Assembly: GCF_009914755.1 (NCBI RefSeq)
Contig: NC_060947.1
Origin: the human T2T-CHM13v2.0 reference genome, Homo sapiens
Length of the DNA stretch: 64,000 bases
Strand: one strand, 5' to 3'
Shown: piece by piece, positions 1-64,000 of the stretch
Layout of the letters: every line of letters begins with the position of its first letter
How positions within the stretch are numbered: position 1 is the first letter of the stretch
Notes under the pieces: model-generated
The model's input: the letters and a program-made list of their open reading frames with translations, nothing else
What the model was told of the DNA's origin: nothing
Database searches by the model: none
Translations under genes and position numbers: made by a program

Positions 1-1310
1 TAAGTCTACTTATTTTAGGGTATAGTTTAAGTCCATTGTTTCTTGGTTGACTTTTTTTTTTTACTGAAGATCTGTCTAGTATTGTAAGTGGAGTATTAAA
101 GTCCCCCACTATTATTGTGCTGCTATCTATCTCATTTCTTAGGTCTAGTAGAAATTGTTTTATAAATTTGGGGCTCCAGTGCTAGGTACATATGAATTTA
201 GGATTGTAATTTCTTCCTGCTGTACAAATTATTTTATCTTTATATACTGTTCTTGTCTTCTTTTTTTACTGTTTTTGCTTGAAAGTCCGTTTTTTTTTCT
301 GATATAAGAATAGCACTTCTGCTCACTTTGGGTTTCCTTTTGTGGGGCGTATATTTTTTCACCCCTTTACTTGAAGTTTATATGAGTCCTTATGTGTTAG
401 GTGAGTCTCTTGAAGACAGCAGATACTTGGTAGATTTTTATCCATACTGCTATGCTGTATCTTATCTTTTAAGTGGAGCATTTAGGCCATTTACATTCAG
501 AATGAATATTGAGATGTGAGGCAGTATTCTATTCATCATGTTAGTTGTTTCCTAGTTACCTTTTTTTAACTGTGATATTGTTTTATAGATCCTGTGAGAT
601 TTATGCTTTAAGGATTGGGTCATATCAAGCTTTTGTCTCAACATTTAGAACTCCTTTTAGAATTTCTTGTAGAGCTGATTTGGTAGTGACAAATTTCTTC
701 AGCATTTGTTTGTTTGAAAAAGACTTTACCTCTCCTTCATTGATGAATCTTGGTTTTACTGGATACCAAATTCTTAGCTAACAATTATGTTGTTTAAGGA
801 AACTAAAGATATGACCTCAATCCCATCTGGCTTTTAAGGTTTCTGCTGAGAAGTCTGCTGTTAGTCTGATACGCTTTCCTTTTTAGGTTATCTAAGCTTT
901 TGTCTCACAGCTCTTAAAATTGTTTCCTTCATGTTGACTTTAGATAGCATGATGACTATGTGCCTTGGTGATGATCATTTTGCAATGATTTTCCCAGAAG
1001 TTCTTTGAGCTTCTTTTATTTGGACATCTAGATCTCTAGCAAGGCCAGAAAGTTTTCTTCAATTATTTTCTCATATAAATTTTCTAAACTTTTAGACTTT
1101 TCTATCTCAGAAACATCAATTATCCTTAGGTTGTAATTTATTTTAAATTTCTTTAAGGTACTTTTACCTTTCTCTGGTATCTCCTTGAGTAGCTTAATTA
1201 TCAACCTTCTGAAGTCTTTATCTAGCATTTCAGAATTGTCATCTTGGTTTAGATCTATTGATGGGGAACACTTATTATACTGCAGAGTTTGTATGAGTTC
1301 ATTTCTCAGA
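1..1310 (-). mobile_element. Old L1 fragment (L1PB/L1MA-like): ORF2 endonuclease start and ORF1 relic
   Basis: Antisense L1 EN-region sequence (gtcccccactattattgtg); ORF 1028..1375(-) carries ORF1p-like motifs NLRII..E and EKIIEENF. Confidence 0.85.
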
Positions 1311-1349
1311 CCACCTATACTGTAATCATCTTTGTCATTATAACATATA

Positions 1350-1477
1350 ATATAGATTCTTTGTCCAGACACCAAGCATGCCCAATCAAAATCTCAGAGA
1401 GGAGAGGACTGAAACTGCTCTTTTTAACAAGCTGTCCAAATGATATGATGCATGTATACCTAATTTTGAGAACCATA
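1350..1477. mobile_element. MER5A-like hAT-Charlie DNA transposon fragment
   Basis: aatcaaaatctc...ttttaacaagctgtccaaatgat...ttttgagaacca resembles the MER5A 3' half. Confidence 0.6.
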
Positions 1478-2779
1478 ACAATAGAGGGTAGTTAAGTCTT
1501 GAAAATTAGCCTTTTGTTAAGCTCTACTTTTTCCCTTCATGCTATTACTTAAGTTTTGCCTAACTTTAGAGAGTTCTTAACTTAGAAGGGCTACCAGTCG
1601 GTTCATCATTAGTATAGTTGTCAAAGGAAGCTTTTTGACAGCCCCTTACTAGATCAACCACAGGTTTGAAGAATACCTCATACCCATACTGCTTCTACCA
1701 AAAAACACACCACTTCCCCACCAACCATAGCCTCTGCTGGGGGCTGCAAATCTATTAGATTAATTTCTTAAGGAAATCCTTGATGATTTGTCCCTTGATT
1801 AGGTTAAAATATGATATTGCACAGGATAATTAATGTATTTGGTTAATGTTCTAATTTTCAGAGAGAAGGGCCCTGATGGTGTGAGACACAGATAAATTCT
1901 AATAGAGAAGAACAGAGGAAAGATCTGCAACATTGTATTACTTCACATGGAAAGCCAGAAGAATCAAGAGATTACACAACATCCATATATGGTGATATTT
2001 TTGATAAGGGAAGAAGTGTCAAAAAGCCAAAAATATATGTGTGAGATTCACCAAAAGAGAGGAAGATAATAAAACAAAATATGCCTTATTCAAAGCTGTG
2101 AGACATTATTACTAAGGAATTCACCACATTTATTCAAAATGCCATCTCAGCATCATGTATCCCTATATTTTGTTTAAATTTTGAACCTAAACAAGTTTTC
2201 TAGCTATTTCAAATGTTTTGCATACTTCTGTGCACTTGTAATTTAAATTTTACAGTTTCAAACGTGAAGTTAAAAAAAACCTAAGGTAATGTACCAAAAT
2301 GATCTATTATATTCAGGGCCATATGAAATTATTCAAATTAACCTTTTTGAATGTTGAACATTTTTGTTTTAGATTAGATTAGGTTGTGCTTAAAGGATAG
2401 CCCAGTTGAATAGCAGGTAAAATCAGGCATTAAGGTACAAACCTTTGAAATTTGTTCTTTTCAAGAGGTTCAAAAAAGCTTCATAAATCTCTCTTTATGG
2501 GGAAAAATATCAAATTTATTTAAGAACACTAAGAACTCTCAATTGTACATTTCAAGCCAGAAATATAATATGTTTCTTGCTGATAAAATTGCTTAAGTAA
2601 CTCCTAAAATTATTATCTTCTCTTGGAAATCTCAGCTTATGCACATATATATACTATTGTCTTTCTTCTCTAAAGTTATTATGTAGCAGAATTTAAAAGC
2701 ACTGATAAGGAAAAGTGTCTGTTTAGGTACATTCTGTGTCCATACTTGCTGTTCTATTTTCTTCAAGATGTTAAAATTA

Positions 2780-3230
2780 ATCATTGATTAATAAGTTGTT
2801 GGTGCCTTACCCTGTGCTCTGTATACTTGTAGTAACTGAAAGAAGATTTGGAGTGGGAGTTGAAGCTCAACTAAAAATGCACGATTAGCTCACTGCCATA
2901 GAGGAGTTGACACAATCAAGTTGCTGAGAAGAGACATGGACATATAACTCAAGGTGAGGGAAACAGACAATAGGATATAATTATGAGCCATGTGCTTACT
3001 AGTATGCTTAAGAACTATATAAGGTCAAAAAAGGGAGAAAGTTGGCTGAGATAGTCATAGCAAGCTATACGGAAGAGGTGAGGCTTTAGCTCAACACTGA
3101 AGGATGGGTAAAAATTGAATAGGAGGAAATAAAGAAATGGCATACTGAGCAAGATCAGCATAAAAAGTAAGAGGAATGATAAGTCTTCAATACTATTTCG
3201 TGAAGCAGTAGAGAGGTAAAGTGGAATATT
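2780..3230 (-). mobile_element. L2 3' fragment, highly decayed
   Basis: ggaagaggtgaggctttagctcaacactgaaggatgggta resembles the antisense L2 3' region. Confidence 0.55.
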
Positions 3231-3836
3231 CAGTGGTAAAGATATTGTTATTTTCTTTAATTTCCAACATTTGACAGAATCATTATTATTAGCAGCATAA
3301 TGCCTTAGTACAATTTATTTTTAGTGAACATGACTCAGCACAGTAACACTGAAAAAATTAACATAGAGAGAGAGAAATAAAGAGAAAAAAATATTAAAAT
3401 TATATAGCTGCTCACTTAAAAAGGGCATGTTCAGGAGAAGAAAATTGGTTGATTAAGGAATATTGATAATGCCCAAATGTTGTGACAGTGTTAGAATTAG
3501 AAATTTGGCTTGAACCACATGAGCAAGCTATTCTTACCTAATTACGCTGCAGTGAATTCATTTGCCTTAGGAAATTTTATTTTTCAGGTTATTTCTCAAT
3601 TTTATGATATCATCCTATATTTCTTATGTCTTTTACCTTCAAATTTATGAAACCCTTTTATATTATCTTGCTATTTTGTCTTCATTCAGTTGATTCTCAA
3701 ACCACCACAACCTGCATTTTGTTCTCAATGTAATAGTAAACCTTGTATTAATTTGGATTATTAATACATCCTGTCGAACTTAATAGTAACTTCTAATACT
3801 AATATAAATAGTTTTGACACTAATAGAAGTATAACA

Positions 3837-6800
3837 CTTTTTTTTTCTTTCAACTTTCTTTTAGATCCAAGGGGGTACATGTGCAGGTTTCTTACATGGG
3901 TAAATTCTGTGTCATGGGGTTTGTTGTATAGATAATTTTGTGACACAGGTCATCAGCATAGTGCCTGATAGCTTTTTAATAGTCATCCTTCTCCCACCCT
4001 CCAACCTCAGGTAGGCTCCAGTTGCTACTGTTTCCTTCTTTGTGTCCATGTGTACTTCATGCTTCAGGACATAGGCATGGGCAAAGACGTCACGACTAAA
4101 ACACCAAAAGCAATGGCAACAAAAGCCAAAACTGACAAGCGGGATCTGATTAAACTAAAGAGCTTCTGCACAACAAAAGAAACTATCATCAGAGTGAACA
4201 GGCCACCTACAGAATGGGAGAAAATTTTTGCAATCTATCCATCTGACAAAGGGTTAATATCCAGACTCTACAAGGAACTTAAATTTACAAGAAAAAAAAC
4301 AAACAACCGCATCAAAAAGTGGGCGAATGATAACATTTATGTGGCCAACAAACATATGAAAAAAATCTCATCATCACTGGTCATTGGAGAAATGCAAATC
4401 AAGACCACAGTGTGATACAATCTGACACCAGTTAGAATGGCGATCATTAAAATGTCAGGAAACTACACGGAATACTATGCAGCCATAAGAATGAATGAAA
4501 TCATGTCCTTTGAAGCAACATGGATGGCAGCTATTATGCTAAGTGAATTAACACAGGAACAGAACCTAATACCACATGTTCTCACTTGTAGGTGAGAGCT
4601 AAGCATTAATGGGGTTGTTTGATTTTGGCTCAATTTGTTTAAGTTTCTTATAGATTTTGGATATTAGACCTTTCTCAGATGTATAGTTTGCAAATATTTT
4701 CTCACATTCTATAGGTTGTCTGTTTGCTCTGTTGATAGTTTCTTCTGTTGTACAGAAGCTCTTGTTTAATTAAGTCTCACTTGTCAATGTTTGTTTTTGC
4801 TGCAATTGCTTTTGGTGTCTTCATCATGAAATCTGTGCCCATTCCTATGTCCAAAATGGTATTACCTGGCTTGTCTTCCAGGGTTTTTATGGTTTTGGGT
4901 TTATATTTAAGTCTTTAATACATCTTGATCTGATTTTTGTATATGGTAAATGGTAGGAATCCAGCTTTAATCTTCTGCATGTGGTTATTCAGTTATCCTA
5001 GCACCATTTATTGAACAGGAAATCCCTTCTTCATTATTCATTACTGTTGGTTTTCTGTAAGATTAAATGGCTGTAGTCGTACAGCCATATTTCTGGGTTC
5101 TCTAACCTATTTCATTGGTTTATATGCCTGTTTTTGTTTTGTACCAGTATCAAGTTATTTTAGTTATAGTAGCCTCATAGTATAGTTTGAAACCATGTAT
5201 ACCTCCAGCTTTTTTTTTTTTTTTCCTTAGGGTTGCTTTGGCTATTCAGGATCTTTTTGGTTTCAAGTGAATTTTAGATTTTTTTTTTCTAGTTCTATGT
5301 AAATTATTTTTGGTAGTTTGATAGAAATAGCATTGAATCTGTAAATTGCTTTGGATAGTATGGCCCTTTTAACAGTATCACAATATTGATTCTGCCTATT
5401 TGTGAGCATGGAACGTTTTCCCATTTGTTTGTGTCATCTCTCATATCTTCCAGAAGTGTTTTGTGATTCTCATTGTAGAGATCTTTTACATCCCCGGTTA
5501 GCTATATTCCTAGGTATTTTGTTAATTTTGCAGCTATTGTGAATAAGATTGCATTCCTGATTTGGTTCCTATCTTGGATTTTATTAGTGTATAGAAATGT
5601 TTCTAAATTTTGTGCATTTATTTTGTATTCTGAAACTTTGCTGAAGTTGTTTATCAGATCTATAATTCACATTGTCTGTGAAGAGAGATACTTCCTCTCT
5701 ATTTGGATGCTTTTTTTTTTTCTTCTTGCCTGATTGCTCTACCTAAGACCTCCAGTACAGTGTTGAATAGGAGTTGTGAGAGTGAGAGTGGGATTCCTTG
5801 TTTTCTTTTGGTTCTCAAGGGGAATGCTTCCAGCTTTAGACTATTCAGTATGATGTTTGCTATGTGTCATAGATGGCTCTTATTCTTTTGAAGTATATAC
5901 TTTGAATGTCTAGTTTGTTGTGGGTTAATAACATGAAAGGATGCTGAATTTTATCAAAAGCTTTATGTGCATCTGTTGAGATGATCATGTAGTTTTTGTC
6001 TTTAGTTCTGCTTACGTGATAGATCACATTTACTGATTTGTGTATAATGAACCAACCTTGCATCCCAGGGGTGGAGCCTACTTGATCATGGTGAATAAGC
6101 TTTTTGATGTGATGCTGGATTTTGATTGCCAGTATTTTCTTGAGCATTTTTGCATTGATGTTCATCAGGAATATTGGCCTGAAATTTTCATTTATTGTTG
6201 TATCTCTGCCAGGTTTTGGTATCAAAATGATGCTGGTCTCATAGAAGGAGATAGGGAGGTGTCCCTCCTCCTCAATTTTTTGAAATGGTTTCAGCAGGAA
6301 TGGTACCAGCTCTTTTTTGTATGTCTGGTAGATTTGGCTATGAATTCATATGGTTCAGGGCTTTTCCTGATTGGTAGGTTTTTATTACCAATTCAATTTG
6401 GGAACTATTATTTATCTGTCAGGGATTCAATTTCTTCTTTTTCAATCTTGGGGGCTTGTATATTTCTAGAAAGTTATCAATTTATTCAATGTTATCTAAG
6501 TTGTGTGTGTAGCAGTATTTGTAATATTCTTTGAGGATTTTGTATTTCTGTGGGCTTAGTGGTGATGTCCTCCTTGTCATTTCTGATTTTATTTGGATAT
6601 TGTCTCTTTTTTTCTAAATTAGCTTAGCTAGCACCATATCTATCTTATTCATTTTTTTCAAAGAACCAACTTTTGGTTTTGCTGATCTTTTGTATGGCTT
6701 CTCTCATCTCTATTTCAGTTAGTTCAGGCCTTATTTTGGTTATTTATTTTCTTCTGCTAGCTATAGGGTTGGTTTGCTTTTGTTTTTCTAGGTCCTTTAG

Positions 6801-8825
6801 GTGTAATGTTAGTTTAATAATTTGAGATCTTTCAAAGTTTTTGATGTGGGTGTTCAAAACTATCAAATTTTCTCTTAACACTACATTAGCTGTGTCCCAG
6901 AGATTCTGCTATGCTTTATTTTCGTTTCCATTAGTTTCAAAGAATTTCTTGTTTTCTGTCTTAATTTCATTGTTTATCCAAAAGTCATTTAAGAGCAGAT
7001 TGTTTAACTTCCATGTGATTGTATGGTTTTGAGAGATCTTGGTTTTGATTTCTATTTTTACTGTGCTATGGTCTGAGAGTGTGGGTGGTATGATTTTTTA
7101 AAAAATTTTCTTGAGATCTGCTTTATGGTTGAGGGTTTGACCAATTTTAAAGTATGTGCCATGTGCAGATAAAAGTAATGTACATTCCGTTGTTGTTGGC
7201 TGGAATGTTCTGTAGACGTATGTTAGGCCCATTTTGTCACGTGTCAAATTTAGAACCCAAATATCATTGTTAGTGTTCTTTCTCAATGATCTGTCCATTT
7301 TTGTCTGTGGGGTGTTGAAGTCTCTCGCTATTATTGTTTGGTTATTTATATCTCTTTGTAAGTCTCTATGCACTTGTTTTATCAATCTGTGTACTCCAGT
7401 TTTAGGTGCATATTTAGTATAGGTTAAGTCTTCTTGTTGAATTGAATACTTTATCATTATGAAATGCCCTTCTTTTTCATTGTTTTTGATATAATATCTT
7501 TTGTTCTAAAATAAAAATAGTGACATCTTCTCTCTTTTTGTTTTATGTTTGTTTTGATAGACAGTTCTCCATCCCTTTACTTTGAGCCTATGGTTGCCCT
7601 TGCATGGGAGATGGGTCTCTTGAAGATAGCATAGAGTTGGTCCTGATTTTTTATCCAACTTGCCAGTCTGTGGCTTTCAAGTGGGAATGATTGGCTCATT
7701 TCCTTTCAAGGTTAATATTGATATGTGAGGATTTGATCCTTTCATTTTGTTATTAGCTGGTTGTTATGTAGACTTGATTGTGTATTAGCTTTATAGTTTC
7801 AATTGTCTATGTACTGGAGTGTGGTTTTGTGGTGGCTGCTAATGGTCTGTTGGTTCCACATTTAGCACTCCCTTAAGAACCTCTTGTGAGGCAGGTCTGA
7901 TGGTAATAAATTGTCTTAGCATTTGCTTATCTACAAATAATTTTATTGATCCTTCACTTAAGAAGCTTAGTTTGGTTAGATATGAAATTCTTGTTTGGAA
8001 TTTTTTTTCTTTAAAACTGCTGAATATAGGACCCTTAATTTCTTCTGGCTTGTAGGGTTTCTGCTGAAAGGTCATGTGTTGCTTCATTTCTGGGTGTTTT
8101 CAGGAGACATATGAAACATCAGATGTCTGATGGTTTCTCTGTATTTCCTCATGTTTGCAGCCATGCTCCCTCTCAGTGCTCTGAGAGTGTGGACTCCTTT
8201 CCTACTTCAGTGCTGGCCACAGACCTTGGCTTGGCACTTCCAGTCTGTGCACTGCAGGCCTGGGGCAAGCTTAGACTTTTTGCTTACTCCTCAGCTTAGA
8301 GAAAGCAAAGTTGGAGACATTGGCAGTGGCAATGGCAAAGCACCTTTCACTAGTGTCTTAGGGCTCCACTCCAGAGAAACACAGAGCCTTGGCAAGTTGG
8401 ATTGATCAGCCTAGGGTGGGAAGACTGTGTTGTGAGCCCAAGATAGGAAGCCCTGTGTGGTGAAGAGTAGGAGATTTGAGGGGCTTATGGAGAAAACAGT
8501 CTAACCTTTTTTTTTGTAGAGTGACTGCAATGTGCTGGAGGTCCAAGCACTCAGGCTCTCTGTTTCTTCCCTAGCCCAAGGGCAGTAAGGATAGTACCAC
8601 TGCATTGGTAGTGGCGGAGGGGCTGTCAGTTGTCTCTAAGAACACCACCCCAGAGAGACAGAGCCACTTCCAATGGGAATGTTTAGCCGGGGTGGTGTGA
8701 CTGTGCTGTGGGACCAAATCTGGGGCCCTACCCTGTGAAGAGTGAGGGAAGAGTCTTACAAGGAAGGAGACTGGGCTCCTCCCTGTATGGTGTCTGCAGT
8801 GTGCTGGAGGTTCCAGTAAAATGAT
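3837..8825 (-). mobile_element. Long L1PA13-16-like element (3'UTR to 5'UTR) with deletions and an inverted/patched segment at 4057-4607
   Basis: Poly(T) start and 3'UTR gggggtacatgtgcaggttt; ORF2 RT relic 5860..6225 ([22 protein letters not shown]); EN relic 7098..7457; ORF1 C-terminal relic 7839..8087; GC-richer 5'UTR-like sequence 8090-8825. Confidence 0.9.
4063..4463 (+). mobile_element. Younger L1PA (about PA7/8) ORF2 C-terminal fragment inside the older L1
   Basis: ORF 4050..4415 [47 protein letters not shown] is ORF2p C-terminal sequence. Confidence 0.85.
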
Positions 8826-8870
8826 CAGTTTTGGGTATGTTTTATCAGCAGTGTGAAAATGGACTAATAC
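8826..8870 (+). mobile_element. Orphan 3' terminus of a THE1/MST (MaLR) LTR
   Basis: gggtatgttttatcagcagtgtgaaaatggactaataca matches the THE1 LTR end (compare 33375-33415). Confidence 0.8.
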
Positions 8871-11429
8871 AAGCATTTCACACAAAGTTAAAAAGATTAC
8901 TTCAGACTTCTTTAGTTTATGCAGTTAATAGTCACAAACATTTCAGCCCTCCATGAATCCTGAAAGATTTTCTTTTATTCTAACATCACAATTTCTAAAG
9001 TGATTAGAAACCTGCATTTAATGACACCTGTTAGAGTTCTATAGCTGACTATAAACCACCTTCTAAAGAGGATTAAAACCAGACAACAATGATCTGTGGA
9101 TGATAAAAAGCCTTAGGACAGCCACCATCAAAAACACAATTGACAAAGAAATTTGGTTACCTTTGTGGCATATAAAAGTTTACATAAAAATTATAACTAT
9201 TAATAACATACACTAAGCCATATTAGAATTATAGGAGTTTCCCATGATTTGGAACATATACCAAATATTAATGCAAATACAGCCCAAAGAACACTAAACA
9301 CAATTTCATATTTGACAATGCTTTCAGTATGATTTTTATACCAAATACGCCAAATGTCACCATTGCATTAGTGCATTATTGACATCAAACCCAATTCTTA
9401 AGAAAAGCTTATAGACAAATATGTTTAATCTTAATTAGTTTGACCATAAGGTAAGATTCTTTTAAACATTTTATAACTCTTTACAATTTTTTTGTTAAAG
9501 AGCATATTATAAGCAGGTTTTTGCTCTAAGAAAAACCTGTTGTGCTTTTACTTTAATGCTTAATTTATAGAAAAACCGAATAATACCCCTTTAACTTTAG
9601 CCAAAATGTTCACACACAGAATTAATTTCTTTTACAATTAATTTTTCACAAACCTTCCACAACTTGTTTAAACCTTCAGCTTTATCCTAACTTAAAACAA
9701 TTTTTAACCCTTTAATTTAGGCAGAAAAAAAATCTACATTCCCATCACTTCTTATAATCTTTTACCAAAAGTATTAATATATTCTACTTCCCTTACACAC
9801 TTCATGTGTAGAACTGTTTTTTCAGTAGTCTGAAATACATGTTACAATGTTAACTCTCAGTGACTTTTACTTTTGGTGAAAACCTTGGTAAATTTGGGAT
9901 TTTAATTATGTACTAGGTGTGTAGCCTAGCCTAGGACACACCAGGCAGAAGTGCAGGTAAGGGTCTTTCTAACTCCACATGTCCTAGGTCTTACCTAGCT
10001 GTAAAGCAGGCAAGTTGTACAGTTGAGTCATAGCGGCATTTTATGAAGAATTTTCTTTGCATAGTTAGAGGGCATGGCTAATTCCACATGTCCCCAGGCC
10101 TTATCTAGAATCTAATGTTTCAAGGTAGGTAAATTAAACAATTTTCAAAAGTCAAAGAAGCAGTTTATGACCTTAAAGCATTTAGTAAACTTAATATCTG
10201 ACCTATGTAATTTAGACCAAATGTTTATATTTTTGAAGATATTTTTGTTTTACCAATAATCTTTAAAACTATCTTTATTTCCAAAAGATTATTAAAGTCA
10301 TATGAACTAAAAGGCATTACACTTTTTACTTTTCTGGCAAAATATCTGATTTAACCACTTATTATTTTTAAGCCAATTAAAGCTTTTTTTTATGTTACAC
10401 ACACAACACATATAAATACACAGACAGACAGAAGATAAAGGACTCATTTATTCTCTAAGCCAGGAATTGGACTCTGAACTCAGGACACCATTGTGAAAAG
10501 AGAAAGGATGGCCATAGGTTTACAAGGTCAAGCTCCCAAGGACATACAAGACAAGAAGGAAACCTCATCCAGATTTTTTCAGGTAATTGCAATGAAGTTT
10601 GTAACTGAGCAGTCTGCTGGGCTGTCTTGAAAAGCGGGCTTACAAGTGCCTTAAGCCTGTGTTCTATTCTAAGGTACTCCCTCCATTACAGAACACAGAA
10701 AGACACACAAAGCACACCAAATTCACTACAGTTAATCAAAACTTTACAGAGAAGATAAACAGTGATTTTTACCGTTCATTCAACCAGCTTGCACAGAGAG
10801 AGAGAGAGAGGAGAGCATTGCCTGAGGCAGGATGGGGAAGGGGAGGCACTCAGGGAGGCCAGAGGAAGACCCATTCATTACAGTCAACACTGAAAAGTTC
10901 AGGTGGCTGCTTGTCATTTGTGAAGGGATCTTTTCCAGCAGTCACATCAGCTCTCAAATTTCCCCTTTTTTGGGAGGAAAAAGCTCCCTATGTCCCATGA
11001 TCCTGTGCATACCTAATCCTGTCACCCACAACTGTCAGCAAAGAGTACAAGGCAGATTATTCTAAAGAGAATAGAAGTTAACATCCCGCAGTGCCAAACC
11101 CGTTCTTAGACAAGAGAGATTTTACAAGTGGGACTTTACTGAGAGGGGCGCCTAATCCCCTAAATCTTAGAAGGGACTCTAATCCTCTTAAGTTGGGCCT
11201 CCAACCCAAGGCCCTTCAAGCGTCCTTGCCTTTTATTAAGAGGGCCCTCCAACCCAGTCCATCCTAGGAGACACTCTAACTCCCTTAAGTTGGGCCTCTA
11301 ACCCAATCCCATTCTTTACCTGGATATATGCACCCCACTTACCCAAAGTTGGACAATCAGTGCTGCAGTCTATTTCCTTTGAGTGGGAGGGGTCTCCTCA
11401 GTATTGTTGCTTCATGGTCACCAGAAAGA
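8871..11429 (-). mobile_element. ERV1 MER41/MER4-group internal region, truncated
   Basis: Abuts the MER41 LTR through a PBS; 8871-9060 is visibly homologous to the reverse complement of 59340-59560. Confidence 0.8.
11406..11423 (-). promoter_or_regulatory. Primer-binding site, tRNA-Arg type (CpG-decayed)
   Basis: Minus strand TGGTGACCATGAAGCAAC vs expected TGGCGACCACGAAGGGAC, a few nt after the LTR end. Confidence 0.7.
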
Positions 11430-11985
11430 TGTTCAGGAAAGGGATGTTGATCCAGACCCCAAGAAAGAGTTCTCGGATCTCATGCAACAAAGAATTCAGG
11501 GCAAGTTTGTAGAGTAAAGTGAAAGCAAGTTTATTAGGAAAGTAAAGGAATAAAAGAATGGCTACTCCATAGACAGAGCAGTCCCAAGGGCTGCTGGTTG
11601 CCCATTTTTATGGTTCTGGTTATTTCTTGATGATATGCTAAACAAGGGGAGGATTATTCATGCCTCCCCTTTCTAAACCATACAGGTAACTTCCTGACGT
11701 TGCCATGGCATTTGTAAACTGCCATAGCAATGGTGGGAGTGTAGCAGTGAGGATGGCTAGAGGTAACTCTTGTGGCCATCTTGGTTTTGGTGGGATTTAG
11801 CTGGCTTCCTTACTGCAACCTGTTTTATCAGCAAGGTCTTTATGATCTGTATCTTGTGCCAAACTCCTATCTCATCCTGTGACAAAATGCCTTAACCATC
11901 TGAGAATGCAGCCCAGTAGGTTTCAGCCTCATTGTACCTAGCTTCTATTCAACATGGTGTTGCTTTGGTTCATACGCCTCTGACA
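11430..11985 (-). mobile_element. MER41A-type LTR (5' LTR of the truncated provirus)
   Basis: TG...CA ends; minus strand starts tgtcagaggcgtatgaacc; lacks the GAS-containing segment seen in the 16.8 kb copy. Confidence 0.85.
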
Positions 11986-12184
11986 CAGGTCTACATTAAC
12001 CTAAAATCTAGTCTCTGTCTACTCTACTACACTGTTATGACACAGGAAGTAAAGGACTAACCTCATTTTCTGTAGATTGTGAATGTGAACCTTGCATAGG
12101 ACAAAATACTTTCACTGCATAGACATTTTTTAAAAATTTATCTATTCATTTATTCACTCATTCTTTTCATTTTTTAATCATCCT

Positions 12185-12802
12185 ATAGAAAAAGCTTCCC
12201 TTTTTGCCTCTGAAGATTCATTGAAAATCATTGGCAAAAGGGAGATTCATAGAAGAAAATGTATACAAATTTATGTGTTTATAGTTTTATAAGAAATGAG
12301 AGGCTTCAGACTGAAGACCCAAAGACACAGGGGAAGTTGTCCATTTTTATGCATAGGTGTAGACATGTAGAAATATGATTAGATAATCTTAACAGGCTGA
12401 AAGGGGAAACCCAGCAATTTCTGTCCATTTACATGCTTTTTGGCCTCTCTATGCAGTATTCTTTCTTTCTGTGTGTGGGGCAGAATTCTTTCTGGAGGGA
12501 GGGTGTTATTACCTTCAACCAAACATGGTAGCTTAGATTATGTCCTTATGACCTGATTTTACAAAGAAAGGCAGAAGGAGAGTTAGAGTAATATTTTTAG
12601 GCTTTATGGCTAGCTTTGGGGAAAAAAGATTCTGGTTTGTAAGACTTGCATTGAAGAAGAGGGATTCTAGTTTCTATTTCTAGCCTCAGGCAAGAATGAG
12701 GGGGTCAGAAACAGGAGGGCAGAAAAAATCAGAGAGAAAAATTTGCTTCTGAAGCTATTTCTGGGGACTTCATCTTGGAGTATGGTTTATCAAGTCCCAG
12801 TA
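12185..12802 (-). mobile_element. ERV1 LTR, MER39/MER34-like
   Basis: gaagacccaaagacacaggggaagttgtccatttttatgc and tttgcttctgaagctatttctggggacttcatc resemble this group. Confidence 0.6.
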
Positions 12803-13066
12803 ATCCATTTAGCTACCAATTTATTACATAAGCACAGTATGTTCTAGTGTGGAAGATTTCAATAACTTGGTTTAGCTAGGAAAACCTTGGGTCACATACA
12901 CTACAATTAATTTTTTTAATAAAATAGATTAAAAATAGAATGTTTCTGGTTGAAATTCAGGTTTGAGTGACTTAAAATAATTTATTCAATATAGTTATAA
13001 GTACGTGTCAAAGTATTGTTTCAAATTTGTAAGAGGGGAGACCTAAAACAGGTCCAGGTCAATTCA

Positions 13067-13407
13067 TCGAGAGTAGAAGGATGGCTACAGGAAGCTAGGA
13101 AGGGTTGCCAGGGATTGGAGGAGAGTTGGGGATGTTTAATGGTACAGAAAAATAAAAAGAATAAATAAGACCTAATATTTAATAGCATAATAGGGTGATG
13201 ATACTCAATAATAACTGTACATTTTAAAATAAAGATTGTAGGTGGATTGTTTTTTAACTCAAAAGATAAATGCTTGAGGAGATACATACCCCATTCTCCA
13301 TGATAGGCTCATTTCACATTGCATGCCTGTATCAAATCATCTTATGTACCCTATAAATATATACACCTAAAATGTACCCATAAAAATTACAAATAAAAAC
13401 AAAAAAG
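13067..13407 (+). mobile_element. 5'-truncated L1MA 3' end
   Basis: L1MA-type 3'UTR and A-rich tail; 11-bp TSD aggtcaattca at 13056-13066 and 13408-13418. Confidence 0.85.
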
Positions 13408-13480
13408 AGGTCAATTCAAATATAACCTCCAACTAGAACATTTTCATAGAAAAATAGAATTATTAGAAAATTATTGTTAA

Positions 13481-13790
13481 GGCAGGTGTGGTGGCTAAAA
13501 CCTGTAATCCCAATACTTTGGAAGGCTGAGGTAGGAAGATGGCTTGGGCACAGTAGTTAGATCAGCCTGGGAAACACAGTGAGACCCTGTCTCTAAATTT
13601 TTAAAAAATATAGCCAAGCAATTTGGTACATGCCTATGGTTTCAGCTACTTAAGAGACTGAGGCAGGAGAATCTGTTGAGCCCAGGAGGTCAAGGCTACA
13701 GTGAGCTGTGATTGCACCATGGCACTCTAGCCTGGATAACAAAGTAAACGCCTGTCTTAAAAAAGAAAGAAAGAAAGAAAAAAAAAAAAA
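13481..13790 (+). mobile_element. AluJ
   Basis: Dimeric Alu with J-type gagcccaggaggtcaaggctacagtgagc and an A tail. Confidence 0.9.
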
Positions 13791-14409
13791 CATTGTTATT
13801 TATTATTGTTATCCAATTTATTATCCATAAATTGGATGCAAGGAAAATAATTTCCATTTAGCTATTATTTGACATCTTACTGAAATTAAGCTGATGGCCA
13901 GTTGAAGAAAGAACCAACAAAATTGCCCAATATATTCCAGGGCCTGAGGCAAGAGTATACATGGAGGTTTACAAACAATATGAATAAATATTTACAAGTT
14001 ATAAATTAAGCTAACTGTTTAGCAAAATATCTTCTTGACAAGATATAGTTTCATAAAGACCTGGAAGATCAGATTCTGGCTCAGAACTCTCAGATTCTTT
14101 AGAATTATGTATCGTATGTGGCAATTCCAGGAGAACCATCCATAATCTGTCTCTCGTCTCTTCCCATCCCTGTTTTTTGTGAACTATACATCAAGGAGTC
14201 TTGAATGCAGGTGTGTTGACACCTCAGTTTGCATGTCAAAGCTATGTCCACACTTTCACCTTTGCATTCGGCTACCTCTTGGCTAAACCTCAAACCTAGG
14301 GTTATACACACTACCAGATTTTCTACCTTAGTTGGATGGATCCAGGGAAAAAGCTCAGGTAAGTTTTAAACTCAGAGCCATTTGGGCAGATAATGTCTTG
14401 GATTTCATA

Positions 14410-15508
14410 TTTAGGGGAGGAAAGGATTTTCTCTATTGCTCTACTCTCTGAGGTTTTGATAACTGCATCTATGAAATAACCTGAAAGAGACAAATTAACA
14501 GCAGAAAAGGCATACAAATGTATTCTATGCACAGGGGCATCACAGCAAAAAAAAAAAAAAAAAAAAAAAGTGAAAATCCCAAAATCCAGTGAGATGTAGA
14601 AGCTTATATATACTCTTCATAGGGGAGAGGAGATATAGGGAGCTTAGAGGAGAATATATGATTTCAGAAAAGATGAATGGGGCTTTAGGAGAAGATATTG
14701 AGAGAGGAGAAAAGAAAAAACTGGTCAGGCAGACAGTTAGGGTGGGTCCTTAGTTGAATTCTTTCAAATAAAAACACAGCCTGAAAAATCAAGTTGCAGG
14801 AACACATAAAGGAACTTGCCCAGGGGGCTTGGCTAAGACATCCCCACAGCCACACAGATGAGAAAGTCTACAGAGGAGACTTGCAAAGACATGCCAACAA
14901 TGGAAAATTCCAACCCCTGACACATTTGCAGTAAGGAGAACAAAGGAAGATGGAATAACTCAAGTTAAGGGCCTGCATGCACACTAGGAGGATGGGGCAG
15001 AACTACCAGTAATGCACACCTTATACAAATGAGATGCCCAGCCCCTCTGTTGGTTTCTTATAAAAGCCTCTATATCCAAAGTGTGAATCAGCAACCCATT
15101 TTTCTGGGACCCCTCTCTGTACCAGGGAGCTATTCTCTTTCTTTCATCTATTAAATTTCTGCTCTAAACTTCACCCTTTGTGTGTCCACATCCTTGATCT
15201 CCATGGCTGTGAGATATTGAAGCCTGGGTGTTACCCCAGATGACGAGGCTGCTTCAATATGACAGTTTGCATCAGTTTATCTGAGTGTGATGCCAACTTC
15301 TAGTTTTACTCTCCTGTGATGAGAGTAAAACTCCTGTTTAACAAAACCCCTGGGGAGAGAATGGGTGACAATTGAGTATTTATTGGAGGATTTGTCTCTG
15401 GACAGACAAGGCTTCTTCTGGCTACTACTGCCCCCAAAGTACCCTCAGTTCAAAGTAAGTAGCATACAAAAATGACATATTTTTGTGACATTTCCTGGCT
15501 TCTTTATA
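14410..15508 (-). mobile_element. MER34-like ERV1 LTR interrupted by a younger LTR
   Basis: aaattaacagcagaaaaggcatacaaat at left and aaaatgacatattttt at right resemble antisense MER34-group LTR. Confidence 0.6.
14699..15256 (+). mobile_element. Solo ERV1 LTR (MER4-group; subfamily uncertain)
   Basis: TG...CA ends, 4-bp TSD ATAT (14695-14698, 15257-15260), TATA-like ttataaaa and attaaa signal. Confidence 0.85.
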
Positions 15509-15641
15509 GTAGAGAGTGGTCTAAGAAACAGGTAGAGGCTAGAGACCCAGGTGCACATGTTCACTTGACCTGTGGTCTCTTCATGCTGTGGAAAGTGATG
15601 TAGCCATAAAATATACAGAGTGGGTTCCTCTAAAGCAGGGC

Positions 15642-16785
15642 TGAGGACATAGCACCCCAAAATGTGACTGCAGGAGACTAAAACGTGCAACCCCAAAATA
15701 TACATTGATAAATAAAAATAAAATTCTATACCCCTAACTGACTAAACAGACCCTCTCTTGGCCACAGAAACCTCAGAGAAACCTTGGAAGGTGAGTTCCT
15801 AGCCATGACAGGATGGGAGATTAGATACACTTCATTATACCCCTTCCTTCTCTAACAGCCATTAGGCTTTCTTCCCTAAGAATTAAACAGAAACTAGCCC
15901 TTTCAAAAAACTACTAGCTTATATTTGCAGGTACAGAACAATGACAAGATTAGATTAATCATTTCTTCATCTTTCCCTGAGACTAGATGAGATTAATCAT
16001 TCTTACACCTCTCTGTGAGAAGTCTACTTCCCCTAATCCCTTTTCCTTCAAATGTTCACCTTATCTTAGGTAAAATGTGGGTTTACTGGACACTAACTGA
16101 AGTCTTACAAGTATGTGATCATTTTTTCTCACTGCTGCCCCCTGCTTTGAAAAATAACGTAAAAATGCAAAACCTCCTGAGAATGTCTTTTGGAAAAACA
16201 GTCACCAATGCTTCTGTAACTTGCGTTTTTCCTAGGTGCAGCCTCAAGCTGGCTTAATAAACACTCATTTGAGACTTATGCCTCAATCACTCATTTTGGT
16301 TGTCAACCTCTTTGCCATATTATTATTTTCATCTGCTTATTTTGAGAGACTGCAGACACAGTAGTAGATCTGAAAAGCTGCCTTTTTATGAAAAAAATTT
16401 ACATCTATAAACAGAATTGTTACTAGTAAGAATATCTGTGTCAAGAAGAGAGCTCCTCTAAGACCATCTTTATTACCTGAAGGACTTTTATCTGCACAAA
16501 AAGGCAACCTTTGTTTGCCATACATTCCTCTTCTAATCCTCCTAAAATTTGTCGTCACCACTCCCAGAAGCCGCATGCCCCTATGTTTTTCTATAGCTCA
16601 GGATGCTATACAAGTCCTGATCATCTGTCCTTTCTTTAAGTTTCATATTTCTGTGGGATTCTTGTGAATGTGCATGTAATTAAAAAGGTATTTTTTTCTC
16701 TTCATCGGTCTTATGCTAATTTAATTTATAGCCAAGCCAAATAACTTAAATGGGTGGAGGCATGCTATTTTTTTCCTTCACTACA
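15642..16785 (+). mobile_element. MER34-like ERV1 LTR interrupted by a MER4-type LTR
   Basis: TG...CA ends, TSD GGGC; ccccaaaatgtgactgcaggagac motif shared with 61800-61830. Confidence 0.75.
15706..16305 (+). mobile_element. MER4-type (MER4B/D/E-like) solo LTR
   Basis: tgataaataaaaataaaattcta...ggttgtca; aataaa; near-TSD acat/acct. Confidence 0.7.
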
Positions 16786-16844
16786 GGGCCCAGGGCATGG
16801 GACTTTCTCTCTGGGGCCTAACAGAGGTACCAAGCAACTAATTT

Positions 16845-17418
16845 TGTTACCAGAAAAGGGTGCTGATTCAGACCCCAAGAGAGGGTTCTTGGATCTCGTG
16901 CAAGAAAGAATTCAGGGCAAGTTTGCAGAATAAAGTGAAAGCAAGTTTATTAGGAAAATAAAGGAATAAAGAATGGCTACTCCAGGGTTGCTGGTTGCCC
17001 ATTTTTGTGGTTATTGTTTGATTACATACTAAACAAGCAGTACATTTTTCAGGAGTTTCTGGGAAAGGGGTGGGCATTTCCCTGGAGTTGAGGGTTCCTC
17101 CTCTTTTTAGTCCATGTCGGGTAACTTTCTGATGTTGCCATGGCACTTGTAAACTCTCATGGCACTCGTGGGGTAGCAGTGAGGATGACCAGAGGTCACT
17201 CTCTTGGCCATCTTGGTTTTTATGGGTTTTAGCTAGCTTCTTTACTGCAACCTGTTGTATCAGCAAGGTCTTTATTACCTGTATTTTGTGCTGACCTCCT
17301 ATCTCATCCTGGGACTTAGAATGCCTAACCATCTAGGAATGTAGCCCAGTAGATCTTAGCCTTATTTTACCCAGCCCCTATTCAAGATGGAGTTGCTCTG
17401 GTTTAATCGCCTTTGACA
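16845..17418 (-). mobile_element. MER41B-type solo LTR
   Basis: TG...CA ends, TSD ATTT; homologous to 11430-11985 plus the extra GAS-containing segment. Confidence 0.9.
17057..17065. promoter_or_regulatory. GAS (STAT1) motif TTCTGGGAA in MER41B
   Basis: Matches TTCN3GAA; the partner site at 17078-17086 is degenerate (TTCCCTGGA). Confidence 0.55.
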
Positions 17419-17689
17419 ATTTCCTAGAAAAGCCCTTAATCACATCATATTATATCCAAAAATTGCTTAAGCATTTTATACAAAATAGTTGTTCATTTTT
17501 CAGAGTTTGTAAATTATACTATACGAAAATATTCTGTTACATGCTAGATTTATAATAATGTTATTTATTGGAGCAGTGGTAGCCTTCATTCTCTCCCCTT
17601 AACATACACATGCAAAATTATGAATGCACCTAGTAGGCTTTGTGAGAATTCCCATAATGAACAACTTTAAAACTACTGATCCGTTATAA

Positions 17690-17830
17690 AGGGTATAAAC
17701 TTTGAAAATCAGCCCTGAATTCAAATGTAGTTCAGTGATTGTCTTTTTTTGCAAACTCGGACAAGTTATTTAACCTCTTGGAATTCAATTTCATTGTTTA
17801 TCACACAGGAATAACTTTAAATGCTTTTCA
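17690..17830 (+). mobile_element. MIR fragment
   Basis: cctgaattcaaat...ggacaagttatttaacctct MIR core. Confidence 0.6.
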
Positions 17831-18581
17831 ACATTTCAGGAGAACAAAAAGATTGTGCAGATTTGCTTTCAGTTACCAGGTATCCACTTCCTGAGAATTT
17901 AAGTAATACAAGGATTCAAGTTATAGAGCACAGTGTTTTGAGAACATTCGAGAGGAGGTTCTATAAAGCAAAACAAGTTCCACAAATTGAAATGGCAAAG
18001 AATAGACTCCAGTGTACGTATCAAGGTCTGTGAAAGACCAGGGTGGAAATCTGTTTAACATTACCTGGTAGTCTAATTATATTTATGTACCTGGCATGCT
18101 TTAATTGGATTTGAGAATCTATGTATTCTGTAATAGATGTTAAGTATATTTTTAAGGACAAAAATGGTAAGCATATATGAATCCTAAGGACTAAATTTAG
18201 GCTTTAATTTTGTCATGAGAGATAATGAGAAAGATCACCTGAAGAACAAGACAATTAGGTTATCTTTTTAAGAATTAGTAGACAATGGCTTTCAATGGCA
18301 CCATCTGTTTTTACTAATCCTTTTACAGTTCATAGAGAAGAGTTGAGAGTAAGGGTGAGAAAAAACATGTGTGACTCGAAACAAAAGAACAAAGGCAGCA
18401 GTGAAACCAGCAAAATATGGACAAATGCTGACTTTGAAATAAAAACATAGTATTTATAAAGAGCTGGGGTTGGTGGATTTATGACATAATTTGAAGAAGC
18501 TATTCATGTCATCCTCCGCTCCAAAAAATTTGAAATTTTCCAAGAGAAACACAATCATTTAGATTGACATAGTCCTCTTTA

Positions 18582-18872
18582 AGGAGGTTGAGGGGGGAAG
18601 ATCACTTGAAGCTAAGAGTTCAAGACCTACCTGGGCAAGAAAGTGAGACTTCATCTTCACAAAAAACAGAAAGAAAAGAAATTAGCCAGGTGCAGTGGCA
18701 TGTGCCTGTAGTCCCAGATCCTGGAGAGGCTGAAGTAAGCGAATTGCTTGAGCTCAAGAGTTCAAGGGTGCAGTGAGCTATGATCACACTACTGAACTCC
18801 AGCCTGGGTGACAAAGTGAGTCTCTGTCTCTAAAATCATCATCATCACCATCCTCCTCATCATCATCATGAT
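18582..18872 (+). mobile_element. 5'-truncated AluJ with an (ATC)n tail
   Basis: Alu body followed by catcatcatcaccatcctcctcatcatcatcat. Confidence 0.85.
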
Positions 18873-19111
18873 AAATAAAAAGCCTAGTTCTGTATATGGC
18901 AAAAAATTAGCTTCCCTGACCCTTTGTATATAAAATTATATTATATAATATTATTTTCAGCTACAATTGAATATAGTTGTATATTATAAATATTGCATAC
19001 ATGTTACATATTTTGAATATTTTATAAATATTTTATGCATTTATTAAATCAGATTAATTATCAAGCTACAAGTAAAGTCAGTGGATTAAAATAGAAAGTT
19101 GTTTTGGGGGA

Positions 19112-19509
19112 GGTTTTACTTCATTTGCATTGCTATAAAAGAATATATGAGGCTAGGAAATTTACAAAGAGGTTTATTTGGCTTATGGTTCTGCAGGCAG
19201 TACGAGAAACATGGCACCAGCATCTGCTTCTGGTGAGGGACCCAGGGAGCTTTCAATTATGGCAGAGGGAAAGAGGAGCAGGCGTGTCACATGGCAAGAG
19301 GGAGCAAGGGAGAGGAGGTGCCAGGATCTTTTTAACAATCAATTCTTGCACAAACTATGAACTCACTTGTTACTGTGAGGATGGCGCCAAGTAATTCATG
19401 AGGGATCTGCCCCGATAACCCAAACACTTCCCCCCTAAGCCCCACCTTTAACATTTTGGATTAAATTTTTACATGAAACTTGGAGGGGACAAATATCCGA
19501 ACTATATCA
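19112..19509 (-). mobile_element. MST (MSTB-like) MaLR solo LTR
   Basis: catttgcattgctataaa...ttggaggggacaaatatccgaactatatca. Confidence 0.85.
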
Positions 19510-20489
19510 GGGTGAAAGGTCTGAGAAGGAAGAGCCTGCAGTTGGTAAGGCTGGTTTGGCTGAGTTAACTCTGGCCAATGAAGAGTTCTAGGTAGCTGAA
19601 AAGTACTTGTGGCCTGAAGAGCAGTCAAAAGAAGGAACATAAATATATGCTTAGGTAGATGGTGAAAGAAAGGTTATTACTATGAGTCAAAACTACTTAA
19701 TAAATCCATCTGGCACTCTCCCCTCAATTTTCTACAGCAAAGGCCAAGATCTATTTGCAATTTTAAATGAGATTTTTACTAAAGTCTTTGTTGTAATGGA
19801 ATGGAATCATGGCACATAGAAACTTAAAGCTGAATGGACCTTTCTTAGAGTCTACAGATCTAACAACCTTAACTACCTCACCTTTATCTCTTGTGAATAC
19901 CCTTGATCATGTCTCCCCTGCCTCAAGTCTTGCTCTCTGCAACTATAAATTCCAAAGAAAGTTAAGCTAATTTTCAAAATTGCAATATTATTATGCAAAG
20001 CAATTTAGCTTTATTTTCCCATGTCATATTAGAATCTAGATTTAGCTTGGTACAAACAAAAGATGCGGTAAATGATTCTCCATTACAAAGGACAGCAATC
20101 TATCATCGAGAGTAATTTGCCTTTATATTGGCAAACATTGGCAGGAATTTTTAAAATAGCAGTTTTTCCTCTCTACTAGCAGGTAACTTAAAAAAAAATG
20201 TGGTTCAGTTTCAACTATAGTACCTTGCAATACTCTGTTACATTTGCTTAACAAATAAAGAAACAACTTATAAGAATGTAATTTACCTTAATTTAATTCA
20301 ACAAAAATTTATTGAACACCCAAATTATGAAACTAACACATGGTAAAACTGAAACAAGAACTGGGTCTTCTGATTCGTCATCCAGATATCTTTTTTTTCC
20401 ACCCTACATTGACAGTTAAAATAAAAATACTGTTTTCAACATAATAATTCAATCGTCCATTTGACTATTCCAATTGACCTATGTTGCCA

Positions 20490-21385
20490 ACTAAATTATA
20501 TTCTGTTGAATATATTTTCACATGTGTATTTGTCTTCTATATATTCTCTTTGGTACAATGTCTCTCTGTGTCTTTGGCCCATTTTCTAATTGGATTGTTT
20601 GGCCTACTTCTGTGGGTTGTGCTTCTATTGGAAGTCAAATTTTTGGAGCCTTTATGATGTTTCTTTATTCTGATTGAATTATCTGGTGTTGCTGAGGCTT
20701 CCAGTTGTTCTTTGCTGATGCTGCATGACAGACTAAAGCAGACTAATTAGACAGGGCAGTCTGGTACCTCTAGGAGGGGGAAGGAAGCCTCCAGCCTACA
20801 CTGCAGAAGAGTGTTTCTCTGTCTGAGTGCTTATTATTTCAAGATTCTTTTTGTGTGGAACAGAAACCACTTCTGAGCATGGGTGGCTTGTTGAGACAGG
20901 ATCCCCTTATCCCCTTGGTCAGTTCCATAAGCTTGTCTCTGTCTCTGTATCTCCAAGCAGGGGTAAAATATCTCAGGCACAATGATAATGATAATGACTA
21001 CAATGAGAAAGGAGGGCATTTCCCTGGCAGCTTATTGTCCCTATTGATCCTCCTTTTAGGTGGTGCAATCTGGCCTTCTTGTTTGGACTACCATTCAGTC
21101 CATGGGAGTAGTTAGCCTACCTGGTCTGTCCTTTCTTGCTTGGTTTGGTGTCAGGAAATGCTGGCCTGTATGCTTCTCTTCAGTTGGTTTTGTAGAGGGG
21201 GAACATAAGAAGCCCTGCCCCTATGTTCTTCCAGTTCTTAGGTCCCCAAGTTCACACTTCTCTTACCATCTTTCAGAGTTCTTCTTTGTTTGTCTCGTCT
21301 GTTAATTCCAGGATTTATAGTTGTACTCAGCAGGGAGGAGGAGGACAAGAGGAGCTATGCTATCTTATCTAGACAGGAAATCCTA
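20490..21385 (-). mobile_element. Ancient L1M/HAL1 fragments
   Basis: ctttggcccattttctaattggattgttt (ORF2-like) and tttatagttgtactcagcagggagg (5'-end-like). Confidence 0.5.
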
Positions 21386-21565
21386 TACAGTACTTTACTT
21401 CTCAAACAATGTTTGCCTCATTATTCCAAATTTATAATAGGTGTTTATTGACATCCTAAAATTATATAGTTCTGGTAACTTTTTACTGGGAATCTGACAA
21501 TATATTACTCTTGTCACCATCTTTTGTTTCATTGCCTTCCATGGCCCATTAATTTACTGAACTTT

Positions 21566-21642
21566 AAATATATATGTATACATAAATATATACATATATA
21601 CATAAATATATACATATATATACATATAATATGTATATATGT
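21566..21642. repeat. (TA/CA)-rich microsatellite
   Basis: tatatacata repeats. Confidence 0.9.
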
Positions 21643-21826
21643 TTTGTTTATTGTGATCAAGTTCAAAACCTGCCTGTTTTTGAAACTTGTCCATGAGTCA
21701 CACAGATTCCTATAAAATCCCACAGATTCCTATTTCCTTTGTATATCCAAAAATTAATTATAGCCAGTCTTATAATAAGTGTTAATCGTATCTTCCTTAT
21801 TCTTAAGAGTGGTCATCTTTCTAGAG

Positions 21827-22065
21827 CAGCGTTTCTCAACTGGGAATTATTTTGCTTCTTTCCCACCCCACCCCCACAATATCCAAGAGATATTTGGAAA
21901 TTTTTGGAGGTTGATTTTTTTTTCTAACTTTGAGCCCAGTACTAGTGCATCTAGTGTGTTAAGGTCAGTGAGGCTGATAAATGTCTTACTATACAAAGGA
22001 CAGACCCCCACAATAAAGACTTACCTGCTCCAAAATTTTAAAAGTGCTGAGGTTGACAAACCCTG
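21827..22065 (+). mobile_element. MER20 hAT-Charlie DNA transposon
   Basis: Terminal inverted repeats cagcgtttctcaac / gttgacaaaccctg. Confidence 0.85.
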
Positions 22066-22199
22066 TTCCATTTGCTAGCACAATACTTCTCCATCGTTTG
22101 TCAGAAACAAACAAGAAAACTACTTTAGTAACCCCATTTTTCTATGAAATAGAAAATGTGTTACTTTTTTTTCAGTATTTTCTTTCTCCATTCTCCCTG

Positions 22200-23078
22200 T
22201 TCTAAAGGGCTAAATCTTTCTACTTAGCCCTTTAGACATGCGAATATAATATTTACTTTCCCTTCCCCAGGCACTCCCCACAGGGCAAGTTCATCTGTCT
22301 ATGCCTCCAACATGAAATGCCTACCCACCAGGAGGTTGCTTTGAGAGATAACAATCAATTTTTAGAACAAAGGATGTGTTCTACAGAACTCACACCCACC
22401 AGGAAGTTGCCTCAAAAGATGACAGTCCCTAACAGGGACATGGATGCAGCTGGAAACCATCATACTGAGCATACTATAGCAAGGACAGAAAACCAAACAC
22501 CGCGTGTTCTCACTCCTAGGTGGGAATTGAACAATGAGAACACTTGGACACAGGAAGGGGAACATCACACACCGGGGCCTCTCATGAGGTTGGGGAGGGG
22601 GGAGGGATAGCATTAGGAGATATACCTAACGTAAATGACGAGTTAATGGGTGCAGCACACCAACATGGCACGTGTATACATATGTAACGAGTTGTGCACA
22701 TGTACCCTAGAACTTAAAGTATAATAATAAAAAAATTTTTTTTAAAAAAAGATAATAGTCAAAAGCATGCCTGCTACTATCTCTCTCCTGGAGAGATATT
22801 GGTGACCTTTACAACCTATTTCTACCCATGAAGACGCCAGCCTCACTGCCCAGTACGTAATGCACCAAGGTAGCATGCAGATTCCCCAACCTTGCTCACT
22901 TCCTCTCCTGACTTTTAAAAATTTCCATGTTCTGCTTCAAAAGTGAAGGGTATCCTTAAAGGCAAGAAATCTGTACCTCTTCCCCTAAACTAACTTTGGA
23001 ATAAGTCACTTTCTTTGTACAAGACCTCTCTCTTGTTAATTAGACAGCGCTGAGTGTGTAGACCTGCTTTCAGTTCCA
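22200..23078 (+). mobile_element. Old ERV1 LTR (subfamily uncertain) interrupted by L1PA5
   Basis: Repeated cccaccagga(g/a)gttgc; LTR-like end ggaataagtcactttcttt...cttgttaattagac. Confidence 0.5.
22428..22746 (+). mobile_element. 5'-truncated L1PA5-like 3' end
   Basis: L1PA 3'UTR with gtaaatgacgag and cctagaac; TSD aaaagatgacagtc / aaaagataatagtc. Confidence 0.9.
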
Positions 23079-23404
23079 AATCAACTTGTTTTTCCTAATA
23101 GGCAAGAACTATTTACAGTCCCACATTTTCAAAGACAGTCTGGACATCTCCACTTGACTGTTTTCAAATTTGCCAAACTAATTATGTGCAAAACAAAACT
23201 TACTACTTTCCCCAATTCTTTACCCATTTTAAAAGAGTTAACTTTATCATAATCTCCTTAGTCTTTTAAATTAGAAATTAGAGAGCCAAATTCGAATTCT
23301 CTTGTCTCTAAAGCCTCACATTTAATTAGCTAATAAAATTGGTCATTTTATGATACAACCATAAAGCAATTTTAATTGCCCTTTGAAGTTTTTGACCTAA
23401 ATAT

Positions 23405-23720
23405 GTAGGGCCTTTGCACATGCCCTTTCTTGTTCATAAAATTTTACTTCCACCAACTTTCTTAACATAAAATTTTCCAACTTATGATTTAAGAACCAGA
23501 TCGAGTACAATGTGCATAGGACCATTCTTGGACTCCTCTTCTTCTGAGCTTTCACAGCATTCCTATAACGCACTTCATGTTTTATTTATTCCAACATCTC
23601 CCATGCTAAGAAGTCAGATTCTGGGGAAAAAAAACCATAATTATTATTCATCTTTGTATCTCTAGTACCTACTGTGGTGCCCAGAAAAAGGATGCTGACT
23701 TACTGAGTAAATGAATTAAC
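23405..23720 (+). mobile_element. L2 3' end
   Basis: gggcctttgcacatgc...catctttgtatctctagtacct...gagtaaatgaat. Confidence 0.7.
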
Positions 23721-24809
23721 AGGTAGGTAATTGGACATATGTATGAATGTAGACAAATTAACACAATTCAAATTGGAGTTTATAATAGAATCCTTTGTCA
23801 ATGCCAATGTTAAAAAGCCTTCCGAATTGCATTTGCTATCACAAAAAATATATAAATTATAAATTAAAAATAGATGTAAAAAAGTTAAAATATTGTTTCA
23901 ATATATTGACATTTCCATCAAAGTATAAACTTTGTGAATTTTGATCTGTCAAATGTGCCCTAAGATGTTTCTCTAATCACATATGAACAAACACTACACT
24001 ATATAGGCCACTCACAATAAGATTCATAAATAAATAAGTAATGGATATTTTAAAATTGTAAATTTTTGCACATCAAATTCAACTCAAGCAGAGGTAGTCA
24101 TGACTACAGAATTTGACATAAACTAATATTAAAAATTTCTGTTTGCTACTACAAATGTGTTGAATGTATTCTTCTTATAGAGTGATTAAAGATAACTTTT
24201 GGTTTTATTTGATGTTCTTTAAAGGTTAATCGTGATACATTTTATATAAAACATATTTTCTATATATTTTTTCTAAAATTATATTAAGGCAGCCTAGTGA
24301 TTTGCTAATGTATTAATGTTTATACTTTAAATAATATGAGTGCTTCTTTTCCCATATCTAAATGTTAGAAATGTGCATTCAGGCAAAGGAAAAAATGTCC
24401 ATAATTTACTCCTCAAATTTACATCCCATTTTATTGTCTCCTTAGCCATAAAGTGTTCTGCAACCTATTTTTCAGAAAACATTATATTCTCCTTAGTGAA
24501 AGGGACATAATTTGAACTATAATAAGAAAATAGAAACAATTGTAAATCATTTTCAGATTATAAAAGTTTACTAATGCTAGCCTATGGTTGCCAGCATTCA
24601 GACCACTTGTTTACTCATACTCTTTACATTGGATGGTAGGTAGGAAAAAAAAGACTTAAAATTGAAACTTGTCATTTATCTTTGTTACTAATCTTCTAAA
24701 AGTGTTTCTGAAAGAAAATATCAATATATTTAATTAAGTTTCAAATTACCTATTAAATTTAGTTATTCCTATGTCCTAAACCATGCCTAATGAATTGAGA
24801 ATAACAAAA

Positions 24810-25542
24810 ATGAAGAAATTCAGAAAATGCCACCATAAAATATGATTTGGTATGTTTATTACTTTGAACTAAGTTCACTTGGGGAACAGGTAATGCAGGC
24901 AGAGGCTTTCTCAGAGCTCCGCTTGTCTACTTAAAGATAGATCTTCCAAAAAGAACTTGATTGTCATGAATCCCCTCCACAGAAATCTTGTCAACCAGGG
25001 AAGATAAATTTGGATCAAAGGAGACAAGACTATAGTGACTTCAGGCCTAGACAGACTCTCACTTGTTCTTCTGAGAGCTGCTTCAAGAGAGGTTTTATTA
25101 CCTGAGAGACTTTTTATTCACATAACAAGACAACTTTTATTCACCATGCATTTCCTTCCCTTATCCTCCTGTAACTTGTTGCCACCACCACCCAGAATCC
25201 CCAAGCCCCTATACTTCTCTGTAGGTCAAGATGCTATATAAATATCAGTGATCTGACCCTTGAGTCTCATATTTTGTAAGACAGCAATGCAGATATATGT
25301 AATTAAATATGTTTTTTCCTCCTGTTAATCTGTCTTATGTCAATTTAATTCATAGTCTAGTCAAAAGAACTAGAAGGGTGAAGAAAAGTCATTATTTCTA
25401 ATAAAGATGGGGTTGTGCTGTTTCCCAGGCTGGTCTGAAATGCCTGGACTCAAGCCATTCTCCCATCTCAACCTTGCAAAGTTCTGTGGTTACAGGTTTG
25501 AGTCTGTGAGCTTGGCCAAAAGTCATTTTTTGCTACCCTACA
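24810..25542 (+). mobile_element. MER34-group ERV1 LTR
   Basis: Homologous to 16450-16785; ends ccctaca. Confidence 0.7.
25394..25517 (-). mobile_element. FLAM-type Alu monomer
   Basis: Antisense left monomer; TSD aaaagtcatt at 25384-25393 and 25518-25527. Confidence 0.8.
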
Positions 25543-25813
25543 AAGACTTACCAAAAAATGACTTTTCAAAGCATAACTTCTGATTATTCAAACCTTAAAG
25601 AAAAATATTGACTAATTAGAGATATCAGTCATTCAATTAAAGTATTTCTATTTTAAATTAATAGGGAAAACAGTCTTAAATGACTAATTATTCATGATGT
25701 TTAGTGGTACACTTCCTACTTTATTTATAGAATTTTCTATATAACTTTCTATGAATGTGAATGTATTAATTTATTCATTTATTATTCCTACATTTATAAA
25801 GTACTTGTTATAT

Positions 25814-26772
25814 TGTTGCAGGAAGTCAGCGACCCTGAATGGAGAGACCAGCTGGAGCCGCAGCAGAGGAACATAAACTATGAAGATTTCATGGACATTT
25901 ATCACTTCCCTAATAATACTCTTATAATTTCTTATGCCTGTCTTTAATCTCTTAATCCCGTTATCTTCATAAGCTGAGAATGTACATCACCTCAGGACCA
26001 CTATTGTGCAAACTGATTGTAAAACATGTGTGTTTGAAAAGTATGAAATCAGTGCACCTTGAAAGACAACAGAACAACAGCGATTTTATGGAACAAGCGA
26101 AGATAACCATAAGGTCTGACTGCCTGTGGGGTCAGGTAGAATAGAGCCATATTTTTCTTCTTGCAGAGAGCCTATAAACGGATGTGCAAGTAGGAGAGAT
26201 ATGGCTGAATTCTTTTCCCAGCAAGGAATACCCTGGGGAAAGAATGCATTCCTGGGGGGAGATCTATAAATGGCCGCTCTGGGAGTGTCTGTCTAATGTG
26301 GTTGAGATAAGGACTGAAATACGCCCTGGTCTCCTGCAGTACCCTCAGGCTCACTAGGGTGGGGAAAAACCCCACCCTGGTGAAATTGAGGTCAGATAGG
26401 TTCTCTGCTCTCAAACTCTGTTTTCTGTTAAGATGTTTATCAACATAATATGTGCACAGCAGGACATACACCTGCATCAGTAATTCTAATTTTGCCCTTG
26501 CCTTGTGATCTTTATTGCCCTTTGAAGCATGTGATCTTTGTGACCTACTCCCTGTTCGTACACTTCCTCCTCTTTTGAAATCCCTAATAAAAACTTGCTG
26601 GTTTTGTGGCTCAGGGGACATCACGGACCTACGGATATGTGATGTCACCCCTGGAGGCCCAGCTGTAAAATTCCTCTCTTTGTACTCTTTCTCTGTATTT
26701 CTCAGACTGGCCGACACTTAGGGAAAATAGAAAGAACCTACGTTGAAATATTGGGGGCTGGTTCCCCCAATA
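25814..26772 (+). mobile_element. MER11 (HERV-K11/HML-8) solo LTR
   Basis: Starts tgttgcaggaagtcagcgacc, ends ggttcccccaata; 6-bp TSD TTATAT as expected for betaretroviruses. Confidence 0.9.
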
Positions 26773-28454
26773 TTATATGCTAAAAGTCATGTTTGATAAT
26801 GGTATTACAAAAATGATCGATACTTGACCTTACTCTGAAGAAACTTATGGAGCCATCAAAGAGACATACATGTATAAACAACCATTTACTTTCATGAGGG
26901 ATAAGTGATAGTGAGATCTCCGTATTTCAATAACCTGATTAATATTAAGCCAGGCATATTAAAAATCATTTTTAGAAACTGATTTTCAGATGACCTTTTG
27001 TGAAATGAGAAAAAAATGCAGGATGTATGAACAAAAGGAGTTTTAACTACAAGAACAAAGGGAAAGAAACCATGAAAAGTTTAAAAATCTTCTAATTCTG
27101 AAGATGATTAGCCAAAGTAATTCTCCTTATGTTATTTTAGCATTAGGGGTATCCAATAATTTTGAATCTAGTAAGTGATTGATATTTGATTTGAAATCAA
27201 TGGAAAATTAATTGTAGGCATTTTTAAATTTCCCTACATAAGAATTAAGATGGATGTTAATGGATAAGTAGTCAATGGTATTTTCTCTCCAAGTATAGAT
27301 CACAAATATAGAGTCTTTACACATACACACAAACATACATGTGCCCACACACACACAGAATAGATGTTTTAAAAAAATTGCTTTCCATTTTCTCTCATAT
27401 TCTGTAATAGAGAAAAACAAACAAACAAAAACAAAAAAACAACAATAAAAAACTTCTCATTCTTCTTTCACTGTATGTGCCAGCTGGAGCTGTTTTGCAT
27501 CAACTCAAAGCTAGTGGGACTAAGTTCTCTTGGCCAGTGGACTAAAAATTGCTTTGCATTGTAGACTGTCTGGCAACTTTGTCGCCAGACACACTTTCTT
27601 AGGGGTCAGTGTGTTTGGGATTATGTATGGACAGTGACTTAATATAGTTTCTCTGCCTGAGATTTGTAAGGGCCAAGAACATTCCTACTAGACTCCTTAG
27701 CAGATTACTTTCAGATTTCTACTTTTTAGAGAAAGAGGTGAAAAAAATTGGCCGGAAAAAATATTTTGCAAATAATTCAAAGTAATCTTGATGAGATTAG
27801 GAAAATCTATCAGTAATCTATCCTCTAGACAAATATCAGAAGTGGCAGAGTGAAAGAATATTACAAAGTAGAAAAAATAAATACTGGAAAGAAATGGGTT
27901 TAATTAAATTTTAATGAGATTTTCTGAGAGTCATTGTTTTTATTGCACATTTTTGGTTTTGTGCTGTTTATTAGGATTCTGAATTTACCAGCTTTGCATA
28001 AAATAAATTAAGCTTGTGGGGGACATAATTTTACTTTTGTAGTCATTAATTTAAAAAAACTGAAGAACATGGCAGATTACCAATCAATATTGTAGTTATT
28101 TATTTTGTCCTAATAAAACTCCAGAAACATTTTAGCAAGCCTTTATAATACATGATGTGAATTGTTATATTTAGCAATAAATAGAATGTCATGTCTGTCA
28201 TACATTCGAAAGAATAATCACAAATAGTTTGGCAATATCCATTTATTAAAGATCCAATGTTTTCAATAACAGTTGTGTTATTTTCTAACTCTCAAAAAAA
28301 TCTAATTTGCATGGTGGCATTATATTTATTGGGTTCCAAAGAATTTATATATTTAGAATTTTTTTAATTTATGTATGCTTTATAGTAGAATGAATTTAGG
28401 GTTTTTTTGGTAAAATAATCATTTGTGAAAAATTCCCATTGAGTTTTTATTTAA

Positions 28455-31530
<3,076 letters not shown>

Positions 31531-33073
31531 CTGAAAAGTTACCCGAAAATGTGGAAGCAACTTTGAAACTGGGTAGCGGACAGAGGTTGTAACAGTTTGG
31601 AGGGCTGAGAATAAGGCAGGAAAATGTGGAAAAATTTGGAACTTCCTAGAGACCTGTTGAATGACTTTGCTCAAAATGCTGATAATGATATGGACAATGA
31701 AATCCAGGCTGTGGTGGTCTCAGATGGAGATGAGGAACTTGTTGGGAACTGGAGCAAAGATGTCTCTTGTTATGTTTTAGCAAAAAGACTGGCAGCATTT
31801 TGCTCCTGCCATAGAGATTTGTGGAACTTTAAACTTAGGAGACATTATTTAGGATATCTGGCAGAAGAAATTTCTAAGCAGCCAAGCATTCAAGAGGTGA
31901 CGTGGATGCATTCAAGGGGTATTCAGATTTAAAAAGAAAGTAGAGCATAAAAGTGCAGAAAATTTGCAGCCTGACAATGTAATAGAAAAGAAAATCCCAT
32001 TTTCTGAGGAGAAATTCTGGACAGCTGCAGAAATTTGCATCAGTAACGAAGAGCTGACTGTTAATCCCCAAGACAATGGGAAATATGTTTCCAGGGCATG
32101 TCAGAGGTCTTCATGGCTGTCCCTCCTATCACAGGCACCAGAGGCCTAATAGAAAAAGTGGTTTCATGGGCCAGACCCAGGCTCCCTATGTGCAGCCTAG
32201 GGACTTGGTGTCCTGCATCCCAGCTGTTCCAGCTGTGGCTGAAAAGGGCCAATGTAGAGCTGAGGTCATGGCTTCAGTGGGTGGAAGCCTCCAGCCTTGG
32301 CAGCTTCCACATGGTGTTGAGCCTGTGAGTGCATAGAACTCAAGAATTGGGGTTTGGAAACCTCCGCCTAGATTTCAGAGTATGTGTGGAAATGCCTAGA
32401 TGTCCAGGGAGAAGTTTGGTGCAGGGGTGGGGCTCTCATGGAGAACCTCTGCTAAGGCAATGCAGAAGAGGAATGTAGGATTGGAGGTCCCACACAGAGT
32501 CCCTACTGGGGCACCACCTAGTGGAGCTGTTAGAAGAGGGCCACCATCTTCCAGCCCCCAGAATGGTAGATCCACCAACAGCTTGCACAGTGTGCCTGAA
32601 AAAGCCACACACACTCAACACCAGCCCATGAAATCATCCGGGAGGGAGGCTGTGTCCTGTAAAGCCACAGGGGCAGAGCTGCCCAAGGCCATGGGAACCC
32701 ACCTCTTGCATGAGTGTGAACAGGATGTGAGACATGGAGTCAAAGATCATTTTTGAGCTTTAAGATTTGACTGCCCCATTGGATTTAGAACTTGCATGGA
32801 ACCTGTAGCCCCTTTGCTTTGGCCAATTTCTCCCATTTGGAACAGCTGTTATTTACCCAATACCTGTACCCCCATTGTATCTGGGAAGTAACTAACTTGC
32901 TTTTGATTTCACAAGCTCATAGGAGGAAGGGACTTGCCTTGTCTCAGATGAGACTTTGGACTGTGGACTTTTGAGTTAATGCTGAAATGAGTTAATACAT
33001 TGGGGGACTGTTGGGAAGGTATGATTGATTTTGAAATGTGAGGACAGGAGATTTGAGACGGTCTAGGATGGAA
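31531..33073 (+). mobile_element. THE1 internal region lacking its 5' LTR
   Basis: gaaaatgtggaagcaactttgaaactgggt; MaLR ORF relics 31624..31932 and 32400..32756. Confidence 0.9.
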
Positions 33074-33415
33074 TAATACGGTTTGGCTGTGTTCCCACCC
33101 AAACCTCATTTTGAGTTCCCATGTGTTGTGGGAGAGACCCAGTAGGAAGTAATTGAATCGTGGGGCAGGCCTTTCCCATGCTGTTCTCATGACAATGAAT
33201 AAGTCTCACAAGATCTGATGGTTTTAAAAGGGGAGTTTCCCTGCACACTCTCTTCTCTTGTCTGCCGCTAAGAGAAACTCTTCTCTTTCACCTTCTACCA
33301 TGATTGTGAGGCCTCCCCAGCCCCATGGAACTGTAAGTTCATTAAAGCTTTTTCTTTTGTAAATTGCCCAGTCTCAGGTATTTCTTCATCAGCAGCATGA
33401 AAACAGACTAATACA
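33074..33415 (+). mobile_element. THE1C-like 3' LTR
   Basis: taatacggtttggctgtgttcccacccaaa...aaacagactaataca. Confidence 0.9.
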
Positions 33416-36400
33416 ATACCAGAGTAAGGACTAGGAACCAAGTTTACTTACTATTAATTTATTGTTTTTATTCTTTTTCTTAATTGGCTTCCTGCAAAAT
33501 AAAATAAAAGAATTTTTTTTAAAAAACTAAATAAGATTAGTTAATATAATTCATGTGTATATAAGCTATACATTTTTTTCAGGGCTTTCAAATTACATAT
33601 ATGCACTATCATCACTCGTGTATTTATTTTTTTCTCTGTTAAACTTTATATATATTTAAAGTGGAAAAGCTACTCTATAGCAGGTTACCAAAATGATATC
33701 TCTTTAATTTCTTCAACTTCCAATTTTTCAGATGTGTGTGTGTATGTGTATGTGTGTGTATACATATCCTGTGCATAACAAAATCCAAGAATTAGATAGA
33801 GTTAATCTTTACCATCCAGGAATATACCAAAAAGTGTAACTGAAAGATACATGAAAAAAGCTAGAGGTAATTAAGTAAATTAAAATAAAAAGCACAATAG
33901 GGGGGAAAAAAAGGAAAATTTATTGCACATGGAGACCATTTTATTGATTCAAAGAATTGGTCACATTTTAAATTCGCACTTTTTCTGCTTGTCCTATTGA
34001 TACTATGAAATAAACTTGAAACATTCATTAGAATGTATTTCAACTTTTCAGCCACTTGTGTTGATTTTATGTATCCTATGCAATTTTTATTCAATCCTGA
34101 ATAAAAAGCCATGTTGTTGTTTAGATAACTGGAGACCAAAAAATAGTGGAAGAGTATTTAATTGCACATCATATAAAAGTAACAAAGGCAGATTTGGGAC
34201 AACTTTCACTTATTTGAGCTCCGAGTATGTTTAGTTTGCGTTTTTTAACAAAGTATGATTACAGAAAACGTCCTTAAAACACCTTTTGTTCATAATCTCA
34301 AAATCGATTAAACAATTTATGCACATATTAATATAGAATTCAAATACAAATAAAAGGGTATCTTAATTTTTCTTAAGCCAATGTGGTAACTTACCAATAA
34401 AAAAGGTGAAACAAACAAAATCCAGTGAACCTTGTGTTTCTGTTCAGGTTGCCAGCTTCCTAAAAGTGCTGTCTGCTTGGCAGAATATAGGAAGTGTTTG
34501 GGCACTGCAGAACTACAGAGTAATATTATTTCCTTACAGATAGATTAGCTAAATGACAATGATCTCACGCAGATGATTCAAATTGAGAAAAATACCTAAA
34601 ATTTGAAAACCAAGACATGCAGTGTCTTGTTTAATACATGTTGATAATAATGTCGCCTATTAGGAAAAAATTGCCCATATAGCTCCCCTGCTGTAATCTC
34701 TACATTCTTGTTGTTAGGATTTGCAATTAACCTTAATTAGATTACTTTGTTTTTTCATGTAGTTTTAAATTAATGTAGTAATTAGCAATATTTAATTTTG
34801 AGCTGTGTTGTCACCATTTGCAGATACACTTTTATCAAAACATGCAAAGCAGATACTATTCTAGTTGGTAATAGGTCATGCTGCCCTTGGAAAATTTTAC
34901 TTTTATTAGTCTTTCTGTTTCCTAATTGTTGGAGTGGTTCTAAAAAACCTTTTGTACTTGTAAATATCACTTGTACATATAAGGGGGCATTAATTGAAGG
35001 TTTCCCATTATGTTTTATTTTACTGGACACAATATTAATCAATCACTTAATTTCTTCATTATTAGCTGAAATTTAAGTGAGACTTTTTTTGATATGCAAG
35101 AGATACAAAAAGAGTTTTAGAAAAGACACTATCTCTGCCTAAAATACCAAAGTTGAGTTCCAACACATGATTGACTAAAGTGATGCAGATTCCTCTTCTG
35201 CTAGAAACACATACATAGACTATGATAGATGTATTTTACAAGATTTGTAGCTGAAATTAAAAGATAAAGAAATTCCCAAGTGCTAGAAACAAAAAAGGAA
35301 TTTAAAGCCAGAAAAGTAAATTAAGGCAAATACCACAGTGGTCCTGATGGATATTAAACAAATGGCAAAGGGCTTGGTTTTTAATATCTAGAAATAAAGC
35401 AAATGCATGGCTTTAGGACTGCCCAGTGTGGAATGTGGGTCCTGAGAATCTGAATTAAACCAGTACCTTTTATTTTAATTCAATCATTGAAAAAGGATTG
35501 GAAAATTCCTACTCCTAAGCAGCTCTTGGGTTCTCAGGTAGAAAAAAAACCAAAACAAAATCAAAAAACACATCTTATAAGAAACTGAAAGTGTAAGTCT
35601 GTCCTATGTGCAAGCTCCAAATTAATGCTACTCATTTAGTACAACAGTCAAGTTTAGACAGTAACGATGAAGAGAAAAACTGTCTCATGCAGGTAAAACC
35701 ACTGAAAATATAACAGGGGAAAAAATCTTCTCTAGGAAAACTATTATATACAGGTTGTTTATGGGGGAATAAAGAGGTTACTTTCACTGAAGAAAGCCTC
35801 AGTAAAAATGTCACGTGTCATCTGAGGATACAAATAATAAGGAAATAAATTCAGCAAAAGAAACAAACATGATAATTTGTTTTCCAGTTACAAGAAGTAA
35901 TAAAATAGTATGAAAGAGACCATAAAGTCAACATGTTTATAATGAATCATAAATAGAATACTTCAGACAAGAAAAAAATGCAAAGAAAAAAAGGATGCTA
36001 TGACAATGACAATTATTTAAACAGAAATTGTTTATTAACAATTAATTACACAGAAACCAAATACCTGTTCAAAAACAGAGATTCTCAGGTTTCATGTAAT
36101 TAAAAACAACAAAAATTATGGGCTCCTGGTTGTGTTTATGAAAGAGCAAAGTTTAAAGTAAAGGAATGAAAATGATATATTATAAAAACACTAAGCAAAC
36201 AAAAGTTGTTGTAGCTAAATTAATATAGACAAATTAAACTTTAGGTCAAAAAGTATTACAGAAATTAAGACACAGATGTCTTAGTAATGAAAGGATTTAT
36301 TGAAAAGGATGCTAAAAATTCTAAATGTTTATGTATCTCATAATTTATACTCAAAATACGTAAAGCAAAACTTGACACAACTGAAAAGAGAAAGAGGCAA

Positions 36401-36886
36401 ATTTACAATCCCAGTAGGAGGCTTTCACACACAGTAACTGATCAAAAGAAGCAGAACAAAAAATTATAAACAATATAGAAAACTTGAACTTAATTCCATA
36501 TAAAGAACTCTACATAAAACATATGCCATGTAGACATTTTCTTGAAGTATACATGGAACATTTACCAAAATATATCATACTTGGTGTTTAAAGTAACATT
36601 TAATATGTGTCAAAGAATTAAAGTCTTAGAGATTATTGTCTCTGACCACAGTGAAATAAATCTAGAAATCACTAATATAAAGAGAATTTTTAAGAATTAT
36701 CACTTTTTGAAAATTAAACAACACATATTTAAATAATCCATGGATCAAAAAACCAATCACAACATGAATTGAAACATATTTTCAGTGAATGCAAATTAAA
36801 ATAGGACATATCAAAACATGTGGAACACAGCTATAGAAGAATTATAGACAAATTTATAGCCTTAAGTTATGATATAAAAATTAAAA

Positions 36887-37035
36887 GCAGACATGGTGGC
36901 GTGTGCCTATAATTCCAGCTACCTAGAAGGCTGAGGCAAGAGGATTGCTTAACCTTAGGAGATCAAGCCAAAGTGTGCAACATAGTGAGACACCATCTCT
37001 AAATATAAAATAAAATAAAATAAAATAAAATAAAA
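36887..37035 (+). mobile_element. FLAM_A-like Alu monomer with a (TAAAA)n tail
   Basis: Single Alu arm followed by taaaa repeats. Confidence 0.75.
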
Positions 37036-38573
37036 GATTTCCAATAGATATTCTAAGCTTCCTTTCGAAGATCATGAAAAATTAAGAGGAAATTAAAATG
37101 CAATGAAGTAAAAAGAAGAAAATAATAAATTTAAAAGCAAAAATAAATAAAATAGAAAGTTAATATACACTAAAGAAAATTAGCAAAACCATTTGTTTTT
37201 TGAAAGTTTAAAAAGGATTAAACCTCTTCCAAGACTCACCAAAAAAGAGAAAAAAAATAAATTAGCAGTATCCAATTTTAAAAGAACATCATCAAAACTT
37301 TTATAGATATTTTTAAAAATGAATATTATGAACAGATTCTTGCTCATAAAACTGACAATTTTGAATAAATTCACAAATTCATAAACTTTTTGAAAATTCA
37401 CCTTAGAAGAACATGGAGAAATAGGAAAACCTGAATAGTCTTTTGCATATTAGATAATTAAATTTCTACAAATAAATTTCTTCTATAAAGAAAGATCTGC
37501 ACACAAATGACTTACTGGTGTCATCTTCCAAATATTTAACTTAAAAAATAACAAAATTTACCCAACTCTTCCAGAATGTAGAAAAATACAGAACATTTCC
37601 CACTTCAATTTATAAGGTCAGAATAACTTTGAGATAAATGTCTGATGAGGCCATAAAAAAATTACAGACAAATATCTCTCATCAATATAGATACAAAACG
37701 CCAAAGGCAAATATTGGTAAATCAAATCTATGATATAGAAAATGGATTTAATTACAACTACCATAATGCAGATTGATTTAATATTAGAAAATAAATTAAT
37801 ATGATTTACTACATTAGCAGAATAAATGATAAAAGCAATATGATTACCTCAACAGAAGTGGGAAGAGCATTTGAAAAATCCAAAATTTAGTTGTTATTTT
37901 TAAAAATCTCATAAAAGTGATTACAAAAGATCAATTTTTTTAAGTATCTAAAAAAGCCATTGGTAATATTTTATATGATTATGAAATATTGTATGGTCAT
38001 TCCCTGAATTCACAGACAAGACAAAGCTCTACACTACTACATGTTATTTTCAGCAATGAACTAACTGTAAGTCCTTTCAAGTGCAATGAGATGAAAAGTG
38101 TCACTTTTCTAGATGACATGATTCTATGTATAGAAAACCCAAAATAATCCACAATGTAACTAGTAGAATTAATAAGGAAATTTAGCCATGTTACACAATA
38201 TGAGGTGCATATATAAAAGTTCATTGTAACTATATTTTCAATAAACAATTAAAAATATTAAAAAATAATATACAATAGCATTAAAAATTTCAAATATCTA
38301 GGAATAAATATAAACAAATACATCTAATATATTTACATTGAAAACAATAAAACACTGCTGAGAGTCATTAAAGAGAACCTAAACCAATGGAGGAATATAG
38401 CAAATTCATGAGACAGTATTTCTACCACAACAATTCTTATTTTGAGTTATAGATTCAATGTAATATTAATTAAATCCCACAAAGTTTGTATGTTTGTGTG
38501 AGCATACATTGAAAATCTGATTCTAAAATCTATGTGAAAAAGAATAAAATGCAAGGAATTATACTAATGGGTA

Positions 38574-38897
38574 GAGTAGTGCTTCCTTATCTTCAGGGGA
38601 TATATTTTATGACACAAAATGGATGCCTGAAATGATGGCTAATATCAAGCCCTATGCATACTATTTTCTCCTATACATATATATCTATGATAACACTTAT
38701 TTTATAAATTAAGCATAATAAGACATTAATAAAATATAACTAATAATAAAATAGAACAATTATAAAAATGTACTGTAATAAAAGTTATGTGAATTTGTTC
38801 TTTCTTATTCTCTCTCTCTCTCTCAGTATTTTATTTTACTGAACCACAGGTAACTGAAATCATGAAAAGCAAAATTGTGGATAAGGAGAAACTACAG
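38574..38897. mobile_element. MER2 (TcMar-Tigger) DNA transposon
   Basis: Inverted ends gagtagtgcttccttatc / gataaggagaaactacag, TA on both flanks. Confidence 0.8.
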
Positions 38898-38900
38898 TAT

Positions 38901-39297
38901 TGTATTAGTTTGCTCAGGATGCCATAACTAAACACCACAGATTGGGTGGTTTATACAAAGGAAACATTATCTCAAAGTCTAAGATCAAGATGCTGGCAGG
39001 GCTAGTTTCTGATAAGGCCTTTCTTCCTGGCTTACACACAGCTGCCTTCTTACTGTGTTCTTACACTTTCTTTCCTCTGTGCATAAGTATATACAGAGAG
39101 ACAGAAACACAGAAAGCACACTCTCTGATGTCTCTTCCTTTCTTGTAAGAACACCAGTCCTATCAGATTAGGATTCTATGCTTAAGACCTCACTAAGCCT
39201 TAAATACCTCCTTAAAAACTCTACCTCCAAATAGAGTGAATTTAGGTTTAAGACTTCAATGTATGAATTGTGGGGGAAAACAATTCAGTCCATATTA
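38901..39297 (-). mobile_element. MLT1A-like MaLR LTR
   Basis: tgtattagtttgctcaggatgccataac...caattcagtccata. Confidence 0.8.
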
Positions 39298-39530
39298 GAT
39301 ATCAAGATATATAAAGTTCATAAATATAAGTGTTTTACTGGCAAAAGAAAGAAAAAAAAAGACAAGGAAGGAGAATAGAGTCCAGAATCAGATCCACAAA
39401 TATATAGACATCTTAGTTACAAGAAATAATTCATGAAATTAAGTAAAGGATAGTTGATCTTATTAATACATGGTGTCAAGTCAATTGGATGTTGATATTG
39501 TAAAATAAAAAAAAACTTATCCTTAACATC

Positions 39531-42238
<2,708 letters not shown>

Positions 42239-42570
42239 ACATCTATCATATGCAAAATTATTTTGAGATAGATAACTGGTTTACTTATGAAAGATAAAAC
42301 AATATAACTTCTAGAAAATTAAGAGAATATCTTTGCAAATGTAAAATATACAGACTTCTTAAATAGAGCCCAAAAGGCACTAACCATTAAAAACATATTA
42401 AATAGATGTCATTAAACTTAATTTCTTTATATCAAAGATACCATCAAACAGCAGAGTGGGAGAAGATATTTGTATTATATTTATGTGAGAAAAAATAGTA
42501 ATAAGAACATATTTTTAAAATACAACAAATAAGTAAGACAAAGGCAATCCAATTTTTAAAAAATGAACCA

Positions 42571-42799
42571 GTCAGCAGGTCGAAACCATCTGGCTAACAC
42601 GGTGAAACCCCATCTCTACTAAAAATACAAAAATTTAGCCAGGCATGGTGCTGAGTGCCTGTAGTCCCAGCTACTCAGGAGGCTGAGGCAGGAGAATGGC
42701 GTGAACCCAGGAGGCGGAGCTTGCAGTGAGCCGAGATAGCGCCACTGCACTCCAGCCTGGGCTTCAGAGTGAGACTCGGTCTCAAAAAAAAAAAAAAAA
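42571..42799 (+). mobile_element. 5'-truncated AluY
   Basis: Y-type ggctaacacggtg, gaatggcgtgaaccc, ggagcttgcag; TSD aaaaaatgaacca. Confidence 0.9.
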
Positions 42800-42945
42800 T
42801 GAACCAAACACTTAAATAACTTAAATAGGCACTTCAAAAAATATTTCCTAATGGCTATTAAATATGTGAATCTTACTTAATTTTTTATTCGTCAGAAAAA
42901 TACAAATTAAAACTACAATAAAATGCCACTATTCTTTCACTACAA

Positions 42946-43703
<758 letters not shown>

Positions 43704-43957
43704 TTATAATCACTTTTGAAAGCTATTAGCAGCATGTATTAAATATCAATATAAATATATGTTATCATACAAAAATTCCACATTACCTAACAGAAATTTT
43801 TATTTTTAGCTACTAAAATAATGTCCAAAAATATTAATGTAGGCTTTGTAAACAGCCAAAAAGTTTGAAAACAACCCAAACTTTCATCAACAGTGGAATG
43901 AATAAATACATTTTTATATATTTATACCGTGGGATGCAAGGCTGCAATAGAAAAACT

Positions 43958-44262
<305 letters not shown>

Positions 44263-44469
44263 AATAAACTATTATAAGCTACAGCATAAATGAATCTCAA
44301 CGATATAAACTTGAGTACAAGAAGCAAGACACTATAAGGTTAATACTGTATGATTCCATTTATTTGACGTTCAAGAATAAGCAAAACTGCTCTATTGTAC
44401 TAGAAGTCAGAATAGTAGTTCCTTTGAGAGGGTATCGACTGAGAGGTGACATGAGGGAGACTTCTGTTA

Positions 44470-45290
44470 TGGTGGAGTAAAATTCAGGTCACAGTACTCC
44501 AAAATGTGGCACCTTGGCATTTAAGGAAACGGCAAAAGTAGGAAAGTCATTGTCTCATTTCCTTTGCCTTTCTTTTCTCCCCTAAAGCAGCCCATAAAAG
44601 AACTATCTGACCTTTTTCTAAAGTAGGTCATAAGATCTTTATTTCCAACGGGTCCTACCTATACCCAGAGAAAAGGAATGGCACCCAAAGAAGTCAAGAA
44701 AAATACAACAGATAGGCCTTGCTAGGTTTTCATAACTTATTACCATTAGATCACACCCTTTGTCCTCCAATCATACTTCTGCATGACTGGTTATGAAAAT
44801 GCACAGTTTTCTGGGGCCGGGTGCTGGGACCCTCACCTGTAATCCCACGCTTGAGAGGTTGAGGTGGGAGAATCACTTGAGCCCAGAAGTTGGAGGCTGC
44901 AGTGAGCTATGATCATGTCACTGCACTCCAGCTTTGGTGAAAGAGTGAGACTCTGTTTCTAAGAAAACAACAACAATATGTGTGAGTGTGTGTGTATATA
45001 TATAGTGTGTGTGTGTGTGCATAAATATATATAAACACACATATTTGTATATATATATTTGTGTACAAATATGTGTGTATATATACAAGCACAGACACAC
45101 ACACACACATGCACACATACAAACATACACAGTTTTACCTGTTTGGGTCTTCATTTCTGTGTAACATAAAATTTATAACAAATACATTTGCATGCTTTTT
45201 TATTGTTAATCTCTCTTTTTTTATAGGGGCCTCAGCCATGAAACTTGCAATGGGTACGGAAAAGGAATATATTACTATTTCTTCCTTAGA
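44470..45290 (+). mobile_element. MER34/MER39-group LTR containing an Alu monomer (44815-44975) and a (TG/TA/CA) repeat
   Basis: ccaaaatgtggcaccttggcat start; cacagtttt on both sides of the monomer plus microsatellite. Confidence 0.65.
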
Positions 45291-45907
45291 GTGGAAATAG
45301 TCTTTATTTTAATACAGGTAGTGGTAATAGGATTATACACACATATAAAAATTAATTAATCAAGCTGTACTCTTAAGAATACCAAACTTTACATTGAAGT
45401 CAGAAAAGCAAGAGTAAACTTTAAAAATAAACAGTGATGTAAAGTCATTTGAGTGCTACCAAGGTAGTAGTAGAAAGCTGTCCAGAATAATCTCAGTGTT
45501 GAAGAAAAACCAAAAGAAAAAGCTTGGGATTTATGGCTAGTTTTCTTAAAGAGGCTGCTAAGCAGTCAAGAAAATGAACAGAATTTGACACTTATTCAGA
45601 TTTAAAGAAACAAAAGTCTCAGCTGAAGTTCGGCACCTACCAAGAAATAAAGGCCCTAAAAAACCCACCAGGATTTGAATTGCACTACTGAAATGTTATG
45701 TTCCAGATGTAAATGTAAACCCGAAATATTTAGTGTAACAATGTCTGATGTCTGGTTTCAAATTAGTTCCTGAAATTAGATAAAGATGATCTGGGATTAC
45801 TAGTATATTTAAACACTTGCCAGAAGAAAACATAAATACTGTCTGAATAATGATAAAATTATAAAGCCTAAAATTATTTTGACAATTTTTAATGTAGAAT
45901 CTTCAGC

Positions 45908-45988
45908 ATTCAATATAATAATTAGACATATAATATTCAATATAATAATTAGACACATAATATTCAATATAATAATTAGACACATAAA
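45908..45988. repeat. Tandem repeat, 27 bp x 3
   Basis: Unit attcaatataataattagacacataat. Confidence 0.9.
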
Positions 45989-46109
45989 AAATTAACAAGC
46001 AAAAGAAAATAATAATGGATTATGATAATAGAGAGACAATAGATAATAAAACTGATTTAAATGCAAAAAAGATATTTATGCGCATAATATGTAAACACAT
46101 ATATAAAGG

Positions 46110-48240
46110 TAAATATAATATATATTTCTTGATTGACTATATATACTATCATATGTAGTCAATATACTATATATAGAATATATATTTCTTGATTGACTAT
46201 ACTATAATATGTAGTCAATATAATATATATTATATATATAATATATACTATTATATTATTATATATTACAAATTATTATATATAATATATAATATATAAT
46301 ACATATTATATATTATATAGATTATACTATGTATATTATATATAATATAATATTATACTATTAGATATATATCATATTTAATATATAATATACAATAGTG
46401 TACTATTATATACTATATATTAAATATAATAATATATAATATATACTATTATATAGTATATATACTATATATATTATATGGTATATATACTATATATATA
46501 ATATATAGTATATATACCATATAATATATATAGTATATATACTATATAATGTTATATGGTGTATATATACTATATATTATATAGTATATATACACCATAT
46601 AACATTATATAGTATATATAATATATAATATATGATATATAATATATATAAAATATATAATATATGATATATATTATATAAAATATATAACATATGATAT
46701 ATATTATATAAAATATATAACATATGATATATATTATATATAAAATATATATAACATATGATATATATTATATATAAAATATATATAACATATGATATAT
46801 ATTATATATAAAATATATATAACATATGATATATATTATATATAAAATATATATAACATATGATATATATTATATATAAAATATATATAACATATGATAT
46901 ATATTATATATAAAATATATATAACATATGATATATATTATATATAAAATATATATAACATATGATATATATTAAATATAAAATATATATAACATATGAT
47001 ATATATTATATATAAAAAATATATAACATATGATATATTATATATAAAAATATATAACATATGATATATATTATATATAAAAAATATATAACATATGATA
47101 TATATTATAAATAAAATATATATAACATATGATATATATTATATATAAAATATATATAACATGATATATATAATTTATATATAAAATATATATAACATAT
47201 ATTATATATATAATTTATATATAAAATATATATCATATATGATATATATTATATATAAAATATATATGATATATGATATATATTATATATAAAATATATA
47301 TAATATATGATACATATTATATATAAAATATATAGTATATCATACTATGTAGTATATCATACTATGTAATATATACTATATAGTATATCATACTATATAG
47401 TATATACTATATAGTATAGTATAGTATATATACTATATATAGTATATAGTATATATAGTATATACTATATATAATATATATAGTATATAGTATATTATAT
47501 ATACTATATACTATAGTATATAGTATATTATATATACTATATACTATAGTATATAGTATATATTGTATAATATATAGTACATATAATATATAATATATTT
47601 TATAATATATATTATATAATATATTATATAGTATATATTATATAATATATAATATGTTATATACTATATTATATATTATATACTACATATTATATAGTAT
47701 ATAATATATAATATACATTATATATTATATATTATATAATATACAGTATATATTATATATAATGTATATAGTATATAGTATATAGTATATAGTATATAGT
47801 ATATATATTATATATAATGTATATAGTATATAGTATATATTATATACTATATATTATATATAATGTATACAGTATATACTATATATTATATATTATATAT
47901 TATATATAATGTATATAGTATGTATTATATTATATTATATACTATAGTATATATTATATAATATAATATATACTATAGTATATAGTATATAATATAATAT
48001 ATACTATAGTATATAGTATATAATATATAGTATATATAATATATTCTGTATATTCTATATAATATAGTATATATAATATGTACTATTATATATTATATAT
48101 ATATTATATATATATAATATATAATAGTATATAATATATAATATATACTATATATAATTTATACCATGTATATTTTATATATACATAATATGTATTATAT
48201 GTTATGTGTATATATACTATTATTATATGTATAGTCAATT
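46110..48240. repeat. 2.1 kb AT-rich low-complexity block with a 30-34 bp minisatellite (about 46650-47330) and perfect palindromes
   Basis: Unit catatgatatatattatatataaaatatatataa repeated; block is almost entirely A/T. Confidence 0.95.
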
Positions 48241-48740
48241 AAGGAAAATGATTGACAAGTCTCAATCATTTTAGGAGGTCTATTTGCCAATGTTAAGCAC
48301 ACGTTCCTGAGAGATATTTATGTGTCTTTCTCTGAAGATGATTTTGAGGGCTTCAATATTTAAAGAGAAAAGGGTGGGATATTGAGAAATACAAAATTTT
48401 TATGTGGGGCGAGGTAGGGAAAAATAGTCCTTCATGCCTTTGTCTGGCTCAATGAATCTGCATGTTTACAAAAGATAAAGTAGACAATAGGGCAGAGGAA
48501 ACAACCAGATATCCATTTCTCTCATGTGGGCAGAGGAATTACTTTGAGTTCTGACCTATGTCCCTGCACTGGTGTAGATGAGCTCTCACAATGCCATGGT
48601 AAACTTTAACAGAAATGCTTCAGGGTAAATATCTTTAGGCCCCAAATAAATTTTCTTGTAGGCAAAATGTCAGGGAGGTATGTAGCTTTTCATCTTTGTA
48701 TCCATCTTATTTAGGAACCAAAATGGGAGGCAGAGTTGCA
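48233..48740 (-). mobile_element. MER4-group ERV1 LTR fragment
   Basis: agtctcaatcattttaggaggtctatttgccaatgttaag resembles the antisense 3' end of MER4-type LTRs. Confidence 0.65.
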
Positions 48741-48744
48741 TATA

Positions 48745-48806
48745 TTATCTATCTATCATCTATCTAACTATCCATCTATCTATCTATCTACCTATCTATC
48801 TATCTA
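48745..48806. repeat. (TCTA)n microsatellite
   Basis: tatctatctatc run. Confidence 0.9.
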
Positions 48807-49289
48807 TAATAGTAACAAGGCCTAACATAAATTTAATTTTACCCCACATAAAAGAGGAGAGAGAGGAATATGCAGAAACAGCAAACAATATTTGGAAAAA
48901 TAACCATTGGCAGTTTGCCAAAAACTGGCAAGCGCTATCAAGCCACAGACTAAAGAAGTCTTACAAATACCAAGGAGGATAAGAAAATAGTAAACATGAT
49001 AAAAATCAAAGAAAAAGAGAAATTATTAAAAGTACCTGGGAAAAATAGGCAAATTACCTTTAAGAAAACAAAATAAGACTGATACATATTAATGTGTTAT
49101 AAAATAATTTAACATTGGCAAATAATTCATTAAATACTAGGATAATAGTCAAAAGATATGAATTTTACTCTTGGCTCTTCCTCTGAAAAGTTACACGAGC
49201 AGCACTCAGTTTTCTCATCTATGAATGAAAATTCAATATTTTATCCTTTAAAAATATGTAAGCGCAAGATGAGAAAGACACTGTTGGAA

Positions 49290-49736
49290 AGTAATTTGCG
49301 GAAGGGAAACTAGGATTTTTAATTGACCAAAATGTTAGTAACTGTAGACAGTGTGATGTGGCTGCTAAATAAACAAGTAAACAAATAAATTATTTGACTT
49401 TATTAAAAGAAATAGGGATTAAATAAAAGGAGGTGATAGTTTTAATATATTCTCTCTTGGTTTGAGCACATCAGGCATGTCCAGTTCTGAGCAGCACTTG
49501 TTAGTAAGAACATGGCAAATGTGGACAAGGCATTATCAAGTGCAGCATAAACTTTCAAAAATATGTCAAAGTAGGAATTAAGATGACTTAGGATTTTTAC
49601 CTTGGAGAAGTGTGTATTTGGGGTGGCAACGGGTTTATGAAACAATTATTTATAAAGATTTGAGAGCCTGCCAAATGAAGATCAAATCAGTAATTATCTT
49701 ACACTGTTTTAGAAAACACAATAAAATGGAAGGTTT
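49290..49736 (+). mobile_element. L3/CR1 fragment
   Basis: cagtgtgatgtggctgc...ggaggtgatagt...tccagttctgagc resembles the CR1 ORF2 3' region. Confidence 0.65.
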
Positions 49737-49749
49737 AAGAAGGCAAATA

Positions 49750-50061
<312 letters not shown>

Positions 50062-50134
50062 AAGAAGGCAAATAAATATAGATAGCTTGAGTTCAAAGTT
50101 TAGTGCCCTTCTTTAATGACTGTGTGACCTAAGA

Positions 50135-50582
50135 TGTACTAGTCAGGATTCTCCAGAGAAACAGAATAAATAGGGTATTTATGATGTTTATTTATTAATT
50201 ATCAGAGATTTGCACATGTAATTATGTAGGCTGACAAGTCCAAAATATACAGAGCCAATGTTTCAGTTCCAGTCTGATGGTCTGAAACTGTTGTAGAATC
50301 AAGAATAGCTGATATCCCAGTTTGAAAATCTTCAGGCAGGAGAATTTCTCTTATTTAGGTGATTTAGGTGAGAGAGAGGAAGCCTTCTTTTCTATTCAGG
50401 CCTTCAACAAACTGAATGACGCCCACCTACATTATAAAGGGCAATCTGTTTTACCCAGTCCACTGATTTAAATGCTAATTTTATCCAAAAACACTCTTAC
50501 AGAAACACACAGAATAATGTTTAATCAAATATTTGGGCACCTAATGGGCCAGTCATGTTCACACATAAAATTAACTGTCACA
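50135..50582 (-). mobile_element. MLT2 (ERVL) LTR inserted into a MIR (MIR pieces 50085-50134 and 50583-50745)
   Basis: tgtactagtcaggattctccagagaaacaga...cataaaattaactgtcaca; MIR core tgtgtgacct / caagttactaaacttctct. Confidence 0.8.
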
Positions 50583-51440
50583 AGAAGCAAGTTACTAAAC
50601 TTCTCTCTGCCTTTGTTTCCTCATCTATAAAATGGAGCTAATAATAGCGCCTAGCTCACTGGCTCATTGCAAGAATTGAATGATAAAAATACTTAAATAG
50701 GTACTTCAAAAAGTCACTGGAACATAGAAATTTTCAATAAATATAGGGTAGCATTGTTTCCAGTGCTCAATACACAGTTGTCAAATGATTATAATAATTT
50801 GTTATAATATGATACAAGACTATGAGCCAAAAGGAAGCTATATTTTAATCCAATTCCAAAGTCTAAGAGCAGAAAATCAAAGCTTATCCTTACACTTTAC
50901 AATATCTTTGCATATAGCAACCTAAGAATTTTTTTAATAATTGACAATTGGTAATATATTTTAACAGTATTTTCAGTACTTTATTAAATTACATTTGATA
51001 AAGTTCTAGAGAAACTTTAGTTTCTATTTTACTATGAGAAGCAAACAAAATTAGACTATTTTAGTATAATTACAGAAAATTATGTCTAAAGTAAGACAAA
51101 GCTATTTTGAACCACTTAGAGGGCTGGATTTTAGAATAACATAACATAAATTTTTTTATCACATCAAAATGCATACAAAAATGCTAAATAATAAAAATAT
51201 CAAAAAGGTGTCCCATCAGGTTTCCTTGAATGGAGAGGTAAAAGTCATTTGTAATTACCAGTAGACCTTTTGCTGTAAATTATTAAAGTTCTAAATTCTT
51301 AAAAAAAAAAAAAAAAACAGGAAATTTTCTTCACTAACTTAAAAGCTTTTTATTTGGTATTTTCTCATAATTGCTTAAGAAAACTTTTCATCATAACAAG
51401 TACAAAGATAAAATTCATCCTGGCTAAACATGGTTTGTAG

Positions 51441-51764
<324 letters not shown>

Positions 51765-52749
51765 TAAAGTATATTAATGTTAATTTAATGTAGGAAAGAA
51801 CAAGTCATAGGTAAATATGATATTTTAAATAAATGATTTGTTTTTTGTACTCAAAGTGTGACCCTTCCAAGTGTATCACCCAGAGTAAGAATCTGCAGCA
51901 GTTATTCAGTTATCTTCTTTCATTTAAAATACCTATTTCCATATTAATATTTTATTGCATTGATTGTGACAGTTTAATGCTATACTGTACAGATGTCATC
52001 TCAGAAAGTGTAAACACTGAATGAATTAAATGCAGAAGAAGGCCTCATTCTGTCCAAATTGAAGCATATCACAAGTTACTACTATATTTATGACAGATTT
52101 TCACCTCATACCAAACACTTTATTTTTAGAAGTTCAAGAAAACACAGCCATTCTCCACTTTGAGAACATTTTCCGACTTATCACTGACATAAGTGTAAAT
52201 CTGATATTTTTCCCTTTTTGTAAAGCAAAAATAGAAATCCATGCATACCTGCTTACTTATAATTGACATCCCCCATCTCCACCCAATAAAGGCAGGCTGG
52301 AAAAGAATATAAGACTTCTAAAACCTGCGGGATTTTGTTTTGTTTCTTTTCTACTACCATATTATGTATCAAGATAGTTTAACACTCATATTAGAAGGCA
52401 GTGTCCCAGTAGTCCCATAAAGTCTGAGACTTTTATATTTAAGAGGGTAATAGTAGCTCCCTTGCTACTATAAAGTGATGTTCATACGAAGAGTATTGTC
52501 GCAGACCTGTACAGCAGATTATTTACTTTTAATCACCTCCAAAGAAACGTTAATTAGTGTTTTCAAATTACCAAGACTACCACAGAAGTGTACCGAGGTT
52601 TTCGGAGCTACCTTAATGGCTTCTATGCAGGAAAGAAAGAGGTTTCCCTCCCTTCTTCCTTCTCTCATCTTAATTTTAATCATATTTATTCTGCTTTTTT
52701 TCCTTGTTTGTATATAATGCTAGGTGATGTTAAAACATTATTTATGACA

Positions 52750-53105
52750 CTTGTTAGAGAATGGTAAGGCAGATTATACCTAGAAAGACTATCATAGTAG
52801 GTATGGTTACTACCACAATAGGATTTTGCAGTAAAGGAGAGAGATTGAACTCCATTCTGATTACAAAAATAAAAAAAAATAAAAAAAAGTGGGCATTTGT
52901 ATCCAAAGGACAGGGTAGGTGTCTGCGGATAAAACAATTACTAAAATTTGAATCAATTTGAAACATCAGATATAAGGGGAGATTCTGGTTAAACCAACAT
53001 AACAAGACCATTGCTGAGGGCAAGCCAGGTAGTCAGACATCACCTGGGGGATGGTGGAGGATGAAGAACCCTATTAGATAACAAGGGTGATCATATATGA
53101 AGGGT
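52750..53105 (-). mobile_element. MER31-like ERV1 LTR fragment
   Basis: cagacatcacctgggggatggtggaggatgaagaaccc. Confidence 0.65.
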
Positions 53106-53158
53106 AAATGCCAATGGATATATTAGCTGGAAGATTATTTACCACTTGCTTAGGAAAA

Positions 53159-53390
53159 TTAGCTGCGGGGATGCCCACCTGCTTGGAGCTGCGGCCGAAG
53201 TCCCGCACCACTTGGCCCGGGCAGAATTAAGGCAGATGTTCCATAACGCTGTCTGCTTGGGGTATGGGCTGCGGCCCGGTCCGCGTGTTTTGCGGAGCCG
53301 CAGTTGACGTGGTGCCTGGACCCCCGACCAGCCGCGAGGCAGGAGCGTGGGCTCTGCCTACCGTGGGGGCGCACCAGGGGTCGGACGAAC
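53159..53390 (+). other. Unassigned GC/CpG-rich insert; candidate structured RNA
   Basis: 156/230 G+C over 53161-53390 and about 21 CpG by hand count; several helices with G-U pairs on +; matches no repeat or RNA family I recognise. Confidence 0.6.
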
Positions 53391-54827
53391 TCAAGAATAG
53401 TTTCTGTTGGAATAACTATTTTAGTCAAGAAATCGAGTAACACAATATAAAAGCAAGCTGTTTGATCTGGGTTGGGGTTCCATAAGGAAAAACAGAGGTT
53501 TCTCCCCAGAAGGGAGCCTGATGCCTTCTCTGTTTACTTTAAGGAATCCCAGGCTCTTACAAACTATTTTAGGTCCCTCATGAAGCAAAGGAAAAAAATA
53601 GCAAGAGAAAGGTGAGACAGCAGAATTAAATGAAGAAAACAGAATTTAGTCAGCTGAGAAGAAAAAGAAAAACTTTTGCTCAAAGAAGAAAAGATCATAG
53701 GCGAGAAAAAAACATAAAAGCTTCATAAATACGAACACACACATGCACACACACACATCTTTGATGCTAGCTTTTAATTAAGCTGACTTTTAAACATTGA
53801 GCTTCTTTAAAAAAGTCTTTTAAAATCTCATTACCATATTTTAGCTAGGACAAACTGCTGATATTTCAAAAGTAACAAGTATCAAACCAGAAAGGACTTG
53901 ATTTAGGAACCAAACCCAGGCTGTCACGGGAAAAAAGAAGGCAGAACCTTAGCTACAACAGAATTGCAGCATGGGGCAACAGCCATTGCTCTTTCAGTTT
54001 GGCTTGGCTAGCAAAAAGGTGGCCTTGTTATGTAAATAAAGCCACTTAAGTAGTCTAATTAAAAATCTTTCCTTTTTGCTTTTTTTCTTTTGGCTGGCCT
54101 TTTTTTCTGCTCCCCGCCACCACCTTTTTGTGCAGGAATTTAGCCACTTCAGATGCCTTGTTTCCCATAAATTTGAACTTTATATTGGATTTGATTACGT
54201 CAGATAGAGTTGGTCAAACCAATGCAAAAAACTGAAACAACAAGAAAAACAGAAACGACAAAAAACTGAAACAACAAGAAAAACAGAAACAAACTACAAC
54301 AATAACAAAAAAAATTTTAAGCAAAACAAATGATGCACAAATTATACAATTACCGAATGCTCTAATGGTAAAGAGGAATTAAGACCAGCTGGTTGTTAAT
54401 CTTAACTTTTGCTAAGATAAAAACCCCAATTCAGCTATTTACGTAGGGAGGAGTCTCAGGCTGAAGACTGCTATCTACTATCCTAGAAGCAGGAGAAAAC
54501 TCAAACTTGCCTTCTCCGTTGGAAGTGAGCTCAAACTCCAGAAAGGCGTTACCTGCCTTGCATTGTCATGAAAGCAGAAAAACTTGCCTTCCTCGTTGGA
54601 AGCACGTAAATCTCCAGAAAAGGCATTGTACAGAAAAATAAACTTTAGATCTCAACCAAATTTTGGGAGATCAGGGATTTTCTGGAGGGAGGGGAGCTCC
54701 CAGGCCTCAGCAAATTGTTTTATTAGTTTGAGCCATAAAAGTATTTCAAGCTAGTACCAAGCACCCATAGGAGATTTGTCAAAAGTCAAGGACACCTCCA
54801 TTCAGAATCCCTTTGTGGTCACCAAAT
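53391..54827 (-). mobile_element. MER4 internal 5' region (leader), inverted relative to the rest of the provirus
   Basis: Ends in a PBS next to the MER4A LTR. Confidence 0.75.
54807..54824 (-). promoter_or_regulatory. Primer-binding site, tRNA-Arg type
   Basis: Minus strand TGGTGACCACAAAGGGAT, 3 nt from the LTR end. Confidence 0.75.
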
Positions 54828-55086
54828 TGTTAACACAAAATATCTGAGACAGCTGTCAGTCAATTTAGAAAGTTTATTTTGCTAAGGTTAAGGACACACC
54901 TGTGACACAGCCTCAGGAGGTCCTGATGACACGTGCCCAAGGTGGTCAGGGCACATTTTCATTTTATACATTTTAGGGAGACATGAGACATTAATAAATA
55001 TATGTAAATTGTACATTGGTTCAATCTGGAAAGGCAGGACAACTCAAAGAGGGGAGGGAGCTTCCAGGTCATAGATAAAAAGAGAC
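54828..55086 (-). mobile_element. MER4A LTR, 3' half only
   Basis: Reverse-complement homologue of 61062-61322. Confidence 0.85.
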
Positions 55087-55472
55087 GATGAATAAAGGAG
55101 GGAAGGGGTTTTTATGTCTAATGCAGGGTCCCTACCTCTGTGTCACTCCCCCATGGGCTGGGGTTGGACTGCACAATCTAAACTGACCCGACTGGCTACT
55201 TGTGAATATTTTCCCAAATCAGGAAGGGAAGGGGGATGTGTGAGTGAGTTACAATGGTAGGACTTGTGGTTTCGAAGGGTAGAATAGGTGCAGAGCGGGT
55301 AACTAAGGGAACAGATGTGAGTTATAGATTAAAACTGATGGGAAGGTTGTTTAGAGTAACTAGAGGCAAGGAGGCATGGAGAACAAGAAAGTTGAGTTTG
55401 AGAACAAAGAACAAGGAAGTTAACAGGCTGAACCTTTGAAGAGAAATTCAAAGAAATTCATTGTATCTTACA
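55087..55472 (-). mobile_element. LTR10-like LTR, 5' part only
   Basis: Minus strand starts tgtaagatacaatgaatttc...ctcttcaaaggttcagcctgttaacttccttgttc. Confidence 0.65.
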
Positions 55473-56863
55473 AGTTTTTAAAGAAGAGTGTAGTTTAGAC
55501 ACAAAAATGTCTTTGTTAAAAAACAAACAAACAAAAAAACTAAAGTGCACTGTAAAAGCATCACATGGTCTAGCCTCATAATAATTCTTCCTTTTTGGAG
55601 ACCCAGGATTCAGTGTGGGCTCTGCTCAGAACTCAGAAATCCAGTTAAAAGGTAGGTAGACTCTGTCTAAATAAAATTGATCTCCTTTTATAATCCTATG
55701 ATAGATTTCTACAAATTTATGTTGGATTTGACATCTATCTTTAATCTCCCTCCAGCATCACCAGACTTTCTCTCTGTATTTTGAGATGTAAATTTCACTA
55801 TGCTATTTTTTAACCTAAGAGTCCTTTAATATGTAAATGAAGGGCCTTCTAGCTGACAATTGCCTGGGGTAATAAAATAGGAAATTGGAAGTCTAAAATA
55901 GGAAGAAAAAATAGAGGCCTTATGAATATATAAGATTTACTTCTATCTATGTATCTAATACATCTATGCATTTATGTATCATGTATATGATGTTTCACTA
56001 CTAAAAATGTATAAAATAGCTCTAATTAATTGGCTAAAATGCTTAAATCAAATACATTACCAGAAAAATAGAGACTTTAAGCCAAGTGCTTTTTAACGTT
56101 CCTGTGATTTAAGTAAATATTTAATAAATAAGCTATTTTTTAAAATATTGGTGAAATAGGATAAAAAATGCCTTGAGAATTGTTAACATACATTGTCTCT
56201 GCTAGATGTCAAAATTTGGCATGAGTGTTATAAAGCTATGAATGCAGCTTAAAAGAGAGTTATCTTCGTTTATGTAAAATTTAATAAATAAAACATTTAA
56301 TATTGTTCAGTTAATGAAAACGACAAAATTCTGACTTATTGGAAAAAAAATAACTTATCTAATCTTAAAATTTTTGCTTAGGAAAACCTGAAATTCACAG
56401 GTTATAAAAGTGGTTAACAAGGAAACAACTTTAAATAATAACTATCACAGTTTTCATAAGTAATCTGGTTAAACTATTAAAAAAAATTAGGTAAATGTAA
56501 TGGAATGTTTAAAAGTAATCTTGTCATATAATATAAAATCTAATGTTATATTAAGCAAAATAATAGCTATTCATTAAATGTCTAGGTCATTTCCAATTTT
56601 CTTTAAATAATAGGAAAATATTTTTTAAAAAAGAACTGGGATTTTACTTAAAACTAATTTTTGTCTAATTCAAAGGTTATTTTAAAGTTTTTTATAAAAT
56701 TAGGTAAAGGCAATCAGTGAATAAAATCAACGTAAAAAATGTTATAAAGAGGTATTTTTGGCAAGAAAGATTAAAAGGAAAATAATTTTATATGAGAATG
56801 AATCTTGTATGATAAATTTTTGTCTTAAAATAAAATAAATGGTTATTTAAGACAGAGGGTGCC

Positions 56864-57384
56864 CATTACTGGGTATATACCCAAAGGATTATAAATCATG
56901 CTGCTATAAAGACACATGCACACATATGTTTATTGCAGCACTATTCACAGTAGCAAAGATTTGGAACCAACCCAAATGTCCAACAATGATAGACTGGATT
57001 AAGAAAATGTGCACATATACACCATGGAATACTATGCAGCCAGAAAAAATGATGAGTTCATGTCCTTTGTAGGGACATGGATGAAGCTGGAAACATCATT
57101 CTCAGCAAACTATCACAAGGACAAAAAACCAAACACCGCATGTTCTCACTCATAGGTGGGAATTGAACAATGAGAACACATGGACACAGGAAGGGGAACA
57201 TCACACACCGGGGACTGTTGTGGGGTGGGGGGGGTGGGAGGTATAGCATTAGGAGATATATCTAATGCTAAATGACGAGTTAATGGGTGCAGCACACCAA
57301 CATGGCACATGTATACATATGTAACAAACCCGCACGTTGTGCACATGTACCCTAAAACTTAAAGTATAATAATAAAAAAAAGAA
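56864..57384 (+). mobile_element. 5'-truncated L1PA3-like element
   Basis: gctaaatgacgagttaatg and cctaaaac; perfect 15-bp TSD aagacagagggtgcc. Confidence 0.92.
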
Positions 57385-58124
57385 AAGACAGAGGGTGCCT
57401 AGGTTAAAAGAGAAACCCAAGCCTGTCATAAAATATTTCATATCAAGTTGTCTATAATTAAAGGGAAATAATTTATAATAGTCTCTCTAGAGATTGGGTT
57501 ATTGATGTAAAAACGCTTATGCACTAAAGAATTGGTTAGAACAATGACATTTTCTTAAGGGATTGATTTACTCTTAATAAACTATAAGATATTTTAACTT
57601 TTTAACCCAAAAACATAATTGTCTCACCATTTTCAGTTTTCTTTCCCACTTCAAAAGGCCTAAAATAATGACTCTCTCCCTCAACTAATTCTCAAGCTTA
57701 TGCAAGTTCCCCCCACGACCCCCCACCCTCAGTTGCTGTTTGTTGTGGCCTAATGCTAAGAATGTTTTTCTTGAAGGTCTAAATGAAATGTTTTCTTCCA
57801 ATACAGTATTCTGTGCACCGCAGAAGTTATTTTCTTTTGCCTTTTGGCAACTGGCTGAAAAAACAGATTTTACATTTTATTGAAATAATTCTTATGTCAT
57901 TGTTATTAAGCTTTAGTTTGCTTAGAAAAAACTGAGAATAATTTTTTTGTAAGCTAAGGTTATTACATCCATGTAACTTTCTGTATGTGCCTTTAAAGTC
58001 CTTGTGCCATTGAGTTACAGGGCTTTGACTCTTGGACCTAAAAAGGACACTGAGTCCTGCTAAAATCTTAAACACTGACAGCAGTTAAAGTCTCATCTTC
58101 AGACCTGGTAGAAGATGCCATTCA

Positions 58125-58527
<403 letters not shown>

Positions 58528-60873
58528 CTATCATGGAAGAGGTGGGCATGTAAGATTGTAAGGGCTGGCTTTAAGAGATAAAATTAGTTCAGTTTCTCTA
58601 GAAATTAACTATTAATATCAAAGGCACACTGATGCAAAACCAGCATCTGGGCCTCGGTGACCGATTAACAAGGTTTTATTGGAGCATTAACCCACTCCTT
58701 AATACAAAATTATAAAGATTACAAGAAGGTTAATAGAAATTATATTGTATGGTCAAGATGATTAAATTGTATAGGTTGTTTACAAGATGTTGAGAGACAC
58801 ATTTAATTGACCTTACACTGTCTTTATTAAGGATTATTGTTTGGAAAATTGTCTCCTCTCTCAAATAATAAAGGTTTCCACCTTTTTTGAAATCTGTGGG
58901 TTATTACTTTGGCTAAATGAATGACCTGTTTTACAATGACCTGTGATTCTATTCTGGCAATATAAAGTGTTTTAAACTTTTTATGTTCAGCAAGCTTTCC
59001 AAAATTAAGTTCTAACTTCAGTCCTCATTAATTTTTGGATTTTGGTTTCCTGAAGTCCAAAAGAGACATATTTGGCTTATTATCATACAAGAAGTATTGT
59101 CAAATATGAAACAGTGTTTAATCTTCTTGGGATTATATTTATATAAATGTATTATTAGTGTGTGTTCCAGAATTGTATGAAATTCCTGTGATTCTAATAT
59201 GTCTTAACGTATGTTATCAGTAGTAATTATGATTATTATGTAAAATCGGTGTATGCCATAGAAGTAAACAAATTTCCTTGTCAATTGTGTCTTTAGCTAT
59301 GCCTGTTCTAAAACTTGTCATATACAGTTCTTTTTACTTTTATCCTTTTCCAAAGATGTTTTTATAATCAGCTATAGGATTCTGACAGATGCTGTCAAAT
59401 GCAGGTTTCTGATAACTATGGAGATTGTTACACTAGAATACAGAGAAAACTTCCAAGACTCCCAAGGAGAGTTAAAGATGAGTATCAAGCAGAACAGGAG
59501 TTAACTGCATGGACTAAACTTATAGAAGACTGACATAATCCTTTTATGAATTTTTGCTTTAAATATTGCTAATCCTTTGTTTTTGAGAGCCGAGAAAACT
59601 GTTCTTTTGAGCTATTTGCAGCTTTTAAGAATTGGGTAAACTATACTCAGATAAACAAAATATGGAACATATTTCTCTCTACCTGATTTATACAAAATTT
59701 GAGAAGTAGTTGTGAGTATTCTTTACTTATGGCAATGTAGTTATTTACATAAGTGCATTAAGAATCTGTTTTCTTTTGTAACAGGACACAATTGGAAACA
59801 CTGGTTATTTTACCAGTGTCTTGACTTGAATGGGGTACTTTCAGATACAGACTCCTTTAAGGAATTAAAGTTAACTTATACAGCCAATAAAAGCCCCTGG
59901 GGAAAACTGGCATAATACCTTGTCTAGGCAGCCCTGTACAGACTCCTGACCTATGGTAAGTAAAGAATGTCACTTTCTAACAAGCCCAAGAGCCCCAAGT
60001 TTTCCTGCACCCTAAAAGTGAGGAATTCACTCAGCTAATACAGGTATTTGTAGGCACAGAATGGGCTTAAGGCATTAAAGTCAAATCTGAGATCCTTTAT
60101 GGAATTAAGTTGCAACAAAGCCAAAAAAAAAAAAAAAAAAAGAAGAAGGAGCCTGTATGGCAAATAATTATTTTTTCTCACTTTATGAAAATACTCAGGC
60201 CAAGTATCATAAGACTAAAACTTATCTTCCAAATGAATTTGTACTATAATTAGTCTTTACTGAAAATGGGGACTGGAGAGAGAAAAATTGTGTTTCAAAA
60301 TCAACTATAGTACACCTGTTATTAGCTTCTCGTCTTGCATAAGGCTTTTCAATTTTTATTATTTTCTACAGTTTGGACTAAATTCTGAAACTTTTTGTGG
60401 TTACAAGTCCCCAGTATAATGTTTTCCATTTCTTTTCCTTCTTTCTTTTACTTTTAAATTTTTTTTCTGATTTTAAATCACTGAAAACTAAGCTGAGCTT
60501 TCTTAAAGCCTTGCAAACTGAAGTTAGGCAAATTAAACTTCAGAAGAAAATAAAAGCAACTTGTTTACATACGTAAGCCACTCTCATACCTGCCTACTGA
60601 TATATGAACTTCAGAGTTATATGGCCTACATTGATTTTCCAGAATTTTTATATTTTCATTTGTTGTTGTTTTTCACCTTCCTCCCACTATTTGCTCTTCA
60701 CAGGATGTGAGACTTCACAACCTTCTAAAAATGAGTTTTCCTAACAACATGGGACCTACCCTTCTAGGAATAAACCATCCTAGCCATGAGAAATCAGATG
60801 AAAACTGGGACCAGAGACTCTTTTTCTTCTAAAATGCTTTTTCTGAAAGATTTTAAAAAGAAAAGAAGGGAAA

Positions 60874-61322
60874 TGTGAAAGGAAAATAAAATTTTAGACC
60901 CCAACACCACTAAGCTAAAGGGAAAAGTCAAGCTGGGAGCTGCTTAGGGCAAATCTGCCTCCCATTCTATTAAAAGTCATTCCTCTGCTTACTGAGATAA
61001 ATGCACATCTGATTGCTTCCTTTGGAGAGGCCAATCAGCAACTCAAAAGAATGTAACCATTTGTCTCTTATCTACCTATGACCTGGAAGACCCCTCCCCA
61101 CTTTGAGTTGTCCCACCTTTCCAGATGAATCCAATGTACATCTTAAATATATTAATTGATGTCTCATGTCTCCCTAAAATGTATAAAATGAAGCTGTGCC
61201 CAGACCACCTTGGGCACATATCATCAGGGCCCCCTGAGGCTCTGTCACAGGTGCATTCTTATCCTTGGCAAAATAAACTTTTTAAATTGACTGAGTCCTG
61301 TCTTAGATATTTTGGGTTAACA
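60874..61322 (+). mobile_element. MER4A 3' LTR
   Basis: tgtgaaaggaaaataaa...tttgggttaaca; PPT upstream; aataaa. Confidence 0.9.
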
Positions 61323-61774
61323 GACAAAATAACCAACTTTGCTTCCATTCTTAAACAATACTAAGTTTTGCAGATACAAAACATTTGTAATAGTCAAGTG
61401 TTTTTATAAATACTAATATATTATTTAAAGACCTATAAGCATCTTATATATTTTAAAAAATGATAGTAATTACTGAGAAAAAGAAAATAAAATTACAAAA
61501 TTGCAGATAATAGATCAATAAAGAAACTTTTCAAACCACGATAATGTAGTTCAACCTTCTTATTTTTAATATGAGAAACCAAAACACAGGGAGATTGACT
61601 ATTACAGGTTTACAAGGTTTTCTAGCTCCCAGTTTAGTGCTCTTTCTTTTCTGTTAGCTTGCCTTCAAATTCTAAACGTTTAGATGTTTTTAAACTATAC
61701 ATATTCTGAGTTATTCAATTCAGAAATAACAGACACAATTTCTTTAAAATAACTCCAACATTTGAAATCTACAT

Positions 61775-62236
61775 ATTATAAGAGACCAGAATATGCCATT
61801 CCAAAATGTGACTGTAGAAGACTGGAATATATCACATCAAAATATGTCTCTTTAGCATAGGATTATGTGCTGATTATTTTGAGAAAGATAAAAGATAGGA
61901 ATAGCTCTGTAAACAAAGTACAAGCCACGTTTTGTAATGTAAATTTACATTTATAAAGGAAATCTCCATTTGTAGGTGTGTATTTCTCTCTGTATTAGAA
62001 AAAGAAGGATGACTCTAAATCACAATGGAATCTTATCATTTGAAAAGGCACAAATTTAAATCTGCAATACCAACCTTGTTTACTGTGCTTTTTCTGGTCA
62101 CATTTCCATAAATAATCTCCCTCACAGTCTTCTTTCTTTGCTTTTACCTGAAAATGACATTTAAACCTGAATTCTATGCCACATCTTTGGGAGTTTCTCT
62201 TTTGCTGAGTTTTCTCACATTTATATATGAGATATA
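61775..62236 (+). mobile_element. MER34-like LTR, 5' part, interrupted
   Basis: gaccagaatatgccattccaaaatgtgactgtagaagac. Confidence 0.7.
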
Positions 62237-62381
62237 TGTGGAGTCCTAATTAGGGAAAAGGAGTCAGGCTGACAAGACCAGGGGGAAACAAACAGAGCAA
62301 ATAAGCTTTAAGTATGCTTTCTTTCATGGTCCAGGGCATCCAAACAAATAGAGGAAGCAGATAAACTGTAGATCTGCTGTG

Positions 62382-62412
<31 letters not shown>

Positions 62413-64000
62413 TTTAGTGGTCCAGGATACATTTGGCCTTCCTGACCAGACAACATACACAACTCACAAACTTCCTGCATACCATCAAACACGTCAGTTC
62501 AAACACCTCCACTAACAGAAGAATGCAAGTTAACCCCCCTGCTAACTTTGCATTATCAATCAGCCCAAATCCCATTGTATAAAATCTTCAGCAAGCCTTC
62601 GTTTATTTGCTGTCGGCTTCTCTCATGCAGACTGCCCATTGTCTCTCTGGCAATGTATTTTACTACTTTCTTTTTAAAAAAATCTGCCTTCCTTTACTTA
62701 CAACTGTCTTGGTAAATTTTTTTACCCCTGTGCCACTGGCCATCGTTCACCCACAACATTTGGTGACCTGTATAGGAACCTATCTCTATGTGGGGCTCCC
62801 TCTGCTCCATATGGGGGAACACTCTCTCTTCTCATGGGGAAATCTTTTCCCTGTATCTTTCCTTTTCCCAACTTGAGACCCTTGGCTGACAGTATCTAAG
62901 CGTAACCTCCCAGCGGGTTCACCTTCTCCACTGCCTAGAGTAAGCGGATTTATCAAGACAGGGGAATTGCAATAAAGAAAGAGTAATTCACACAGAGTTG
63001 GCTGTACAGGAGATTGGAATTTTATTCTTACTGAACTCAGTCTCCCTGAACATTTGGAGATTGGAGTTTTTAAGGATAATTTGGCAAGTAGGGGCTCAGG
63101 AAGTGGGGAGTGCTGATTTGTTGGTCGGGTTGGGAATGGAATTATAGGGGGTTGAAGTGAGTTTTTCTCCATGTCTTCTGTTCCTGCGTGGGATCACAGA
63201 ACTGGTTGAGCCAGATTACTGGTCTGGGCTGTGTCAGCTGATACATCAGAATGCAGGGTCTGCAAAATATCTCAAGCATGGATCCTACATATTACAACAG
63301 TGATGTTATTTCCAGGAGCAATTTGGGGAAGTTTAGAGTCTTGCAGGTTCCAGCTCCATGACTCTTAAACCATAATTTCTAAGCTTCTAGCTAATTTGTT
63401 AGTCCTGCAAAGGCAGTCTAGTCCCCAGACAGGATTTTGTTTTGGAAAAGGGCTGTTATCATCTTTGTTTCAAAGATAAACCATAAACTAAGTTCCTCCC
63501 AGAGTTAGTTCAGCCTACGCCCAGGACTAAACACAGACAGCTTGGAGGTTAGAAGCAAGATGGAGTCAGTTAGCTCAGATCTCTTTCACTGTAATAATTG
63601 TCTCACTTATAATTTTTGCAAAGGTGGTTTCATAAGCACAGAGGCAATTGTGAGTCTCTGGCATAAAGTTAGGGGTTAAGATGTTAGAGACTGTTAGAGA
63701 CAGGATACACTCCAGTGGGACTGAAATGTGTCCATGTGGAAATGCCTGGCCACCACCACCACCCAGTTTGGGTGAGGAACCTGAGTCCTTTTTCTTTCTT
63801 CAGTATTTCAGTGGCCGTTTCCTAGTAGCTCTTTGGTAACTGAGGGTAACTGGCCCAACTGGCTGGGGCCACTCTCAGGTGTTGCCTGAAGGCCAAAGAG
63901 TGGACAGAGATAGCTGCCCTGTCGGAAGGGGGAGAAATTCTCTCCTGTCTTTTCTTGTTATTGTCCATGATTCCTACATGTAATGCAATTAGCGGTGGAA
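62237..64000 (+). mobile_element. ERV1 provirus start: LTR 62237-62758 (LTR23/24-like), PBS 62761-62778, internal leader running off the window
   Basis: TG...CA LTR followed by TGGTGACCTGTATAGGAA (13/18 match to a tRNA-Ile PBS). Confidence 0.65.
62901..63632 (-). mobile_element. LTR8-like solo LTR
   Basis: Minus strand starts tgaaaccacctttgcaaaaattata; 4-bp TSD TAAG. Confidence 0.88.

What the first reader, a model, noticed from the sequence alone, without database searches (positions are those of the whole stretch)
53159..53390. Foreign-looking 230 bp GC/CpG-rich cassette inside decayed ERV DNA
Composition jumps abruptly to ~68% GC with ~21 CpGs, while the flanks are AT-rich with almost none, so the segment has escaped the methylation decay seen in all surrounding repeats. 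I see no TSD, poly(A), LTR or TIR ends, and no match to Alu, SVA, L1 5'UTR, 7SL, TERC or RMRP that I can recognise. It is either very recent (captured or horizontally derived), protected and functional, or not native (contaminant, mis-assembly or engineered insert). It is the strongest anomaly in the window.
Basis: seen in the sequence. Interest (0 to 1): 0.9.

Follow-up and report, generated by a model that had tools for sequence, protein, structure and literature searches.

The report
Riboflavin-kinase cDNA scrap from an ERV
The CpG-rich patch is not foreign DNA: it is a dead, intron-less 283-base piece of the human riboflavin kinase gene, apparently brought in by an ancient retrovirus that had picked up that gene, and it has kept its CpGs unusually well.

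Summary
Window 53159-53390 is 67% GC with 21 CpGs (observed/expected 0.81, against 0.16 for the whole window) and is the densest CpG cluster in the 64 kb.

It is native sequence. The minus strand of 53105-53387 is 86% identical, without gaps, to the spliced 5'UTR, exon 1 and start of exon 2 of the riboflavin kinase gene on contig C9. The fragment has a stop at codon 6.

It is probably not an ordinary L1-type pseudogene. Five other copies of the same cDNA lie inside LTR-flanked, gamma-like proviruses. These have a proline-type primer-binding site, 4-bp target duplications and an env remnant. In them the cDNA replaces about 2.8 kb of gag to RT, at junctions shared by the three copies compared.

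In the window, about 385 bp of that same LTR lies 1.7 kb upstream in the same orientation. It is integrated, with an AGTT duplication, into an older rearranged provirus.

The X fragment kept 15 of the parent's 26 CpGs. Its equally diverged relative on C3 kept 5. This suggests germline protection from methylation; I could not test that.

I found no paper describing this capture. Overall it is a mundane origin with one moderately interesting side result.

The parts
53105..53162 (-). First 58 nt of riboflavin-kinase exon 2 (AT-rich), joined to exon 1 with no intron
   Evidence: Ungapped alignment to the spliced parent cDNA crosses the exon 1/exon 2 junction at 53163|53162. The parent copy on C9 stops matching here and shows a GT donor.
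53163..53387 (-). Riboflavin-kinase exon 1 piece: about 144 nt of 5'UTR plus the first 27 codons. The decayed ATG is at 53244 and there is a stop at codon 6.
   Evidence: 244 of 284 identical to the parent cDNA; translation MEHLP*; 21 CpG. Pfam Flavokinase PF01687 matches the paralogues and the three C9 exons.
53388..53391 (.). AACT, which is AGTT on the minus strand: one copy of the 4-bp target-site duplication of the older provirus R
   Evidence: R-left ends ...TTCTTGAGTT and is joined to the cDNA. The same four bases start R-right after the LTR terminus.
53392..54829 (-). Inverted 5' internal part (primer-binding site, leader, gag region) of the older provirus R
   Evidence: Matches L012 4475->2750 and L018 3728->2013 at 77-79% identity in reverse orientation. 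531 candidate copies in the genome. No Pfam domain in any open piece.
54830..55086 (-). Last ~250 bp of the 5' LTR of provirus R, inverted
   Evidence: Aligns to the window's own 3' LTR of R and to L012 and L018. 86.5% identical to 61064-61322.
55087..55472 (-). First ~385 bp of the LTR ('LTR-Q') of the gamma-like ERV family that carries the riboflavin-kinase cDNA. Its TG terminus is intact; its last ~115-130 bp are missing.
   Evidence: 76-88% identical to the LTRs flanking the cDNA-bearing proviruses and to full-length proviruses. The terminus ...TTACA at 55472 is followed by AGTT.
55473..60873 (+). Remaining internal part of provirus R in forward orientation. It begins with the second AGTT copy (55473-55476) and carries later insertions.
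   Evidence: Collinear with L012 4478->8001 and L018 3726->6927. The gap at about 58175-58500 matches the repeat seen many times.
60874..61322 (+). 3' LTR of provirus R, preceded by a polypurine tract
   Evidence: Matches L018 1810-2262 and L012 2555-3000. Starts TGTGAAAGG after AAAAGAAGGGAAA and ends ...TTAACA.
52960..53104 (.). Fragment of an unrelated high-copy repeat, cut off at the junction with the cDNA piece
   Evidence: 395 candidate copies. In L019 the family sequence continues where the window switches to the cDNA, with 1 bp (G) of overlap.

Best explanation
The cassette is a non-functional remnant of host cDNA. It comprises 144 nt of 5'UTR, exon 1 and the first 58 nt of exon 2 of riboflavin kinase, spliced, on the minus strand. 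I name the gene RFK from recall; Pfam gives the family as Flavokinase.

It most likely did not arrive by L1 retroposition. The likely carrier is an extinct gamma-like endogenous retrovirus ('Q'). By a single capture event, Q had replaced about 2.8 kb of its gag-to-RT region with about 600 nt of RFK cDNA, running from about 214 nt upstream of the ATG to about 12-15 nt into exon 4. Q then spread as a defective virus that needed a helper. Five such proviruses survive on C3 (two copies), C7, C12 and C19.

One copy integrated in minus orientation into an older provirus ('R') on the X chromosome. It left an intact LTR terminus and a 4-bp AGTT duplication. A complex rearrangement followed, at integration or later. 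It replaced the virus's U5, primer-binding site and leader with an inverted 1.7-kb copy of R's own 5' part, and it deleted everything downstream of exon 2 position 58.

The exon 1 piece comes from the parent gene's CpG island. On my inference it has stayed largely unmethylated in the germ line, which is why it stands out against decayed surroundings.

Shown here: the identity, the splicing, the paralogues, the proviral architecture and the junction sequences. Inferred: that the X copy came in with LTR-Q, the order of events, and hypomethylation. The confidence given is for identity plus retroviral origin together. Identity alone I put at about 0.97, and the specific rearrangement path at no more than 0.3.
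For: Identity. 244 of 284 bases match the spliced parent cDNA, without gaps, across the exon 1/2 junction. The parent has GT-AG introns and a 155-codon ORF. PF01687 Flavokinase matched 8 places (9 candidates scored) in the genome, including the three C9 exons and the C3 and C7 proviral copies.

Retroviral carrier.
- All five 5'-complete, non-L1-type copies have LTR-Q on both sides.
- The three proviruses checked (3 of 3) have 4-bp target duplications: TGTC, TCTC and ATTT.
- A proline-type primer-binding site follows the 5' LTR and a polypurine tract precedes the 3' LTR.
- There is a TLV_coat remnant.
- A full-length relative has zf-CCHC, RNase_H, Integrase_H2C2, rve and TLV_coat in that order.
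- The cDNA replaces L020 7395->4627.
- Both junctions are shared by C3a and C7 (and the 5' one also by C12).

The X copy.
- LTR-Q lies 1.7 kb upstream in the same relative orientation as in the proviruses.
- With about 445 candidate LTR copies in 3.1 Gb, an LTR within 2 kb by chance is of the order of 1 in 1000.
- The X fragment plus the five proviral copies form one side of a branch with support 88/88 (8 rows) and 85/89 (10 rows).
- All six share GAGGCA->GG[GA]A[CT]A at the start codon and CCTGT->CCTGC, against the host gene and the L1-type copies that can be read at those columns.
- The fragment has no poly(A) and lacks both ends of the cDNA.

CpG retention. X retains 15 of the parent's 26 CpGs and C3a retains 5 of 26, at similar non-CpG divergence (0.112 and 0.122). 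Fisher p = 0.0095.
Against: - In the window the LTR piece and the cDNA piece are not contiguous. 1.7 kb of R lies between them, and no other part of Q is present in the 64 kb. The link therefore rests on proximity, orientation and phylogeny.
- Tree support is moderate, not decisive. Holding X with the parent gene costs only 3.6 log-likelihood units (p-AU 0.107), and the alignment has only 292 columns.
- X's highest raw identity is to the parent gene (85%), not to a proviral copy.
- The AGTT duplication is only 4 bp.
- No simple one-step model reproduces the arrangement. Every model I tried needs a breakpoint exactly at the target duplication.
- The first DNA search missed at least two further RFK retrocopies, so the census may still be incomplete.
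- CpG retention is indirect evidence. 8 of the 11 lost parental CpGs in X are TpG/CpA, so protection was not complete.
Confidence: 0.82

Rival explanations
1. It is an ordinary L1-mediated processed pseudogene fragment of riboflavin kinase that was later truncated at both ends. The LTR-Q piece 1.7 kb away is an unrelated solo LTR.
For: L1-type RFK retrocopies exist. C1:240.23 Mb holds exons 1-4 contiguous with no LTR-Q in the 10-kb locus. C22:41.26 Mb and C1:211.89 Mb are further examples. X's highest raw identity is to the parent gene. A clade of X with the parent is not rejected (p-AU 0.107).
Against: There is no poly(A). Only the 5' part is present, whereas L1 copies are typically 3'-complete (recalled rule). 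X shares derived substitutions with all five proviral copies. LTR-Q of the same family sits in the same relative orientation as in the proviruses. The R-side border of the cDNA piece is the 4-bp duplicate of the LTR-Q integration site.
Confidence: 0.08
2. Whatever its origin, the fragment is now a functional orphan CpG island, such as a promoter or regulatory element kept unmethylated by selection.
For: It retains 58% of parental CpGs against 19% in its closest relative. It meets the 200-bp / 50% GC / o/e 0.6 CpG-island criteria (criteria recalled; numbers). The hub's annotation places a RefSeq enhancer at 53966-54554 and a predicted lncRNA start at 55603.
Against: The same exon 1 piece also keeps o/e 0.79-0.87 in the C7 provirus and the C1 pseudogene, both in CpG-poor surroundings. 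Retention therefore looks like an intrinsic property of the sequence rather than locus-specific selection. The fragment is only about 230 bp. 11 of 26 parental CpGs are lost. No transcript or feature is annotated on it. I have no conservation or methylation data.
Confidence: 0.12
3. It is foreign, contaminant, mis-assembled or engineered DNA.
For: Only the abrupt jump in composition.
Against: It is 86% identical to a human gene's spliced cDNA with decay-type differences. There are at least 7 human paralogues at 69-85% identity. Its borders carry an integration duplicate and a 1-bp overlap with an old human repeat. A contaminant or construct would be near-identical to its source.
Confidence: 0.01

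Closest known systems
FAM8A1 transduced by HERV-K (Jamain et al. 2001, seen only as cited in passages of Tan et al. 2016, PMC5131818)
   Same: A spliced human host cDNA sits inside an endogenous retrovirus, lacks L1 hallmarks, and is now a dead pseudogene.
   Different: Here the carrier is a gamma-like (class I) ERV with a proline-type primer-binding site, not HERV-K. The captured gene is riboflavin kinase. The transducing virus went on to make at least five proviruses in two sublineages. The window holds only a rearranged scrap.
LTR-mediated retrocopies formed by template switching (Tan et al. 2016, PMC5131818; passages read)
   Same: A partial host mRNA lies between discontinuous LTR-element sequence. 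It is truncated at the 3' end and has no poly(A). There is a short similarity at the 5' fusion point (GGACTCCA vs GGAGACGCA).
   Different: The microsimilarity here is weak and I could not score it. That paper reports three human cases, and I could not read its Supplemental Table 8 to see whether riboflavin kinase is among them.
Replication-defective transducing retroviruses (delta-gag-host gene-delta-pol architecture of v-onc viruses; recalled textbook knowledge)
   Same: Host cDNA in sense orientation replaces gag-pro-RT. LTRs, primer-binding site, polypurine tract and the 3' part of the genome are kept. Spread must depend on a helper.
   Different: The insert is a metabolic enzyme lacking its last ~36 codons, not an oncogene. 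It became fixed in the germ line. One sublineage spread after an internal deletion that destroys the reading frame, so the insert probably gave no coding function.
L1-type processed pseudogenes of riboflavin kinase (C1:240.23 Mb, C22:41.26 Mb, C1:211.89 Mb)
   Same: Same parent gene, with introns removed.
   Different: These run into exon 4 and the 3'UTR and have no LTR-Q in the 10-kb loci. In the tree they fall outside the branch that unites X with the proviral copies.

Membership tests
Retrocopy (processed pseudogene) of riboflavin kinase | Sequence homology to the parent gene's exons | tested here: met
   244 of 284 identical to the spliced C9 cDNA. Pfam Flavokinase matches the paralogues and the parent exons.
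Retrocopy (processed pseudogene) of riboflavin kinase | Introns removed | tested here: met
   Exon 1 and exon 2 are contiguous at 53163|53162. The parent has a 1.5-kb intron there with GT-AG ends.
L1-mediated processed pseudogene | 3' poly(A) tail, a target-site duplication of its own, and a 3'-complete copy | tested here: not met
   The fragment ends 58 nt into exon 2 against an unrelated repeat. There is no A-run at either border. The 5' border is the AGTT duplicate of an LTR integration.
Retrovirally transduced host gene (LTR-mediated retrocopy) | Host cDNA lies between the two LTRs of a provirus, in place of viral genes | tested here: met
   Met in all 5 paralogous proviruses. In the window itself only a truncated LTR and the cDNA piece remain, separated by 1.7 kb of R.
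Retrovirally transduced host gene (LTR-mediated retrocopy) | Same virus-host junctions in all copies (one capture), with each provirus having its own target duplication (spread by integration) | tested here: met
   The 5' junction is shared by C3a, C7 and C12 and the 3' junction by C3a and C7, the rows included in each alignment. Target duplications are TGTC, TCTC and ATTT in the 3 proviruses checked. The junctions and target duplications of C19 and C3b were not examined. The X copy retains neither capture junction.
Retrovirally transduced host gene (LTR-mediated retrocopy) | Microsimilarity at the fusion points | tested here: inconclusive
   There are a few similar bases at the 5' junction. 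No statistical test was done.
Gamma-like (class I) endogenous retrovirus (the carrier) | LTRs with TG..CA ends, a 4-bp target duplication, a primer-binding site, a polypurine tract, gag-pol-env order and a gamma-type env TM | tested here: met
   TLV_coat scores E 2e-7 in L020 (above the cut-off) and E 1.5e-4 in the C7 provirus (just below it). The RT domain itself was not detected by Pfam. Assigning the primer-binding site to tRNA-Pro rests on the recalled MLV-type sequence.
   No repeat library is available. The surroundings are shown only to be a provirus-like, high-copy element.
CpG island | At least 200 bp, GC above 50%, observed/expected CpG above 0.6 (recalled Gardiner-Garden and Frommer criteria) | tested here: met
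   232 bp, 67% GC, o/e 0.81. It fails the stricter 500-bp criterion (recalled Takai and Jones).
CpG island | Unmethylated in the germ line | not testable with these tools
   Inferred only from CpG retention relative to sister copies.

The most novel reading that the evidence does not exclude
An extinct primate gamma-like retrovirus transduced a truncated riboflavin-kinase cDNA. It persisted as a helper-dependent transducing virus long enough to split into two sublineages and colonise the germ line at six or more sites. This would be a multi-copy case of host-gene transduction by a HERV that I could not find in print. The captured CpG-island piece then behaves as an autonomous methylation-free islet at some insertion sites (X, C7) but not others (both C3 copies, C19). 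That makes the family a natural experiment on what lets a short CpG-rich fragment resist methylation.
Probability: 0.35. Interest if true: 0.6.

Novelty: new member of a known kind. Interest (0 to 1): 0.35.

Why it matters
For the finding as posed, it matters little. The 'foreign cassette' is a decayed scrap of a human gene.

Two side results are worth a specialist's look.

First, host-gene transduction by human endogenous retroviruses is reported as rare. Tan et al. 2016 cite one described human case and add two more. Here one capture gave at least five proviruses plus this remnant.

Second, copies of one 280-bp CpG-island fragment, of similar age, sit in different CpG-poor places with very different CpG survival: 11-19% against 50-69% of parental CpGs. 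This offers a natural test of sequence-autonomous versus context-dependent protection from germline methylation.

Tried and rejected
- Small-RNA gene or pseudogene. Rfam at E<=10 over 52000-54600 gave nothing on the segment.
- The rest of the cDNA or of virus Q elsewhere in the window. BLAST of all 64 kb against the paralogous loci, three RFK proviruses and four LTR-Q loci found only 53105-53388 and the LTR piece at about 55069-55476. All other hits were common repeats.
- Segmental duplication from the C3 locus. Rejected because the flanks are unrelated.
- Hybrid LTR made by a non-homologous first-strand transfer (U3-R of Q joined to R-U5 of R). Rejected because the junction in R's LTR lies about 110 bp upstream of its TATAAAA box, inside U3.
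- Single simple inversions, inversion between inverted LTRs, and autointegration circles. Each reproduces some junctions but leaves the cDNA in the wrong orientation or needs an LTR end where the cDNA is. This was reasoning.
- Template-switch repair that copies the broken target end is the only path I found that explains the exact AGTT border. It is speculation.
- Pfam on 67 open pieces of window 53392-61322 gave no retroviral domain. There was one weak DUF7599 hit, probably chance.
- Literature. Searches found no paper linking riboflavin kinase or RFK to an ERV, LTR, pseudogene or retrocopy. Two searches added nothing. The library omits most subscription journals and repeat-library notes.
- Supplemental Table 8 of PMC5131818 could not be searched.
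- A solved-structure search to name the parent protein did not run. The Pfam scan of the genome served instead.

Full report
OBSERVATION

Window 53159-53390 is 232 bp, 67.2% GC, with 21 CpGs and an observed/expected ratio of 0.81. The 2 kb on either side have ratios of 0.18 and 0.24, and the whole window 0.16. In a 232-bp sliding scan the eleven richest windows all overlap this place. The richest elsewhere has 12 CpGs (profile). Shuffling the segment's own bases gives 25.9 +/- 3.4 CpGs, so the segment is essentially undepleted. No Rfam family matches the segment.

WHAT IT IS

A search of the window's own genome found 7 other places matching the segment at 69-85% identity; 8 candidates were found and all 8 scored. 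In six of them the homology runs beyond the GC-rich part, over window 53105-53388. In the seventh, on C9, it stops at 53163, exactly where the C9 sequence reads CAG|GTGAG on the other strand, and that copy lies in CpG-rich DNA.

The C9 locus is an intron-containing gene with four exons, GT-AG borders and a 155-codon frame. The window fragment, read on the minus strand, matches its spliced cDNA at 244 of 284 positions without a gap, straight across the exon 1/exon 2 junction at 53163|53162.

Pfam Flavokinase (PF01687) matches the three C9 exons and several intron-less copies, with E down to 4.6e-24. I name the gene RFK, human riboflavin kinase, from recall. The tools give only the family.

The window copy is dead. 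Its frame reads MEHLP and then a stop. It holds about 144 nt of 5'UTR, the 27 codons of exon 1 and 58 nt of exon 2. It has no poly(A) and lacks both cDNA ends.

HOW IT GOT THERE

Window 55096-55472 is a repeat with about 445 candidate copies. Several of them occur as same-strand pairs 7-11 kb apart, which is how the two LTRs of a provirus look. Copies of this LTR ('LTR-Q') lie beside the riboflavin-kinase copies on C3 (two loci), C7, C12 and C19. All five of those loci have it on both sides.

In the orientation of the cDNA the proviruses show these features:
- The LTR starts TGTAAG and ends ..CA.
- A polypurine tract precedes the 3' LTR.
- A primer-binding site of the proline type follows the 5' LTR. 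The assignment rests on the recalled MLV-type sequence.
- The three proviruses checked carry 4-bp target duplications: TGTC, TCTC and ATTT.
- The C7 provirus keeps an env TM remnant (TLV_coat, E 1.5e-4, just under the cut-off) and a weak Flavokinase hit.

A full-length relative (L020) shows zf-CCHC, RNase_H, Integrase_H2C2, rve and TLV_coat in retroviral order. Against it, the C3 provirus carries about 600 bp of cDNA in place of L020 7395->4627. That is about 2.8 kb, holding the gag zinc knuckle and, by canonical order, protease and RT.

The 5' virus-host junction is the same in C3a, C7 and C12, and the 3' junction the same in C3a and C7, the rows each alignment included. The 5' junction lies in gag and joins to about 214 nt upstream of the ATG. 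The 3' junction lies about 12-15 nt into exon 4. This indicates one capture, then spread by integration. There are two sublineages: C3a, and the C7/C12/C19/C3b group, which shares an internal deletion.

LTR-LTR divergence is 8.6-12%. At a recalled neutral rate of about 2.2e-9 per site per year this is roughly 20-30 million years.

Three further copies are ordinary retrocopies: C1:240.23 Mb, C22:41.26 Mb and C1:211.89 Mb. They run into exon 4 and have no LTR-Q in the fetched loci. Two of them were missed by the first DNA search, so the census may be incomplete.

THE X LOCUS

The window shares only two things with the riboflavin-kinase proviruses: the cDNA piece and the first ~385 bp of LTR-Q. 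Both lie on the minus strand, in the same relative order and orientation as in the proviruses, 1.7 kb apart.

Phylogeny gives moderate support. The X fragment joins the five proviral copies against the host gene and the L1-type copies with support 88/88 and 85/89. All six share substitutions at the start codon and at CCTGT->CCTGC. However, a tree holding X with the parent is not rejected (p-AU 0.107).

The surroundings are an older provirus-like element, R. It has 450-bp LTRs, a polypurine tract, TATAAAA and AATAAA signals, and hundreds of copies. Its 3' part runs forward from 55473 to a 3' LTR at 60874-61322. Its 5' part, comprising the last 250 bp of the 5' LTR plus 1.44 kb, lies inverted at 55086-53392. 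The two LTR pieces are 86.5% identical.

The break in R is at one point. R-left ends ...TTCTTGAGTT and is joined to the cDNA. LTR-Q's intact TG terminus (...TTACA on the plus strand, ending at 55472) is followed by AGTTTTTAAAG of R-right. This is a 4-bp duplication of the kind the Q family makes.

The other junctions are these:
- LTR-Q is joined to R's LTR inside a short similar stretch (..GTCTCT..), upstream of R's TATA box.
- The cDNA piece is joined at 53104|53105 to an unrelated repeat with 1 bp of overlap.

I read this as a Q-RFK provirus integrated in minus orientation into R, followed by a complex rearrangement. Simple inversions, LTR-LTR inversion, autointegration and strong-stop-transfer models all fail on orientation or on the position of the junction (see Tried and rejected). 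Template-switch repair that copied the broken R end up to the integration cut would fit, but that is speculation.

WHY THE CpGs SURVIVE

The same 285 columns were compared copy by copy with the host gene, which has 26 CpGs there.

| Copy | Parental CpGs shared |
|---|---|
| X | 15 of 26 (21 CpGs in all) |
| C3a | 5 of 26 |
| C3b | 5 of 26 |
| C19 | 3 of 27 |
| C12 | 7 of 21 |
| C7 | 13 of 26 |
| C1 pseudogene | 18 of 26 |

Non-CpG divergence from the parent is similar for X (0.112) and C3a (0.122). X against C3a gives Fisher p = 0.0095.

So the exon 1 piece, which comes from the parent's CpG island, has resisted decay at some sites and not at others. The likeliest cause is that it stayed largely unmethylated in the germ line at those sites, and short CpG-rich DNA is known to be able to do this (recalled). 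Protection was not complete: 8 of X's 11 lost CpGs are now TpG or CpA. I have no methylation data.

COMPARISON AND NOVELTY

The kind is known. Host cDNA inside a HERV was described for FAM8A1 in HERV-K. Tan et al. 2016 report three human LTR-flanked retrocopies in all (PMC5131818; passages read). I could not read their Supplemental Table 8. Five text searches found no paper linking riboflavin kinase to an ERV, LTR or retrocopy. Repeat libraries, which may already hold this internal sequence, are not searchable here.

I file the finding as a new member of a known kind.

VERDICT

The foreign, recent and artefact readings are refuted. The origin is mundane, with a moderately interesting retroviral-capture history and a testable CpG-protection angle.

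Noticed in passing
G000 C22:41261067-41261369 (L024 3901-5631) and C1:211892356-211892583 (L025 4709-6278): Two more riboflavin-kinase retrocopies, found only by the Pfam scan. They reach exon 4 and the 3'UTR and have no LTR-Q in the 10-kb loci. The C22 copy is 88-92% identical to the parent cDNA, so it is younger than the proviral copies. The first DNA search missed them.
   Followed up: partly
L014 (C7), L015 (C12), L016 (C19), L017 (C3b): Four of the five riboflavin-kinase proviruses share an internal deletion from exon 2 position ~96 to the tail of exon 3. The virus therefore kept spreading after the insert could no longer encode the enzyme.
   Followed up: partly
window 55603-55651 and 53966-54554: The first exon of the predicted lncRNA LOC107985653 starts about 130 bp beyond the LTR-Q terminus, inside provirus R. 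The RefSeq 'enhancer' lies in the inverted leader/gag part of R. Both features are therefore ERV-derived sequence next to the rearrangement (hub annotation).
   Followed up: no
window 54800-54830 (minus strand), L012, L018: After its 5' LTR, element R reads TTTGGTGACCACAAAGGGAT. From recall this resembles a decayed arginine-tRNA primer-binding site. This was not tested.
   Followed up: no
L004 (C7:23794869-23795083) and L006 (C1:240234810-240235054): The exon 1 piece keeps CpG observed/expected of 0.87 and 0.79 at these two other loci although their 1-kb flanks are at 0.10-0.42. At C3a, C3b and C19 it has fallen to 0.30-0.38.
   Followed up: partly
window 30941-31184: This is the second-richest CpG spot of the window (12 CpG in 232 bp). 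It matches the short repeat seen many times in the window and in the loci, probably a fairly young Alu.
   Followed up: no
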